Virus record (IMG/VR): IMGVR_UViG_3300035698_024184
Coordinates: 816 to 64,815 of that record
DNA from: a virus
Taxonomy: Duplodnaviria; Caudoviricetes
Strand: one strand, 5' to 3'
DNA length: 64,000 bases
Below the pieces are notes generated by a model. That model made no database searches and had not been told where the DNA came from. It was given only the letters and a program-made list of their open reading frames with translations. The position numbers were made by a program, and so were the translations under genes. Of the stretch, positions 1-64,000 are shown piece after piece (the first letter of the stretch is position 1; every line of letters begins with the position of its first letter).

Positions 1-16
1 TATAAGGAATATAGAG

Positions 17-40
17 TCTTAAAACCTCGACATCTTTTTA
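17..40 (-). repeat. Dispersed motif TAAAAAGATGTCGAGGTTTTAAGA (copy 1; copies at 336-359 and, degenerate, 6281-6299)
   Basis: tcttaaaacctcgacatcttttta is identical at 17-40 and 336-359; aaacctcgacatgctttta at 6281-6299; copies 1 and 3 begin at a TAA stop codon. Confidence 0.85.
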
Positions 41-286
41 CATCATCAGCCTTCTTTTTGGCCGCCGCTTCTGTCGCAACATAGTAAGCCAGCTACTAAA
101 CAAACCATTTAGTAACGCCATTTCATATGTTCCTCCATACTTATTAATACACCACTGAATAAATTCTTTAGTAACCTTCTTACTTGGTGTTTTTGCCTTT
201 AAAGTTCCTGCAATATATTCTATCAGATTTTTATCTTTTTCTTCTAATTTTTCATACCAATCATCTAATTTTTTATTTGCTTTCAT
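38..286 (-). CDS. Hypothetical early protein
   Basis: 82 aa ORF with AGAAAGG SD; last 46 nt duplicate part of gene 3129..4016 in another frame. Confidence 0.65.
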   Translation of the reverse strand: MKANKKLDDWYEKLEEKDKNLIEYIAGTLKAKTPSKKVTKEFIQWCINKYGGTYEMALLNGLFSSWLTMLRQKRRPKRRLMM

Positions 287-335
287 TTTTTACTACCTTT
301 CTATTGCCAAATCCCCTAAAACAAGAAATATATCA

Positions 336-359
336 TCTTAAAACCTCGACATCTTTTTA
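336..359 (-). repeat. Dispersed motif copy 2
   Basis: Identical 24-mer to 17-40. Confidence 0.85.
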
Positions 360-407
360 GTTAAAACTGGATAGAAACACCTGTAATTGTTGATAAATGC
401 AGGCTTT

Positions 408-572
408 TTATCTTTTATAATAGAAATATCCAATTTTCTTTTGCGCCATATCTCTTATCTTTTGTATTTCTTCTTTAGGCATAATAAGAGCATAATGTCC
501 TAAAGTAATGGACAAGATTTTTCTCCAATTTTCAATTTGTTTCTCATTTAATTTTTCTTCTTTTATTTTCAT
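408..572 (-). CDS. Hypothetical protein (start revised to MKIKEE)
   Basis: GAAAGG SD upstream of ATG at 572; the longer ORF start lies inside a hairpin. Confidence 0.6.
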   Translation of the reverse strand: MKIKEEKLNEKQIENWRKILSITLGHYALIMPKEEIQKIRDMAQKKIGYFYYKR

Positions 573-585
573 TTCTTTACCTTTC

Positions 586-619
586 AAAAATGGCGGAGTG
601 ATATTAAAAATCACTCCGC
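586..619 (-). terminator. Intrinsic terminator-like hairpin
   Basis: Perfect 10-bp IR gcggagtgat/atcactccgc followed by a T-run on the minus strand. Confidence 0.6.
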
Positions 620-684
620 TGTGTCTTAGAATGTTTGGTTTTTAACCAGAAGTCATAATAATCACCACCTTTTTTACTTCCTTT

Positions 685-966
685 TTATTGCCAAATCCCA
701 CAAAAATGTGGTAATTCTCTTACAAATGTATCCTCCTGATATACACGAATAGTTTTTAGAGGATAATCAATCCTATCTATATCAGGCCATTTAGCCTTCA
801 AAAACCTACTCATATCATCATCTTCTTCAAGATATACTAAATCCGTATTTTTATCATAATAACTATAAGAGGAAATTACAGTCATTAAACCTAATTCTTT
901 TATTTCAGCAAGAGATACTTCCAACCATCCATGCCCCGGATCTTCTATAAAACGATAAGTTTTCAT
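685..966 (-). CDS. Conserved phage hypothetical protein (DPGHGWL...YLEED motif)
   Basis: AGAAAGGA SD before ATG 966; motif familiar from phage hypotheticals. Confidence 0.75.
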   Translation of the reverse strand: MKTYRFIEDPGHGWLEVSLAEIKELGLMTVISSYSYYDKNTDLVYLEEDDDMSRFLKAKWPDIDRIDYPLKTIRVYQEDTFVRELPHFCGIWQ

Positions 967-983
967 TTTTAATTCCTTTCTAA

Positions 984-1034
984 TAGTATAGCGAACCATC
1001 TTATCAATCACTCAATAAGTGGCCCGCCATACTA
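984..1034 (-). promoter_or_regulatory. ~21-bp RNA hairpin immediately upstream of SD (candidate processing site)
   Basis: tagtatggcgggccacttatt pairs with gataagatggttcgctatacta on the minus strand, with four G-U pairs and one bulge. Confidence 0.7.
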
Positions 1035-1056
1035 ACCAAAGTGAACATGTTAGAAT

Positions 1057-1314
1057 TTAACTTTTTTGTAATTCACAACATAGATATTTATTATACTCAA
1101 CATAAATTATACCCTTATCCATATCAGTAGTACGATCAAAATATAGCTTTTTAGGAGAAGTTTTGAAAAAATTCTTACTTACAAACGCTGTTAATTGAAC
1201 ATCATCTTCCCAGTCTCCATCATATTCAACTTCACTATGTGGCCAAGAATCATTAACTTCAAATCCATCAACAGGATTTCCAATAACATCATATTTTCTT
1301 ATTTGTACTAACAT
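1057..1314 (-). CDS. Hypothetical protein
   Basis: 85 aa ORF, YDV.GN..DGFEVND motif. Confidence 0.7.
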   Translation of the reverse strand: MLVQIRKYDVIGNPVDGFEVNDSWPHSEVEYDGDWEDDVQLTAFVSKNFFKTSPKKLYFDRTTDMDKGIIYVEYNKYLCCELQKS

Positions 1315-1346
1315 ATTTTACTTCTTTCTAAAATTTAATATAAAGC

Positions 1347-1375
1347 CTGCGTAGGATCTTCGCACTCCCACGCAG
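1347..1375 (-). promoter_or_regulatory. Intergenic hairpin
   Basis: ctgcgtggga/tcctacgcag stem on the minus strand with one G-U; small ctcc/ggag hairpin adjacent. Confidence 0.5.
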
Positions 1376-1399
1376 ACTCCGAAAGGAGGAACCAGAAAA

Positions 1400-1900
1400 T
1401 TACTTATTAAATTTATTAAACCAATAGGTAACATTTCTTATCCAATTATGATTTACATCATATACATCATCTTTATCATCAAGAGGGCAGTATCTATTTC
1501 CCAAAAATTCAATATATTTTCCTGGACAACCAGCTTTTTTCCACCTAACACGATTTTTTACAACCGTAGCTGCTGCCCATCCAGCTTGAGTATCAAGATT
1601 AGTATTTTTAACTTTTTTAACTCCGAACTCAAATCCTTCTTGGCCATTTTCTGCCTTCCATATCGCTAATAGTATCAAAAAATCATCTTCATAACATTGA
1701 TTTCTAGCTGCTGCTATATGAACAATAGCTAATTGTGCTATTGGAAAAAATTGATCGTAATACGATGATATAAATGGGGGTCTTATTTCTTGAGCTTCTA
1801 CTACAGATTTTCGTAATGATATTATCAAACAAAAAACTGAAAATAGAATAATCAGTATCACAATACTCGTAAAAATCTCATACGTAAGTTTAGTTTTCAT
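1400..1900 (-). CDS. Membrane-anchored lysozyme-like/cell-wall hydrolase-like protein
   Basis: N-terminal TM helix; AIWKAENG...EFGV and FLGNRYCP..NW..NV motifs resemble lysozyme-superfamily proteins. Confidence 0.45.
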   Translation of the reverse strand: MKTKLTYEIFTSIVILIILFSVFCLIISLRKSVVEAQEIRPPFISSYYDQFFPIAQLAIVHIAAARNQCYEDDFLILLAIWKAENGQEGFEFGVKKVKNTNLDTQAGWAAATVVKNRVRWKKAGCPGKYIEFLGNRYCPLDDKDDVYDVNHNWIRNVTYWFNKFNK

Positions 1901-1970
1901 TACTGGGTTCCTAAAAAGAGGTTAAAATTTAACAGACTGGTAGATCAATCTGTTGTATAATAACATCTTT

Positions 1971-2366
1971 TTAATTCGTATCAAAACGATTGCGGCCCCT
2001 AAAACTCGTATTACTTATGGTTTTATTTTCAACTTTTATTTCAGGTTGACTTTGTAAACTTTCGACTTTTTGAGTAGCTAACAATCCCATTAAATTTACC
2101 AACGTCTGTTTACGAGTATTTTCATCAATTTCCTTATATTCATTAGAAATTGGTATATCAACAAATTCGTATAGCTTTTGTATAGCAGAAGACAACTTTG
2201 GTCCTTTAATAAGTATTAAAGCATTATCATCTTCAATAAAAACTATTAATAATTTATTAAAGAGAAAACTAGGGCCTTTTTTATGATCCCCAACTTTAAT
2301 ATCAATATCAAAATTTAATAATGCTTTTAATTTATCAAAATTATCCAAAAATTCTTCAATAGTCAT
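1971..2366 (-). CDS. Hypothetical protein (start revised to MTIEEF)
   Basis: AGAAAGGA SD before ATG 2366. Confidence 0.7.
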   Translation of the reverse strand: MTIEEFLDNFDKLKALLNFDIDIKVGDHKKGPSFLFNKLLIVFIEDDNALILIKGPKLSSAIQKLYEFVDIPISNEYKEIDENTRKQTLVNLMGLLATQKVESLQSQPEIKVENKTISNTSFRGRNRFDTN

Positions 2367-2422
2367 ATTATTATCCTTTCTTATATACAACAGACTGGTA
2401 GGATAACCTGTTACAAATATCA

Positions 2423-2587
2423 CTATACTGAATTTTTAATGTCTAAATGTAATTGTTTCAATTTTGGAGCTTCAGTTACACAATTTATCCAAAAAAGTTG
2501 CTCTTCGTTCATATTATAGACTATCACGTCTGTATCTAACAATTCAGGATATTCTTCTAACTTTTTAATAAGTTCTTTATACGTCAT
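2423..2587 (-). CDS. Small protein, tandem paralog A (MTYKELIKKLEEYPE..., 54 aa)
   Basis: Below the ORF track cutoff; AGAAAGGTAGG SD; first 24 nt identical to paralog B; ends TAG TGA. Confidence 0.75.
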   Translation of the reverse strand: MTYKELIKKLEEYPELLDTDVIVYNMNEEQLFWINCVTEAPKLKQLHLDIKNSV

Positions 2588-2608
2588 AATTTACCTACCT
2601 TTCTATAC

Positions 2609-2785
2609 TTATAAATGATCTGCCATTTTATAAAATTGTAATACAAGCTGGTCAATATCACCATTCATAAAGATATGCTGTACAGAATAACATTCATCTT
2701 CTTCTAAAGAGCAAACTATTACATCCGCATTTAACTCTTTTTCAGGATATTTTTCAAGCATTTTAATAAGTTCTTTATACGTCAT
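2609..2785 (-). CDS. Small protein, tandem paralog B (MTYKELIKMLEKYPE..., 58 aa)
   Basis: Below the ORF track cutoff; GAAAGGA SD; similar to paralog A. Confidence 0.75.
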   Translation of the reverse strand: MTYKELIKMLEKYPEKELNADVIVCSLEEDECYSVQHIFMNGDIDQLVLQFYKMADHL

Positions 2786-2844
2786 AATTTACATCCTTTC
2801 GGTATTCGTAACAGGCCAGTAGAACAATCTGTTAATCATTTGTT

Positions 2845-3033
2845 TTATATTGTTACTGCATCCTTACGAGTTCCATCCTTATTATACACATCTTTAACTT
2901 TTTCTCTCTGAATTGCAACGGTTACCGGAGCCTCAATTCCGATTCTTATACGATTTTTATTAGCTTTTAATATTTGAATTTCCGCATCACCAATACTAAT
3001 TACCTCATTAGGTTTTACAGTTAAAATAAGCAT
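2845..3033 (-). CDS. csrA: CsrA/RsmA-family translational regulator
   Basis: MLILT..PNE.I.IGD..I.IL....IRIGIEAP..V.I.RE pattern. Confidence 0.85.
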   Translation of the reverse strand: MLILTVKPNEVISIGDAEIQILKANKNRIRIGIEAPVTVAIQREKVKDVYNKDGTRKDAVTI

Positions 3034-3128
3034 ATAGATTTCCTTTCTAACAAATTGGTTAACAGACTGGTAGTAAATCCTGACTATTAAATTTATGATT
3101 TATCCTTAAATTAAACGCAAATCAACTT

Positions 3129-4016
3129 TTATTTACGTTTACGTTTTCCTGACGCAGTAGACCTACTTCTACTACGACTTACAGCGATTTTTAATGCTTC
3201 TGTACCACTTTTACCAGCGGCGGTTTTCAACGCTGCTTCCTTAGAAGCAATTTCAGCATCTGCTTCTTTAACAGCGGCTTCTTTTGCAGCTTCTACTTTA
3301 GCTTTTTCAACATCTTTTTCTTCTTTAGCTTTAACCTTTTCAGCATCTTTTTCTGCTTTAGCCTTAGCTTTTTCAACATCACGTGCTGCTTTTACCTTAG
3401 CTTTTTCAGCGTCTTTTTCTGCTTTAGCTTTGACTTTTACTGCTTTAGCTTCAGCAATTACATCATCAGCCTTCTTTTTTGCCGCCGCTTCTATCGCAAC
3501 ATAATTAGGAAGTTTACGTTTCCCAAAACCTTTGCACTTTTGCACAAAAACTTTGGCATCACGCATATCAATTTCCAAGGCTGCTTCTGACGACCAAACA
3601 TCATCAAAATTATCTTCTGTCTCAGCTATCCGCAAAGTAAAATCATGTTTCACACACAAAGCAGAAATAATCTTATTAATTTCTGTAAAAATTTCCTTCG
3701 GCATACCGCCATTAACTCGATTATTACGTTCAATTGCCTTTTCACGATGAGAGTTAATCAGCACCATAACTGGATCAAACGGACTTACAAAAATATAAGC
3801 CTCATGTGAACGATGTGCTCGTCTACCTCTTTCACGGAAAACTTGACAACCTGATCGGGCTTTTGGCGCTCGGTAATAACATACCCTAATACTAGGGATT
3901 TGTAATGTTATACCTGTACGAATATCTTCCATCAACTGACGATAATTTGATTCAACACTTTTGGTAGTAACTTCAGTTTCGGCCTGAGTTTCTACCACAC
4001 TATTAGAATTAGCCAT
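3129..4016 (-). CDS. Hypothetical protein with Lys/Ala/Glu-rich repetitive coiled-coil C-terminus
   Basis: KAKAEKDAEK repeats; basic tail SRSRSRS..KRKRK. Confidence 0.8.
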   Translation of the reverse strand: MANSNSVVETQAETEVTTKSVESNYRQLMEDIRTGITLQIPSIRVCYYRAPKARSGCQVFRERGRRAHRSHEAYIFVSPFDPVMVLINSHREKAIERNNRVNGGMPKEIFTEINKIISALCVKHDFTLRIAETEDNFDDVWSSEAALEIDMRDAKVFVQKCKGFGKRKLPNYVAIEAAAKKKADDVIAEAKAVKVKAKAEKDAEKAKVKAARDVEKAKAKAEKDAEKVKAKEEKDVEKAKVEAAKEAAVKEADAEIASKEAALKTAAGKSGTEALKIAVSRSRSRSTASGKRKRK

Positions 4017-4151
4017 GATTTAATGTCCTTTCATGCTAAGAATAGTCAGGACTTACTACCAGCCTGTTTTACAAGCTGTAATGTATCATTACTTTGATAC
4101 ATTGTTACAAATAATATACATCAATCCCTATTTTGAGCCACGTTTATTAAA

Positions 4152-4475
4152 CTATTCTTTATCAGAATTAAACCAGATAAAAATAACGTTATCGATCGTT
4201 GCTTCAATCAATTTTAATTTTGCATTAACACTTTTGGTAGAAGCTACCAAAATTGTCAACACTTGAAAATTGATTGCCATCGTCATAACTACAGGCAAAC
4301 TAAGTTTACTTTGTAATATAATTTTCAAACGATTGTCTGCTTGAACTCTGGCATAAATTAACTTAGACGCATCTTTCATCTCATATTTTTCATTTATTTT
4401 AACGAGAAATTCTTCAAGAGAATTACCCGTTTGAGCAACTTCAGATACATATTCTTTTAATGTTTGTTCACTCAT
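4152..4475 (-). CDS. Hypothetical protein (start revised to MSEQTL)
   Basis: GAAAGGA SD before ATG 4475. Confidence 0.7.
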   Translation of the reverse strand: MSEQTLKEYVSEVAQTGNSLEEFLVKINEKYEMKDASKLIYARVQADNRLKIILQSKLSLPVVMTMAINFQVLTILVASTKSVNAKLKLIEATIDNVIFIWFNSDKE

Positions 4476-4564
4476 AATAAATCCTTTCATGTAAATAAAC
4501 ATGACCCAAAATAGATATTGACAGATTTTAATATCAATCCCTATTTTGAGTCATACTTTAATTT

Positions 4565-4879
4565 TTAGCTTCTTCGTGAGGATATTTGAGATTTCTCATC
4601 CCAATATGTTGGTAAATCACTTTCAACTTTGAAAGCAAAATCCGTTTCTTCTTGATTTTCAGTATCATAATCGATTACAACTTCAATATAATCCCCAAAA
4701 TCATGTGCCTGTTTGATTAAACGAAACTTTGCTCTATTAGGTGGTTCTCCAAAAACTCGTTTTAATTGTGCAATATATGCTTTACATTCCAAACGAGCTT
4801 TTCGATTATAATCAGAATCACCAACTTGAACACAATTTTCGTCGGCTGGAGTAGGCCCAAGATATAAATACTCAATCAT
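4565..4879 (-). CDS. Conserved phage hypothetical protein (LGPTP.DE.CVQVG...HDFG.Y.EV)
   Basis: Recognisable motif; AGAAAGGA SD. Confidence 0.8.
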   Translation of the reverse strand: MIEYLYLGPTPADENCVQVGDSDYNRKARLECKAYIAQLKRVFGEPPNRAKFRLIKQAHDFGDYIEVVIDYDTENQEETDFAFKVESDLPTYWDEKSQISSRRS

Positions 4880-4970
4880 AATAGTTCCTTTCTATTTTAA
4901 TATGACCCAAAATAGAGATTGATACAAACGTCAATCCCTATTTTGAGTCATGTTTTATTATTCTCAATTT

Positions 4971-5252
4971 TTATCCATAAGCTATTAAAGCGAGTTCTTC
5001 ATAACACGCCCTAACAAGCGACTTTTTTGCATCTATATCATAACATTGCATAATTGAATTTACAAGAACTGACACACATTCTATAACTAAAATTCCACCT
5101 TCTGATTCTACAACCATATGACATATAGTAAACTCGTCATCATTAGTATCCATTTTTTGAATACCATCATAGATTGCTTGATAAGCAATAATTTTTTCTT
5201 TACTATGAACAATACACTTCAAAGACATTTCAAAGTAATCTTTTATTAACAT
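4971..5252 (-). CDS. Hypothetical protein (start revised to MLIKDY)
   Basis: AGAAAGGA SD before ATG 5252. Confidence 0.7.
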   Translation of the reverse strand: MLIKDYFEMSLKCIVHSKEKIIAYQAIYDGIQKMDTNDDEFTICHMVVESEGGILVIECVSVLVNSIMQCYDIDAKKSLVRACYEELALIAYG

Positions 5253-5680
5253 AATAGTTTCCTTTCTATTTTTAGATAAACATGACCCAAAATAGAGATT
5301 GACATTATCTGCCACAATAAAGGATTATTAAAAACTCATCATTCGAGTATAACACATCACATGTTATTCATCCTAAATATCGTATTATCTTTTTGGTTTT
5401 TAACGTGGTTTTCAATGGCTCCTCTACACGTAAATGCCATTCTTTCGATTTTGAGGTTTATTTAATGGCTAGTATTTATACTACTTCGTGCAATTCGTTA
5501 AAGAATCGACCGCTAGATCAGTATTCGCTGCTAGTCCATAGCATATATTTGATCCTAGTCATGTTTGTCCTTAACAGGTAATTTACAGCAACTAATCTGA
5601 AATGAATTTGTCGATCAGTCTAACTGGTGGATTGTATTTTCGCATGGGTGGCTAAAAATACGCAGTTACAAGGCGATTGT

Positions 5681-5709
5681 ATTTTACTGTTGTCGTATTC
5701 GATTGTCAA
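5681..5709 (-). promoter_or_regulatory. sigma70-type promoter P3
   Basis: TTGACA-17 bp-TAAAAT. Confidence 0.8.
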
Positions 5710-5728
5710 AGAACAGACAATAAAATGT

Positions 5729-5757
5729 ATAATATACATTACACATCATATTGTCAA
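5729..5757 (-). promoter_or_regulatory. sigma70-type promoter P2
   Basis: TTGACA-17 bp-TATTAT. Confidence 0.8.
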
Positions 5758-5766
5758 TTATTTAGC

Positions 5767-5794
5767 ATTATAGCATATCTAATATAGGTGTAAA
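5767..5794 (-). promoter_or_regulatory. sigma70-type promoter P1 (extended -10)
   Basis: TTTACA-16 bp-TATAAT with TGn extension; AT-rich upstream. Confidence 0.7.
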
Positions 5795-6296
5795 GAATAA
5801 AATAGTAAAATTTTATATTATTTTATAATAGCTATTTTATTGCATATTTAGCCACAATTAACCTCAAAAATAAATTTCATTAAAATACAATCTCCTCAAT
5901 CAGTAATTTACAGGTAGTACAGGTCAAAAAAGATTAGATAGTTGAACACACTTGAAATGAAGACGTTTTTATTTGAGTTTCTTTACAGTATCAAGACATA
6001 ATTCATCATTTGTTACAAATTAGCCTTAAAATACATCTTAATTCATCAGCTATTACACACACCTTTTTCGTATTATCATAGTCCTTTTTCTATTTAACAG
6101 TCCACCGTCTATAGTTAAAAGTACATCTCCTGCTTTTACTAGCCGAAATTTACCATTTATAAGCATCCATTTATCTTTTTTTATTCTTTTCATCTTAAAT
6201 ACCTCTTTTATTCTCTATTAAACTCGCTAAATAAATCTCGAAACTTCCCACCAAATTTTTGTATTGCATCAGGTAATACCAAACCTCGACATGCTT

Positions 6297-6515
6297 TTAG
6301 CACTTCTCAGCATCAATTCTATAAAGTATATCTTTTTGTCTTTTAGAAAATCTTTTTGGTGGATAGTCTATTAAATTACTAATGAAATTAACTTCCCATT
6401 CAGTAAGATTCATCGCTGTTTTATCAATACATTCTACTAATTTATGTAAATTTATTATTTCTTCATCTATTTTATTTCCTAACATACACATTCTTCCGAA
6501 ATTTCTTTCATCCAT
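6297..6515 (-). CDS. Hypothetical protein (LTEWE.NFI...FS.RQ motif)
   Basis: 72 aa ORF. Confidence 0.65.
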   Translation of the reverse strand: MDERNFGRMCMLGNKIDEEIINLHKLVECIDKTAMNLTEWEVNFISNLIDYPPKRFSKRQKDILYRIDAEKC

Positions 6516-6736
6516 CCAATATTATACTTTTTATAATTATCATTTCCATTTGGATATCTATTACAAGGCTCTATCCTGTCCTTTTTATCTGCTAATTTTT
6601 CACCTTTAGGAACTTCAAAAATATCTGTATCATCCATAAAATTTGATGACCTTAAAATAATTTTAGCACCCCTTTTACGAGCATCTTTTCGATATTGTTT
6701 TAAATTACAATAATTACATGTAGTTAATTCACTCAT
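6479..6736 (-). CDS. Hypothetical CxxC protein
   Basis: 85 aa ORF, overlapping stop/start with neighbour. Confidence 0.65.
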   Translation of the reverse strand: MSELTTCNYCNLKQYRKDARKRGAKIILRSSNFMDDTDIFEVPKGEKLADKKDRIEPCNRYPNGNDNYKKYNIGWMKEISEECVC

Positions 6737-6939
6737 AATAAATCCTTCTTGTTTATTCTTATATCTTTATTTACAATACTAGTATGTTTAATATTCCAAA
6801 AATTAACACACTCTTTAGTACCATAATTTTTACAATCTGTTAAATAACTTTGTAAATGTTTATATGGTATAGCTTTATATCTATAACAACCTCTTTTATT
6901 TGGGCATTTATCATTCAAACACATTGAAATATCTGGCAT
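6733..6939 (-). CDS. Small Cys-rich phage protein (MPDISMC..CP....CYRY)
   Basis: Recognisable phage motif. Confidence 0.7.
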   Translation of the reverse strand: MPDISMCLNDKCPNKRGCYRYKAIPYKHLQSYLTDCKNYGTKECVNFWNIKHTSIVNKDIRINKKDLL

Positions 6940-6941
6940 AA

Positions 6942-7316
6942 TTATCTCTTTTTGATATTTTTATGATCGCAAAGTAGGATACTTAATTGATTACAATTAT
7001 ATTCAATATCGTCTATAATTTTTTCATATCCACAAATTTTACATTTATATAGTTTATTTCGTCTCATATTATTATACGGTCCTATAGCTATAAAATCCGA
7101 TTCAATAGGCTTAGCACCATAATCACAGTATTTATCTTTCCAGTACCTTGTCGGATGATTTTCGTGATCGTTTGAATCCACCATCAATTTAGACCTATCT
7201 AATAAACGACTACAAATTTCCTTTGTTTCTTGCAAAGATTTTTCTTTCATAAATATAGCCATCAAACCTATTGCTACACCTAAATATGTTAATAAAACAT
7301 ATATACCTAAGTTCAT
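6942..7316 (-). CDS. Membrane-anchored hypothetical protein with Zn-ribbon
   Basis: N-terminal TM; CKICG. Confidence 0.65.
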   Translation of the reverse strand: MNLGIYVLLTYLGVAIGLMAIFMKEKSLQETKEICSRLLDRSKLMVDSNDHENHPTRYWKDKYCDYGAKPIESDFIAIGPYNNMRRNKLYKCKICGYEKIIDDIEYNCNQLSILLCDHKNIKKR

Positions 7317-7317
7317 T

Positions 7318-7797
7318 TTATATTCTTTCTATTAAATCAAAAGCATCTAAAATCTGTTCATCAGTAGACGATATATAAATATATGATCGAAATAAGGCTA
7401 CGAAATCACCTCTTTCGTAATCAGTTACCCACATAAATCTTATAAAATACACGGAAGCTAATAATTTCATTTTTTCTGATGAAACCAAATAATTCTTAAA
7501 CATTATCTTAAAGTCAGCAAACTTTTTTAATGTCCTTTTATCAAATCCCCAATCTCCCTTTTTAGAAGCATCTTTATACTGACTTTTTCGTGTACCTAAA
7601 ACTAAATAAGCATCATCTACAAGATGTTGTGAGTAAGGACCATGTTTGTACCAACCAAATCCATAGCCCAATTCGATACCAAACGCCTGTAACATATAAA
7701 TAATTTTTTGCAGTTTTAACCTATTTTCAAAAGAATCTCGTTTCAAATCAAATTCTTTTGCTACCATGTATAAAACTGCTTTTTCGTCAATCTTCAC
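7318..7797 (-). CDS. YwgA/SocA(Panacea)-like antitoxin-family protein
   Basis: RLKLQK..Y.LQ..G....Y.F.WY..GPYS..L motif. Confidence 0.7.
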   Translation of the reverse strand: MKIDEKAVLYMVAKEFDLKRDSFENRLKLQKIIYMLQAFGIELGYGFGWYKHGPYSQHLVDDAYLVLGTRKSQYKDASKKGDWGFDKRTLKKFADFKIMFKNYLVSSEKMKLLASVYFIRFMWVTDYERGDFVALFRSYIYISSTDEQILDAFDLIERI

Positions 7798-8261
7798 TTA
7801 CAGTTACCTTAAAATATCTAACTAACTCATCTACAATATATTTACGAGCCTCAAGTTTACCTTTATGATAATATGCCATAGAACTACATGCTCCGTTAGC
7901 AATGGTTTCGTTCTCATAAAGAGCTTTATCTACTAGCATATCAGCCAAAATACTTTTATATAATTCTTTTATTGTTTTACTAATTATTTACCCTTTCAAA
8001 GGTAGTTTAATCTCCAAACAGCATAATTCCAACAGCAGCCAACAGATAACTGCCAGCCATTATATAATTCGTTATCACATCATTTGCCTGCGAAATACAA
8101 ACGCCTGCCAGTATCAAGCAACCGACTATGTAAATGTCTTTTTTCATTCAAAAACTCCTTAGATAATTTCTGGCATCATTTCTCGTTGAAACATACTCCG
8201 TGTGCAGAACCACTTTGATTTCGCCACCATCTGCAATTGTAACAGGTTTTATTATCGGTAC

Positions 8262-8699
8262 TCACTTTGCACCTTTACTTTCTTTTGCCCTCTCATAAGG
8301 TGAATCCACCATTTTGTCGGGATCATCATGTATATTACCTATAAGAGATATACCTTCTTTTAAGTAATTAGGGTTGTATAAATGACACTTATTTAAGAAA
8401 CAGAAATCGCCATCTATGAATTCGATTTTAGCTACTTTCTCAACACCACAAATATCAAATCTTACTATATCACCTTCATATAACTGAAATCCACATCTAT
8501 CAATACGTCCAGATAATTGTCCAACGGTTTCAGGTATAATGCCAAAAAACACTTCTGGGTTAAAGTCTGATTGTACTGTATCGTAATCGTTTCTACATAT
8601 TTTAGCTCGTTGAAATCCATCAGTTGTATATAAAACTAAGTTACCATATACCCATTCATTATTATCAATTTATTTACCTCTGAATTTTATCTCTCGCAT
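8262..8699 (-). pseudogene. YopX-family protein with premature in-frame TAA at codon 10 (8670-8672)
   Basis: MREIKFRGK*IDNNEWVYG ... PETVGQ..G..D..G..LYEGDIV ... IGNIHD; both parts in the same frame. Confidence 0.8.
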
Positions 8700-8708
8700 T
8701 TTTCATTC

Positions 8709-8903
8709 TCACTTTCTTGGATTCTTTTTTGATCTTCTACACGCATTGTAAATTGCAATACAATCCTCGCACGTTATTGGTTTCTTTGTAAATTCATCAT
8801 CGTCAAAAAATCGACTGGCATTACAAAGAGGTCGATTATCATATATGGGACTGGTAAAGTGAACTATGGTTCCGCTCCAGTGATATAGGTTTCTACGTTT
8901 CAT
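8709..8903 (-). CDS. Hypothetical Zn-binding protein
   Basis: 64 aa; H..LC..ITC..C. Confidence 0.6.
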   Translation of the reverse strand: MKRRNLYHWSGTIVHFTSPIYDNRPLCNASRFFDDDEFTKKPITCEDCIAIYNACRRSKKNPRK

Positions 8904-9145
8904 TTTGTTTTCCTTTTACCCAGATTATTTTGCTCATATACAACTTCTTCTGTCGGCTTTGATCCGTCAAATAACCACAAATAAACCCTGGCTTCTTTCA
9001 ATGTATCAAACGAATCTTGACAATATGCTCCATCTGAATTTAACGAAGCATCTACCCACCACCATCGAAACAATGAATGTTTCTGCTGAATTACAAATTC
9101 AACACGACCCTTAAACCCTGTTCTTTTAATTATTCTACATTTCAT
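8900..9145 (-). CDS. Hypothetical protein
   Basis: 81 aa ORF, overlapping start/stop. Confidence 0.65.
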   Translation of the reverse strand: MKCRIIKRTGFKGRVEFVIQQKHSLFRWWWVDASLNSDGAYCQDSFDTLKEARVYLWLFDGSKPTEEVVYEQNNLGKRKTK

Positions 9146-9290
9146 TTATTTTTAATCCTTTTATATCTAACGCTAACAGGCCATTCTGCAACAATGTCCA
9201 CCTTGTAGATAGGCTCCAGTAATATCCCCGTCGCTGCAAACAAAACCATGAAAAATATAACCCTCTGGTGCTGGTAAGCGTTCTCGCATT
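9142..9290 (-). pseudogene. Frameshifted paralogous fragment of the C-terminus of 9420..10019
   Basis: LPAPEGYIFHGFVCSDGDI / EPIYKVDIVAEWPVSVRYKR versus FPPGGYVLDGFVYEDGKV..YPIRKPLEDIIWPTAVRYRR. Confidence 0.6.
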
Positions 9291-9315
9291 CGCCACGGGA
9301 GCTTATTCAATTGTC

Positions 9316-9386
9316 AAAAAACCTTGCCTTGTTAAGCCCTGCTTGGTCTCGCCGAGCCACGCCCGCCAAACCTAGCCTGACCCTGA
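9316..9386 (-). repeat. Degenerate 5-nt-period GG-containing repeat tract
   Basis: Minus strand: cagggtcaggctaggtttggcgggcgtggctcggcgagaccaagcagggcttaacaaggcaaggttttt. Confidence 0.6.
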
Positions 9387-9419
9387 ATTCACCCTTTTTA
9401 TCTCTGTAAATTTCTATTT

Positions 9420-10019
9420 TCATTTTCTTCTATACCTCACAGCAGTTGGCCATATGATATCTTCCAAAGGTTTTCTTATAGGGTACAAACTAACCTTACC
9501 ATCCTCATACACAAAACCATCCAGTACGTAGCCACCTGGCGGAAAGAAGTGTAAAACATCAGTATACGGAACTTGTCTGCCGTTGAGCATTATACGTTTA
9601 CAGTCAAGAAAATTATTGATTATAAGATCAATATATTCCGGCTCAGGTTCCAGTTCGTAATCTTCGGATAGTCTGTAAACATCGTTTAACATGAGATGTC
9701 GTTTTGGCAATACATTTACCCACTTGCCATGAGCATCAACCCTTTGACAATGCTCCTCATGTTCTCTTAGGTATTCCTGTACCTCTTTCGACAAGAAACA
9801 ATAAACTCTCTCGTTCTTTTTCAGTAATTCAACTATTTCTTTTTCAGTCATTTTATTCCCACTTTCTGGGTCATAACCTAAAGGTTGCCCCAAAACCCAA
9901 GGCGTTTTACGAGACCGTTCCTGCCAATCAAAAAGATCCTGAAGCAATTGCTTCTCTCTCTCTGTTGGTTTTAGATCGTCATCGGTCAGAGAGCATAGTA
10001 TTTTATTATCATTACTCAT
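9420..10019 (-). CDS. Hypothetical protein
   Basis: 199 aa ORF. Confidence 0.7.
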   Translation of the reverse strand: MSNDNKILCSLTDDDLKPTEREKQLLQDLFDWQERSRKTPWVLGQPLGYDPESGNKMTEKEIVELLKKNERVYCFLSKEVQEYLREHEEHCQRVDAHGKWVNVLPKRHLMLNDVYRLSEDYELEPEPEYIDLIINNFLDCKRIMLNGRQVPYTDVLHFFPPGGYVLDGFVYEDGKVSLYPIRKPLEDIIWPTAVRYRRK

Positions 10020-10050
10020 TTTTTGACTTTTTCAGTCATTTTGTTCTCGT

Positions 10051-10401
10051 TCATTCCAATAACTCCTTTTCATAAACATGCCAATCTTGTCCATTATCTT
10101 CGCCATACTCTTTTTTACTTTCAGCCATTGCCTTTTCCGCCCCTTTCTTCGTCTTATGTATGGAATGTAAATACACGAATCCATCATCATCGCTAGATTC
10201 AAAAATACAGACATTCATACGGAGTAATTTATTCTCCTTCGCCATTCGTAGTACTGCCTTTTCCAAGCCATCGAAGCCTTGGTACAACTGTTGATTCTTC
10301 TTCGCCAGTTTACAGTTATCCCTCTCCAGTTGTTCAAAATGCCTCTCTCTGCAATCGCAGGCGTGAAAATGGGTTACACATGGTTTATCTATTTCGGGCA
10401 T
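10051..10401 (-). CDS. Hypothetical protein (CVTHFHACDCRE motif plus coiled coil)
   Basis: 116 aa ORF. Confidence 0.7.
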   Translation of the reverse strand: MPEIDKPCVTHFHACDCRERHFEQLERDNCKLAKKNQQLYQGFDGLEKAVLRMAKENKLLRMNVCIFESSDDDGFVYLHSIHKTKKGAEKAMAESKKEYGEDNGQDWHVYEKELLE

Positions 10402-10434
10402 TATTCACACTCGCTTTCTTTCGTGGTCTATATT

Positions 10435-10587
10435 TCATTTTTTGAACCTCGTTGGTTTTGCTTTTACACCACAGAACGAACATCTTTGACCATCGGACAC
10501 TTTAGAACAATCGCAACTATAACACCAACCCCTGGATTTTCTGGGTTTCAACCTCATTGTCCTGTTAGTATCAAATTTTTCACGGAT
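10435..10587 (-). CDS. Small Zn-finger protein (C..CD......C..CG)
   Basis: Two CxxC pairs in the 10435..10644 ORF; start uncertain. Confidence 0.45.
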   Translation of the reverse strand: MREKFDTNRTMRLKPRKSRGWCYSCDCSKVSDGQRCSFCGVKAKPTRFKK

Positions 10588-10846
10588 CGTGTTTCTTTCT
10601 ATAATAATTAGCCATAAACATCGCAAAATTTGCAATATCGGCACATTCTAATATAACGTCATCTGAACTTTTCCTATTTATCAAAGCATCTTCAAGCTCT
10701 CGTAACTCCTCTTTAAGTCGTCTAAGAAAAAACGTCATACTATCAAAGGGAAAATCAAAATCCTGATCGCATTTAGGTTCCAGTTTTTCCCACATCTTTT
10801 CATTAAACCATATCAGGAGGTTTTTTGTTCTTTTCGTATGTTCCAT
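10580..10846 (-). CDS. MazG-like all-alpha NTP pyrophosphohydrolase
   Basis: EE..EL...... E.ADIANFAM motif. Confidence 0.7.
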   Translation of the reverse strand: MEHTKRTKNLLIWFNEKMWEKLEPKCDQDFDFPFDSMTFFLRRLKEELRELEDALINRKSSDDVILECADIANFAMFMANYYRKKHDP

Positions 10847-11027
10847 AATTTATTCCTTTTTTATATTTTTGAAAGTATAATAATCCATGCAAATAATATA
10901 AACAAACTACCAATTATTATACACGTAACTGGTGAACAAATTTGAGCCATAAATACACTCGCACTTACTAAACTTCCCACTATATAAATATCATCTCTCA
11001 TTTTAATCCCTTTTTAATACAAAATCT

Positions 11028-11222
11028 TTATTCAATCTTAACTACTTTAGAATCATCAATATCACACCATCCTATCACTCCTCCCACAATAGGAATTGCA
11101 ATTCCAACAATCCCAAAAACTTCAGCTTTATACGGAGCTTCAAAATCACATTCTACCACATTAATAATATTCTTTACATATCCAACTAACATAAAAGATA
11201 TTACTAACATAAGAATTAGCAT
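11028..11222 (-). CDS. Small membrane protein (CDFEAPYKAE motif)
   Basis: Two hydrophobic segments. Confidence 0.7.
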   Translation of the reverse strand: MLILMLVISFMLVGYVKNIINVVECDFEAPYKAEVFGIVGIAIPIVGGVIGWCDIDDSKVVKIE

Positions 11223-11244
11223 CGTTATTGCTGGTATTTTTCTT

Positions 11245-12048
11245 TCATTTTAATCCTTTTTTAATTTTATCTACCATTGGTCTAGTTTTTGTAGTCAACA
11301 CACCTTGTTGATCCGCATGAGCCTCATTAAACATTTGCTTAATATCTAAGAAAAGTGAATTTGTAGCTCCATATTTCTTTTCAAGATTACTTTTAAATTT
11401 TTCTCCACCATTAACAGTTTCAATAAATGAAGCTTCTTTTTCAGATATTCGTTTACGCCCTATAGCAATTTCTGTAATTGAACCTGTAGCTGGAAACATA
11501 CCAGCAATAAAACGTAAAATTCCCATCGCAATAGGAGCAGTTATCGGACTAAACAACATTAACACTAATATCAAAATAATAAATGTTGAACCAAATAATA
11601 CTGTCCAAAATACACCTCTTATCCACACCCAAAATTGCTCCCAAGCTCCATATCCGTGCATACTTCCTACCGTCGAGCCTCCTTTACCATCAAAAGTAAA
11701 TCCTTGATCTTTTGCCGCAGCTTCATTAGCAGACAAACCAAACCAACTTATACCTCGCCAAAATGATTTATCAGAAGTTATTTCTGAATTTACACCCTGA
11801 GCAGATTTTTCTGCCTGACGTACACCTTCATCTAATTTATATTCAACTTCTACATTATCAGGTAAATCAGCAACTAATTGTTCAATTGCTGTTGGAGATA
11901 CAATTTCTTTACTACCAAACACTTGTTTTCCAATACCACAACCCAATAAAAAAGAAGCTACACAAAATATCACTACCATAATAGGAACTATTAAGGATTC
12001 TTTAGTTTCTAATTTTTCTGTTAACATTCTTTTCCTCCTCAGTATCAT
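11245..12048 (-). CDS. Multi-pass membrane protein
   Basis: TM segments near the N-terminus and at residues ~140-185. Confidence 0.75.
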   Translation of the reverse strand: MILRRKRMLTEKLETKESLIVPIMVVIFCVASFLLGCGIGKQVFGSKEIVSPTAIEQLVADLPDNVEVEYKLDEGVRQAEKSAQGVNSEITSDKSFWRGISWFGLSANEAAAKDQGFTFDGKGGSTVGSMHGYGAWEQFWVWIRGVFWTVLFGSTFIILILVLMLFSPITAPIAMGILRFIAGMFPATGSITEIAIGRKRISEKEASFIETVNGGEKFKSNLEKKYGATNSLFLDIKQMFNEAHADQQGVLTTKTRPMVDKIKKGLK

Positions 12049-12199
12049 AATATCTAATAGTTAATGATTCAGTTCGATATGGACCCGAACTTTTTTCATT
12101 ATAGCTATCTCCAGTATTCTTTACTTGATTTTTTAATCCCGCTGCACTACAACCAACTAGAATAAAAATCAATGTCAATAACACAATAAATTTTTTCAT
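12002..12199 (-). CDS. Small lipoprotein
   Basis: MKK-hydrophobic-LVGC lipobox. Confidence 0.7.
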   Translation of the reverse strand: MKKFIVLLTLIFILVGCSAAGLKNQVKNTGDSYNEKSSGPYRTESLTIRYYDTEEEKNVNRKIRN

Positions 12200-12224
12200 A
12201 TTACACCTTTCATTTAATTAATAA

Positions 12225-12285
12225 TATCATTAAATACAATTATAACATATCTTCAAAAATTCACAAGTAAAAATTAAATTATTTT
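12225..12285 (-). promoter_or_regulatory. Promoter module, 61-bp exact repeat of 36564-36624
   Basis: TTGTGA-16 bp-TATAAT with TGn; identical 61-mer at both loci. Confidence 0.8.
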
Positions 12286-12469
12286 ACATAAACTTATATG
12301 TTAAAATATCTAATTCATCACTACATTCTCTTACTGCTGAAACAGCATCTTCTATATTTGTTACAGAAAATACTTCCTCTAAATCCAATTTTTTTAAAGG
12401 ATTTTCTATATCTCGTATCACTCCAATAAATCGATCATCTTCTTCTAAAATTGCAATAAATTTCATCAT
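12284..12469 (-). CDS. Hypothetical protein
   Basis: 61 aa ORF with SD. Confidence 0.6.
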   Translation of the reverse strand: MMKFIAILEEDDRFIGVIRDIENPLKKLDLEEVFSVTNIEDAVSAVRECSDELDILTYKFM

Positions 12470-12478
12470 TTTAATTCC

Positions 12479-12790
12479 TTATAAATCAGTTACTACCCAA
12501 GATAAAAACAAACCCCTATTAACACTTATACGTAATGGTTGTCTTATAAAATCGTTAGCATATCCTACTAAACATATAGAAGTATCTCTGGCTATGTTTG
12601 TCTTTTCTAATAATGTTTTTAATTTTTCAACTGCGGCATTTGTCATAATAATTTCAAAATTTTCAACTGCTGTATTTATTCTAAGATACTTAAATTCATC
12701 ATTTTTTTTAATTTTTTGAACTTCTAGGTTTTTCTTGATGTCTTCCATTATACCTCCTTTTTTTCGGAAGAGAACAAAATGGACATACAC
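12479..12790 (-). CDS. Hypothetical protein (likely start MEDIKK)
   Basis: AGGAGG SD inside the ORF 5' end. Confidence 0.6.
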   Translation of the reverse strand: MYVHFVLFRKKGGIMEDIKKNLEVQKIKKNDEFKYLRINTAVENFEIIMTNAAVEKLKTLLEKTNIARDTSICLVGYANDFIRQPLRISVNRGLFLSWVVTDL

Positions 12791-12896
12791 CTGTTGTTCC
12801 TACTGGAATAATATAAGCACGACCACATTTTTTACACTTATTTATTTTAGTATTCTGCATCATCATTCTCCTTATATTCAATATTAGGAATTTCAA
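12708..12896 (-). CDS. Small Zn-ribbon protein
   Basis: CKKCG...CPFC. Confidence 0.5.
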   Translation of the reverse strand: MKFLILNIRRMMMQNTKINKCKKCGRAYIIPVGTTGVCPFCSLPKKRRYNGRHQEKPRSSKN

Positions 12897-13392
12897 CTTT
12901 TATTAAAATTTTTCTTAAATTTTTCAATTTTTGTTCTCTAAATGATATAAAATTTCGTAAAAAATAAGTCCGTAAATTTCTTGCATTTTGCCATTCTTTA
13001 GGTAATTGAGTAAATAATAACCATTGAATACCCCATTGTTGACAAATTTCAAAAGCCTTTAAAAATAAACTCATTTTTGTATTATTAGTATCTTGATTAT
13101 AATTACTATTAAAAGTCATCCAACGTAATTCAGCACATCTATCCTCTTTTAACTCACTTTTAACAACACTAGGAATATACCAACTAGCATCTAAAGTTAC
13201 ACATCCTAATATTATCCTTCCAAAAATTACAAATATAGTTAAAAAATGTTGCTCTTGTTCAATCCAATAAATATATTTATCCTTTAAAAAAGGTTCATCC
13301 CAAATTTGCAAATTTTTATTATAATATTCTTCAATAAAATGTACCCCTAATGGATGAAAACCTACGACGACTTTTTCAATTTTTTTCGGCAT
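12847..13392 (-). CDS. Hypothetical protein, possibly GNAT-fold
   Basis: GRIILGCVTL...AELRWM...LF..AFE.C...G...L pattern is GNAT-like. Confidence 0.4.
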   Translation of the reverse strand: MPKKIEKVVVGFHPLGVHFIEEYYNKNLQIWDEPFLKDKYIYWIEQEQHFLTIFVIFGRIILGCVTLDASWYIPSVVKSELKEDRCAELRWMTFNSNYNQDTNNTKMSLFLKAFEICQQWGIQWLLFTQLPKEWQNARNLRTYFLRNFISFREQKLKNLRKILIKVEIPNIEYKENDDAEY

Positions 13393-13496
13393 TTTATTTT
13401 CTTAATCTTATCCTGTTGTTTTCCAAATATATACTCATAATTTTCATTATATCTTTTTAAATTTACAGGTCGATATTTATCTCCTTTTCCAGCCAT
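13362..13496 (-). CDS. Small phage protein (MAGKGDKYRPVN...NYEYIFGK, 44 aa)
   Basis: Below the ORF track cutoff; GAGG SD; recognisable motif. Confidence 0.6.
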   Translation of the reverse strand: MAGKGDKYRPVNLKRYNENYEYIFGKQQDKIKKIKCRKKLKKSS

Positions 13497-13832
13497 TAAT
13501 TATACCTCTTTTTCGTTTTTTATTAAAATCCTGAAATTGTCTTATTTTCTTAAATACAAATTTATTCTTATTTATTTTAGATAATTTTAAATAAATTGCA
13601 TTAACATCTACTTCCATTCCTTCAAATACACAATCTTTTTCTTTACATCCATGTAAAACATAACAAGGTAAAAATATATCTACAATATCATCAATTTTTT
13701 GACTAACTTTAATTTTTTCTGTAATTTCACAAACAATTTTACGAGAACGAATTTCAATAACTCGAAACCATGTACCATAAATATCAAAACAACAATCTAT
13801 AGAAATTTCACCAGATTTCAAAGCTTTTTTAC
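13477..13832 (-). CDS. Hypothetical protein (start uncertain)
   Basis: Part of ORF 13477..13941 not overlapping nrdJ; GGAGG SD before MGVRKK. Confidence 0.5.
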
Positions 13833-16800
13833 GAACACCCATTACTACCTCCACAATCTCGACATACATAACATTTACCACCAGCCGTAGTCTGAATGTT
13901 ATGTGAACCACAAAAAATACACATTCGTCCATCTTTAACATCTATATTATCGTCTTTTATACTAACTATTTTTTCATCATCTTCATTATTAATAAAATTT
14001 ATCCAATTTTCACCATTATCATTTAATTCTTTCAAAAAACTAAAAATATAATCAGTCAAACTTCTCGTTGTTTTTAATGCCCTTAGTTTGTCTCCAGTAA
14101 AACCATTTGGTTCAAAAACAATTCCGTGCATTTTATCATATAATTCATCTATATCAATTCCACTTTGTAAACAATAACTAATTAATATTCCAATAGTATC
14201 AGCTAATCCCGCAAAAGTTGACCCTTCCTTAGAACAAGTAATAAATACTTCTAAAGGACGATAAATTTTGGAACAAAATCCCACATGAATATAGCCACTT
14301 AATGTTCCTATTTGAAAATGTTTTCTAATTGATAACACTACATCAGGAAGTTTATATCGAATAGGCTTAGGAATTACCTCTTTTATAATTTCTTTTTCTA
14401 TTTTTGTTTTATTATAAACATCACAAACCTTACTTTTAGCTCGATAAAGTGCAATACATTTTAAACCCATTTCCCATGCTTTTATAAATGTATTCTTTAT
14501 ATCTTCCACAGTAGCTTTTTCTGGAAGATTTACAGTCTTACTAATAGCCCCTGTTAAAAACTGTTGAGCCGCTTTCATAATTCTAAGATGCCCATCAACA
14601 GAAATTGCTTTTTCTTTCAAATTAATTGGAACAGCAACAGCAAAAACCTCTTCATGTTCTTTTTTCAACAATGGACACCCAATAATAGTTTTGTTCTTTA
14701 ATAGATAATCTTTAATAGTTTTAATATCATTTTCATTATAATTTAGTGTTCGTAATCCTCTTTCTACACTAGAATTAACCATCAACAACTCTTCACCTTC
14801 AAGTATAGATTTAGTTTTAACTAAACAATACTCTGGTTCAATTCCAGTTGTATCACAATCCATCATTAAACTAATGGTCCCCGTAGGAGCCAATAATGTA
14901 AGATGTAAATTTCGTAAATCTAATTCAGGAAAGGACCAATCTAATTTAGTATCAAATTTTTTAACTAAAGATAAATTTACCATCTTTTTACAAGTATTAA
15001 CCGAAACTTTATTATACTTTATTAAATTTCCACGAATTTTGCACCTAACTTCGGGTGTTACTTTTACACCTACCCCCACAATTTCTCCTAATTCAATCGA
15101 TGTTTTCATTGCTTTATGAGTTAAAAAAGCCGTTAAAAATTCAGTTATAACTTCTGCTTCCATAGAATCATAAGCTACGCCTATCGACATAAATAAACTA
15201 CCTAAATTTGTATAACCTAACCCAATAGGACGATATTCATGTGAATTATCTTCAATTTCCTGTGTAGGATAACCACTTAAATCAATTAATATATCCTGAG
15301 CAATAAACATAGTTCTTATTACTTCACCAAATTCCTCATAATCAAATTTATCTTCTTTCATAAATTTTAATAAATTAATACTAGCTAAATTACAAGCACT
15401 ATTATCAACAAAAACAAACTCAGAATTATGTACAATAACTCCTGGATGTTCTCTATCTCCAGCAACAATAAAATTATGATAATCTTCTACTTCTATATCA
15501 TAAACCGCACATTCTCTAACTTCTTTATACCAAACTGAATTTACTCTAGTTTCTTTATAACTCATAAAAAATTGAGCTTGTTGTAATACAGTATTTGGTT
15601 TTAAATCTTTTGCTGCTACCCATTCACCAGAAGCTAATAAATACTTATGCTCTGGAGTTGACAAAAGTATAGTTTCTTTATTAGTTGTTACTTCAACTAA
15701 TTCAGTTGTATAACCAGAACACCAAACCTTTTTTATTTGAGCAAATCGTAATTTTTGATTTTGTTTATCATATACTAATGCTTTTGGTAACTCTTTTCTC
15801 CCTATTAAATCTTCTATTTTAACACGACCACCCGCAATTTCTACATAAGTATTCCCTACAAAACAACAAGGATTTGTCCCTCTAATTTCATCAGTAACAA
15901 AAGAATCTTCTTGCATACGATCCCCAAAATGAACTCCTGGATCACCACACTTATGAGCATTTTCACAAAGTTGATTAAACAATTCTAATCCATTTACTTT
16001 TTCAAACTCGGCATCATTACGATTCTCTAAATAATACTCTTCTTCTTGTAAAACCATTTGTTCCATAAATGAATCAGGAATACGAACTGATATATTAGCA
16101 TTTTGATAAGCTACACTATTAACAGCCTCTCCATTAAACTCTTGTGAATAACCAAAATCAATTAAAGCTCGAATTTTATCTTCCTCTTTTGCTTTACAAG
16201 AAATCCATTCAAATATATCAGGATGATCTATATCTAAACTAAATAATTCTGCGGCTCTTCTTGTAACACCTCCTGATTTTACCACTGACGCAATAGCATC
16301 ATATATCTTAAAAAAAGATAGTGGCCCCGAAGGACTACCCCCACCAGTCAACTTTTCATTACACCCCCTAATTTTAGACATATTAATTCCTACCCCACTA
16401 CCTTGTTTAAATACATTAGATAATACACTCATTGCTCCATTAATAGAATCCATATTATCTTCAATGCCATAAATAAAACAAGCAGAACTTTGAGGATCTT
16501 CTTGAATACCTACATTAAAATAAACAGGGGAATTAAATGCTGCAATTTGATGATATTGTATATACAAAAGCGCTCTTCTAAATTTTTCTTTTTCAGTTTC
16601 ATTAAAATATTCCTTTTTAACTCCTTCATCCGCAATATTTTTAGCCACACGATCTAAAACCTGTACAACACTAACTTCCTTTAAAATTGTACTATTTCCT
16701 CCATACATATACTTAGTAGCCATAGTACGAACAGCCTGATCGGACCATTTTGGAGGAGCTAAAACTTCTACTTTTTCACCTCCAAATAATTTGATAAAAC

Positions 16801-16846
16801 GTAATTCTTCAGGAAATTTTTTATTATAATCAGAAAACGTCAACAT
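13829..16846 (-). CDS. nrdJ: Class II (B12-dependent) ribonucleotide reductase with mini-intein and C-terminal TSCPD/Zn-ribbon domain
   Basis: FNSP..FN.G, SACF, GSG.G.N.S, SGG.TRRAA, TNPC/SE, RPIGLG, APTGTIS, GAISKTVN motifs. Confidence 0.93.
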   Translation of the reverse strand: MLTFSDYNKKFPEELRFIKLFGGEKVEVLAPPKWSDQAVRTMATKYMYGGNSTILKEVSVVQVLDRVAKNIADEGVKKEYFNETEKEKFRRALLYIQYHQIAAFNSPVYFNVGIQEDPQSSACFIYGIEDNMDSINGAMSVLSNVFKQGSGVGINMSKIRGCNEKLTGGGSPSGPLSFFKIYDAIASVVKSGGVTRRAAELFSLDIDHPDIFEWISCKAKEEDKIRALIDFGYSQEFNGEAVNSVAYQNANISVRIPDSFMEQMVLQEEEYYLENRNDAEFEKVNGLELFNQLCENAHKCGDPGVHFGDRMQEDSFVTDEIRGTNPCCFVGNTYVEIAGGRVKIEDLIGRKELPKALVYDKQNQKLRFAQIKKVWCSGYTTELVEVTTNKETILLSTPEHKYLLASGEWVAAKDLKPNTVLQQAQFFMSYKETRVNSVWYKEVRECAVYDIEVEDYHNFIVAGDREHPGVIVHNSEFVFVDNSACNLASINLLKFMKEDKFDYEEFGEVIRTMFIAQDILIDLSGYPTQEIEDNSHEYRPIGLGYTNLGSLFMSIGVAYDSMEAEVITEFLTAFLTHKAMKTSIELGEIVGVGVKVTPEVRCKIRGNLIKYNKVSVNTCKKMVNLSLVKKFDTKLDWSFPELDLRNLHLTLLAPTGTISLMMDCDTTGIEPEYCLVKTKSILEGEELLMVNSSVERGLRTLNYNENDIKTIKDYLLKNKTIIGCPLLKKEHEEVFAVAVPINLKEKAISVDGHLRIMKAAQQFLTGAISKTVNLPEKATVEDIKNTFIKAWEMGLKCIALYRAKSKVCDVYNKTKIEKEIIKEVIPKPIRYKLPDVVLSIRKHFQIGTLSGYIHVGFCSKIYRPLEVFITCSKEGSTFAGLADTIGILISYCLQSGIDIDELYDKMHGIVFEPNGFTGDKLRALKTTRSLTDYIFSFLKELNDNGENWINFINNEDDEKIVSIKDDNIDVKDGRMCIFCGSHNIQTTAGGKCYVCRDCGGSNGCS
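15425..15865 (-). mobile_element. Mini-intein (147 aa, Hint only) inserted after the catalytic NPC cysteine
   Basis: Begins CFVGNT, block B TPEHKY, ends VYDIEV..HNF...IVHN followed by Ser+1; no LAGLIDADG domain. Confidence 0.92.
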
Positions 16847-17128
16847 TTACTCTTCATCCTCATCTAAATAAGCCCACACACTTTCTTCGGAAATAAAATA
16901 TAATTTTTCTTTAGTATCATATACAATATTATCTTTCAAAGACGCAATTATTTTTTGCCCTACATAAAAATTGGATTCTCCATCTTCAATATGAACAGCC
17001 CTAACTACACAATAATCTTCAACTTTAAATTGCTTTGTATTACTTGGTATTGCAATTTGACCAATTTTTTTAATAGGAACAAGTTGAACTAATAACCAAC
17101 CATCCATCATCTTCATTTTTTCAATCAA
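16847..17128 (-). CDS. groES: GroES/Cpn10-like co-chaperonin
   Basis: D.LLV......G.I.IP......V.AV......VG..I......Y.I.E..V.A pattern. Confidence 0.65.
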   Translation of the reverse strand: MIEKMKMMDGWLLVQLVPIKKIGQIAIPSNTKQFKVEDYCVVRAVHIEDGESNFYVGQKIIASLKDNIVYDTKEKLYFISEESVWAYLDEDEE

Positions 17129-18827
17129 TGTTTATCTCCTTAGATTGTACCGTAACTACATCTCGTTCTTTTTCAGGGCCTTTATTAAATCCCTTTAAAA
17201 ATTCTCCAATAATACCCTTTCCACCTTTCGCTTTAATTTCAATAGATTCTTTTTCAGATATTAATTCAGTAACTCGTTCAATAAAATCTAACATTCGATT
17301 CATTTCTAAAGATACATCTTTTGAAACTGCTCCACCTTCCATTTTTTCTACTAAAATAGCCCTCATAACTCTTTCATATTGAGCCGATAATAAATTCTGA
17401 ATAATTAAAGGAAAATCTTTCGCATCGGCAATAGGTCTAACAAACTTATAACCACAAGTAGACCCTTTCTTATATCGAGGACAATTAATAGCTATATGAC
17501 ATAAATCACATAATAAAGGCTGTAATAATCTATCATCAATACGATCTAAAACATCTTTATCTATTTTTTGTAAAGCCAAAACATACTTATTTTTTTCAAT
17601 AGCTTCTTGTTCTTGCTCTTCTGTAAACATTGGAGGTTTTAAATCATCTAAATTTTCAGGTGAATTATCCTTAGAATAATCTAACCTAGGTTCAAATTCT
17701 TCTTCATCTTTCTTTATAATCGCTTTATCTTCCACCTTTTCATCTACAAAATTAAACTCCTGTACATACTTTCGTATTTCTTCTGGCATAGGGCTTCTTT
17801 GATTCAACTCTTTAGCTGCCACCTCAGTCATACCAAAATGACCATGCTCACAAGTCCCATATTGAATAAGCTTATCAATTTCTTCTCGATCTTTACCATT
17901 TAACCAATAAGAATTTTTAATACGAAGTTGCATCCAATCAGAAAAATCTTTCCACGCATAAAGACTCATTTTATCCACTTCAACACTATCATCATCCATA
18001 ATTTTATCAAAATTTAAATCTCGACTAATTATATAGTTTTTAAGGTACTTTCTAACTTTCTCCTTAATCTTATGATAATAATATCTCATGCGACCCTGTT
18101 CAAATCGCATTGTAACTCCAAATTTACTACCATCTTTCCAAGTAGTAGAATCCATAGAATAATAATAACTATCCCTAAATATATTTAGATCAGTTACTCC
18201 AAATCCATGAATCAAAATCCCTTCTTCAATACATCGCTCTATAAATTGACGACTCGTTGCACCAGATCCAGATCCACGAATAATATGTAATGAACCAATA
18301 GCAATATAGGGGTAATCATCAAACCAACCCATACTATCCATTAATTCATAACTATAGTCTTGACATACAGGGATGACCAATATACCCATCCCATTCAATC
18401 GCTGACGTTCTTTCTCACGATAGTCCCATCCTAACTCATCTACATCTACCTCTGCCGCTACATCAATCCACGCACGATTCTGAATCAACCACTGATAATA
18501 TGAATCTGCAAACTCCATTATCTCACTTTGTTGTATATCAGGTCTATTTCGTAGGGTATAACCACCCGAATCGACAAAAACAAACTCAAACCGACCAAAA
18601 TCCTCCTGTAAGTCCACAATTGACATATTACGAATTTTAGTTCGTAAATAGTAATATGAAACAAGTATATGCTTTACACCAACAGCATACATCATATCTC
18701 TAATACTTCGATCTTCGGCTCCAGCTAAAAGTATTTTAGGTCCATAATGCCTTTCCCCCAAAGTACGTCCTCTATCCCACTTATCTAATATACTATCAGC
18801 TTTAGAATTTACACGCTCATAATTCAT
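17121..18827 (-). CDS. TGT-fold (DpdA-like) guanine transglycosylase with C-terminal Cys4 domain
   Basis: FVDSGGYT, IHGFGVT and SMDSTTW motifs; CDLC....CP......C; located in the Que cluster. Confidence 0.75.
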   Translation of the reverse strand: MNYERVNSKADSILDKWDRGRTLGERHYGPKILLAGAEDRSIRDMMYAVGVKHILVSYYYLRTKIRNMSIVDLQEDFGRFEFVFVDSGGYTLRNRPDIQQSEIMEFADSYYQWLIQNRAWIDVAAEVDVDELGWDYREKERQRLNGMGILVIPVCQDYSYELMDSMGWFDDYPYIAIGSLHIIRGSGSGATSRQFIERCIEEGILIHGFGVTDLNIFRDSYYYSMDSTTWKDGSKFGVTMRFEQGRMRYYYHKIKEKVRKYLKNYIISRDLNFDKIMDDDSVEVDKMSLYAWKDFSDWMQLRIKNSYWLNGKDREEIDKLIQYGTCEHGHFGMTEVAAKELNQRSPMPEEIRKYVQEFNFVDEKVEDKAIIKKDEEEFEPRLDYSKDNSPENLDDLKPPMFTEEQEQEAIEKNKYVLALQKIDKDVLDRIDDRLLQPLLCDLCHIAINCPRYKKGSTCGYKFVRPIADAKDFPLIIQNLLSAQYERVMRAILVEKMEGGAVSKDVSLEMNRMLDFIERVTELISEKESIEIKAKGGKGIIGEFLKGFNKGPEKERDVVTVQSKEINID

Positions 18828-19882
18828 CTATAATCTCGATGTAAAAAATGTTGTTGACCTACTTTTGAATTTCTCATCCACTCTGCCATACAATGTGTTG
18901 ACCAAAAACAACCCAAACAATATTTAGAAACTGCTTCTTTATGATCTCTAATAAACTTTTTAAACTTTTTATTAACTTCGCTACTTTCGTGTACCCCAGG
19001 ATTTTCAAAATCAAATATCGAATATTTATTTATTAAAGGATGCCAAAAATCATCACAACCACCTAAATACCCATCTGCATCCACAGTTATAGAATCTGGG
19101 TAAGAACACTTCCATTTAAGATTAACATAATCAGGATTTTTCCACATTTCAAACACCTCATCCGTCTGAAACATCATATAATTCTTTGATTTATACATCT
19201 GAATTAACTCATCAGCTACTTTTCCTAAAGCTTTATAATCTTGAAAACAAAGATTTTTAATTTCTGATTTATCTACTGCAAATTCATTCCATTTATTTCT
19301 AGCCCAATGAAGTAGGTCCACCTGTGTCCATATCCCTAATTTAGTTTGTTCTCGAATTATCGTTGGAATCTCTCTAAAATTAAGATTAGTTGCACAAATT
19401 GTACCAGTTACATCTCTTAATCCTAATTCAACAAATTTGCGTAAAATTTTTCTTCCCCACAAAGTTTTTAATCCTATATGAGTACGAAGATTTAACGCAT
19501 AACTATTTGAAAAATCGATACTTGCAGTCCAGCTATCAAGCCCTACTTCCATCATTTTTTCCATCTTTTCAGTTGTTAAACCAATACAATTAGAAAGAAT
19601 ACTAAAACTATGCCTCCTTTTATCATGTCTACTACAGTAACTAATTAGTTCAATTAAATCATCACCTAATAAAAGAGGCTCACCCCCATAAAAAGCAATA
19701 AAAGTAGCCCCTAAATCGAAATAAATTATATCCGTAGCCCTTTTCCATTGCTCTAAAGTAAGTTCTTTCCACTCTCGTCCTAAACGTACAGGAGGTTTCT
19801 TTAAATTACAATAAGAACAATCTAAATTGCATTTTCGAGTTAATAAAACCTCGGCTTTTAATATTTTTTGTTTATTCACCAA
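18824..19882 (-). CDS. Radical SAM enzyme with twitch/SPASM-like C-terminus
   Basis: CNLDCSYC, GGEP, C...ITVDADG...GC...CLGC. Confidence 0.88.
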   Translation of the reverse strand: MVNKQKILKAEVLLTRKCNLDCSYCNLKKPPVRLGREWKELTLEQWKRATDIIYFDLGATFIAFYGGEPLLLGDDLIELISYCSRHDKRRHSFSILSNCIGLTTEKMEKMMEVGLDSWTASIDFSNSYALNLRTHIGLKTLWGRKILRKFVELGLRDVTGTICATNLNFREIPTIIREQTKLGIWTQVDLLHWARNKWNEFAVDKSEIKNLCFQDYKALGKVADELIQMYKSKNYMMFQTDEVFEMWKNPDYVNLKWKCSYPDSITVDADGYLGGCDDFWHPLINKYSIFDFENPGVHESSEVNKKFKKFIRDHKEAVSKYCLGCFWSTHCMAEWMRNSKVGQQHFLHRDYR

Positions 19883-20603
19883 TTAATTGAAACTTTCCTT
19901 TGTCATAAGCTTCTTTTGCCCATAAAATTCTTTTATTACGTTTTTCCGAATAATAATTATTTTGACCTCGTTCCAAATACATATTCCCAACTTTTGTACC
20001 CCACATATCCTCTTCACAAACTTCATAATAACCATTATTTAATAAAGCAATTTGTCTTCGTAAACAAGCGCCACATTTTCCACATGCTCTATCAGTTTCT
20101 CCATCATAACAACTTCTAGTACAACGTATCAATGTTACCATAGATAATCCTTTACTAATATAATAACTAATCATATCAGTTTTATCCATATTATTAAATA
20201 ATGTTCTAAAACTAAACTTTTTATTTGGCATTAGTTTTTGTAAAAGAATTTCTGCTTCTAAATAAAATATTAATTCTCGATCAGGAATTGAATGTTCATC
20301 CTGTTGAGTAATTAATAAAATTGAACCTTCTATTTCTAATACTTGCACCGCCTGCATAAAAAGATACAAATTCCTCATAGGAATATTTCCATCTGCTTCT
20401 TCATATGCTCCTAAATCTAAACGAGAAGCATATTTGAGTCGCATCTCTGGATGTTCTAACTGACATCTTAATAAAGCCTCTATCTCTTTTCCCATATATT
20501 TATGACACAAAGGTACATTAACACACACTGGTTTATCTAAACAATGCCAAGCAATATAAGAATCCATACCACCAGAAAATAATAACAAATCTATATTATT
20601 CAT
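19872..20603 (-). CDS. queC: 7-cyano-7-deazaguanine synthase QueC
   Basis: SGGMDS PP-loop, IPMRN, SCY...CGKC.AC.RR. Confidence 0.9.
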   Translation of the reverse strand: MNNIDLLLFSGGMDSYIAWHCLDKPVCVNVPLCHKYMGKEIEALLRCQLEHPEMRLKYASRLDLGAYEEADGNIPMRNLYLFMQAVQVLEIEGSILLITQQDEHSIPDRELIFYLEAEILLQKLMPNKKFSFRTLFNNMDKTDMISYYISKGLSMVTLIRCTRSCYDGETDRACGKCGACLRRQIALLNNGYYEVCEEDMWGTKVGNMYLERGQNNYYSEKRNKRILWAKEAYDKGKFQLIGE

Positions 20604-20744
20604 CTTTTATAATTTCTTCATCATTTAATTTTCGTGTTACTAACTTTATTTTTCCATTTAAATGAGCTAATATATCTTCTATTCCTTTTTTAACACCTTC
20701 ATATAATTTTTTATCAGAACAATTATTTTTCTTATCTTTTTTCA

Positions 20745-21611
20745 CTAATTAACCCCAATATATTCTAACTGTTTCTCAATAGAAACACCATAGTCTTTTT
20801 CAATTGTTTCTGGTATAGACTTAATAAAATAACCTCTTTTTATAACTTCAGTACCTGGAGAAGTCAAAAAGTGCTCCTTTACCCACTGTTTCTTTGCAAT
20901 ATTCTTTTCATACAAAAATTTCCAAATATCTAATTCACTACGATAACCATTTATTATTCGTCTCCAACCTTTATTTTTAGCATCTCCTGGCCTACTACAT
21001 AAATGTAATAAATGAGTTTCCAAATCAAGTACTCCAGTACATCCTTTTGCAGACATCATTAAAGATGCTAATACATCTTCTCCAATATGATTCCAATCTT
21101 TCCACCAATCAAAATAATTAGCCATTTTCAACGCATCTTTAGTATAGGCACACCCCGACATAGCCACTGCATCAATAGGACAATACCCCTCTCGTATTTT
21201 GTACCAACTGGAATCATTATGAGGATGAATAATACCTGGACTATAAAAGTCATAACCTGCTGAAATAGCATAGTGTATTCTTTCAATAAAATTAGAAGGA
21301 ACTAAAACATCATCATCTAATATTATAATAGCATCACTCTCTTTAGCAATATACTCACACATTGTATAGCGAATTTCTGCATAGCATAAACTTTTAGTAG
21401 TTTTAAATATTATTTCAACTTTTGTACCCCTATTACGATGAGTCTCCAATAAACCTAAAATTACATCGTCTAAACCAACTTTACCTTCTAAACTAACATA
21501 ATCAAAAATTAAAGTTAATCTATTTAATCCAACCTTTTGTTGTAATAAACTACTTAACGGAAACATTAATCGTTCTGATTTATTAGCTGCTAATATAGCT
21601 TGATAATTCAC
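20745..21611 (-). CDS. GT-A fold glycosyltransferase (paralog 3)
   Basis: IILDDDVLVP DxD motif, GED motif. Confidence 0.75.
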   Translation of the reverse strand: MNYQAILAANKSERLMFPLSSLLQQKVGLNRLTLIFDYVSLEGKVGLDDVILGLLETHRNRGTKVEIIFKTTKSLCYAEIRYTMCEYIAKESDAIIILDDDVLVPSNFIERIHYAISAGYDFYSPGIIHPHNDSSWYKIREGYCPIDAVAMSGCAYTKDALKMANYFDWWKDWNHIGEDVLASLMMSAKGCTGVLDLETHLLHLCSRPGDAKNKGWRRIINGYRSELDIWKFLYEKNIAKKQWVKEHFLTSPGTEVIKRGYFIKSIPETIEKDYGVSIEKQLEYIGVN

Positions 21612-22458
21612 AATTTTCTCCTATTAATAAGCTCCGCAAAAATTTCACATCGTATTCCCGATTATACTCTTTACAAATTTGTTCGCCCAAAAATTTCTCT
21701 GAAAAATGTGTTGTATAAAGATTACCTGGATAATGATTTAAATATTGTATAACAGTATCCATATTTGTTAATTTAATAAAAGTTTTTAATACATCTAACT
21801 TCTGTAAAATCCCAAAAGAACTGGCACTAGATGAATCTTTTTCTAAAATTAATTTCATATCAATTAAAGTACAATCCGTACAACATTTTACTATCTTATT
21901 ATTTTTCCACAATAAAAAACTAAATAAAGAATCAATATTTCCTATTAAATCTTGACCTAATTTAGTATAATTTTCGCATAAAAATTTAGCACTATTTTGA
22001 CTATAAAAAACAACCTTATCAGAAAAACTTACTGAATCAAAACACCAATCAGTTTTGTAAATTTTTTGACCAAATTCTGCTACTTTATAATATAATACAT
22101 CAAAAATCATTTGAGATAATCGATAATCAAAAGAAGCTAATATTTCACTATCTAAAATAACATTAGCATCAATATTACAAATCCAAAATGCAGACCCATA
22201 TTTTAAATTTCGCATTCTCATATCATATAAACTTTTCTCTTTCTTTGAAAAAGTTATATGTTCAACATGAATCCCTCTTTTTAATAACATATCTAAAACA
22301 ATATGCAATTCTTTTTTTCCAATAGATATCCCATCTTCAAGAATTACAATACGAGATACATATTTATCTATTAATTTTCTATCCATTACTAAAAAGGTTT
22401 GTAATACACGAACTAAAGAATTTGTTCGATTATTAGTCGAAATTAGAAAATCTATCAT
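21583..22458 (-). CDS. GT-A fold glycosyltransferase (paralog 2, degenerate DxD)
   Basis: IDFLIST.NR, VILEDG, NIDANV. Confidence 0.6.
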   Translation of the reverse strand: MIDFLISTNNRTNSLVRVLQTFLVMDRKLIDKYVSRIVILEDGISIGKKELHIVLDMLLKRGIHVEHITFSKKEKSLYDMRMRNLKYGSAFWICNIDANVILDSEILASFDYRLSQMIFDVLYYKVAEFGQKIYKTDWCFDSVSFSDKVVFYSQNSAKFLCENYTKLGQDLIGNIDSLFSFLLWKNNKIVKCCTDCTLIDMKLILEKDSSSASSFGILQKLDVLKTFIKLTNMDTVIQYLNHYPGNLYTTHFSEKFLGEQICKEYNREYDVKFLRSLLIGENCELSSYISS

Positions 22459-23273
22459 TTACCAAATTCCTCATTAAAATTTAAATCTAATTTCAAACAA
22501 TCTCTTTTAAGAACTTCAATAACATTTTGAAATGGTTTTCCAGGAAAATCACCCATTAATTCCCAAAAGAAATTCTTACCAAATTCACGATAAATAATTT
22601 TCCAAACTTTAATATGATATAAAGGTTCCTGACTATAAATTTTTTGATTATCAGTTGCTAATACTTTACAATTTACAACACATATTGGAATTGCCTTTCC
22701 AATATATCCTTTTTTTATTATTTTTATTCCAAATATAGTATCATCACCCAGAAAAAAATTAAGTAAACCACAATGTGAATAATAATCAACCTCTTCAATT
22801 ACTTCTCGTCTAAGCATTACACAACCACCATAAACATTTTTAGTATTCATAGCTTTTTGTAAACATATCTCTTTTTTTCGTCTATCATCCACTTCATAGT
22901 AATAAACCGGAACAACAAATCCAACTTTTTGCTCTTTTAAAACTTTTATTCCTATTTCTAAAAGATTTGAAGGAATCACCATATCATCATCTACAATTAA
23001 AACATATTGATTTTTTACCTGTCGAAGTAGAACATCTTTTGCCCAACCTCCATGTTTAGTAGGAAATGGATTATATATAATTTTTATATCCACTCCTAAA
23101 TTTCGTAAAACTTCTAAATACCTCTGAAAAAAGGTATTTTTAGCTACTATAGTATCCTTACAACCATCAAAATAGATAATTAAACGATCAAATTTTTGAG
23201 TCTGTACAACCAATCCCGCTAAAACAGTTATAATAACTCCAGGATTATTTGTTGCTATTAAAACATCAATCAT
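22455..23273 (-). CDS. GT-A fold glycosyltransferase (paralog 1)
   Basis: IDVLIAT, IYFDG, IVDDDMVIP, GGCVMLRR, GDD. Confidence 0.82.
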   Translation of the reverse strand: MIDVLIATNNPGVIITVLAGLVVQTQKFDRLIIYFDGCKDTIVAKNTFFQRYLEVLRNLGVDIKIIYNPFPTKHGGWAKDVLLRQVKNQYVLIVDDDMVIPSNLLEIGIKVLKEQKVGFVVPVYYYEVDDRRKKEICLQKAMNTKNVYGGCVMLRREVIEEVDYYSHCGLLNFFLGDDTIFGIKIIKKGYIGKAIPICVVNCKVLATDNQKIYSQEPLYHIKVWKIIYREFGKNFFWELMGDFPGKPFQNVIEVLKRDCLKLDLNFNEEFGK

Positions 23274-23812
23274 TTCTGAATCCCAATTAAATTAAAAAAT
23301 TCTTCTTTATCTATATCCCCATGATAAGCACACGTCATAGTATTAACATTCGGAGCCTTTACTCCTCTTACTGACATACACATATGACAAGCCTCAACTA
23401 CTGCAATTACATTATGCGGCTTTACTACATCATATATATAATCCACAATTTCTTGTGTCAACACTTCTTGTATTTGTGGTTTTTTAGCAAAATAATCAAC
23501 AACTCGAACAATTTTGGATAATCCCACTAATTGTTCATTTGGTAAGTAACCTACATGAGCTACCCCTACAAAAGGAATTAAATGATGTTCACACATCGAT
23601 CTAACTGGAATATTAAATAGAGTAACCAATTGATCGACTTTTTTTTCATTAGGAAACACCTTTAGCACAGGTGGTTCGGTTTTTAAACTAGAAAATATCT
23701 CACTATACATTCTCGCTACTCGTTGTGGCGTTTCTAACAGTCCAGGTCTATTTATGTCTTCACCAATCTCTTGTAGTATAAATCTAACAGCATTTTCAAT
23801 TTTTTTATTCAT
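23270..23812 (-). CDS. folE: GTP cyclohydrolase I
   Basis: RPGL.ETP.RVA, SMCEHHL.PF, GLSK..R, QIQE, HMCM..RG. Confidence 0.96.
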   Translation of the reverse strand: MNKKIENAVRFILQEIGEDINRPGLLETPQRVARMYSEIFSSLKTEPPVLKVFPNEKKVDQLVTLFNIPVRSMCEHHLIPFVGVAHVGYLPNEQLVGLSKIVRVVDYFAKKPQIQEVLTQEIVDYIYDVVKPHNVIAVVEACHMCMSVRGVKAPNVNTMTCAYHGDIDKEEFFNLIGIQK

Positions 23813-23814
23813 TT

Positions 23815-24105
23815 TTAATTAACTATATTAGAATTAGGAACCACAATTTGGGGTGTTTGTACCTGTGCTCGTTTTTGTTTTTGTATAAAATTCATTTGTA
23901 TAGGCATATCTACTAAACTAACTTGTAAATTAGTTAAAATAAAGCCTGTTTCCATTAATGATAATCCCTGTGTAACCACATTATAATTATTTTTAGGTTC
24001 TTTTACTCCAATTAAAAATCCTTCAGCTTCTATTTCCGTTTTTTCACCTTTTGGATCTTCTAATGTAATTTTCCAAATATTATCTTTTTTAACTTCTTCA
24101 CTCAT
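23815..24105 (-). CDS. Hypothetical protein
   Basis: 96 aa ORF. Confidence 0.7.
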   Translation of the reverse strand: MSEEVKKDNIWKITLEDPKGEKTEIEAEGFLIGVKEPKNNYNVVTQGLSLMETGFILTNLQVSLVDMPIQMNFIQKQKRAQVQTPQIVVPNSNIVN

Positions 24106-24776
24106 TAAGCAACTCCCAGTATTTTATGTATTTGTACTTGAACCTGTATATCACAATATTTAACATCTTTTACTATTTCTTCAACAATTCGTTTCCCCAT
24201 CAAAAACTCACCTGAAACATAACATGGAGAAAAAAAACAACTAATTTTACATTCTATCACTTTTTTAAACCAAAGATATAAATTTAAAGCATTCATTAAA
24301 TCATCTTCATCTTTAATTACAAACTTTATACAATCACCATCTTTATACTAACCAGTAATATTTCTAGGTATTTGTCCTTGTAACTCACGATCAATTTTAG
24401 CAGAATTTAATTTAACATCCCAAGAAACACTAATATATTTACGATTTTCTGGTAAAAAATAAAACTCAATTATACTATTAGTTTCAATATTAATTTTACA
24501 ATCAGGAATTTCTCGTATTAATTGTATAACTAACTCTCGTAATTCTTCTAATTGACAACAAGGTTCCCCACCAGTAATACAAATATATTTTGAATTTAAT
24601 TTTTTTACTTTCTTAACTATTTCAGATATAGAAATTAACTCACCATTTTTAAAATCTGTGTCGCAATAGCTACAATTTAAATTACATTTTGAAAAACGAA
24701 CAAAAACTGTAGGAAATCCAGTATATAAACCCTCTCCCTGAATTGATTTAAAAATTTCTTTTATTTCTATTTTCAT
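24105..24776 (-). CDS. queE: 7-carboxy-7-deazaguanine synthase QueE, interrupted by one in-frame TAG at 24348-24350
   Basis: EIF.SIQGEG..G.PTVFVRF..CNL.C.YCDT, ITGGEP; after the TAG the frame continues YKDGDCIKFVI...QIHKILG (QueE C-terminus). Confidence 0.88.
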
Positions 24777-25144
24777 TGTATTATCACTGGATATTGAGCA
24801 AACGCATCTTTTGTTTCCCAAACACGAACTCCACAAACTTCCGATAAAGCTTTTTTCATTACATTATATATCCATACACAAATATTTTCAGCCGTTGGAT
24901 TCTCCATATAATCATTTAAGTATTGATGATCCAATACATTATTTACTAATGTATCCCATATATCAGATACATCATGGAAATCAATTACCATACCCTGTTT
25001 TGCACCTTTAATTTGAATTTTACCCTTTATATAAATCCGAACTTTATAAGAATGCCCATGTATATTTTTACAATGATGCTCAACATGTGGTAAACGATGG
25101 GCCATTTCTAATTCAAAATCTTTCGTAATTAATATTTCACTCAT
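24773..25144 (-). CDS. queD: 6-carboxy-5,6,7,8-tetrahydropterin synthase QueD
   Basis: AHRL...C..IHGHSY, DF, LDH.YLN..NPTAEN, VWET. Confidence 0.95.
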   Translation of the reverse strand: MSEILITKDFELEMAHRLPHVEHHCKNIHGHSYKVRIYIKGKIQIKGAKQGMVIDFHDVSDIWDTLVNNVLDHQYLNDYMENPTAENICVWIYNVMKKALSEVCGVRVWETKDAFAQYPVIIQ

Positions 25145-25607
25145 TATTAAACCTCGAATATTTAAAAATTTTCTTTTGTAATTCAGCTTTTTTAACTAAA
25201 TCTTTTTCATTATTTAATTCATCAACAATAGCAGTTATAACTAAACTAAAAGGCTGTGTTTCAAATTGTACTAAGGTAGTTTTTAAATGAGGATATTCCA
25301 ATTCTTTACAAGCTTTATATAAAGCAACAAAGTCTTCTACAAACATACAAAATATCGGTTTTTTACCAAATTCAGCATGACAAGCAAGCGGAAACTTATC
25401 TTTTTCATATTCCTCCGCTTGAACCAAAGATTTTATTGGATTTGGAGTTTTTGTAGTACTCTTAGTAGCTTTTTTACATTCAATAGCTAAAAATGGATGC
25501 TCCACATCACTAACTGCTTGACCTAATGCCGCACTATGACTTCCATTTAATAATTTCATTACTAATCGTTGTAATCCTTGCCAACATTGTTTTTTAGCAC
25601 TACTCAT
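25137..25607 (-). CDS. PD-(D/E)xK nuclease / Holliday junction resolvase-like
   Basis: SDV.....IECK...QA motif. Confidence 0.55.
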   Translation of the reverse strand: MSSAKKQCWQGLQRLVMKLLNGSHSAALGQAVSDVEHPFLAIECKKATKSTTKTPNPIKSLVQAEEYEKDKFPLACHAEFGKKPIFCMFVEDFVALYKACKELEYPHLKTTLVQFETQPFSLVITAIVDELNNEKDLVKKAELQKKIFKYSRFNNE

Positions 25608-25811
25608 TATTACAATCCTCTAATAATTTGTTATGTACCACCTCATACATAGGAATTATCCCAAGACGCAAACACTGCCTAATAATACTTACTGTCTTTT
25701 AGCTTCTACTGTTTCACAATCAACTAAAATCTCTTCCCAATCTTTAGTATCATTGTATTTATTTACTCTATTAATTCGATCATATAAAGTATTATATGTT
25801 AATTTATCCAT
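25600..25811 (-). pseudogene. Possible small frameshifted ORF (MDKLTYN...EAK / TVSIIRQCLRLG...)
   Basis: Fills the intergenic gap if one A is added to the A4 run near 25700. Confidence 0.4.
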
Positions 25812-26217
25812 TAAGAAGTTCCTTATCTGTAATAAGTATCTTTCCACTATTTAATACAATAGGACGAATAACACCAATACTAATACTTTTTTCTTGAAAT
25901 TCCTTTTGTTCACAATTTGGACATTTAATTGCCTTTTCAGCAAACCAAAATCGTCCACAATTACTACATTTATAATTTTTCTTTCCTTCTAAATTATCAA
26001 CATCAACGAATCCTAAAGAAAAAACACAAACAATTCCTTTACGACTTAATTCAACAGCAGCCCATGAACAGGCTTTTTGAGCTTGATACATAGCACCATG
26101 CCCGACACCTCGAACTACCACTTCTTTACGATCAAAAACAAAAGAAAATATAGCTCTTCCAACTTTTTGAACAGAACTATCATTTTTTACACGAATTTCG
26201 ATTACATCTTCTTTCAT
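25804..26217 (-). CDS. spoVS: SpoVS-family nucleic-acid-binding protein with Zn-ribbon insertion
   Basis: IRV...SS...VG.AI......V..VG.GA..QA.KA; CSNCG...CPNC insertion. Confidence 0.75.
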   Translation of the reverse strand: MKEDVIEIRVKNDSSVQKVGRAIFSFVFDRKEVVVRGVGHGAMYQAQKACSWAAVELSRKGIVCVFSLGFVDVDNLEGKKNYKCSNCGRFWFAEKAIKCPNCEQKEFQEKSISIGVIRPIVLNSGKILITDKELLNG

Positions 26218-26226
26218 AAAAAAACC

Positions 26227-26817
26227 TCAATTATTTAACATTTGAATTTCTAATGAACTACGACGAGTCATTTCTCTTGAAACTGCACTATAAATACGAT
26301 CATAATTATAAAACATCGTTTTCATTATTGTTTTCTTAACTTCTACACCAACTAATTTCGATTGAGTAAGTAGTACTCTTCTATGTTTATTTGCCGCCAC
26401 TTTTTGATTTGTAACGTTACTTTGTAAAGATTTTTCTTCATATATTGCTACATTCAATACATAATCCGCTAATGATTCTGAACAAGTACATTGGGCATCT
26501 AATAAAGCTAATTCTACAGCCGCATAATTACACCAACATGTAGCTTTTGTTGCCAATTGTCCCAATTCTGGAGCAGATAATTTTGTTAAATCCTCCGGCA
26601 TTTTCGGAGTTTCTAAAACAGGTCGCCAATCAATAGTAAACCCTTTTTCACTTAAAACTTTCTTAGCATCAGAAACAGACTTAAAACTTGTTTCAAAATC
26701 ACAATTAGAACAATATGGCCCAACCATTAACTGTCTACATTGTGGACATCTTCCATCTAATAAAGTTTCATAAGTTGGTTCTTTTGATTTTTCAACAATT
26801 TCACTCATTTTAATCAC
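26227..26817 (-). CDS. Zn-ribbon plus helical protein (possible recombination mediator)
   Basis: CPQC..CSNC; C-terminal AVSREMTRR. Confidence 0.55.
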   Translation of the reverse strand: MIKMSEIVEKSKEPTYETLLDGRCPQCRQLMVGPYCSNCDFETSFKSVSDAKKVLSEKGFTIDWRPVLETPKMPEDLTKLSAPELGQLATKATCWCNYAAVELALLDAQCTCSESLADYVLNVAIYEEKSLQSNVTNQKVAANKHRRVLLTQSKLVGVEVKKTIMKTMFYNYDRIYSAVSREMTRRSSLEIQMLNN

Positions 26818-26818
26818 C

Positions 26819-27784
26819 TTATACGATATTTGTTAATATACTATACTCTTCAAAAGAATAGTTTTTATGACAATAATCTATCATAGAACATTTTGAACAA
26901 GTACCTTTTGCCTGCTCTATTGAAGTATTTAAATCTGGTAAAGTTTTGTTCATAATATGTTCACTACCACATACCATAAAATCCATCTGTTGCTTAAACC
27001 TTTTAGCATCAAATGATACATTATGCTCTCTTCGAGCCGCAGTATTTTTATTAAAATATATTATAACCCCATTTTTTACAGGTTCCTTAATATGAGAATG
27101 CCATTGTGATAACCCCATATACATATTTAACTGGTCATAATGTTCGGATTTTGGGCCTACCACAACATTATTAAATCCCCATTCATTAATAGTCTTAAAT
27201 TCTAAAAATACAGGAATATCCAAATTTAATAATCCATCACAATGACCAGAAACTTTTGGAAATTCTAACTTAAAAGGAACTTCTCGATATTCTAAACCAC
27301 CAACAAACTCATTACAATAAACACATCCCATATAATTAGTAGTTTCTTTAACTTCTCGTTTACAACGGGGGCAATTTTTCCAAACTTTAAAACCACAATC
27401 AGGACAACCAGATTTATACATGGGATTCTCTGCCCAAAATTCTTTTTCACAAGAAGGACAAAACCACATTCCCTCTAACAACATACCTCGTGAAAGATTT
27501 TGTTGAACCATATTATGACAACCTGTTCCAATATTAAAAATTGTCATAACCTTAGAATCAAAACGTTTATATTCTACAATATCCCTAGAAATAATTCGCT
27601 CTAAAACTGCCGCTCGAATACAACCCAAAGAAGCCATTTGAGAAGGATGAAAACTTATATCATTTTCTTTTGGTTCTTGTTGAGCCGAAACCAATAAATC
27701 ATTATAATAAGACAAAAACCTTATTTTTTGAGCTTGTTGTACCTGTTCCTCTGTTTTACCAGCCAAACGATCATTTAACTTCAT
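26819..27784 (-). CDS. Cas4-like PD-(D/E)xK exonuclease with Zn-ribbon inserts
   Basis: HPS..C.R, G...H, GHCDG, LEFKT, QLNMYM, C-terminal CxxC....C. Confidence 0.8.
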   Translation of the reverse strand: MKLNDRLAGKTEEQVQQAQKIRFLSYYNDLLVSAQQEPKENDISFHPSQMASLGCIRAAVLERIISRDIVEYKRFDSKVMTIFNIGTGCHNMVQQNLSRGMLLEGMWFCPSCEKEFWAENPMYKSGCPDCGFKVWKNCPRCKREVKETTNYMGCVYCNEFVGGLEYREVPFKLEFPKVSGHCDGLLNLDIPVFLEFKTINEWGFNNVVVGPKSEHYDQLNMYMGLSQWHSHIKEPVKNGVIIYFNKNTAARREHNVSFDAKRFKQQMDFMVCGSEHIMNKTLPDLNTSIEQAKGTCSKCSMIDYCHKNYSFEEYSILTNIV

Positions 27785-27795
27785 TATAAACTCCT

Positions 27796-28182
27796 TTAAA
27801 TATCAGCTTTTTTTGGATAATCACAAGTAGAACAACTAATTCCATTAAATGTAGGACGACCACAAGCTCGACAAATTTGATTATAATTTGCCTGCTGAGG
27901 AACCATATTCCCTTCACTATCTATTTGACTATTACCTAAATTAACCATACGTCTACTTCTTTGTTTAGTATCTATTCCAGCTTTACGAGCTTCTACAATT
28001 CTATTTTGTTCTGCTACAACTTGAGAAATCGCGTCAGTTTCCGCAGTATTTCCAGCAACTTTAGCTTTTTCAACTATTTGTTGTGTTTCATATTTTGAAG
28101 AATCAACTACAGGAACTTGAATTGTGGATACTTGAATTGAATCTTTTTTATTACCTGTCTTTTTTCGATGAATAACTGCCAC
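27796..28182 (-). CDS. Hypothetical protein with C-terminal Zn-ribbon
   Basis: CRACG...CSTC. Confidence 0.65.
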   Translation of the reverse strand: MAVIHRKKTGNKKDSIQVSTIQVPVVDSSKYETQQIVEKAKVAGNTAETDAISQVVAEQNRIVEARKAGIDTKQRSRRMVNLGNSQIDSEGNMVPQQANYNQICRACGRPTFNGISCSTCDYPKKADI

Positions 28183-28216
28183 ATTTAACTCCGTTCTTTT
28201 TAATTTTTTATAAAAA

Positions 28217-28289
28217 TAGCAGGGGTCGGAATCGAACCGACCTAACCAAGGTTATGAACCTCGTGAATTCACCAGAATTCTACCCTGCG
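28217..28289 (-). tRNA. tRNA-Met(CAT), initiator-like
   Basis: Cloverleaf CGCAGGG/CCCTGCT with unpaired 1:72, A11:U24, loop TT-CAT-AA, T-loop TTCGATT; no encoded CCA. Confidence 0.93.
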
Positions 28290-28326
28290 ACCTTCAGGTT
28301 GTGATCCTGTTTATCTCGCTACTCTT

Positions 28327-28354
28327 ATAATAACAGATATGCTACACTTGTCAA
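28327..28354 (-). promoter_or_regulatory. sigma70-type promoter for the tRNA
   Basis: TTGACA-16 bp-TATTAT with TGn. Confidence 0.7.
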
Positions 28355-28368
28355 CATAAAAACAAATT

Positions 28369-28572
28369 TTATTTTATTAAATATTCTAATCCTACTAATC
28401 TAATAGCATTAACTAATGCTTCTTTTGAATTATACCCCTCACTTGTTGTCCAGATAATCTTATGATTACCTTGACTTTTTATTCTAGCCCTATAACACCC
28501 TCTAACATCAGTATAAACTTGAATATATACACTTTTACTAGAATTTAACTTTGAACACAACCATTTAAACAT
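28369..28572 (-). CDS. YegP/DUF1508-family protein
   Basis: D.RG.YR.RIKS.GN.KII..SEGY.SK....NAI motif. Confidence 0.75.
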   Translation of the reverse strand: MFKWLCSKLNSSKSVYIQVYTDVRGCYRARIKSQGNHKIIWTTSEGYNSKEALVNAIRLVGLEYLIK

Positions 28573-28575
28573 AAC

Positions 28576-29559
28576 TTACCCTTTCAAATGAATTAACACT
28601 TTATCTAAAGTACACTCTTTTTCACCAATATCAGGTCGCCATCGTATAAACCTAGGATGTCGAATACTAAAACAACCATTTTTCTTTTCATTAACTTCTT
28701 GACCTCGAATTTCAAAACATTCAAACAATAGATTCTCTTTATTCTGAGTAATATATGTCCTTATATTATCATCCATTCCAGAACATTTTCCTAATTCTAT
28801 CACTAAATCTTTATCATAAACTCCAAATTTTATAGCACCTACTAATCCCTCATATTTACCTTTTTTAGCTGGCATAAAACCAATACAAAATACATCTAAA
28901 TCACACACTTGTTTAGCTTTATACCATCCTTTTCCATAAACTGCCTTAGAATCCTTTATCATTCCACCTTCATATCCTTCATCCATCATCCCTCTACAAA
29001 TACCCAACAACCCTTCCGAATGATCGAATTCTGTATACTGAGTAGATACATGGAAATGCCCATAAGCCTTTTCATCAATAATTTGTAGTTCCTCATAGAA
29101 TTTCTCTAAATATTTTCGCCTCTCAAATTCAGGAAAGCCTCTTAAATCACACCCCTTAAAGAAAAGAATGTCAAACATTACCCAATGTAAAAATCCAAAC
29201 TTTTTCTGCCGTTCAACTGCCTTTTCAGCAGAACATCCCATTATTGTAGTTACATCTTTAGAAGATTTCTTTTCACCTGCAATAATTTCACCCTCAACAA
29301 TAGTACCAATCCAATTTGATAAATCTAATCCAGTAATATGAGATACTCGATCTGTTTTTTCAACAAATTCATTTGTAATAACAGAAACCCTACGACTTTG
29401 TAGGACATTTGTTTCCCCAATAATTAGTCGATATCTAGCTCCATCATATTTTAATTCAACTAGCATATCGGGATTTTTCCATATCTTTGAATCTAACTGG
29501 TCAATACTACCACCCTTAGCTTTAGCAAAAGCTAATTTTTGTGTATCAATAATTAACAT
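28576..29559 (-). CDS. ATP-dependent DNA ligase
   Basis: KYDGAR, EGE, FDIL, EGGMIK, W.K.K, RHPRF..WR.D. Confidence 0.92.
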   Translation of the reverse strand: MLIIDTQKLAFAKAKGGSIDQLDSKIWKNPDMLVELKYDGARYRLIIGETNVLQSRRVSVITNEFVEKTDRVSHITGLDLSNWIGTIVEGEIIAGEKKSSKDVTTIMGCSAEKAVERQKKFGFLHWVMFDILFFKGCDLRGFPEFERRKYLEKFYEELQIIDEKAYGHFHVSTQYTEFDHSEGLLGICRGMMDEGYEGGMIKDSKAVYGKGWYKAKQVCDLDVFCIGFMPAKKGKYEGLVGAIKFGVYDKDLVIELGKCSGMDDNIRTYITQNKENLLFECFEIRGQEVNEKKNGCFSIRHPRFIRWRPDIGEKECTLDKVLIHLKG

Positions 29560-29569
29560 TTTCTACCTT

Positions 29570-30496
29570 TCATATCTTTATAGTATACAAACTCTTTAAA
29601 TTACGAAATTTATTTCCCAATCCCATTCCACAACCAATAATAAATGCCTCTACTGGTACTTTCCATCCCGCCCATTTTTGCTCCTTATTTTTTCTAACCA
29701 AAGAACAAACTTGTATATCCTCAGAGGAAAGTATAGACCTAATAAACTCAATTGTATTTCCTGTATCTACAATATCATCCAATATTAAAACAGCATCATT
29801 TTTATCTACCTCTAAATCTAATGGATAAGTTAATTCAGGAGTTTTAATTGCCTGAACATCTTTTTCATAAGATGAAACACCTATAAACCCATAATCAAAT
29901 TCAAATTTAAAATATTCCATTATCTTAAATGCAAACCAAACTCCTCCTTTTAATGGAATTATAATTTTTACAGGCTGTTTTATATTACCATAACAAATAT
30001 TTATATATTCACTTAATTTTTTAATACGATCTTCCACTTCACGTGCAGTTTTAAATAACTCTAAATTAGAAATATTTTCTTTTTTTGGATGATAATGCCC
30101 ACCATCATCAACTTTCATACCACCGTCTAAAATTAATACTTCATCTACAGCTTTCTTCCAATCACCCCTATATCCAACTCCACGATCATCAATATAAGCA
30201 ATCGCCACAGGCTTATCAGCCTCAATAATACCAGTATAAGGTAACTGATGTTCTTTCATAAATTCTTTAATTATATCTACATGCTTTTTATTAATCGTTC
30301 CCCAATAAGTAGAATTTCGACAAGAATGAATCCAAATTTCAAATCCAGCCTTAATTAATCTCTCCAATCCTTCTTTAACTCCTGGTTCTAAAGAACCAAC
30401 ATCAGGAAATTTATGCTGACATATTGTACCATCAAAATCAATACAAACTACTTTACTCATTATACTAACTCCGTTTGACACTGTTTTTGTAACCAA
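29570..30496 (-). CDS. Fusion: HAD phosphatase + type I purine phosphoribosyltransferase (HGPRT-like)
   Basis: DFDGT...KP....YIDD; then LKGG, SSY, LILDDIVDTGNT, FIIG.GM...FRNL. Confidence 0.85.
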   Translation of the reverse strand: MVTKTVSNGVSIMSKVVCIDFDGTICQHKFPDVGSLEPGVKEGLERLIKAGFEIWIHSCRNSTYWGTINKKHVDIIKEFMKEHQLPYTGIIEADKPVAIAYIDDRGVGYRGDWKKAVDEVLILDGGMKVDDGGHYHPKKENISNLELFKTAREVEDRIKKLSEYINICYGNIKQPVKIIIPLKGGVWFAFKIMEYFKFEFDYGFIGVSSYEKDVQAIKTPELTYPLDLEVDKNDAVLILDDIVDTGNTIEFIRSILSSEDIQVCSLVRKNKEQKWAGWKVPVEAFIIGCGMGLGNKFRNLKSLYTIKI

Positions 30497-32217
30497 TGTG
30501 ATACCATATCACAAATTTTTCCTTCACCAATTCGTTGCTCTACAGTATAATCCTTAGTACCCAATAACAAATGAGATAACTCATGGCTAATAACAGAAGA
30601 ATAACGAAACAACCATTGAAAATCTTCCATAATAGGAACAAACCCTTGAGAATCCACAGGAATAGCAGGAATTAAATTCCAATCAATAAACTTTCTATTA
30701 ATATAAATACGCTTATCACATACCATCATAATAATATTATCTATTTTCTTTTTATTTTTTATTTGTTTTTCTGAACAACTAACATTTAAACTAATAGTAT
30801 TTGTAATATCTCCAACTACAATTTGATCTATATCATATTCACATTTAGCTAATTCTTTAATTACTGTCTTAAAAAATTCACATATTCGATTTTCTCGATC
30901 ATTTAATGGCCCTCGATTACTAATAGTCAACTTTTCTTTTGGAACTCGAATATCACTTATATCAATTCCTTTTGGATGGTTTTTTAATAATTTTCTCTGA
31001 ACATCACCAGAAATAATAATAACATCATATCCTAATTCTCGTAATAAACTTACTTTAAATAATTGACTAGAAATATAATAATCTAATCCAAATATAAATA
31101 TATCCTTCTTCATTAAATCATCCCAAGTATACTCACTAGTATCATCTATATTAAAAATATTTATTTCTTGAGATAAAGTGTGTAATATATCTTTTTGACT
31201 CATCAATCCAATATCCAAATTAGAATCTTCATTCTTTCCAGCCATTTCATCATATACTTTATTAAATCCTGATTTAAGCCCAAATTTTACTAATTTTTGT
31301 AACTCTTCTTCAGTTAAATATCTATCCTAAGTTTCTAACCATCGAGAAATAGATTTCGAACTTCCTTCTTTTAATACTTTTTTACATAATAGTACTGCTT
31401 CCGTATGGATATGCCGCAACAACCCCTCATAAGCATAATTTTGAATAAATTCCTTTCTATCAGGACATCTTAATCGAACTAACTTATCTGTTATATGAAT
31501 AATGCCCTCTAATTTATACCCTGTTAGTTCTTTTACATATCTATATTGATAATATAACTTTATGCTACCATATACAGCGGGTGTTATAGCTCCCACTCCC
31601 CAATCAGTTTTAAAATTATATTGAATTTTAGTTTCATTACCATAAAATGCTGGTATAGAATCATGCCAATTTTTAATTTCTAAAAGCTTATAATCTTCTT
31701 CCATTTCACGATAATATACCTTAAAAGGCACATATTTAGCTAACATATATACGCGATCACGAAATTTATAAACCTCAAAATTTTCTTTTAAACAACTTAA
31801 TATTAAAACAAAACCCTTTGAAACTTTACCTTCACTTTCATTAACAACATCTAATCGTTGTTCCTCAAACATTTTAGCCACATCAAATTCTGCTTTTCGA
31901 TTTTTACTTTCCACAGTAATAAAATCAGAAATACACATTCCAGAAAAGAAACCCATTCCAAATGGGTTCTCTTCTTCAACTTCCTTTCCCCAATCAGAAC
32001 GACTCTGAATAAACAATACACTTAGATCATCACAACCACATCCATCATCATAAAAACGAACATGTTCCTTTGTTAACTCAACATACAATTCAGTTGCTTT
32101 AGCACGTTGAGCATTCTGAAACGCTTCATCAACAAATGAATACGGATCTGCAAACGTATCTAAAGTATTTTTCATATGTTTCAAAACATCCACTGACACT
32201 TCAATTTTTCTCATCAC
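30460..32217 (-). CDS. GHKL (HSP90-like) ATPase fused to a C-terminal HExxH domain; one in-frame TAG at 31327-31329
   Basis: E..QNA.RA, DDGCG, FGMGF.S; WLET*DRYL continues in frame into ORF 30460..31245 containing ISHELSH. Confidence 0.75.
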
Positions 32218-32229
32218 AATACTCTATTA

Positions 32230-32886
32230 TTAAATAGTGTTATCAATACAATCTAAACTCAAAATATTAAATTCTACATCCTTTTTAATAGGAAATCCTC
32301 TTAAATATTTTACAAACTGGGATACCATTATTCCCGCCACAATATTTGCACAATATATAGTACTTTTCGCTGTACAAGGAGCCTCATAAGCATCTTCTTT
32401 TTTAAATAAGGTGTTAGAATAAAAAGGCTCGTCATTTACCACCGTAAGTACTCGACATATTTCTGCTGCCATACGTCCATCACACCAAAATGGTAAAAGT
32501 CCTCCAATCTCACCCCAAATTTGTGCTCTTGTTTCAATAGAGTCCACACAACAAAATACTCTATCATTAAACTCTATTTTGTCCATTGAAAATGGTATTT
32601 CAAAAGTTTGAATACAACAATTAGGATTAAATTGACTACACATCTCTTTTGTCGCATGAGTTTTATATTTATCTAAATCTTCAACCTTATATCCTTGTGG
32701 ACCTAAATTTTCAACATTTACTTTATCAAAATCAACTAATTGAATTTTATCCACCCCCATTATAACCAATTGTAAAGCAACTTGTCGCCCAATAGCACCA
32801 ACTCCAATAATAGTAACACTATTAGTCTGTAATTGTTCTTGTGTTACTAATCCCGAATACCTAGAACCTCTATCTAGCATATCCAA
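32230..32886 (-). CDS. ThiF/E1-family ubiquitin-like activating enzyme
   Basis: RYS, IIGVGAIG, DFDKV...NL..Q, K, CVD...R, DGR, candidate catalytic Cys in APCTAKST. Confidence 0.92.
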   Translation of the reverse strand: MDMLDRGSRYSGLVTQEQLQTNSVTIIGVGAIGRQVALQLVIMGVDKIQLVDFDKVNVENLGPQGYKVEDLDKYKTHATKEMCSQFNPNCCIQTFEIPFSMDKIEFNDRVFCCVDSIETRAQIWGEIGGLLPFWCDGRMAAEICRVLTVVNDEPFYSNTLFKKEDAYEAPCTAKSTIYCANIVAGIMVSQFVKYLRGFPIKKDVEFNILSLDCIDNTI

Positions 32887-33685
32887 CTCCTTGTTCTCTC
32901 CGAAATTCTCTATACCAATATGCTTTTGATGCCCGATCTAATCCATTAAAATCAATCATCAACTCATTTAAATATATATGAAACACTTCATCTTCTTCCC
33001 ACATTAGTTCATCGTTAATAGTACCTAAATTACTTTGAAAATTACCGCAAAAATTCGGAACACCCCCATTAAGATAAGAATAATTAGTAACGTTTGATTC
33101 AACATTTTCTTCAAATTCTTGATCCCAAACCACTTTATCTATAGAACCAGTAATCTCTTTAGTTATTTTTATTGGAATACAAAAATCTTTCTGTAACGAA
33201 GAATTTATTTTCAAACGACAATACCCTCTCTTTAACTCATCATTTAAAATACACATAACCGCCCAATCTGATTTTCCAAAAACACGTTTAAATGTTTCTT
33301 CATCAATAAAACTAGGATTAGTATTCATACCAGGATGAGTATGTATCCAAATTCGACTTATTTGACAAATTTGTCTACCCTCAGATATTTGTTGAGCATA
33401 AAAATCAGCAATAGCCTCATCATCAAACTTAATTGAAGACAAACCAACTTCTTGTTTTACAATAGCTATATCTTTAACATATAACACATCTTTAATATCA
33501 GTAATACCAAAACCACTAACTTCATTAGGGCTTTTATTATACATATACATCATTTTAGCCCAAGCACTTTTACTAAATCGCAAAACTGGAGGTTGTAATT
33601 TAAATAATGGCTTACTTTTAATATTAAAATTTTTATACTCACGTATCTTATTTATCACATTCTTCTTAATCATTTTTAACTCCAA
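32870..33685 (-). CDS. JAB/MPN+ metallo-isopeptidase
   Basis: NEVSGFG catalytic Glu; WIHTHPG...PS..D. Confidence 0.88.
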   Translation of the reverse strand: MELKMIKKNVINKIREYKNFNIKSKPLFKLQPPVLRFSKSAWAKMMYMYNKSPNEVSGFGITDIKDVLYVKDIAIVKQEVGLSSIKFDDEAIADFYAQQISEGRQICQISRIWIHTHPGMNTNPSFIDEETFKRVFGKSDWAVMCILNDELKRGYCRLKINSSLQKDFCIPIKITKEITGSIDKVVWDQEFEENVESNVTNYSYLNGGVPNFCGNFQSNLGTINDELMWEEDEVFHIYLNELMIDFNGLDRASKAYWYREFRREQGVGYAR

Positions 33686-33687
33686 AT

Positions 33688-34389
33688 TTAATCAATATAT
33701 TTCCCTAAAGAACTATAATTAGAATAACTCCTATGACCATTAGTACTATATGTTTGTAACATCAATTCTAAAGCAATTATAAAACTATCAAATTGTAACT
33801 CTCTTAAATTCTTCTGTATCATCGCACTACTATATCCAAAACACACCTCTCCGTCTGAATCCGTAAAAGGATGACAACAAAAAGAAGTATTATGTTTTTG
33901 TGAAAATAAAGTTACCCCCCCGATAAATAAATTTCGTACCTCAATAAAAACGTCAAAAACTCCAAAATTAATTTGCCTATCTTCACCCCTAAATACAATA
34001 TCACTCGTTTCAAAAATCATTTTCTTTTCAGAAAATCGAACAACATGACTTTTACGAAGTAACATCAAACTATCAACAAAACGTGTCTTATTTGGAAAAA
34101 TAGCTTGACATTTTTGAAAAACTGGTTTAAATTGGTCAAAATAACAATTTTTCTCGAATTTTATTAATTGCATAAGACAAGATTGAAGTTTTGTCAAAGT
34201 TTTTACTTCTTCTATCTTTCCAATGCCCTTTTTAAACTTTTCCAATAACATCAAATTATGCTCTATATCTACTTTCTGCTCAAATTGTATCCGAAAATAC
34301 CTACTATAAGCGAAACAAAGTCCATTCCAATTTCTTTCAACAAAATCTTCACAATTTTTTCGATTAGTAACAACTACTCCTTGACTCAT
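33688..34389 (-). CDS. E2-like ubiquitin-conjugating domain protein (start revised to MSQGVV)
   Basis: C-terminal FG.F...I...HPF....GEVCFG matching E2 HPx...G.VC; GGAG SD; lies between Ubl and JAB. Confidence 0.68.
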   Translation of the reverse strand: MSQGVVVTNRKNCEDFVERNWNGLCFAYSRYFRIQFEQKVDIEHNLMLLEKFKKGIGKIEEVKTLTKLQSCLMQLIKFEKNCYFDQFKPVFQKCQAIFPNKTRFVDSLMLLRKSHVVRFSEKKMIFETSDIVFRGEDRQINFGVFDVFIEVRNLFIGGVTLFSQKHNTSFCCHPFTDSDGEVCFGYSSAMIQKNLRELQFDSFIIALELMLQTYSTNGHRSYSNYSSLGKYID

Positions 34390-34399
34390 TATATTACTC

Positions 34400-34447
34400 C
34401 AAAATAAAACAAGTATAGTAGATAGATTTAACACTATCTACTATACT
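34400..34447 (-). terminator. Terminator-like hairpin between Ubl and E2
   Basis: Perfect 14-bp IR 34412-34425/34434-34447 followed by TGTTTTATTTT on the minus strand. Confidence 0.65.
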
Positions 34448-34458
34448 CTTCCTTTTTA

Positions 34459-34674
34459 TTAACCACCATCAATATCTTTAGGTGAACATACAACACAATC
34501 CTTATCTTTCAAAATTGCAGTTGCAATAACAGGCCTACCATTTACACGAATCACAAAACGAATATGCGACTCACCAATTTGAGCTTCTAAAAAAGCATTA
34601 ACAGTAGTTCTTGCCTTAATAGTAACTTCCTCAGCATACCCTGTTCCATCATTATTAATATACGTTACTTTCAT
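34459..34674 (-). CDS. Ubiquitin-like beta-grasp protein ending in Gly-Gly
   Basis: 71 aa; T.V..FL, IRVNG......LKD.D.V...P..IDGG-stop. Confidence 0.88.
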   Translation of the reverse strand: MKVTYINNDGTGYAEEVTIKARTTVNAFLEAQIGESHIRFVIRVNGRPVIATAILKDKDCVVCSPKDIDGG

Positions 34675-34774
34675 CTATAAACTCCAATTAAATTCTACAA
34701 TTTTACTACATATTATCACAATTACTACTACCTTTTTTATTATATTATTATTATTTCATTATACACAAACCTTT

Positions 34775-35344
34775 CTACACATTACCATATGTAAACATAC
34801 CTCTAACTTGATCGTAAGCACCAACTCTTGCCGCAAATTCAACAATACCATTTAAAACACAAAAAACATAATATTTATATTTTACTATAACACAATCTTG
34901 ATATTCATCTCCAACTTTTAACTTTTGATTAATACGAATACTAATCAAAGATTCTTCCATACCCTCATCAATTAACTCAATCGCTTCTTCAATAGAATAC
35001 CCCTGTAAACTTTTCACCCAATTTTTAAATTTATCTGATTCAACAGATATAGGAATCCCTCCCTCTTGTACATCATATAAAACATTTAATAATTCTGCTA
35101 CTTCATATACAGATACAGAAGTACCTGGATACATATACAAAGGAGCCTTATTACCTTCCAATTCAAGATAAGACCCATAAATATAATAATTATGAGCTAA
35201 TCGTACCCCTTCAATGATATCTACATCATCAATAACTTTTTGAAATGAACTTAAAAACCAATGTAATCCTTTAATAGTTTCCCAATCAAGACTTGTTCTA
35301 TGCTTTTTACCAATCATCATAATACTCCATTTAACTAATGACAA
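34775..35344 (-). CDS. Hypothetical protein
   Basis: 189 aa ORF. Confidence 0.65.
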   Translation of the reverse strand: MSLVKWSIMMIGKKHRTSLDWETIKGLHWFLSSFQKVIDDVDIIEGVRLAHNYYIYGSYLELEGNKAPLYMYPGTSVSVYEVAELLNVLYDVQEGGIPISVESDKFKNWVKSLQGYSIEEAIELIDEGMEESLISIRINQKLKVGDEYQDCVIVKYKYYVFCVLNGIVEFAARVGAYDQVRGMFTYGNV

Positions 35345-35359
35345 ATAACACTTAATAAA

Positions 35360-36268
35360 TTAAAAAATATCTGGTTTTAACTGTTTTATTTTTTGATAGC
35401 ATAATTTCTGTAATAAATTAAACTTTATTTCAGGGTTCCTGAACTTTTTAACAAAATTCCAACATTCCTCTGATACCAAATCATGGTAAACTGTATGTAG
35501 CAGGCGGAGTATATGCTTGCTCTCCCACCCTCCGGTTGTATTGACTATCTTAACATAGGTTTTTTCTACCAATGCTCCAGTACAATAACAATTAACAATA
35601 TCCTGTTCTGTTGTTTTTCCACCTTGCATCTTCGGAGCACCCATTGTTTTATCATGTAATTCCTGAAATTCAGACTTTACTATTTTTGCCCATGTTTGTC
35701 GTCCATACTTATTATAATAGTCGTAATTTTTAATTACTACACCTTCGCCTGTTCCCTGTCCGTCCTGTATAAGAAAAACATTTCTCTCTAATTGATGATA
35801 AAATTGCTCTTCAGTACCATTTTGAAAACTGCATAAAACAGGAATAAAATCAAGATTAAACTCTTCTAATAATTGCTTATAAACACTATAAGGAATATAT
35901 TCTAAACTCCTATTATTAACATTTATATCAAGAGTAACATCGAATATATAAAATTTATTCCAAGTATCATCTCTATAAGTTTTAAGGCTATGTCTAACTA
36001 AAAACTCACCAAATAACCTATGTGTCGGGTGTTTCTGTAGATATTCTTTTATGTTTTTCTGTTGTTGTATATAAGTCTTAAAACCAATATTGTCAAGATT
36101 GTCAATTAAATGCCTTGTCCGACTGCCACATTGTACTTCACCCTGGTCCAGCCAAACAGAGCCATTGGTTCCATCTATTTTCGGCATCAATACACATTCC
36201 CCTATTTCTATACCCTCTACCTCAGAAGTCCCCCATCTTTCTATATGTTGATATTTAGCAAACTCCAC
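35360..36268 (-). CDS. RNA ligase-family (Rnl2-like) nucleotidyltransferase
   Basis: KY.HIER, PKIDGTN, GSR, FGE, FYIFDV, EGVVIK, AK; no OB domain. Confidence 0.8.
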   Translation of the reverse strand: MEFAKYQHIERWGTSEVEGIEIGECVLMPKIDGTNGSVWLDQGEVQCGSRTRHLIDNLDNIGFKTYIQQQKNIKEYLQKHPTHRLFGEFLVRHSLKTYRDDTWNKFYIFDVTLDINVNNRSLEYIPYSVYKQLLEEFNLDFIPVLCSFQNGTEEQFYHQLERNVFLIQDGQGTGEGVVIKNYDYYNKYGRQTWAKIVKSEFQELHDKTMGAPKMQGGKTTEQDIVNCYCTGALVEKTYVKIVNTTGGWESKHILRLLHTVYHDLVSEECWNFVKKFRNPEIKFNLLQKLCYQKIKQLKPDIF

Positions 36269-36313
36269 ATTATACCTTTCATATTAAAAATTACAATTTT
36301 TATCAAGCATAAA

Positions 36314-36523
36314 TTATCCATATATTTTTGCTTTTTCTAACTTTCTTATTAGTATTTCTTTAGCTTGAGGCCAACTTCCATCAAAAATACTTTCATAATA
36401 ACATTTATCAAAATCAGCATTAAGCCATAAATTTGAAAATTCTTTAAGAATTTCTTTAACTAACTCTATATCATCACTTTCAAGAGCTTCTTTTCTTAAA
36501 TCAAATAATTTACAAAAATTCAT
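36314..36523 (-). CDS. Hypothetical protein
   Basis: 69 aa ORF. Confidence 0.65.
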   Translation of the reverse strand: MNFCKLFDLRKEALESDDIELVKEILKEFSNLWLNADFDKCYYESIFDGSWPQAKEILIRKLEKAKIYG

Positions 36524-36563
36524 ATTATATCTTTCATATTAAAATAATTTCAATACATAATAG

Positions 36564-36624
36564 TATCATTAAATACAATTATAACATATCTTCAAAAATT
36601 CACAAGTAAAAATTAAATTATTTT
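36564..36624 (-). promoter_or_regulatory. Promoter module, 61-bp exact repeat of 12225-12285
   Basis: Identical sequence; TTGTGA-16 bp-TATAAT. Confidence 0.8.
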
Positions 36625-36972
36625 CAACAACTTTTCAAAAAAAGCTAAAGAAATAATTGCAACTTGATTACCTGTTTGTTCAAATTGTATAATAAACACA
36701 GGTTCTTTTAAAGAATCTGTTGCTTCCTGCTCAATCTTTTGTAACATATTTTCACTAACACGAAATGAACTAAAAGAAGTTGTCTTCGCTTCACATATAC
36801 ATTCCCCAAAATGTACATCACCCTTCATTCCTAATGCTCCAGAAGCAGGTGTTCGTTTACCATTAAATCTATTAGCTAATTCATTTTCTTGTTTTAAACT
36901 CCGTTTTTTAATAGTTTCAATATTACCCCTCGGAACTGGCCTCTTCGGAACATGCTGTTTCGGTCTTGGCAT
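36613..36972 (-). CDS. Holliday junction resolvase-like PD-(D/E)xK nuclease
   Basis: QE..LA...G..TP.SGA...KGDV......EAK.T. Confidence 0.75.
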   Translation of the reverse strand: MPRPKQHVPKRPVPRGNIETIKKRSLKQENELANRFNGKRTPASGALGMKGDVHFGECICEAKTTSFSSFRVSENMLQKIEQEATDSLKEPVFIIQFEQTGNQVAIISLAFFEKLLKII

Positions 36973-38050
36973 ATTTTTCTACCTCACTAAATAAATTATT
37001 TCTCTCTTCTTCATGTTTCATAATATAAGCATATAAACCATCACTACCATGAAACTTCTCTTCCTTATACTTAAACCAACTACCCGCTTTTTCAACAATT
37101 CCGTATCTAATAGCATAAATTATCATTCCCTGAACAATATCAACATGCCCCTTAGAAAACTTAATACCTTTTCCATCAATATAATCAGCTACAGTCAACC
37201 AATAACTACCCTCCCTACGAGCAGAAAAAGTCTTATTTTTCTGAGTAAAGAATTTAATTTGTTGTTGAACAGCATGTTTTTCACCTTCTATTTCCTCATG
37301 TTCAACTGCTCCAGCCGAACAACGAATTCGTATTGAATGAAAATGCTTCATCGCCTGACCACCACTTACAGTTTCAGGATTACCATAACCACTCAACTTA
37401 TATCTTATTTGACGAACACCAATAATAGAAGGATGAGTTAAATCTTTTTGTCTTAAATAATTATATGCAGAGGTCCATTTTTTAGCTGCTAATGCTAACA
37501 TACGTGCTTCTAATGCCATATGACTATTTTCAGCAGATTTTTCAATTTTTCCAGAAGGAACCATACTATCATAATCATCAATAATAATAGCTCCAACTGT
37601 ACCAGAACGAATTAAAGATTCAATTATATCAACAGACTGTTCTCCATAATCACAATTCATTTTTATAAAATTTGGATCTTCAACATCAACACCTAAATTA
37701 GCAAACCATTCGGGATCCCAAGCCCCATCTTCATCATTCCAAACAACAATTGGACATACTCCTTCTGGTAAAGCTCCTTTTTTAGCTAATCGTTGAAAAT
37801 TTGCTACCCACAACGCCGCAGTAGTTGTTTTCCCACCTGATTCCGGCCCAAATAATTCAGTTGCTCTACCAACAGGAATACCACCTCCTACTTCAGTATC
37901 CAATGCTGGTATTCCCCAAGGTATTCGTAATACACCAGCTTTTTCTTCAGAAGCAAATGAAATCACAGTAAGTTTATCCTTAGCTGCTTTACTATACTTA
38001 CTATTAATTTCTTTCATTAAAGTTTTTAAAACTTCTAATTTTTCATTCAT
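36923..38050 (-). CDS. recA: RecA/UvsX recombinase
   Basis: G...LD...GGGIP.GR..E.FGPESGGKTT; Q.R.K...YG.PET..GG.A.K; G.V.KAGSWF. Confidence 0.9.
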   Translation of the reverse strand: MNEKLEVLKTLMKEINSKYSKAAKDKLTVISFASEEKAGVLRIPWGIPALDTEVGGGIPVGRATELFGPESGGKTTTAALWVANFQRLAKKGALPEGVCPIVVWNDEDGAWDPEWFANLGVDVEDPNFIKMNCDYGEQSVDIIESLIRSGTVGAIIIDDYDSMVPSGKIEKSAENSHMALEARMLALAAKKWTSAYNYLRQKDLTHPSIIGVRQIRYKLSGYGNPETVSGGQAMKHFHSIRIRCSAGAVEHEEIEGEKHAVQQQIKFFTQKNKTFSARREGSYWLTVADYIDGKGIKFSKGHVDIVQGMIIYAIRYGIVEKAGSWFKYKEEKFHGSDGLYAYIMKHEEERNNLFSEVEKYAKTETACSEEASSEG

Positions 38051-38063
38051 ATAAATCCTCAAT

Positions 38064-38126
38064 AAAAAAATTGGGACCGAAATTCGGTAATTCAATAAAA
38101 TAGTAGATAAATTAATCTCGGCCCCA
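38064..38126 (-). terminator. Terminator-like hairpin after SSB
   Basis: Minus strand tggggccgagatt...aatttcggtccca followed by a T-run. Confidence 0.55.
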
Positions 38127-38134
38127 TATAATTC

Positions 38135-38887
38135 TTAGAACCGAACTCGTTGATCTGCCTCATTATACTGTGGTACAGCATCACTACTAGTATTACCTTC
38201 AGTATTACCTTCAATATTTGGAGCCTTATTAGATGCTACACTTAACTTTTCAACATCCAACATCGCTTGTTCAATTGTATAAGGTTTTAATACATCTAAC
38301 ATATCTATTGATTCAATTAACTCAACAGGATAGGTACTAAGATCAGCCTTTTCTACATAACTATAATTCGTACCCGAAGCATTAGATTGAGCATCATTAG
38401 GCCGAATTATCTCATATTGTAAACCAATTAAAGTACCACCTTTTTTCGCAATTTGTTTCAAAATAATATCTGAAACCTCACCTTTAACCATTAACAATTT
38501 CTTTTCATCTTTATGTTCATTACCCTTATTATCAATCCAAGTTGTATGATCTATAATCGAAAAGAAATTCGCTATATAAGATTTAATCCCTGCTTCACAA
38601 TAGGGACAACGATCATCACCATTACCTCTCAAACAAGTACGAAAATTATGCCAATCAAGTTTACGCTTAGCAGTATTATAAAGAGCAAATTGATGTTCTC
38701 GAATTACAAAAGGCTCAAATTCCATATTATCAGACTTAAATGGCCCTAAAAAAGTAACTTCTGTTTCAGAATTCACCTTCATAAAAAATCTACGAACACG
38801 TCCTGATTGACGTTCTTGCTCTTCTTTTTCACGCTCTTGTTGAGCTAAATCTACATTACCACCAACTATCCAACTTTTTTCTGTCAT
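38135..38887 (-). CDS. Phage single-stranded DNA-binding protein (Zn-containing)
   Basis: RF.M..N....V.FL, EH, C.....CPYC, Y.I.R; acidic tail ending in F; next to RecA. Confidence 0.7.
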   Translation of the reverse strand: MTEKSWIVGGNVDLAQQEREKEEQERQSGRVRRFFMKVNSETEVTFLGPFKSDNMEFEPFVIREHQFALYNTAKRKLDWHNFRTCLRGNGDDRCPYCEAGIKSYIANFFSIIDHTTWIDNKGNEHKDEKKLLMVKGEVSDIILKQIAKKGGTLIGLQYEIIRPNDAQSNASGTNYSYVEKADLSTYPVELIESIDMLDVLKPYTIEQAMLDVEKLSVASNKAPNIEGNTEGNTSSDAVPQYNEADQRVRF

Positions 38888-38910
38888 TTTTTTACCTTTA
38901 ACTATAATAG

Positions 38911-39321
38911 TTATTTTTTACCATATATTTTTATTTGACAACCCACGATAATTTTCCCTGGAACTAAACCCAAACCGTGTACAATTACATCACCAACTTC
39001 ATTTAGTTTTAATGCTTCTGTTAGCATTTTAGCAACATCTTTAGGAATATAACCTACTTGAACATAACTTCCTTCTAATCTAAATAACACTTTAACCGCA
39101 AATTCATCATATTTATTATCAGGCTCTCGTTCTAAACAAACAGGTATCCAATCTTCTTGTATATGAACTGTTAAAGCCTTATTTAAATAATTTTGTCTTA
39201 CAGTCCCATCATCATTAGAAAAAGTTACACCAACTACCGATATTAAATTTTCATCACTATAATCGACATCAGGTTTTTGTTCACCAAATGTCGCGCCAAA
39301 AAAATTCTTTAATTCAGTCAT
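38911..39321 (-). CDS. HIRAN domain protein
   Basis: VVGVTF.N.DG..RQ, L.REPDN.YD..AVKV, VGYIP. Confidence 0.88.
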   Translation of the reverse strand: MTELKNFFGATFGEQKPDVDYSDENLISVVGVTFSNDDGTVRQNYLNKALTVHIQEDWIPVCLEREPDNKYDEFAVKVLFRLEGSYVQVGYIPKDVAKMLTEALKLNEVGDVIVHGLGLVPGKIIVGCQIKIYGKK

Positions 39322-39971
39322 TTATCAATCTCCATGTTTAAATTCTTTTCTTTAATTCGCATCGAACCAATTTCTGTCTCAATAAACTCATCACTACAAT
39401 CTACCTTCCCTTTTAATGTCTTAAATAACACATTAACATTCCTCTGAAAATATTCATTCGCTGCCTTTCTACGACCTTTAAATTTAATACATTCCATATA
39501 ATATAAATACTTCATTCCAACTACATGATTCATTGTATATAATTGGCTTTTATTTGATCTATTAATAAAAGGAGCCGGAGGTACAATACTTAATTTACTC
39601 CAACGTCTTATTGTATCAGTACTTACACCAATATATGCCGCTAAAAATCCAATAGTATAAAGTATCAATTCTTTTCCACCATACATAATCTTTTTCGTAC
39701 TACCTACTTTAGTAAACAATCCCTGAATAGTCAACCCTTGTTCTCCCAAAGCCTCTTCAATTTCAGCGGCACGAACAAAATCACCCTCCATGATAGCATC
39801 CCTTAACTTCTTTCGTAACTCTAAGGCAGTAGCTTCACGCTCTATTCGTTTCTTATATGCTCGAACCCTCTCCCCCTTCAAAGCCCTATAACGATCAAAA
39901 GATTTTCTTTTTAATCGTTCTTTATTTCTTTGATAATACTTTTTATTTGTTTCAGTTCTATCCTTCACCAT
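39318..39971 (-). CDS. MerR-like HTH DNA-binding protein
   Basis: YTIG.LA..IGVS..TIRRW. Confidence 0.7.
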   Translation of the reverse strand: MVKDRTETNKKYYQRNKERLKRKSFDRYRALKGERVRAYKKRIEREATALELRKKLRDAIMEGDFVRAAEIEEALGEQGLTIQGLFTKVGSTKKIMYGGKELILYTIGFLAAYIGVSTDTIRRWSKLSIVPPAPFINRSNKSQLYTMNHVVGMKYLYYMECIKFKGRRKAANEYFQRNVNVLFKTLKGKVDCSDEFIETEIGSMRIKEKNLNMEIDK

Positions 39972-41509
39972 TTATACCTCTTTTTATCATACACAATTTC
40001 AGGTACAACTACACCAAATCCTTGTTGTTTCATAGTTTCTATTCGTCGATAACTATGTCTTCGTAATAAACCATTATGATTATCTAAAAAATCAATAACA
40101 ATTGCTTTATCTTTACCCTTTGATATACGTAAAGAACGCCCAATTCGTTGCACTACTTTTGTACAACTACAACCACCACCAGCAAGTATAAGAACATCGA
40201 TCACTGGCACATCAACACCTTCATCATAAATTGACGTACCAATTAAAACTTTTATTTCTCCTTCTCGAAATTTATGTAGTGTTTCTATTCGTTTTTCACT
40301 ACTAACTTGTCCGTGCATAAATACAGAAGAAATTCCACGATATTTTAATAACTCTTTTAATATTTCACCATGTTCAATTCTTTGAACTAATATTAAAATA
40401 GATTTTTCTTTATTATAATGCTCTTCTACTTTATCTAATATCTGACTATTTCTCTCAACATGCCTCACAATTCCCGTTGTATAAACATTATGATAAGAAT
40501 TATATTGTACCATAGGCAGATTAATTAGCACAATCTCAATTTCAGGACAAACTAAATATCCAGCCTTTTTTCCTTCAATAGCATTCATTTTATATAAAAT
40601 TCGACCCGTTGCTGCCATTAAAGCAATCCCTGCATCATCATTCCGAAAAGCTGTCCCACTCAATCCAAATTTATAATAAGCATTTATTCCCATAAATACC
40701 TTAAACCAACCTAAAGCTCCAACATGATGAATCTCATCCCCAATTAAACAATCAGAATTAGAAAACCATTCTTTAATTTTAGCTCTATATTCCCGCTGTT
40801 TTTTAGTAGTATTGATTAACCTCTTCGTAAATAAACTTAATAAAGAACCAACTGTTACTACAGTAATAAATCCTGGTGTATGTACACCCCCACCATATCG
40901 CCCAATTAACGGAATATCTTCATTTAATTCAAAGCAATGAACTGTCTCTGGCCCAATAATATGTTGTTTTAACACCCCATAAGTCTGTTGTAACAGCTCT
41001 TTCGTATGTACTAAAAAGATACTTCGACAACCTAATTCAGTTAGTAATTTGGTAGCCAACAAACTTTTACCACCACCTGTAGCAATATTAAATATTCCTC
41101 TTGTACTATTAATTCCCCTCCTAATAGCTTCTGTTTGTTCAGGACGCATACTTCGATCTTCATTTTCAACATCTACTTCGCGATATTTTAATGCCAAAAT
41201 ATTGCGTGGCTTCACACGTTCATCCACTAAATCATACTTTATGCCTCTTTCCTCTAAAATATCCAAACATAAAGAAATTAAACCCGTTGGAAACCTCTGC
41301 ATTTTTTTATTAAAAAGATGTATAAAACCATCCCATTTTAATTCCATTCCCGTTTCTTTTAACTTTTTTTCTTTCGCCATTTCTAAATATTGTTCCTGTA
41401 TTACAGGAAATGAAAATGCCTCATCTAATACCAATAATGGAATCTTACCATATATCTCTGTATTTGCATTTCTCATTACAATCCTTACTTGTTGACTACT
41501 AAAAGCCAT
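39965..41509 (-). CDS. SF2 DExH helicase (UvsW-like)
   Basis: ATGGGKS, DEIHH, SGT, EGVDVP, QRIGR.LR. Confidence 0.92.
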   Translation of the reverse strand: MAFSSQQVRIVMRNANTEIYGKIPLLVLDEAFSFPVIQEQYLEMAKEKKLKETGMELKWDGFIHLFNKKMQRFPTGLISLCLDILEERGIKYDLVDERVKPRNILALKYREVDVENEDRSMRPEQTEAIRRGINSTRGIFNIATGGGKSLLATKLLTELGCRSIFLVHTKELLQQTYGVLKQHIIGPETVHCFELNEDIPLIGRYGGGVHTPGFITVVTVGSLLSLFTKRLINTTKKQREYRAKIKEWFSNSDCLIGDEIHHVGALGWFKVFMGINAYYKFGLSGTAFRNDDAGIALMAATGRILYKMNAIEGKKAGYLVCPEIEIVLINLPMVQYNSYHNVYTTGIVRHVERNSQILDKVEEHYNKEKSILILVQRIEHGEILKELLKYRGISSVFMHGQVSSEKRIETLHKFREGEIKVLIGTSIYDEGVDVPVIDVLILAGGGCSCTKVVQRIGRSLRISKGKDKAIVIDFLDNHNGLLRRHSYRRIETMKQQGFGVVVPEIVYDKKRYKW

Positions 41510-41524
41510 ATAATACTCCTATAT

Positions 41525-42399
41525 TTACATTGGTAATGAACGAATTTCTAAAGCAACTCTATCTCTATGTTTTCCAATACTATCAAAAGGTTTAATATTT
41601 AATTTACAAGTCATTAAAGGTCTAGCTGGATAAGAAGCTCTGGAAGCATATGTTGATTTTCCAACTCTATGAGAGTAAACCCAACACCCCCAATTAGCCG
41701 CCCATTTATATCTTTCTGTGCACTCCGAATTTTTATCTAACTTTTCAGGCATACCCATTACAGGCTTCGGCGGTAAAATACAAAAAGTATGAGAATGTCC
41801 TCTAAATGCAACATCACAATCTTTATCTTCAACCATACGAGTTAAATGATTAGGCTCCGCACCTGCTGTTCTACCTCCACCATGACCATGCTGAATATAT
41901 AATATGACACTACGAGTTGAACTACCTCTACGAAACTTTAATCGTATAAATGCTTCATCAGTAAGATCATAAGTATCCAAATCTTCCACTAACCTTTGTT
42001 GTATATTCTCATTATGATATTTTTTAATAAAAAACAATGGTTACCTTCAATTAAACCCAAACATTTATCTTTTATCGGCTTAATAATACTTAAAAATCGA
42101 CAACGTTGCTGCATCAAAACATCGGATAATTTTTCTCTAGTTGTTTCTGCATCTTCATCTAACATCCAATCAGGTAATACATCAAAATCAAATCTTTTAA
42201 TATCTTGGGGTTTAATCGCATCTAATAAATCCCCTCCACCAAACCAATATGAATTAGGTTGATTTTTTATTTCATATACTAATTGACGAAATTTTTGTTC
42301 AGCACAACCCCTCGCACCAATATGCACATCCCCTATAGGATATATTGTAAACACATCTGTTCTTGAAGAAACTTTTATAACCTTTTCAATTAATCTCAT
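41525..42399 (-). CDS. Calcineurin-like metallophosphoesterase split by a -1 frameshift near 42020-42036
   Basis: GDVHIG, GGDLLD and GNH in frame 1; HGHG and GHSH in frame 2. Confidence 0.8.
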
Positions 42400-42406
42400 T
42401 TATCAC

Positions 42407-42625
42407 CTATTCATCTAATTTTAAATTACCCACCTTAACTTCATCTTCTATTAATTTACGAATTAACTGTGTAATAATTTCATTTCGTGTGATCTTTGCA
42501 GTACCTTCTATACTAACTTCTCGATAATGATTTTTTAATTTATCTAAAGATTCAATTAAAACCTTTGGCAAATAACACATAATAGGAACTTTTTGTTCTT
42601 TTACTTTTGACTTAATTGTTGACAT
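42407..42625 (-). CDS. Ribbon-helix-helix DNA-binding protein
   Basis: YLP..L...LD.L......TRNEII..LI pattern. Confidence 0.55.
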   Translation of the reverse strand: MSTIKSKVKEQKVPIMCYLPKVLIESLDKLKNHYREVSIEGTAKITRNEIITQLIRKLIEDEVKVGNLKLDE

Positions 42626-42636
42626 AATACCCTTTC

Positions 42637-44769
42637 CTAATACTCGCTTGTATGTATATCTGTATCACTAATTACTTCTGTATCTTCTGATTCTTCCAAT
42701 TCTTCTAATCCATATTTACTATCTGACCAATTATATCCCAATTTTCCATCAACCAAAACAGGTACTCTTAATTCTACTGCATTTTCTAACACCTCATTAA
42801 TTTCTTTTACAACTTCCATATTTTTCTCTTCACCTCGATCTTCAAATTCTAATACTAATTCATCATGTATTTGTATCAATTGATCGACATAAAACATCTC
42901 TTCACTTTGAACTTTTTGATATAAATTTCTCATAGCAATTTTTATTAGGTCTCCGGCCGAGCCTTGAATAACTGAATTAACAGTTTGTCGCAATGCCGCC
43001 TGTTTCTTAATCCAATCAATCCCTTGTATATCTGGCAATCGACGCCGACGACCTGACATAGTAGTAACATATCCATTTATTTCCGCATTTCGTTGTATAT
43101 ATTGTATATACTTATGTACATACTCATACATACCAAAATAATTATCCAAGTATTCTTGAGCTTCTTCTTCTGATATTTTCAACGTTTTTGATAATCCATA
43201 TTGTGTTTTTCCATACACAATTCCAAAATTAATTGCTTTTGCTTGAGAACGAGTCATATCCATATCGTATTTCTCTACAATTAAATCACAAGTATATTGA
43301 TGTAAATCGGCACCATTTAAAAATGCCTGACACATAATTGGATCCTGCGAAAAATGAGCCAATACTCTTAATTCAATCTGACTATAATCCGGTACATATA
43401 ATATCTTACCTTCTCCAGCAATAAAAGCAGAACGAATAACTCTACCTGTTGGTTGATTTTGTAAATTAGGTTCTTTACAAGATAACCTCCCCGTTCGTGT
43501 TCCATGTTGTAAAAAGCTACCTCGAACACGATTATCTATATCAACTTTTTCTAATAATCCTTTAACATAAGTTGACTGTAATTTACCCCATTTTCGATTT
43601 TCTAATAATACTTCAGCAAATTTAGAACCACCTTCCACTAAAAATTGAAGTGTTTCAGCATCAGTAGAAGGCCCAGTCTTACCTACTTTTAATGGTAAAG
43701 GCTTAGCTTTTTCTTTAGCAATATAACTTTTTGCTTTTTCAATTTCTGCTACATCAGTAAGCACCAATAAATCCTTTTGTACTCTTTCAACTTCTTTTTT
43801 ATCAGCAAAAAGTATCTTTGCTAATTGATTAGTACTACCAAAATTAATTTTATCTTTTTCAGTTTTCCCGCTTAATATTAATAATTGTTCTTTATATCCA
43901 ATTAAATCACTAGCAATTTTTACTCCTAATTCTTCTAAATACTTTTTATTAAGAGTTATCCCTTTCCACTCAATATCCGCTAAGACATATACAATTGGCA
44001 TTTCCAATTCATTGAACACCTTTGTAAATTCTAACTTTTCCAATATAGGTTTATATACTTCCATTAACCGATAAGTATGAAAACTATCATCACAAGCATA
44101 CTCTCCCATTTTATGAATTGGAGTAGTTCTAATTTCCTCATCAGCTACTTCCGAAAAAGAAGAGGGTTCCCTACCCAAACGATTTTTAGCTTGAATTTTT
44201 AACCCATGCCTCTCATTTTCATCAATCAACCAAGATGCAATCATACCATCAAATAACCGAGTTGTATAAGGAACATAAACACCTTGCGACTTCAATATAT
44301 TCAAATCATATTTAGCATTCCACATAGCTATCAATTTTTCACCATTTATAAAAAATGACCTTAATTTATCATAAACTATATTAGAAGTCAATTGTTCTGT
44401 AATAATTTCAGTAACTTCCAAATCAGCAATTTCTTCTATTATAGCTTGTTTTAATCCGGCCCATGTTTCAATTGATGCTTCAACCCTAGCTCTTCTTAAC
44501 TTTTTATCATAAAATATTAACTGTGATTCAAGTTGTAACTTTCTTTCTTCTTTTGTTTGAATTTTATGTCCAATAGGAATATAAAAATTCTCATATGAAT
44601 CTTCTTCTATTCCATCTCTAACTTTAATAGTAATAGAACATCCAACGTGTTCACACGAAAAAGGTCTCACCCCTGTATTTTCTGTATCAAAAGCAAACAC
44701 ATCAACAGCCTCTAACTGTTGAACTAAATAATTTAATTTTTTCATTGTATTTACAATAAAATTCTTCAT
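42637..44769 (-). CDS. polA: Family A DNA polymerase with 3'-5' exonuclease
   Basis: FDTE, NAKYD, YAC.D; TGRLSC..PNLQN, DYSQIELR, R..AK.INFG..YG, QG.A.D, HDEL. Confidence 0.96.
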   Translation of the reverse strand: MKNFIVNTMKKLNYLVQQLEAVDVFAFDTENTGVRPFSCEHVGCSITIKVRDGIEEDSYENFYIPIGHKIQTKEERKLQLESQLIFYDKKLRRARVEASIETWAGLKQAIIEEIADLEVTEIITEQLTSNIVYDKLRSFFINGEKLIAMWNAKYDLNILKSQGVYVPYTTRLFDGMIASWLIDENERHGLKIQAKNRLGREPSSFSEVADEEIRTTPIHKMGEYACDDSFHTYRLMEVYKPILEKLEFTKVFNELEMPIVYVLADIEWKGITLNKKYLEELGVKIASDLIGYKEQLLILSGKTEKDKINFGSTNQLAKILFADKKEVERVQKDLLVLTDVAEIEKAKSYIAKEKAKPLPLKVGKTGPSTDAETLQFLVEGGSKFAEVLLENRKWGKLQSTYVKGLLEKVDIDNRVRGSFLQHGTRTGRLSCKEPNLQNQPTGRVIRSAFIAGEGKILYVPDYSQIELRVLAHFSQDPIMCQAFLNGADLHQYTCDLIVEKYDMDMTRSQAKAINFGIVYGKTQYGLSKTLKISEEEAQEYLDNYFGMYEYVHKYIQYIQRNAEINGYVTTMSGRRRRLPDIQGIDWIKKQAALRQTVNSVIQGSAGDLIKIAMRNLYQKVQSEEMFYVDQLIQIHDELVLEFEDRGEEKNMEVVKEINEVLENAVELRVPVLVDGKLGYNWSDSKYGLEELEESEDTEVISDTDIHTSEY

Positions 44770-45749
44770 CTAATATTCCTTATTTTATTTACAAAACATA
44801 AATTTATATGACTTTCTAACCATTTAACTTCATCTGAATCACAATCCCCTACATCATTATATGATTTATCATATTTCTTCTCTAAACCTTCCCAATCAAT
44901 CACATAAGTTTTTATTCTGTCCTGAATCATACCAATTAACTTACTGGAACCTTTTTTACCTGACAAATCATTATCAAACCAACATATCATAGATAAACCA
45001 AAAGAAGCAATTTGGTCCACTTGTACCTTAGATACAGAAGAACCCATAATTGCCACACAATTTTTAATCCCTACCTGACTAGCAAAAATAACATCCAAAG
45101 GCCCTTCAAAAACATTTATAAATTCTTCTTTTATATCTATTTGATCGATTCCAAATACTATACTAGATTTTTCAAAATGCCAATAATTATAATATTTTAT
45201 AGATTCCATATTATCATCAATAATACGCCCAACAGCACCTCTTAATCTTTTTTGTCGATCATAAATTGGTATAACAATTCTTTTTAATGTTTCATCATAA
45301 CTTAAATCCCATCCATTTATTGAGACACTACTAATTCCTCTAATATCACAATATTTTTGAGCTTCTTGTACCTCTTCTATACGAGTATAAAAAGATAACA
45401 AATTAGAACTATATATTGAATATTGATCTTTTATTATTTCATATTGCCATTCCGTCAACTCTTTTATAATTTCTTTAGGATCATAAAATTGTGCTTCAAT
45501 AATCAACTTTTCAAAATCAATTAAATCAATATCTTTATTAATGGCACCTACAGCTATAACTAACTGTTCTAAAGTCCCATGAGCATTACAACTTAAACAA
45601 TTATACAAATGAGGTATTTGTACTCTAACACCAGCGCTAGGATGACTATCTTTATGAAAAGGACAAGAAAAAGAGATATTTTTAGGCCCAACTTTTACAT
45701 CCTTTAAATCCAATCGTTCTAATAAATTTTCTAATTCCTTAGTTTTCAT
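44766..45749 (-). CDS. dnaG: DNA primase (CHC2 Zn finger + TOPRIM)
   Basis: CPFH.D..PS, CLSC, EG..D, FDND..G. Confidence 0.92.
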   Translation of the reverse strand: MKTKELENLLERLDLKDVKVGPKNISFSCPFHKDSHPSAGVRVQIPHLYNCLSCNAHGTLEQLVIAVGAINKDIDLIDFEKLIIEAQFYDPKEIIKELTEWQYEIIKDQYSIYSSNLLSFYTRIEEVQEAQKYCDIRGISSVSINGWDLSYDETLKRIVIPIYDRQKRLRGAVGRIIDDNMESIKYYNYWHFEKSSIVFGIDQIDIKEEFINVFEGPLDVIFASQVGIKNCVAIMGSSVSKVQVDQIASFGLSMICWFDNDLSGKKGSSKLIGMIQDRIKTYVIDWEGLEKKYDKSYNDVGDCDSDEVKWLESHINLCFVNKIRNIR

Positions 45750-45973
45750 TTATGATCTCCAAAAGGAACTCGATTTCCATTTTTATCAACAACATACCTC
45801 TTTCCCTGACGTAGACGTTTAAACCCCTCTGTTTGTTCATATCCAACTATATCTAACTTCATTGGCTCAAAACCCAAACAATGTGGATCTCCTTTACATA
45901 TTTTTCGCTTTCCACATCTTTGACAAATTTTACTATTATTTGGATATTGATTCTTTTTTATTATCGTTACCAT
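45746..45973 (-). CDS. Hypothetical Cys-rich protein
   Basis: 75 aa ORF. Confidence 0.6.
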   Translation of the reverse strand: MVTIIKKNQYPNNSKICQRCGKRKICKGDPHCLGFEPMKLDIVGYEQTEGFKRLRQGKRYVVDKNGNRVPFGDHK

Positions 45974-46139
45974 CTAGTATCCTTTCATATACTTCTTTAC
46001 GATAAATAGATACTTTATCAGAAGCCTTAAAGCCTAATCGAACTTGTTTACCATTTACATTAGTAACCTTAACAACAATTATTTCATCTCCAATCGCAAT
46101 AATTACTTCTTGATCTATTTTACGTCCTAAAACTAACAT
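45936..46139 (-). CDS. csrA: CsrA/RsmA-family regulator (second copy)
   Basis: MLVLGRK..Q.V.I.IGD.I.V.V..V.G.QVRLG..A...V.IYR.EVY. Confidence 0.92.
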   Translation of the reverse strand: MLVLGRKIDQEVIIAIGDEIIVVKVTNVNGKQVRLGFKASDKVSIYRKEVYERILDGNDNKKESISK

Positions 46140-46144
46140 ATGTA

Positions 46145-46618
46145 TTATCCTTTAAAATAATTTAAAATACTTATTACACAATCTCCTACTCCACCAATAG
46201 AATAACAATGATATACTAACCAAGGATGTTTCTCACGTCCATTTGTTACAACAGCAAACACTGGAATACCTAATAATTTAGCATATACAATTTCTTGAAT
46301 TGTTCCATAAGAAACCGAACCATCAATTATCGCAATCACTCCTTGACTTTTTGCAATCGCTTCTAAATCCCTTTCTACTAAAGGTTTATAATCTACATCA
46401 TCTCTATTTTTTTCTCCGGCATCAATAACAATAATATCACTTCGTGATAAATCATAAAATGGATTAACAATCTCCCATCCATATTTTAATTCAAGTTGTT
46501 GTTCCCATATCTTAATTCTTGATCGAGAATCAAAAGGATGAGCTAAATATAAACAAATAGGTTTACATCTAAAAATTCGTTTAACTCGACTACAAAATTG
46601 TATCCATTTTAAATTCAT
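46145..46618 (-). CDS. Nucleoside 2-deoxyribosyltransferase-family protein
   Basis: YLA.PF, NP, D...I..S..V.A..DG...GT..E..YA...G.PV. Confidence 0.82.
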   Translation of the reverse strand: MNLKWIQFCSRVKRIFRCKPICLYLAHPFDSRSRIKIWEQQLELKYGWEIVNPFYDLSRSDIIVIDAGEKNRDDVDYKPLVERDLEAIAKSQGVIAIIDGSVSYGTIQEIVYAKLLGIPVFAVVTNGREKHPWLVYHCYSIGGVGDCVISILNYFKG

Positions 46619-46627
46619 AATATTTCC

Positions 46628-47866
46628 TTAAAAATCAATAATATGCTCACTCATATCTATATTATCAGAAAAATTCATTATATCAAAATCCCAATTTATA
46701 GTTACCGTAGCAGTTTCCCCTTCACGATGCTTCTTTAATTCCAAATCCATAATTTTCTGTTCCTTCATTTCATTATTCTGATATAATAAAATTACTGTAT
46801 CAGCATCTGGAGCAAGATTAGCATACCCTATATCCCCTAAACTTCCTCGATTATTTCGACCAGGTTTTCTATTAAATTGTGTAGTAGCAATCCCACATTT
46901 TTGCGTTCTCTGTAACATACTCTTAAAGGCTCTTGAAACTCCTATATCTCCTCGCCAATCTCTATTTTTACTATCTTCATCTTCTAATAAATATATACCA
47001 TCAATTATAATAACATCAGGATTATACTCTTCAACATACGACTCAATTTCTAACATAGTTGATACTTCGCTAGAACCAACAATCCAAAAAGGAACTTCAC
47101 TCTTTAATTCTTTAATTAACCTCTCTTTCCATTCTATTTCCTGCATCGATGCAATAGTTCCATGTCTAATATCTTCATACTTAGTTTGTGTAATAATAGC
47201 AGAAAGCCTACGAGCAAATAATTCAGGCGACATTTCTTTTGTAAAAATTACCGGAACCTTACTTTGTTTCCATATTGAATAAGCAATATAACAAGCAAGC
47301 CAACTTTTTCCAATACTAGTAGAAGCGGCAATTAATACATATTCTTCTGAATGAAGACCCATAGTAACATTATCTAATTTATGCCACCCCATTTTTATTC
47401 CATCAATACCAATAATCTTCTTTTCATCATAATTCCGAATAATATCAGGTCCAGCTTTTAATAAATTCAATTCTCTTGACAACTTAACTTCTACATTATA
47501 CTGACTAATTCCTTTTCGTAAAGCAACTAAAGCTTCTTTTGAATTATTCTCCTTTAAATTTTCTGCTGCCTGTGTAATAGTTTGAGCTACTATATTGTAT
47601 TCATATCGTTGCCTTAATTTTTCAATATAGTATAAAATTGGCTCACTAATAGAAATTGGAACAAAATCAACAAATTTTTCTTGCACTGTTTTAACAGTAG
47701 GAACAACACCATAATTCTTTTTATGAGCTAAAATAAAAGAAAAAATCGCTTTATATCGTCCATAAAAAAAGGTAGCTGTTAATTTATGTTGAATTACCAT
47801 TTTTACATCCTGCGTCTCTAATAATGAACTCAACAATTGTAATTCAATATCCATAAACATCCTCAA
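46628..47866 (-). CDS. dnaB: DnaB-like replicative helicase
   Basis: IGKS Walker A, EM, IIDG..L, TQ.NR, DAD, K.R.G. Confidence 0.9.
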   Translation of the reverse strand: MRMFMDIELQLLSSLLETQDVKMVIQHKLTATFFYGRYKAIFSFILAHKKNYGVVPTVKTVQEKFVDFVPISISEPILYYIEKLRQRYEYNIVAQTITQAAENLKENNSKEALVALRKGISQYNVEVKLSRELNLLKAGPDIIRNYDEKKIIGIDGIKMGWHKLDNVTMGLHSEEYVLIAASTSIGKSWLACYIAYSIWKQSKVPVIFTKEMSPELFARRLSAIITQTKYEDIRHGTIASMQEIEWKERLIKELKSEVPFWIVGSSEVSTMLEIESYVEEYNPDVIIIDGIYLLEDEDSKNRDWRGDIGVSRAFKSMLQRTQKCGIATTQFNRKPGRNNRGSLGDIGYANLAPDADTVILLYQNNEMKEQKIMDLELKKHREGETATVTINWDFDIMNFSDNIDMSEHIIDF

Positions 47867-47880
47867 ATAAGCATAAGTAT

Positions 47881-47909
47881 ATTATACAACGCCCTTTATC
47901 AATTTTCAA
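47881..47909 (-). promoter_or_regulatory. sigma70-type promoter
   Basis: TTGAAA-17 bp-TATAAT. Confidence 0.75.
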
Positions 47910-47925
47910 GAAAATAAAAATAATT

Positions 47926-48516
47926 TTATCGAAAATCACAACACTTTACTTTAGTAATGATTCTTCGTCCCGCACGATTAGATAATCCAACCCTCGGTCT
48001 AGCCACAATTCCTTCTGCTTCAAACTCCCCATAATATGATTTAAACCCCTTTTTAACTGTTTCAATTGCTTTTCCTAACGTTCCAATCCCCCAACAGGGT
48101 ACTTGTAAAACTTCATGCTCTAAAGCCCACAAATCCACATCATTTTGCGTTAACCACCATTTTCCACATCTAATATCAAAAAGTACAAATCGTTGATCTG
48201 TAAAATATTTATCACCACCTTGAATTTTTGGACCAACACCTTCTCCATATAATATAGTGTTTTCAAACAATGAGGGATCTTTAAATTTATTTTGTAAATA
48301 CTCTATTAATTGTTTAGGTAATTCGGCTTTATCAGTACGACCTGCAAATCTTATTTCTTCATTCTCAAAAATAACTCGAATATTCATTCCATCTAATTTT
48401 TCACTAAGTAACCAATCATTATTAAACAAATATTGAAACTCAGGTTCACTGAATTCTCCATTAAATTTATGAGTATCATGGTCCCTTTTATAAATTGATT
48501 GAATTTTATGATACAT
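47926..48516 (-). CDS. RNA ligase-family nucleotidyltransferase (short)
   Basis: YHKI, EKLDG.N.R, GR, LYGEG.G.KIQ, FVLFDI, EGIV, K.K. Confidence 0.8.
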   Translation of the reverse strand: MYHKIQSIYKRDHDTHKFNGEFSEPEFQYLFNNDWLLSEKLDGMNIRVIFENEEIRFAGRTDKAELPKQLIEYLQNKFKDPSLFENTILYGEGVGPKIQGGDKYFTDQRFVLFDIRCGKWWLTQNDVDLWALEHEVLQVPCWGIGTLGKAIETVKKGFKSYYGEFEAEGIVARPRVGLSNRAGRRIITKVKCCDFR

Positions 48517-49096
48517 CCTTTATCTCCAGTAAAAAATTTGGATATCGAACATTTTTATACATATATTCACAAAATATACGCCAATGTTCTAACTTATGAT
48601 TTTTTCTCTGTAACATTATATTTCGTAACGTCTTATAACTAAACATCCACATTCGAGTTTGTAAAAATCCTTCAGGTAATCTTCTTTTTATAGAACTTAT
48701 ATCATCTTCTTGTATATAACTTAACAATAAACGTAAATCAACTAAAGTAATTGATTCACTTTCAAAATTTTCAATACAAAATTTATTTAATTCATCTTTA
48801 TCTTCATATACAATATTCTTTAATTCTTTTACTAAAGTGTGCATTGTACTTTCAGAAGATTTACTGGATAAACGATATGTATCAGCTTCCTGCCACCAAT
48901 AACGAGGTGCTCGAACTTTTACCCAAATCATCATATGTTCTAAAAATTTATTATGACCACCATCAAAATCACATAATCTTTCAGCCACATTTTGCATCAA
49001 ATGAGCCTCTTGTTTCTTATTTAATGATAACCCATACATAGCAGAATTAAATCCACACTCTTCTAAAATTTCAACTTTCATTACACTATCAATCAT
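48506..49096 (-). CDS. ThyX-like (FAD-dependent thymidylate synthase-related) protein
   Basis: GH.KFL, APRYWW.E.DTYR, S.STMH, LP.G..Q.R, R..H.L..W. Confidence 0.65.
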   Translation of the reverse strand: MIDSVMKVEILEECGFNSAMYGLSLNKKQEAHLMQNVAERLCDFDGGHNKFLEHMMIWVKVRAPRYWWQEADTYRLSSKSSESTMHTLVKELKNIVYEDKDELNKFCIENFESESITLVDLRLLLSYIQEDDISSIKRRLPEGFLQTRMWMFSYKTLRNIMLQRKNHKLEHWRIFCEYMYKNVRYPNFLLEIKDVS

Positions 49097-49111
49097 GTAT
49101 TACACCTTTAA

Positions 49112-49765
49112 TTATACCCAAGTACCTTCTTTAAATAAATTTTTATATACAATTCTAGTATATTCATTTTGTTTTTCTACATCCATATCCCTATTTTTAA
49201 ATACAGTAATATACTGTCCAAATATTTCGTGATTTTCAATTCCATCTAATTCAATTTCACTACGATGATATTTATTCTTACGAGTAAAAAAGTAACAAAT
49301 TCTACCCCAAAATTTGTGGCACTTAGTAGGTAAATATACTCCATAAGGATTTCTTTCTAATCTTACAATATGAGCATGATTATTTGCCGCCCATCTTATC
49401 TCATTTATAAATCGAGCATCTGAAATAACAATAAAAGAATTCTCTGGAGTAGCATTGACAAAATGTTCCAAAGCAAAAACATGAGCATCTACCCAAAGTT
49501 TTCGTAAAACATCTGTTCCTAAATAAACCATCAATTTTCTAGCACTTTTCCCACAAGCTAATTTTTCATTCTTAGATTTATTACTACCATTAACTTGTTC
49601 CTCAGTAGCACCAAAAAAGACTTTTACCAATTCTTTTAAGGATTGAGCAAATTTTAAATGATATAATGTCTTTTTCTCCTTTAATGCTAATTCATTTAAA
49701 CAATTACAAAAAGTATCTTTTCCACTCTGTAACTTACCACATACTACAATAATAGTTCTACTCAT
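49112..49765 (-). CDS. Deoxynucleoside monophosphate kinase
   Basis: GK..SGKDT, FA..LK, R..M..LGT...R, ISDARF.NE, H.SE. Confidence 0.88.
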   Translation of the reverse strand: MSRTIIVVCGKLQSGKDTFCNCLNELALKEKKTLYHLKFAQSLKELVKVFFGATEEQVNGSNKSKNEKLACGKSARKLMVYLGTDVLRKLWVDAHVFALEHFVNATPENSFIVISDARFINEIRWAANNHAHIVRLERNPYGVYLPTKCHKFWGRICYFFTRKNKYHRSEIELDGIENHEIFGQYITVFKNRDMDVEKQNEYTRIVYKNLFKEGTWV

Positions 49766-50190
49766 TCTAACCTCATAATTTGATTTATATCCTTAACAAC
49801 ACGTCCCACTTTTCCAAAATCCCTCATGTCATCCACAGAAAAATGATAATAATATTTCATATTATATTGCTTAATAAGTCTTTTTATTTCTTTGTAATCA
49901 TCAATAATTTCAAAATAAGTATACTGATAATAGCCTAAAAAATCACGTAACATATCTTCATGTTCTAATACTCCCTGATAAATAATCAAAATATTAAAAT
50001 ACTTAGAAAGTTTTTCACAAATTTTTAAAGCTAATAAATCAGGACGTAATTCATATTTTGCTCTACTAAACAACTTTTTCTTATAATAATCATATGCTCT
50101 ATCCCACTGTACATTTTCATCTTCCATTAAAAAACGTATATCGATACCTAATACTGATAACAATCGAGTATCCAAATCTCCATTTTTCAT
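49762..50190 (-). CDS. Hypothetical protein
   Basis: 142 aa ORF. Confidence 0.65.
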   Translation of the reverse strand: MKNGDLDTRLLSVLGIDIRFLMEDENVQWDRAYDYYKKKLFSRAKYELRPDLLALKICEKLSKYFNILIIYQGVLEHEDMLRDFLGYYQYTYFEIIDDYKEIKRLIKQYNMKYYYHFSVDDMRDFGKVGRVVKDINQIMRLE

Positions 50191-50558
50191 AAACGCATAG
50201 CCTCTACAGATTTTTTAGCATTAAAATCTTGACGTTGTTGCTCTGTAAAATGCCCACTAAATCGGGGTGCTTTATAATAATGAAATTTTTCATACATTTC
50301 ACCTACACTAATCAAAGTTTCATCCACACTATCCCATATTTGAGGAATACTAACTTTATCTTTTTTAGTTAAATTCTTCAATTCTTTATAAAATTTATCA
50401 CCAAATACTCCATCTAAATACTTTACTACAAAAGAGATATGTCTACTAGCCATAAACTTCAAAATATCATGGACAGAACGTTTAACAAACTTTTGACTAC
50501 CCTTACTCCAAATGGGCACTTGTACTTGAATACCATGACTAATAAATAAATGTAACAT
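50187..50558 (-). CDS. Hypothetical protein
   Basis: 123 aa ORF with SD. Confidence 0.65.
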   Translation of the reverse strand: MLHLFISHGIQVQVPIWSKGSQKFVKRSVHDILKFMASRHISFVVKYLDGVFGDKFYKELKNLTKKDKVSIPQIWDSVDETLISVGEMYEKFHYYKAPRFSGHFTEQQRQDFNAKKSVEAMRL

Positions 50559-50574
50559 AATAAACTCCTTTAAT

Positions 50575-50763
50575 TTATGATTTATCTTTATTAATTAACT
50601 TTTGTAAACGAACAACCTCATTACATAATTCTAACATTTGTTCTGAAACAAACAACAAATTTGAAATTTTCATATTACGAAATTCTTCTTTTGTCTTTTT
50701 TAAGAATCGTATTGTTTGTTTCGCATTATCTCGAATTTTTTCTATATCTTTTATTTTCATCAA
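50575..50763 (-). CDS. Hypothetical protein
   Basis: 62 aa ORF. Confidence 0.5.
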   Translation of the reverse strand: MMKIKDIEKIRDNAKQTIRFLKKTKEEFRNMKISNLLFVSEQMLELCNEVVRLQKLINKDKS

Positions 50764-51337
50764 CTATTACTCCAGATAATAATTTAAACCAATCTTCCAA
50801 AATCAATGCCTCTTTACCTATTAAAACTAAACTCTTCTCATGGCTTATTTCCCAATAACTACCACTATAAGTAGCAAGTAAATTAATTTCTTCTCGTAAT
50901 CTACTACAAAGCTCATCACACCGTTCATTTCCTTCATTACCTACATGTCCTTTTACATGTTCAAATATAACAAAAAAAGGAACCCGCTGTATCAAACTGA
51001 ATAATATATGCCACAATTCTAAATTTTTAGCTCTTCCACCACTACTATTATACCCTCCATTTCTTAACCATTTTAAAAACCAACCATCATTAATCCCACA
51101 ACAAACATATTTAGAATCACTTTTAATAGTTACTCTATCAATAGGTATATTTAATTTCACAAAACCTAATAATCCAATAATAACCGCTAATAATTCCGCA
51201 CGATTATTTGTACTATGTAATTCATACCCAACAAAAATACAATCATCTTTTTTATTATTACTAGTTGGAATAATAGCTGCAAAAGTACCCATACCTCCGG
51301 GATTAGGATAAATTCCACCATCAACATAAATATCCAT
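50726..51337 (-). CDS. rnhA: Ribonuclease HI
   Basis: IYVDG...NPG, TNNRAEL, SDS.Y, N.ELW, VKGH.G..GNE.CD. Confidence 0.94.
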   Translation of the reverse strand: MDIYVDGGIYPNPGGMGTFAAIIPTSNNKKDDCIFVGYELHSTNNRAELLAVIIGLLGFVKLNIPIDRVTIKSDSKYVCCGINDGWFLKWLRNGGYNSSGGRAKNLELWHILFSLIQRVPFFVIFEHVKGHVGNEGNERCDELCSRLREEINLLATYSGSYWEISHEKSLVLIGKEALILEDWFKLLSGVIVDENKRYRKNSR

Positions 51338-51352
51338 AATAACTATCCTTAT

Positions 51353-51393
51353 AAAATGGGTGGTGATTTACGTCAACACAACTACACCACCCC
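51353..51393 (-). terminator. Terminator-like hairpin
   Basis: IR tgggtggtg/caccaccca followed by TTTT on the minus strand. Confidence 0.5.
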
Positions 51394-51546
51394 AAATCAA
51401 TTGGCTATTCTTTAATAATTTTATTCTCAGAAATTTTTAATACTTTTTTCAAATCAAATTTATCATCATCAGAAGCGTGTTTAACCCAATGATACCAACA
51501 AATATCATATCCATAATAAATTATTTCAGGATATCTTCTACATTTG

Positions 51547-52965
51547 TTATCTTTGCATATCACATTCCTCACCTTCGTCGATTTTTGCTTCCTCTAATTT
51601 AATAAGAGCATCTACATCAAAAACTTTTCTCATATCATTATATAAAATCCCTACTTCTTCCACAGACATCTCACCACGAAAACGATCATAAAAAGCATCT
51701 CGTTGTTCTTCAGAAATTTCATATTCTGCTACTGCATCCAAAACAGTTATTAACATACGAACAGTAATACTAACTTGTTCTTCTTCACAAATCTCATTTT
51801 CAATATTACCCATATGATTTTCTGTATTCAAAGAACTATCTTCATCAGGTTCTCTTACATCTCTATTCAACTCACTACTTATCATAGTAATATTACCTTT
51901 TAATCGTCGTTGAGAATCATTTAAATACTTACCAGCCGCTTCTTCAAATTTTAAACGATCTTCAATCTCAAATCCCTGACAAGCATGAGTAATAGCTTGA
52001 ATAACTCCGAATACCGAAGCAGGTTCATTACGACTTACAAAATCTTCCATAACAGCTTCATAATATCTATTACTAGGTAACGTATACCTCTTAAACATAT
52101 CTTTAACTTCACTAGCAATATCTTCTTTAGGAATTATCATCTGTTGAGCATCACTATACCTCTGCACCATACCATTCATTCGAGAAGGAATTAAAGCTAC
52201 TTTCTCGCCAAATTTCTCACCAAATTCAGTATATTCCAACCGTGAATGTTTCATCCTAAACAACTTTTCATGTTCAAACATCTCAATCATTCCATTACTA
52301 CATATCAAACGATATATCATAGCATCACCAGTACAAGCCCTAGCTCCTACCTCACTATTTCCAATATGTAATCCTATTTGTACATTATCAGAAGACCCAT
52401 CATCCAACTTCCCAATTTCATATCTACCTGGAAAAAGTAGTTTTGCATGAAATACATGATCCAAAATATTATAATCAGCAACTTGAAAACCATACTCTTC
52501 AAACAAACTTTTCATACGAATAATCATATTTGTATTATCAAACTTAGCATAAGTACAAGATACAATTCCTCGTAAAGAATAATTCTTTCCATCTTCATTT
52601 TCAAATTCACGATAGCGTAATAAAACATCGCTACCATTTTGTTTAATCCAAAAATTAATATTCTCTAAAGCTAAATGTGGACTACATTTAATTAAATACT
52701 CTCTTGGAATACCCAACATATTTAAAAATTGTTGAAAAGACCACCTCGTAAATTCCAACTTCATATCTTCTAAAAATAATGTTATAACAGTCTTTTTCTG
52801 TACCTCATTAATTTGGGCTTCTACTCTCAAAGCATGAGTTGGGCAATACTCTTCTTTCTTAGTTTTATCATCCTCTAAAAGAGCATCTAATAACTCTTGA
52901 AAAGTAGACTTTCGCGGTTGCTCTTTCAAAATTTCTTCATTACGATACACTTCTACATCACTCAT
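51547..52965 (-). CDS. DUF932-family protein with acidic C-terminal extension
   Basis: NSEVG, RLICSNGM, A.T..Q...R...E..AG. Confidence 0.75.
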   Translation of the reverse strand: MSDVEVYRNEEILKEQPRKSTFQELLDALLEDDKTKKEEYCPTHALRVEAQINEVQKKTVITLFLEDMKLEFTRWSFQQFLNMLGIPREYLIKCSPHLALENINFWIKQNGSDVLLRYREFENEDGKNYSLRGIVSCTYAKFDNTNMIIRMKSLFEEYGFQVADYNILDHVFHAKLLFPGRYEIGKLDDGSSDNVQIGLHIGNSEVGARACTGDAMIYRLICSNGMIEMFEHEKLFRMKHSRLEYTEFGEKFGEKVALIPSRMNGMVQRYSDAQQMIIPKEDIASEVKDMFKRYTLPSNRYYEAVMEDFVSRNEPASVFGVIQAITHACQGFEIEDRLKFEEAAGKYLNDSQRRLKGNITMISSELNRDVREPDEDSSLNTENHMGNIENEICEEEQVSITVRMLITVLDAVAEYEISEEQRDAFYDRFRGEMSVEEVGILYNDMRKVFDVDALIKLEEAKIDEGEECDMQR

Positions 52966-52983
52966 AACTATACTCCATACTAA

Positions 52984-53298
52984 TTATTCTAAATTTTCTT
53001 CTACAATTAAACTTTCTACTTTATCATCCCCACCTTTTTTAGCCCAATCTTTATATTCTAAAATTACTAACCAAATCATTTCAATAACTAATCGAGATAT
53101 CCCAATAGCTAATTTTTCTCTTTTCGCTAAATTTAAAGCTAGTTTTTTAACTCCTTCCTCACCACAAACCCTCCTTACTTCTACAATATAAGCTTCAGTT
53201 AACAAATTGATTTCCATAAAAACCGGATTAATTAAACCCCTTATTTCTTTACTATTTTCCTCTTCATTTTCACTAACTTCAAATCGACGTATTACCAT
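52984..53298 (-). CDS. Hypothetical protein
   Basis: ORF downstream of the loader; start uncertain. Confidence 0.55.
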   Translation of the reverse strand: MVIRRFEVSENEEENSKEIRGLINPVFMEINLLTEAYIVEVRRVCGEEGVKKLALNLAKREKLAIGISRLVIEMIWLVILEYKDWAKKGGDDKVESLIVEENLE

Positions 53299-53851
53299 TA
53301 TTAAACCGCCTATCTTTATCATTATAAACAACAGGTATTACACATTCATACAATAAACTAAACAACCCATTTCCATAAATTTCTTTTAATGACTTAACTA
53401 CCAAATTAGTACTAAGTATAACAGGTAATAATTCTTGACTACGAAATCGTAACAAATTATCATATTGAACTATAGCATATTCAGACGTTTTTTTACGATA
53501 TTCCTTACCAAAATCATCCATAATCAAAATAGGAATTCTTCTATACATATCCTCAAAAGTTTCATTCACTGAATAATATTCAACGCGACGCAAATTATCC
53601 ACCATATCAGCGGCCCTAGCAAAATGCACCCAAATATCTCTTAATAAAAAAAATTTAGCTAATGCGCACATGTCCCAAGTCTTACCTTGTCCATTACCTC
53701 CAATTAAAAACAAACCACATCCTTTAATATACTCTTCATCTCGACAATACTTCTTTAGTTCTTCCTTACTTTCTGTAGTAAGACAACACTCCTCTCCCCA
53801 ATATCTTCGCGGAATCCCTGCTAATTTTAATACCCCTTTAGTTAATTTCAT
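53279..53851 (-). CDS. DnaC/IstB-like AAA+ helicase loader
   Basis: AGIP.RY, G.NG.GKT, ILIMDDFGKE, R......STNL, YG, D.R. Confidence 0.85.
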   Translation of the reverse strand: MKLTKGVLKLAGIPRRYWGEECCLTTESKEELKKYCRDEEYIKGCGLFLIGGNGQGKTWDMCALAKFFLLRDIWVHFARAADMVDNLRRVEYYSVNETFEDMYRRIPILIMDDFGKEYRKKTSEYAIVQYDNLLRFRSQELLPVILSTNLVVKSLKEIYGNGLFSLLYECVIPVVYNDKDRRFNNGNTSI

Positions 53852-54291
53852 AACTTCACCTGAATAACATATATTGGCTCCCAATCAAACCCTTTTTCTT
53901 TTTCACTATCAAGCCAATTCCATACTTTCATACTTATATTAACACTTTGATGAGGATCATAAACAGTCTTATAATATGATACTAAAGATTCTTCATCTAC
54001 AACACGACAATCAAAAATAACCCAATGTCTTTCATTTTTATTTTTCTCACATTCAATATTTACCAACCAAACATAATTAGCAAAATTTATACCCTCATTA
54101 TAATCATAATGATCCACAATTGTAAAAAAACTAAACTTTCGATTAAATCTAACAATATGTTTTGCATGTAAACTCTTTGGATAACCAATCTTTTGTTTTA
54201 TTTCTTCTATAGATTTTCCTGATAACATAGCAATACAAGCATGACCACAATCATACTTTTCTTGTTGATTAATAAATTTCACTAACACCAA
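53848..54291 (-). CDS. C39-like cysteine peptidase
   Basis: Q....DCG.ACIAML ... HWVIFD ... YDP. Confidence 0.75.
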   Translation of the reverse strand: MVLVKFINQQEKYDCGHACIAMLSGKSIEEIKQKIGYPKSLHAKHIVRFNRKFSFFTIVDHYDYNEGINFANYVWLVNIECEKNKNERHWVIFDCRVVDEESLVSYYKTVYDPHQSVNISMKVWNWLDSEKEKGFDWEPIYVIQVKL

Positions 54292-55051
54292 TCCTCTAAA
54301 ATATCTTTAGGTTGTTCATCAATTATTACTTCCATTTTTTTATCTTTCATATTAAAAGTAATTTTTTCTTGAGAAATTCTTTTTCTAATTTCAAATATAA
54401 CTCCTCCAATTCCAAAATGAGTAAACCAATCTGGAGGATTATCAAATATATTAATCATCTGTTTTTCAATATCTACTACAGAAACTTCCTTTAATAATTC
54501 TTTAAATTGTTTTAGTACCTTAAATTTATTATCAATAGCTATACAATTAAAACGATCATAATATAAACCATAAAATTTATCACTCAATAAAACACTTTCA
54601 GACTTAACTTTAGGTCTAAAACTTTTTGTAGATTTAATTTTAGTTACTATATCCGTAATTTTATTAGTAGTTTTATTACTAGGCTTTTTTATTGATTCAA
54701 CTAATTCCTGAGTAATATTAGAATCAATCAAAGATTCAACTTTTTCCCCTTCATAAATCAATACATTTTTATTATCCAACAAAACATAATCAGAATATAA
54801 TATATCAGAAATGTTATCTTCTAACTTATAACCTAATTCATATAGATTATCTACTTCAATAATAAAACCTAATTTTAATAAATTACCTAAAACAAGAATA
54901 CTTACATTACCATTTTTATTATCATACAAAAATCGTCTTCCCTTAATCTCTATAGAATCTAACATATATAAATAACTACTGAGTAATTTTGCATCTTCTA
55001 AAAATTGAAAATAAACTGAATTGAATTGTTTACTACTAATATGTAGTTCCA
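54282..55051 (-). CDS. Hypothetical protein, possible replication initiator (start revised to MELHIS)
   Basis: GGAG SD; first gene after the AT-rich region and upstream of the loader. Confidence 0.5.
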
Positions 55052-55106
55052 TAAAATATAACTCCAATTTATCAATAAAACAAATGTTAAAAAAGTAGAT
55101 AAGTGT

Positions 55107-55135
55107 ATTATAACAACACCTGAAAGGTATTACAA
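55107..55135 (-). promoter_or_regulatory. sigma70-type promoter
   Basis: TTGTAA-17 bp-TATAAT with TGn. Confidence 0.7.
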
Positions 55136-55159
55136 GAACAAAATAAATAATTTTCAAAA

Positions 55160-55740
55160 CTTAATTTATTCTGAAGAAATGAATTATTCTGAAGAAATGA
55201 ATATTTCTGCCAAAATTATTTCTAATATTATAATTTATTCTAAATAAAATATTCAAATAAAATCTGGAAAATGAATTGTAAGCGAACAAAGTGAGCCAAA
55301 ATTAAAATTTTGATTTTAACAATATTTTGGCCACATTAACATTCTAAGAATAAGATTTTTTTTCTTAGAATACTAATTATATTAAAAGATACTAATTTAA
55401 TAAGCACTAATATTAATGATGATACTTTATCAAGACAAAATAGTATAATTTTTTTATAAAAAATTGATTAATAATATGGAAATAGTATATTATTAATATA
55501 TGTAATAAATCTGAACAATGAAGATATTAATTTATTATATTAATACCGTGCGTGCGCACGCGAGAAAATTAATTTAGCCTATTTTTCTAGTAATATGAAT
55601 AGCTAGGAAATTACCAGAAACACTAGAATTAAGTCTACAGTCTTCATATTTCAAATTTCTTTAATCGATTAAGTACTAATTGATACAATTAATCAATTTA
55701 ATCTAACTATTATTAAGTCAATCAATTGTATATCAGGTAT
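55160..55740. other. AT-rich non-coding region, putative replication origin
   Basis: No ORF; tandem ttattctgaagaaatgaa x2 (55166-55201); isolated GC island cgtgcgtgcgcacgcg; adjacent to initiator/loader-like genes. Confidence 0.45.
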
Positions 55741-55741
55741 C

Positions 55742-55770
55742 ATTATAAGGGATGCTATAAAATATTGCAA
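55742..55770 (-). promoter_or_regulatory. sigma70-type promoter
   Basis: TTGCAA-17 bp-TATAAT. Confidence 0.65.
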
Positions 55771-55794
55771 GAGAAAAATAAAAAAAATTAAAAT

Positions 55795-56184
55795 TTATAA
55801 AAATAAATCATTATTATCTTTTTTAATACTATTTATTGTCGCTAAATATATGCTTAATAGTCCTTCTTTTTTGCATTTCTCTCTACTTTCCTTAATAATT
55901 GAACGACATGTTTCTCTATTATCTATAAATTTTACTTTTTTAGATTCTTTAATAATAGCTTTTAAAAAAGTATGGCTTAAAATATACCATACATTTCCAT
56001 CATAAGCATTATATTTTTTCTGTAAGTATTTTATAGTAGCTATCCTTTTAGTATTACGAAATACAGAACTTAATTTATCGACATCTTTTTCGGCCCGCGA
56101 AATTACTCTCCAGTAATAAAAAGAAAAAGGAATGAACACTGTAGCCATTCCTAAAATAAATGAATAAATTATATAAATTTCCAT
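55795..56184 (-). CDS. Membrane-anchored hypothetical protein
   Basis: N-terminal TM helix. Confidence 0.6.
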   Translation of the reverse strand: MEIYIIYSFILGMATVFIPFSFYYWRVISRAEKDVDKLSSVFRNTKRIATIKYLQKKYNAYDGNVWYILSHTFLKAIIKESKKVKFIDNRETCRSIIKESREKCKKEGLLSIYLATINSIKKDNNDLFL

Positions 56185-56187
56185 AAT

Positions 56188-56255
56188 TGCACCACCAAGG
56201 AGTTGAACCCTGAACCATCAGAAATCTGATACTTTTCCTATTAAGCTAGTAGTGC
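56188..56255 (-). tRNA. tRNA-like RNA lacking the anticodon loop (possibly derived from tRNA-Arg(TCT))
   Basis: GCACTAC/GTGGTGC acceptor stem, D-arm GCTT-AATAGGAA-AAGT, TCAGA-TT-TCTGA, T-arm CAGGG-TTCAACT-CCTTG. Confidence 0.8.
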
Positions 56256-56275
56256 TTAATAAATTAAATTATCTT

Positions 56276-56686
56276 TTACTTACTCCACAACCACCATGCG
56301 TCTACTGTATGAGCTGCCGGAGTACTTAAAGTAAATTCAAACTGAAAATACGGACAAAAACTTTTTGTTAAATCTGTAGCTTGTGTTTGATTTTCAAAAG
56401 TTGTTTGGACCAGATATTTTGTTCCATCCGCACCAAATTGGGCCATCGATTCCAATTCAACCCAAGTTGAACCATCTAATGAAACATTTATATCTACATC
56501 AAAAGTTGCTCCACCCCAAGCGGCTGTTTTTGCAACATCTATTTGTAAGGCTAAATTTCTAAAAGCTGGAAATGGTCCTTGATATTCTATTGTACTTGTG
56601 GCAATTACAGCTTCACTATCAAGAATTTTTGAATAAATATATCCATCAAAACGATATCGATTACTAAAATCACTTATTGTTATCAT
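56276..56686 (-). CDS. Putative virion structural protein (beta-sandwich)
   Basis: SLDG.TW motif; structural gene context. Confidence 0.55.
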   Translation of the reverse strand: MITISDFSNRYRFDGYIYSKILDSEAVIATSTIEYQGPFPAFRNLALQIDVAKTAAWGGATFDVDINVSLDGSTWVELESMAQFGADGTKYLVQTTFENQTQATDLTKSFCPYFQFEFTLSTPAAHTVDAWWLWSK

Positions 56687-56697
56687 ATTTTTTACTC

Positions 56698-56741
56698 ACA
56701 AAAATAGATTTGGATAACTAAATATTTTAATTATCCAAATC
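56698..56741 (-). terminator. Terminator-like hairpin
   Basis: IR gatttggataa/ttatccaaatc followed by a T-run on the minus strand. Confidence 0.6.
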
Positions 56742-56757
56742 AGTTTAGAGGATAAAT

Positions 56758-57633
56758 TTATGCACCAGCTACAGAACGAGTTCTTTCCTGAGCTATACGA
56801 ATCCAATCAATATCTAATGTAGAACTAACTGTCCCATCTGCCTGGCAAACAAATGACGGATACAAAGCAATACCATCAGGAATAGCTGAGGCAGTTGTAA
56901 TAGTATCTACTAAAACACCATCAACATAGAACTTAATAGAAGTAACTCCATCAATCAAAAGTCCAAAAGTATGATAGTTTACATCTCCAATATCAACAGC
57001 ATCTGCACCAATCTCAGGAGAAACAGCGTTTTTTTGAGAAGTAGTAGTCATTTTTTTAGTAGTAACTGCGGAATCAGAATAAAATCCAATACCACTATTA
57101 TCAGCTCCACCAGTAGTATAAATATTCGAAGCCATAATAGCAGTATCTGCTTCTCTTAATCCTAAGAAAATTTCCCCACTAGTTGCTGAATAAGTAGCAT
57201 TATTTTTTGCTCTAACTTCAAAATAATTAGTAACACTAGCAGCCAAAATAATTGGAAAACTACTTATTTGTATTTGTGTACCCTGAGCAGCAGTTGTGGA
57301 TCCTGCCGTCATAGAAAGTACTCCTTCTGTTAAAGTAATACTAGAACCAACAGTTCCACTGGTTGCTTGAGTAACTATATACCCATTAGCACTGGCAGTT
57401 GCTCCGGCTACAAGACAATTTGGCCCATTAAAATCATCAAACCAATAATTTCCTACAGCTGGATTTAATAGCATTTCCATAAGGGGGCAATCGGACCAAA
57501 TTAAAGTACTAGGCCCTTTTCCTAAAGTACCGTAATCAACATTCTTTGCTTCTAAAGCATTTATATCTGTAACATTTGTTATAATACGATCATCCTGTAA
57601 AGAATCCGGATGAGTATGTTGTGGTAATGGCAT
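56758..57633 (-). CDS. Putative virion protein with concanavalin-like lectin fold
   Basis: FDDF, YH..G...DG...KFYVDG.LV, L.IDWIR. Confidence 0.6.
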   Translation of the reverse strand: MPLPQHTHPDSLQDDRIITNVTDINALEAKNVDYGTLGKGPSTLIWSDCPLMEMLLNPAVGNYWFDDFNGPNCLVAGATASANGYIVTQATSGTVGSSITLTEGVLSMTAGSTTAAQGTQIQISSFPIILAASVTNYFEVRAKNNATYSATSGEIFLGLREADTAIMASNIYTTGGADNSGIGFYSDSAVTTKKMTTTSQKNAVSPEIGADAVDIGDVNYHTFGLLIDGVTSIKFYVDGVLVDTITTASAIPDGIALYPSFVCQADGTVSSTLDIDWIRIAQERTRSVAGA

Positions 57634-57710
57634 TATTTTATCTCCTATTATTTTTTAATTAATTAACTAAATAAGTTTAACATATCTTTCTATAAAAAGC
57701 AAGCATAAAA

Positions 57711-58484
57711 TTAAGTAAAAGTATACCCTAAAACATCTATGGTACAAGTTACCACTCCATCAGCAGCGGTAGTCAATTTAAGTCCAAATTCAGTTGTTGT
57801 TGGATATACCAAAGCCGCTACTGGCGTATCAGCGTGAGTTACCCGTCCAATAGCCAGCATAGCATTAGAAGTTGTATCTAAATTAGTAAATTTTAACCCA
57901 CTTCTAAAATTCGTTGCCGAAGCATCTCCTCCAAATCCACCAATTGCAGCGGCGGCGGTTATCCCACTAAGACTATGTACTATAACATCAGTAACAACCG
58001 CATACTTACTGGTAGGAACTGTATACAAAGTCTGTTTTGTAACTATATTTAAATCAATTGCTAATGTAGAAGATAAAACTCTAATATTATTTCCTAAAAT
58101 ACTATAATTTTCTAAAGCAACAATTGAATCTTGTACATCATTTAAATTAGCAGCTAGTAACACAGAGCCTATTCCATAATATGAAACTTCTACTGAACCA
58201 GTTGCATCATCTACATGATGAGTAATTTTACCCGTTGTATAATCCACATAATATTCACCTGAAGCTGTTGGTAAATAACTTTTTTCGATATAACTACCAG
58301 CCGCTCCAGGTGGAGTTCCAACAACTGAAACAGTTTCGGTATCTACAGGTCTTTCATCTAAAAAGTAAGTATAAGTAGAAGCTGCTGGTATAGTATGTGC
58401 CTCACTGGAAATTGATTGAGGCGAAATTCTTTTATTTATCTTAGTAATAAAAGAATCGACCGAAGTTGGAAAATTAGTTGACAT
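57711..58484 (-). CDS. Putative tail/baseplate structural protein
   Basis: TNFPTSVDSF, EYYVDY.TG.I, N..QD.IVALE motifs. Confidence 0.6.
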   Translation of the reverse strand: MSTNFPTSVDSFITKINKRISPQSISSEAHTIPAASTYTYFLDERPVDTETVSVVGTPPGAAGSYIEKSYLPTASGEYYVDYTTGKITHHVDDATGSVEVSYYGIGSVLLAANLNDVQDSIVALENYSILGNNIRVLSSTLAIDLNIVTKQTLYTVPTSKYAVVTDVIVHSLSGITAAAAIGGFGGDASATNFRSGLKFTNLDTTSNAMLAIGRVTHADTPVAALVYPTTTEFGLKLTTAADGVVTCTIDVLGYTFT

Positions 58485-58486
58485 AT

Positions 58487-59293
58487 TTAATCCCTATCTC
58501 TATTACTATCAATCGTACCTACAAAACCAGATGGAGCTATTTCTGGACTTTCTGGAAATCCAAATCCATTAGGAACTTCTGTGAAAATATTAACTTCACC
58601 CAAAAATAAATTTTTATTCGCATTATATAATACTGTATCACCCATATACATATTTTGTCCATACATTCCTAAAGTATCTCCTTCTCCATATTGTCGAGAA
58701 GTACCTAATCCACATCCACAATCTGGCCAATCACCAGGATCATGTGTACAATAAGTCGGTTGCGAAGATAGAGGATATCCTTCAGGTTCTAAAAGTATCT
58801 TCCAACTACAAGTATCTATCGAAGGACTTCCTACTGGAATATTTAACCTTAACCATATATTTTTACTCTGCTGAGCAATAAAATCGCCCAAATTAAATTC
58901 AATTGTATCACTAATAGAAGTAAAATTAATTCCATCTAATGAAACACTAAAATATCCATTTTCAACAATTTCTTTTCCACCTTCATTAGTATCTTCGATT
59001 TTTTCAACCCGCATCTGAACATTATATACTGGAATAGCATTAGGTAATCTTTGTCCCCAATATATTCTAAAGGGTACATCTCTCGTAACTCCCTGTAAAA
59101 AGAAGTCATATAAAATAAATAAAATATCTGCCTCATTAGCATCATCGTCATAATGTAATGAAAAATAACTAGTTAAACCTTTATTAGTCGTCTCAAATTC
59201 AGGATTAAAAAAACCATAAGTAGAAATATAAGAAAAATTAATTCCATCGCTACTTAAAAATCCACTTGTACTAATATAGGTTATATCAGACAC
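58487..59293 (-). CDS. Putative virion structural protein
   Basis: 268 aa ORF in the structural block. Confidence 0.55.
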   Translation of the reverse strand: MSDITYISTSGFLSSDGINFSYISTYGFFNPEFETTNKGLTSYFSLHYDDDANEADILFILYDFFLQGVTRDVPFRIYWGQRLPNAIPVYNVQMRVEKIEDTNEGGKEIVENGYFSVSLDGINFTSISDTIEFNLGDFIAQQSKNIWLRLNIPVGSPSIDTCSWKILLEPEGYPLSSQPTYCTHDPGDWPDCGCGLGTSRQYGEGDTLGMYGQNMYMGDTVLYNANKNLFLGEVNIFTEVPNGFGFPESPEIAPSGFVGTIDSNRDRD

Positions 59294-59998
59294 TTAAACT
59301 TTAGTCCTTGCACTAGCCCCAATAGTAAAGGAATACAAATCAATACCACCAGAATCTTTTATTGTAAAAGTAGTCCCACTTAAAGTGTAATCTCCAATTA
59401 AAACAGCTCTAAATAATTCCATAACAGAACCTGCTACTGCATCATGGTCATCCCAAGCTTCTTGCCATACTGCATCTGCAACTTCGGCTGCTGTTGGTAA
59501 AGTTGTAGATGTATCAACCAAAATATCATCAACAATTCCATCAATAGTTGCTATTTCATCATCTATTGTTATTAATGAAGCAGGGATAGTCGTCTCTGTA
59601 TCTTCTAATATAGCATTAATATCTGCACTATTATCATTAGCTGTTTGAGCTGTACCATTAACAGTTATAACATTTACATCTTTAATCAAACTTGTACCAT
59701 CCCAATAAACAGAATCGCCACCAATAGGCTCGTCTGTACCATCAAGAGCAGCTCCCTTATAAATTACCACATTATAATTTCCCGCAGATAAAGCAGCTGG
59801 AAATGTTGCTGTGTATTTTCCTCCTCCACCAGCTTCAGTTAATGGAATATCATAATCGTCAACATCTACATCACTCCACACTTCCCATTCAGGAACTATA
59901 ACATCATAAACTTTTATTGTCCCACTATCATTTTTAAATACAGAAGCCCAAAGATCAGTTTGATTGATACCAGAGGTAAATTCAATTTCATGTGCCAT
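59294..59998 (-). CDS. Putative tail-associated protein
   Basis: DYDI.L.E.GG..Y...FP, VD.ILVDT.TT, EVADAVW.E. Confidence 0.6.
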   Translation of the reverse strand: MAHEIEFTSGINQTDLWASVFKNDSGTIKVYDVIVPEWEVWSDVDVDDYDIPLTEAGGGGKYTATFPAALSAGNYNVVIYKGAALDGTDEPIGGDSVYWDGTSLIKDVNVITVNGTAQTANDNSADINAILEDTETTIPASLITIDDEIATIDGIVDDILVDTSTTLPTAAEVADAVWQEAWDDHDAVAGSVMELFRAVLIGDYTLSGTTFTIKDSGGIDLYSFTIGASARTKV

Positions 59999-60070
59999 TA
60001 TTTTTTATTTCCAATTTAAAGTAGGATATGAGTATCTTAAATCAATTTCCAATTCTGTTTTATTATAAGA

Positions 60071-61951
60071 TTATGCCTCTGAGGCACCAACACCTTTTTC
60101 GTTTACAACCCGCCATTCGCCATCTTTGAAACACTCTACGGTTAATTCGTAATAAGCATCCGTACCTGGATCACTACCACGATAATCACCAGCTCCGACA
60201 TCTGTACCATCTTCCAGGTAAATATGTTCTGTACTGTCAGGATCGATTGTAACATCCTCACCGGCAGCGTAATCGACACGGCAGAATCTGAATTTCATTC
60301 CACTAATAGCAGCGGGCAGGTTCCATTCAATGGCACCGGTAACACCTTCATTGGTATAAGTCACCCCGGACCATATGGCCGCAACATTCCATGTAGCAGT
60401 ACAAACTACCGGATTAGCTGTATAATTATTTTCAAGTACCGAACCGCTGATACCAACATATTTAGTTGCTCCGGTAGCGGCAGAATACATGGGCACCGTA
60501 CAATTGCGTACTATAGAATCCTGTATAAAACCTCTGGAACCAGCTACCGACACTATAACTCCTTCGTAATCAGAACCCATAGAGGAATCCAAATCAGCAA
60601 CAACTACATCGGCTATCTTGCAATTAAATATAGTTGCATTTTTGAGATAACCAGCAGAAGAATTACCATTTGCAAGAAAACCGCCAAAACAACCATGACC
60701 ACAATCACCACCAGAAGCAAACCCACAAAAGCCTACTCCTGTACCAAAACAACGAATACCACACTTAAAACTTATAATAGAAGCATTAACATGACTGCCA
60801 AAAGAGTTACATCCACCAAAACAATAATCGCCCATGTTTAAATTACAATGGTAGCCGCTAACCCATCTGGTCTTATCTCCTCCAATACTATAATCATCAC
60901 AAATACAATTCGAGGTTCTGGCCCGCATATCAGATTGATATAGGGTTATTGTTTGGCCAGCAGTATCTTCGACTGTGTGTTCATATGTAATGGTAATTGT
61001 ACTATCTGTTGTAGCAGTAATCTCCGCTCTTGGCTTTTTATATGCCGTACCGACAATCAGGCACACATCGCCAGCTGCGACTTTTTTACCATCATTGGCA
61101 ATCAGGGGAACTACCACTGTATGACTTCCACCATCCGTTATAGCCGATGCAGCAGCCATCTCAACCGTTGCATTAGTAGCATCTTTAACCCGTAACCAAC
61201 CAAAACCTCCATTACAATCAACAAAGGTACCACCTAAATGGCCGGAAGCTTCACATGTATATGGACCACTCTCGGCACCGGTATTAATATAGAATTTACA
61301 ATTACTTATATGTGGCTGCTGATAACAAAGAGAATAGTATACAACTTCAGATGCATCACCAGGGGCACTACCAGAGGTTAGACCATCACCTAATGTAAGC
61401 GAATCTCCTGATCCTGATATTATAGGATACCAATCAGCCGTTACACCTGCACCCCAAAGGAATATCTCATCCGGCCTGTCAGTATAAGTTTGTGGCCGAA
61501 TATATGTCGCAATAGATGAACTAGCTTTAGTGAACGTTGTACCACTTGTAGTCGCACCAGAACCACGTACCTCATTAGCAATGGTTACTGTTCGATAGGT
61601 GGATGTCGTACCTGTACACTCTAAATCTAAATTACTTAATCGATAATCCTGGGCAGTTATAGCTAATACCGGACCATCAGACCGGGTCAGTAATGATTGA
61701 CCAAGCGAGCAAATATCCACAAAAGCGGTATCTATGGCAACAGCAGATGTTACTGTATATTTACCTGGTGATAATATCAATGTCCGACGATTGTCATATG
61801 CTAATGCTCCCATCCTACCATTTCGGTCAGCTGATTTAAGCCAGTCATATTTTGTTTGTATATTATCATCTGGATAAATTGCTAAAACATTGGCTTTAGA
61901 TCCATCTAATCGAAACGCACCATAATCAATTATTGTTGAAATTTCCATCAT
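60071..61951 (-). CDS. Tail spike / receptor-binding protein with right-handed beta-helix-like repeats
   Basis: L.PG.Y start motif, repeated C.G..CFG units, LPAA..G..F.F C-terminus; visibly higher GC. Confidence 0.6.
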   Translation of the reverse strand: MMEISTIIDYGAFRLDGSKANVLAIYPDDNIQTKYDWLKSADRNGRMGALAYDNRRTLILSPGKYTVTSAVAIDTAFVDICSLGQSLLTRSDGPVLAITAQDYRLSNLDLECTGTTSTYRTVTIANEVRGSGATTSGTTFTKASSSIATYIRPQTYTDRPDEIFLWGAGVTADWYPIISGSGDSLTLGDGLTSGSAPGDASEVVYYSLCYQQPHISNCKFYINTGAESGPYTCEASGHLGGTFVDCNGGFGWLRVKDATNATVEMAAASAITDGGSHTVVVPLIANDGKKVAAGDVCLIVGTAYKKPRAEITATTDSTITITYEHTVEDTAGQTITLYQSDMRARTSNCICDDYSIGGDKTRWVSGYHCNLNMGDYCFGGCNSFGSHVNASIISFKCGIRCFGTGVGFCGFASGGDCGHGCFGGFLANGNSSAGYLKNATIFNCKIADVVVADLDSSMGSDYEGVIVSVAGSRGFIQDSIVRNCTVPMYSAATGATKYVGISGSVLENNYTANPVVCTATWNVAAIWSGVTYTNEGVTGAIEWNLPAAISGMKFRFCRVDYAAGEDVTIDPDSTEHIYLEDGTDVGAGDYRGSDPGTDAYYELTVECFKDGEWRVVNEKGVGASEA

Positions 61952-61966
61952 TTACCTCTATTAATT

Positions 61967-62278
61967 TTAATCAAGATTTTTATGAACATAAAATTGTCCA
62001 ATATTAGTATGCCAAGTACCTGATGCAAAAATTAGTTTAATTTGAATTTCCCAATTACCACTAGTTTCGAAATCATTTAGTATGGAAGTATATTTTAATA
62101 ATCCATCTGTTCCATCAGTAACAAAAACTGCATCTTTAGTCATTATTTGATTATTTGGGGCTTTAAATAGAATCTGTTTAGTAGTAGCTGTACTTAAATC
62201 CACAATACTGTTATTATCTTTTATTGTTACCTGGAATACAGTCCCAATATCTCCTATATGTATTTCACTAGGATTCAT
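61967..62278 (-). CDS. BppU-like baseplate upper/Ig-like protein
   Basis: GD.G..F..TI.D....VDL..A, DG.DG...Y....DF...G.W..Q. Confidence 0.65.
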   Translation of the reverse strand: MNPSEIHIGDIGTVFQVTIKDNNSIVDLSTATTKQILFKAPNNQIMTKDAVFVTDGTDGLLKYTSILNDFETSGNWEIQIKLIFASGTWHTNIGQFYVHKNLD

Positions 62279-62280
62279 AT

Positions 62281-62574
62281 TTATCTTTCTAAAGTAAAAG
62301 TTACTGATTGATTTATATTACTATCTTTTTCTGAAAATATACAAGAGCTAACAATATTTTTAATATCTTTTAAAGTAGTATTTAACCAAAGATCAATATA
62401 AACTATATCTCTTATAAAGGCAGTTTGTGCAAGCCATGCAATACCAGAATAAGCCCACAATAAATGTTGCTTATCTTCCTTATTTAAAGTTCCAGTATAA
62501 GCAGGTACAGGAGTATTATAAGGCTGTAAAAGCGTTATTAAAGCTAATTTTTTATTTTTACTATCAATACTCAT
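62281..62574 (-). CDS. Hypothetical structural-region protein
   Basis: 97 aa ORF. Confidence 0.6.
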   Translation of the reverse strand: MSIDSKNKKLALITLLQPYNTPVPAYTGTLNKEDKQHLLWAYSGIAWLAQTAFIRDIVYIDLWLNTTLKDIKNIVSSCIFSEKDSNINQSVTFTLER

Positions 62575-63998
62575 TATGGACCCGTTGTAAATTCATCTCT
62601 GGTAACAACACTATCAGCTTCACTAACAGAAGCTTTTTGGTCTACAGTATCTTTAGCATCATTATAAACATTGATAACTGAACCACTATTAGTAATTTTA
62701 TTTCGTAAAAATTTGTATATAAATCCAATTTTATTTGCCAATGTTGTTGTCGCCGCAGGAGCACCCTGACCTGGTTCTGCATATGTATCAGTATTTAAAG
62801 CTGCTACTACTTGCGTTTTAACATCTGCTGCTGAAGGTAATCCAGCTAAAGTAGCAGGTAAAGTCGTGCCAGTATCAACTAAAATTGCATCAACAACTGT
62901 ATCTACAGTATCAAGTTTCCCATCATGGGTAGTTAGGGCACTTGTTGTGGCCAATCCTGAAATATCAGCTTTACTTGCAGTTCTACTAGCTGCATCAGTG
63001 GTAACATTGGTTGACATGGTAGTAACTGTTACTGTATCACAAGCTGTATTTAAATTAGCTACTGAAATATTATTGAGTCCAGTTATTTGATTAGGAATTG
63101 TAGTCCCTGTATCAAGTAGTATTGCCGCAGCATCTCCAGTTCCACCAGATTTTACAACATTATGAATATTCACTATATTTGTATTATCAGGAGCAGTTGT
63201 ATTAGCTCCATTTGTACCAACCATAGCATTAGCCACTGTAATAGCTGGAGTTTCTACATTAAAGAAATGCTCAAATCCATCAGCAATTTGAGTGCCAGCT
63301 TGCACAATGGTATGTCCTAATATTTTAACTAAATCAACTTCCACACCAGTAATATCACCAGCACCCGCTTTGCAATCAGAAGTATTATTAACAGTTACCT
63401 TACCATCAGTTAAATCTATCTGATTAGCTCCGGTACCATCCGACAATTTCATAACATCACCAGGCTCTGCATATCCGATAGCTTTATAACTATCTTTATC
63501 ATCCGTTATAGCTGCCAGCGAAGTAATGGCTCCATCTGTTCCCCGCATATTTGTGCATGTTCCTGTAGTTGTAACTGTTACAACTGCTCCTGTACTGGTA
63601 GTAATTGCCCCGCTGGATACTATATCGGTAGCGACAGGTAAAGCTGCTCCCGAGGCGTTGTTTGCTTTAACCACACCAGTAGTATCAACTATGGACAAGT
63701 CTTCAAGATTAGTCGGTAGTTTATTTCGGATAGACTCAAGGGAATCTGTAGTGGCATCATAAGTAGCAGCAGTTACACTATCAGATATAATTTTATTTAA
63801 CATGCCTCCGATAGTTGCCGCAGAACCATCAACAGCGACAATTTGACCGGAAGCTAATGCACCAACCAATGTAGCCATAGTTCCCGCCGCATCTGGAACG
63901 GTAGTGTTTGCACCATCCGTTCCTTTCATATCTGTATTAGTCGTACATGTATCGGTAAGAAATACGCTATGCGTACCTGGATTATACCCGGTATCAGC
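62574..63998 (-). CDS. Long Thr/Ala/Asp-rich tail fibre-like protein, 5' end outside the window
   Basis: Frame open to the window edge; repeated M.GTDGA motif, ILVDTGTT repeats, DTYAEPGQGAP. Confidence 0.65.
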   Translation of the reverse strand, partial: ADTGYNPGTHSVFLTDTCTTNTDMKGTDGANTTVPDAAGTMATLVGALASGQIVAVDGSAATIGGMLNKIISDSVTAATYDATTDSLESIRNKLPTNLEDLSIVDTTGVVKANNASGAALPVATDIVSSGAITTSTGAVVTVTTTGTCTNMRGTDGAITSLAAITDDKDSYKAIGYAEPGDVMKLSDGTGANQIDLTDGKVTVNNTSDCKAGAGDITGVEVDLVKILGHTIVQAGTQIADGFEHFFNVETPAITVANAMVGTNGANTTAPDNTNIVNIHNVVKSGGTGDAAAILLDTGTTIPNQITGLNNISVANLNTACDTVTVTTMSTNVTTDAASRTASKADISGLATTSALTTHDGKLDTVDTVVDAILVDTGTTLPATLAGLPSAADVKTQVVAALNTDTYAEPGQGAPAATTTLANKIGFIYKFLRNKITNSGSVINVYNDAKDTVDQKASVSEADSVVTRDEFTTGP

Positions 63999-64000
63999 AA

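Follow-up and report, generated by a model that had tools for sequence, protein, structure and literature searches.

The early region of an orphan salt-lake phage contains seven consecutive gene units on the minus strand, each lying between a pair of complementary sequences, and these arms most likely form double-stranded RNA that would mark cut or clamp points along a long early message. The arms were examined in a 64,000 nt stretch of phage DNA (the window), and all seven pairs were found where the initial annotation had placed them. They form helices of 14–28 bp, with ~320–950 nt between the arms, and lie in the flanks between genes. The 3′ arms begin 0–15 nt past the stop codon (40 nt in unit 4) and the 5′ arms end 14–25 nt ahead of the start codon. 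Each 5′ arm had been described as ending immediately before the ribosome-binding site (GAAAGGA), which is not always so, the distance being 0–10 nt. Seven of the 12 minus-strand copies of GAAAGGA in the window are inside the array, one per unit. The proposed division of the arms into two motif families is real and restricted to the array, as judged by motif counts over the window: AACAGNCNNGTAG occurs five times, always within the array, and CAAAATAGNGATTGA has six matches at 0–1 mismatch, all within the array, and two outside it at two mismatches. The genes enclosed by the arms are unrelated to one another, most of them being ORFans; the conserved modules are the arms and the ribosome-binding site around them. 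No homologous array locus, and no relative of the phage or of the array genes, was found in the collections searched, apart from one weak tblastn match to unit 2.

A cluster of three sigma-70-like promoters (minus strand, 5681–5794), each agreeing with the consensus at 11 of 12 positions (5794–5767, 5757–5729 and 5709–5681), is presumed to be the start of the early transcript. Seven promoter-like sites with at least 11/12 matches occur in the window, all on the minus strand, and three of them make up this 114 nt cluster. A leader of ~375 nt (5304–5680) separates the promoters from the first arm. The ORF lists show no minus-strand ORF of 40 aa or more in it; it has no Rfam match, and its fold is unremarkable (z-score −1.67). 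On the coding strand of the array, no terminator-like site exceeding 5 pairs was seen.

Units 1–3 have arms of family 1. In unit 1, the 5′ arm (5278–5303) and 3′ arm (4930–4955) enclose a 93 aa gene of no known family (4971–5252) and pair at 26 positions (24 Watson-Crick, 2 G-U). Unit 2 (arms 4901–4924 and 4532–4555; 22 Watson-Crick and 2 G-U over 24 positions) carries an ORF of 104 aa (4565–4879), the single relative of which is in an unannotated phage record (30.9% identity, E 9e-6). Unit 3 (arms 4494–4521 and 4121–4148) encloses a gene of 107 aa with no known family (4152–4475), and its 28 arm positions comprise 23 Watson-Crick pairs, 4 G-U pairs and 1 mismatch. The 5′ arm of unit 2 has an alternative partner, as it can form a 21 bp local hairpin with 4930–4955 (−29.1 kcal/mol for the isolated intergenic fold). 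The two outermost family-1 arms (5278–5303 and 4121–4148) have no local partner, as noted previously.

Units 4–7 have family-2 arms. The 5′ arm of unit 4 (4041–4068) is an inverted copy of the entire family-2 junction element, with weaker pairing reaching on to 4079, and forms 28 pairs (26 Watson-Crick, 2 G-U) with the 3′ arm (3061–3088) across 952 nt. The enclosed gene (3129–4016) specifies a protein of 295 aa with an ORFan N-terminal domain and a Lys/Ala/Glu-rich C-terminus that is based on a 33 nt repeat. Unit 5 encodes a CsrA-family RNA-binding protein of 62 aa (2845–3033; PF02599, E 7.4e-15; phrog_9500, E 1.5e-11), between a 5′ arm at 3049–3069 and a 3′ arm at 2825–2844 that directly adjoins the stop codon; the arms pair at about 20 positions and require a 1 nt bulge. 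The 5′ arm of unit 5 overlaps the 3′ arm of unit 4 by 9 nt (3061–3069), so the two stems can never be complete simultaneously. The bracket of unit 6 (2800–2818 with 2404–2422, the latter again directly adjoining a stop codon) holds two tandem paralogous genes (2423–2785), seen in the ORF list and as a repeat: 2609–2785 (58 aa, phrog_1057) and 2423–2587 (54 aa), which share 88% identity over 59 nt. On the minus strand, its 19 arm positions give 13 Watson-Crick pairs, 5 G-U pairs and 1 mismatch. In unit 7 the arms (2381–2397 and 1946–1963) form 14 contiguous pairs around a 131 aa gene of no known family (1971–2366). The last family-2 junction element (1917–1945) holds an eighth sequence resembling a 5′ arm (about 1917–1939), upstream of the gene at 1400–1900, but a partner downstream of that gene was not found (−12.9 kcal/mol, p 0.16).

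The two families differ in how strictly the arms are matched to their own units. Own-partner energies in family 2 are −47.1, −18.6, −20.8 and −19.7 kcal/mol, while all other combinations give −5.0 to −11.8, so that own partners are favoured by 7–35 kcal/mol; the data support complementarity that brackets genes and is unit-specific. Beyond the shared core, pairing continues in register at 9 of 10 positions in unit 6 and as a run of 5 Watson-Crick pairs in unit 7, and at 6 of 10 positions in unit 5 when ungapped (more with one bulge). Taken alone, these extensions have duplex energies (−5.1, −4.1 and −2.3) that do not stand out from those of random 14-mers. The three family-1 arm pairs, on the other hand, are interchangeable between units: the 5′ arm of unit 1 pairs almost equally well with the 3′ arm of unit 3 (−40.2) as with its own (−41.6). 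The earlier claim of unit-specific pairing across each gene thus holds for family 2, but family-1 arms are promiscuous.

The arm pairing exceeds chance. When the 5′ and 3′ flanks of minus-strand ORFs were paired (102 called, and scored where full 45 nt flanks were available), the five strongest were all array units (−39.4, −37.3, −33.5, −24.8 and −23.5 kcal/mol), against a mean of −9.5 (sd 3.4) for 3916 mismatched flank pairs. The best gene outside the array reached −18.8, and among the scored minus-strand genes only those of the array stand out. A scan of the whole window for long-range helices with 20 or more pairs returned 11 in minus-strand RNA, 8 of them in the array, and only 2 on the plus strand, 1 of them in the array. 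Family-1 helices reach at least 20 pairs only as minus-strand RNA, and in six of the seven units the minus strand has the more favourable duplex energy (e.g., −33.5 versus −18.2 in unit 3). A recount of the G-U pairs gave the same figures as the initial annotation, 16 for the minus (coding) strand versus 2 for the plus strand. The bias has a P of 0.005–0.016, or 0.04–0.09 after positions shared across a family are counted once (a collapse to 11/13 made by the analyst's judgement), and coding-strand composition alone is expected to make 58–65% of transition mismatches G-U; it is no more than suggestive.

Folding models give a topology that is less tidy than the one stem per cistron originally proposed. 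At equilibrium, family 1 is predicted to prefer a concentric arrangement (probability 0.93–1.0), with the 5′ arm of unit 1 pairing with the 3′ arm of unit 3, and the 5′ arm of unit 3 with the 3′ arm of unit 1. Own-partner probabilities are 0.00 for units 1 and 3 and 0.999 for unit 2, the only family-1 unit closed by its own arms in this model. The unit 4 stem is predicted at 0.97–0.98, and the unit 5 stem at 0.00 while that of unit 4 stands, because of the arm overlap. Holding ORFs open, as a stand-in for translation, raised unit 6 from 0.61 to 0.82 and unit 7 from 0.004 to 0.95, with all local hairpins at 0.00. One stem per cistron therefore fails in the models for units 1, 3 and 5. In folds of the growing transcript, the unit 1 stem formed and then that of unit 2, despite the competing local arm having already been transcribed.

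The reading we favour, at about an even chance, is that the limits of the cistrons are set by long-range double-stranded RNA elements, which host RNase III probably cuts. We infer that a single long early transcript would begin at the clustered promoters (5794–5681) and proceed on the minus strand through the whole array, each cistron (in one case a paralog pair) being delimited in the RNA by 5′ and 3′ arms from its own flanks. Side-by-side brackets could form one after another as the transcript grows, since every 5′ arm is transcribed ahead of its 3′ arm. The helices of units 1–4 are about two turns long and would most likely be host RNase III substrates, a length of 24–28 bp fitting such substrates; no RNase III gene was found on the contig, which represents only about 41% of the genome. 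Cutting would yield single-gene mRNAs with ends that are still base-paired and therefore shielded from exonucleases, and as cuts would land in the same arms whatever the partner, the products would be the same. Against this reading, the arms of units 5 and 6 that adjoin stop codons would be opened by terminating ribosomes. The further suggestion that such mRNAs are ligated into circles is unsupported: all that points to it is a pair of RNA-ligase-family genes in other parts of the window, and the ends left by RNase III (double-stranded, with a 2 nt overhang) would present a poor geometry for ring closure.

In bacterial rrn precursors, the mature RNA lies between complementary segments that are separated by hundreds to thousands of nucleotides and pair as a long helix. 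The stems flanking 23S and 16S are described as two large structures cut by RNase III (PMC6582327). The array resembles this system in its distant complementary flanks, long helices and several units in series within one precursor. It differs in enclosing protein-coding cistrons with ribosome-binding sites, in having seven units and two sequence families, and in that family-1 arms are interchangeable between units and cleavage is a proposal. In mRNAs of Bacillus subtilis, RNase III is reported to cut long-range intramolecular duplexes of 10–36 bp, with a 2 bp stagger, cuts up to 505 nt apart and an excess of U-G wobbles in the distal box (Taggart et al. 2025, PMC11780869). Against that description, the array is similar in its 14–28 bp stems with conserved wobbles, but has loops of up to 952 nt, and the 73 sites given there are scattered on 45 mRNAs rather than arranged as serial brackets around successive cistrons (PMC11780869).

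A possible but distinctly less probable explanation is that the arms are DNA-level cassette boundaries, either left by a palindromic site that each unit carried as a former circular or exchangeable cassette and that was opened in its loop on integration, or short homologies for shuffling early genes, and that RNA pairing is a by-product of this history. Integron cassettes are likewise serial, promoterless single-gene units behind a common promoter, with ends derived from one folded palindromic site, and the unrelated genes between conserved modules would fit such an origin. A hairpin site opened in its loop would give cross-gene arm matches, hybrid junction hairpins and an orphan half-site at each end, and all five family-2 elements conserve a GTAG/CTAC tetranucleotide. 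However, attC sites fold as local hairpins, located 3′ in each cassette, no GTTRRRY core was seen on reading the array arms, and the (incomplete) contig shows no tyrosine integrase or Y1 transposase. The family-1 junction spacers differ in both length (5 and 10 nt) and sequence and therefore provide no common crossover core, contigs of four DNA runs of very low depth contained no joints or unit deletions, and the tandem duplication within the unit 6 bracket means that one gene is not simply one cassette. The strand bias, in G-U pairs as well as in duplex stability, is not predicted by DNA cassettes. A precedent for shuffling is the promoter-early stem-loop (PeSL) of T4-type phages, described as mediating the shuffling of early ORFans and forming mini-circles (PMC2839356, PMC4122927); it shares with the array short, conserved intergenic modules beside small, mostly ORFan early genes, as possible recombination points. 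As described there, PeSLs are direct repeats comprising a sigma-70 promoter and a terminator hairpin, whereas the array arms are complementary across a gene and have no convincing promoter or terminator. That the arms are themselves PeSLs is ruled out, the coding strand having no promoter of at least 10/12 and no terminator in the arms.

Early mRNA of phage T7 carries RNase III sites (R0.3, R0.5, R1, R1.1 and R1.3) behind tandem promoters A1–A3, and the array similarly has three tandem strong host-type promoters, a presumed polycistronic early transcript and a putative double-stranded RNA element at each cistron border. It is nonetheless unlikely that the arms act as T7-style intercistronic elements, in which local 21 bp family-1 hairpins would be processing sites or 3′-end stabilisers, family 2 a short local hairpin or protein-binding motif, and the cross-gene matches secondary to repeated palindromic elements. 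Isolated family-1 intergenic regions do fold as 21 bp hairpins with 8–10 nt loops (−29.1 and −26.0 kcal/mol), and local hairpins zip faster than long-range helices. Family-2 junctions can form local hairpins of 5–9 bp with a 6 nt loop that ends in CUAC, and the fold of the last junction reaches −20.3 kcal/mol. Each T7 site, though, is a local hairpin complete in itself, with internal loops, while the array has two half-sites without a local partner. The family-1 local duplexes are 7–12 kcal/mol weaker than those with own partners and have a probability of 0.00 in both ensemble calculations, and the other family-2 local folds are weak (−5.0, −6.8 and −12.2) compared with cross-gene stems of 14–28 bp. 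The unit 4 stem, with 28 pairs over 952 nt, cannot derive from a 6–9 bp palindrome.

Least probable is that the stems remain uncut and serve in translation or regulation, by favouring re-initiation of ribosomes on the gene they have just translated (the stop codon being held beside its own ribosome-binding site), by insulated folding of cistrons, or by display of GGA to two phage CsrA proteins. The tight geometry of the arms relative to stop and start codons is in keeping with this, as are the CsrA gene in unit 5 and a second at 45936–46139. CsrA prefers GGA in a hairpin loop, and in units 1 and 2 the GGA of the ribosome-binding site is in the loop of a predicted 5 bp hairpin. Family-1 3′ arms also contain AGGGA, and the A-to-G change that produces it is also the source of one conserved wobble. 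Yet any host with RNase III would cut helices of 24–28 bp, and concentric family-1 pairing would not bring the stop and start of unit 1 or 3 together. The two ends of the icaR mRNA of Staphylococcus aureus reportedly pair to form a duplex that is an RNase III target. The array shares with this 5′–3′ UTR interaction (PMC3868564) the pairing of two ends of one bacterial mRNA; the icaR 3′ UTR reportedly masks the ribosome-binding site and represses a single gene, whereas in the array the ribosome-binding site is outside the arms and the layout is repeated over seven units.

Three sigma-70-like promoters (5794–5767, 5757–5729 and 5709–5681, minus strand), each matching 11 of 12 positions in a consensus scan, lie upstream of the array at 1946–5303. 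Seven sites of this quality occur in the window, all on the minus strand, which carries nearly all genes of the window, and three of the seven fall within one 114 nt stretch (5681–5794), a cluster resembling T7 A1–A3. A leader of about 375 nt, with neither an ORF nor an Rfam match, separates the promoters from the first arm, the arms being the complementary segments that flank each unit before its ribosome-binding site (5′ arm) and after its stop codon (3′ arm). The seven early units (u1–u7) follow on the minus strand: the genes of u1 (4971–5252), u2 (4565–4879), u3 (4152–4475) and u4 (3129–4016, 295 aa), a gene for a CsrA-family protein in u5 (2845–3033; Pfam E-value 7.4e-15), two tandem paralogs in u6 (2609–2785 and 2423–2587), and the gene of u7 (1971–2366). 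Every unit has the ribosome-binding site GAAAGGA, and the array holds seven of its 12 minus-strand occurrences in the window. Among 10 proteins scanned, one matched a Pfam family and two matched PHROG families.

All seven arm pairs described in the initial annotation were found, as were the two arm families, which are confined to the array except for two chance matches with two mismatches elsewhere in the window. The family 1 arms (u1–u3) share a 21 nt core present in six copies, three per orientation. The family 2 arms (u4–u7) carry the element AACAGRCYRGTAG, 5–6 nt, YCTGTT (plus strand), in four direct copies and one inverted copy (u4 5′ arm). The helices comprise 26, 24, 28 and 28 positions in u1, u2, u3 and u4, so that four of the seven units have at least 20 bp (about two turns). 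A search of the minus strand for long-range helices, as had been proposed, returned 11 of at least 20 pairs window-wide, eight of them in the array, and the plus strand gave two. When 45 nt flanks of minus-strand ORFs (102 called, scored only where both flanks were complete, with u4 and u6 outside the definition) were paired with each other, the top five were all array units (−39.4 to −23.5 kcal/mol), against a mean of −9.5 (sd 3.4) for 3916 mismatched pairs.

All five family 2 elements are accompanied by a GTAG/CTAC tetranucleotide that is missing from family 1 (GTAG on the plus strand at 1940–1943, 2398–2401, 2819–2822 and 3070–3073; CTAC at 4056–4059). On the mRNA strand, CUAC is unpaired between successive family 2 stems, or lies in the 6 nt loop of an alternative local hairpin. 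Another factor could recognise the conserved CUAC or cut there.

The initial annotation placed each cistron in its own stem, and in ensemble modelling the outcome differs between units. Own-partner pairing, in which the two arms of a unit pair across its gene, had probabilities of 0.999 for u2, 0.97 for u4, 0.61–0.82 for u6 and 0.004–0.95 for u7, and of 0.00 for u1, u3 and u5. The arms of family 1 are interchangeable. Their own-partner duplex energies are −41.6, −36.7 and −33.5, those of the local hairpins across the intergenic junctions −29.5 and −27.4, and that of the two outermost arms with each other −40.2. Almost all of the ensemble weight falls on a concentric arrangement, in which the u1 5′ arm pairs with the u3 3′ arm (0.99), the u3 5′ arm pairs with the u1 3′ arm (0.93) and u2 closes on itself (0.999–1.0), whether or not the ORFs are held open; the minimum free energy fold has this arrangement too. 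In folds of the growing transcript, the u1 bracket forms first and then that of u2, also when the competing local arm is already present, and the switch to the concentric form occurs only once the last arm appears. Kinetics may then favour the side-by-side arrangement, with every unit closed on itself, and thermodynamics the nested one; the energy differences between the two are smaller than the error of the folding model. Isolated family 1 junctions can fold as 21 bp hairpins (−29.1 and −26.0), but local hairpins of the T7 type win in neither arrangement (ensemble probability 0.00).

Partner choice in family 2 is clear in the models and falls on own partners, with duplexes of −47.1, −18.6, −20.8 and −19.7 kcal/mol, whereas every other pairing, local pairings too, stays between −5.0 and −11.8. 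Extension-only duplex energies were not significant, and this test was replaced by counts of in-register pairing past the shared 9 nt palindromic core. By this measure, u6 has nine of 10 positions paired, u7 a run of five Watson–Crick pairs, and u5 six of 10 without gaps, and more with one bulge. Local folds at the family 2 junctions are weak (−5.0, −6.8 and −12.2). The u4 3′ arm and the u5 5′ arm have 9 nt in common, and the u5 helix has a probability of 0.00 while the 28-pair helix of u4 stands (0.97–0.98). The u7 helix emerges only if the ORFs are kept open in the model (0.95, versus 0.004 in the free fold).

The most economical reading of the sequence is that the arms would be double-stranded RNA elements marking cistron borders on a transcript from the triple promoter. 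By consensus scans, one early transcript from the three promoters may span all units, and no strong terminator was found by scan within the array. RNase III would cut within the arm helices to give single-gene mRNAs. The choice of partner would be irrelevant to the products, as the same arms would be cut and the same single-gene mRNAs released; only in the side-by-side topology would the mRNA be left with its own ends paired. Helices of 24–28 bp are RNase III substrates. According to PMC11780869, the Bacillus subtilis enzyme acts on long-range mRNA duplexes of 10–36 bp whose two cuts lie at most 505 nt apart and in which wobbles are enriched in the distal box, individual sites being itemised in its supplementary tables; the arms of u5–u7 (14–20 positions with mismatches) lie within this length range. 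SP82 early mRNA is described as a known non-native target of the enzyme in PMC4838370. An RNase III gene was not found on the 64.8 kb contig (about 41% complete), and the enzyme is therefore assumed to come from the host. Low GC content, together with the GAAAGGA sites, suggests that this host is Firmicutes-like and lives in a salt lake.

Ligation of the mRNAs into circles had been suggested. It is very improbable that one of two phage enzymes of the RNA ligase family seals the juxtaposed 5′-phosphate and 3′-hydroxyl ends of mRNAs cut by RNase III into covalently circular, exonuclease-proof and endlessly translatable early mRNAs. Only two genes of the RNA ligase family PF09414 (35360–36268 and 47926–48516; E-values 1e-18 and 7e-17) speak for circles, and the end geometry after RNase III cutting, which is staggered and leaves 2 nt 3′ overhangs, would probably be unfavourable. 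A weaker version would have closed loops without a covalent joint, in which a ribosome reaching the stop codon starts anew on the cistron that it has just translated.

Several features argue for a role of the arms as RNA. The stems are more stable as coding-strand RNA in six of the seven units, the family 1 helices exceed the 20-pair threshold on the coding strand only, two wobble positions are kept across all three family 1 units, and the arms keep to ORF borders and adjoin the ribosome-binding site. The G-U asymmetry needs care as RNA evidence. A recount gave the numbers reported before, 16 G-U positions for the coding strand versus two for the opposite one; composition alone would place 58–65% of transition mismatches as G-U on the coding strand, giving P = 0.0046–0.016 for 16 of 18. 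With family-wide shared positions counted once, the bias is 11 of 13 by the author's judgement (P = 0.04–0.09).

The arms could also act at the DNA level, as handles for swapping early ORFans, i.e., as cassette sites. Unrelated ORFan genes do sit between conserved modules of arm and ribosome-binding site, and a palindromic site opened at its loop on integration would give exactly the observed pattern, orphan half-sites included. However, neither a tyrosine integrase (PF00589) nor a Y1 transposase (PF01797) gene was found on the 64.8 kb contig, itself about 41% complete, the family 1 spacers are not conserved, and the arms do not resemble PeSL promoter–terminator modules. The RNA and DNA readings are not mutually exclusive, and if the arms were swap handles, RNA processing signals would be tied to genome plasticity.

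PeSLs, defined in PMC2839356 and PMC4122927 as promoter–terminator modules of T4-type phages, have a strong sigma-70 promoter, which is absent from the arms (best 9 of 12, none of at least 10 of 12 on the coding strand), and a terminator, which is absent from the minus-strand junctions, where no U runs follow the hairpins. Besides the integrase, integron attC sites would call for GTTRRRY / RYYYAAC core sites at the cassette borders; GTTRRRY is a pattern that the arm sequences GTTAACC, GTTGTAT and GTTACGA, read by eye, do not fit. REP/REPIN elements with RAYT combine a GTAG tetranucleotide beside a palindrome with a Y1 transposase gene; here GTAG occurs in family 2 only. Three further readings were dismissed. 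As promoters for a phage RNA polymerase, the arms would give antisense transcripts from the inverted copies that follow each gene. Invertible segments and shufflons do not fit units that all point the same way and each hold a whole gene and a single ribosome-binding site. For transposon-like terminal inverted repeats, no target-site duplications were seen in flanks read by eye.

Taken as RNA elements, the arms form a layout of known pieces joined together: bracket stems of the rRNA type, an early operon of the T7 type, and long-range RNase III targets as in Firmicutes. Like rRNA leader–trailer stems, the array has long-range complementary flanking segments (seven pairs, helix scan). The self-contained local intercistronic hairpins of T7 are not matched, in that two family 1 half-sites are without a local partner, although the two family 1 junctions can fold locally. 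Literature searches returned no description of serial gene brackets in phages. If the arms act as RNA, an early operon would be built from standard units of stem, ribosome-binding site, gene and stem, and the rRNA processing design would be carried over to protein-coding genes. The T7 model, in which early mRNA is processed at local hairpins, would thereby be widened to brackets formed over long distances, and the array would represent natural cistron insulation and end protection, for which synthetic biology uses ribozymes or Csy4 sites. The window offers a clean case of seven units and two arm families.

The phage is an orphan, as DNA and protein searches gave no usable relative. The source is an IMG/VR virus contig of 64,815 bases, about 41% complete by estimate, of which the window covers 64,000. 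Megablast and blastn of 1900–5400 against phage records, and a search of IMG/VR with the arm pattern, gave no matches. Neither the u4 protein nor the 1005 aa ribonucleotide reductase had a relative in IMG/VR, the closest GenBank phage reductase being 33% identical, and a word-indexed protein search with the u2 and u5 proteins found none. No relative of the N-terminal 175 aa of u4 was detected in the searches run; HMMER against 1.84 billion representatives gave one match (E-value 6.4e-4), in a 2527 aa protein, and the ESM Atlas gave no usable match for u4. The sole tblastn match of u2, the u4 N-terminal part and u6a to phage records was weak and to u2 only. That record is GC-rich, with 44 short inverted repeats within 2.3 kb; one 15 nt pair flanks the matched segment but does not stand out from background. 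The 52 metagenome loci with the junction pattern were all unrelated perfect palindromes without extended similarity, and each of the 11 loci with the arm pattern in genome contigs was a chance match, the genomes being unrelated and in most cases rich in GC. No relatives for a check of compensatory changes were found in phage records, IMG/VR, metagenome and genome contigs or protein collections. Identical short pieces of the array stretch occur in four low-depth DNA runs labelled as salt lake metagenome, and no RNA run containing it was listed. Their contigs carry a single C to T change at 2428, and, at this very low depth, no joints or unit deletions at the arms.

In u6 (2423–2785), the tandem duplication took in the ribosome-binding site and start codon (59 nt, 88% identity) and sits within one arm pair, the arms themselves being uncopied. 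The C-terminal half of the u4 protein (3231–3464) is encoded by 33 nt repeats that give a periodic sequence rich in Lys, Ala and Glu. The GGA of the u1 and u2 ribosome-binding sites lies in the loop of a predicted 5 bp hairpin, AAUAG...CUAUU (5253–5277 and 4880–4900, minus strand). CsrA classically binds a GGA presented in a hairpin loop, and the phage encodes two CsrA proteins (2845–3033 and 45936–46139).

A promoter-like site matching 10 of 12 positions (1957–1984, minus strand; TTGATA, 16 nt, TATTAT, with an upstream TG) overlaps the u7 3′ arm and could drive the gene at 1400–1900, which has an arm-like motif without a partner. This gene is followed by a 15 bp hairpin (1342–1380, minus strand), not called as a terminator by the scan, whereas the hairpin at 619–593 (minus strand) is canonical and terminator-like, with a T run; the early transcript could end at either. 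Past the array, two small genes in succession each have, after the stop codon, one copy of a direct repeat, AAAAGATGTCGAGGTTTTAAGA, of about 22 nt (about 333–357 and 16–39, minus strand). At the gathering threshold, Rfam matches were tRNAs only, elsewhere in the window; below it, positions 1–6500 gave one U4 match (569–707). The only tRNA called by ARAGORN is a tRNA-Met at 28216–28290, while a tRNA at 56188–56255 was identified by Rfam (50.1 bits) and not by ARAGORN.
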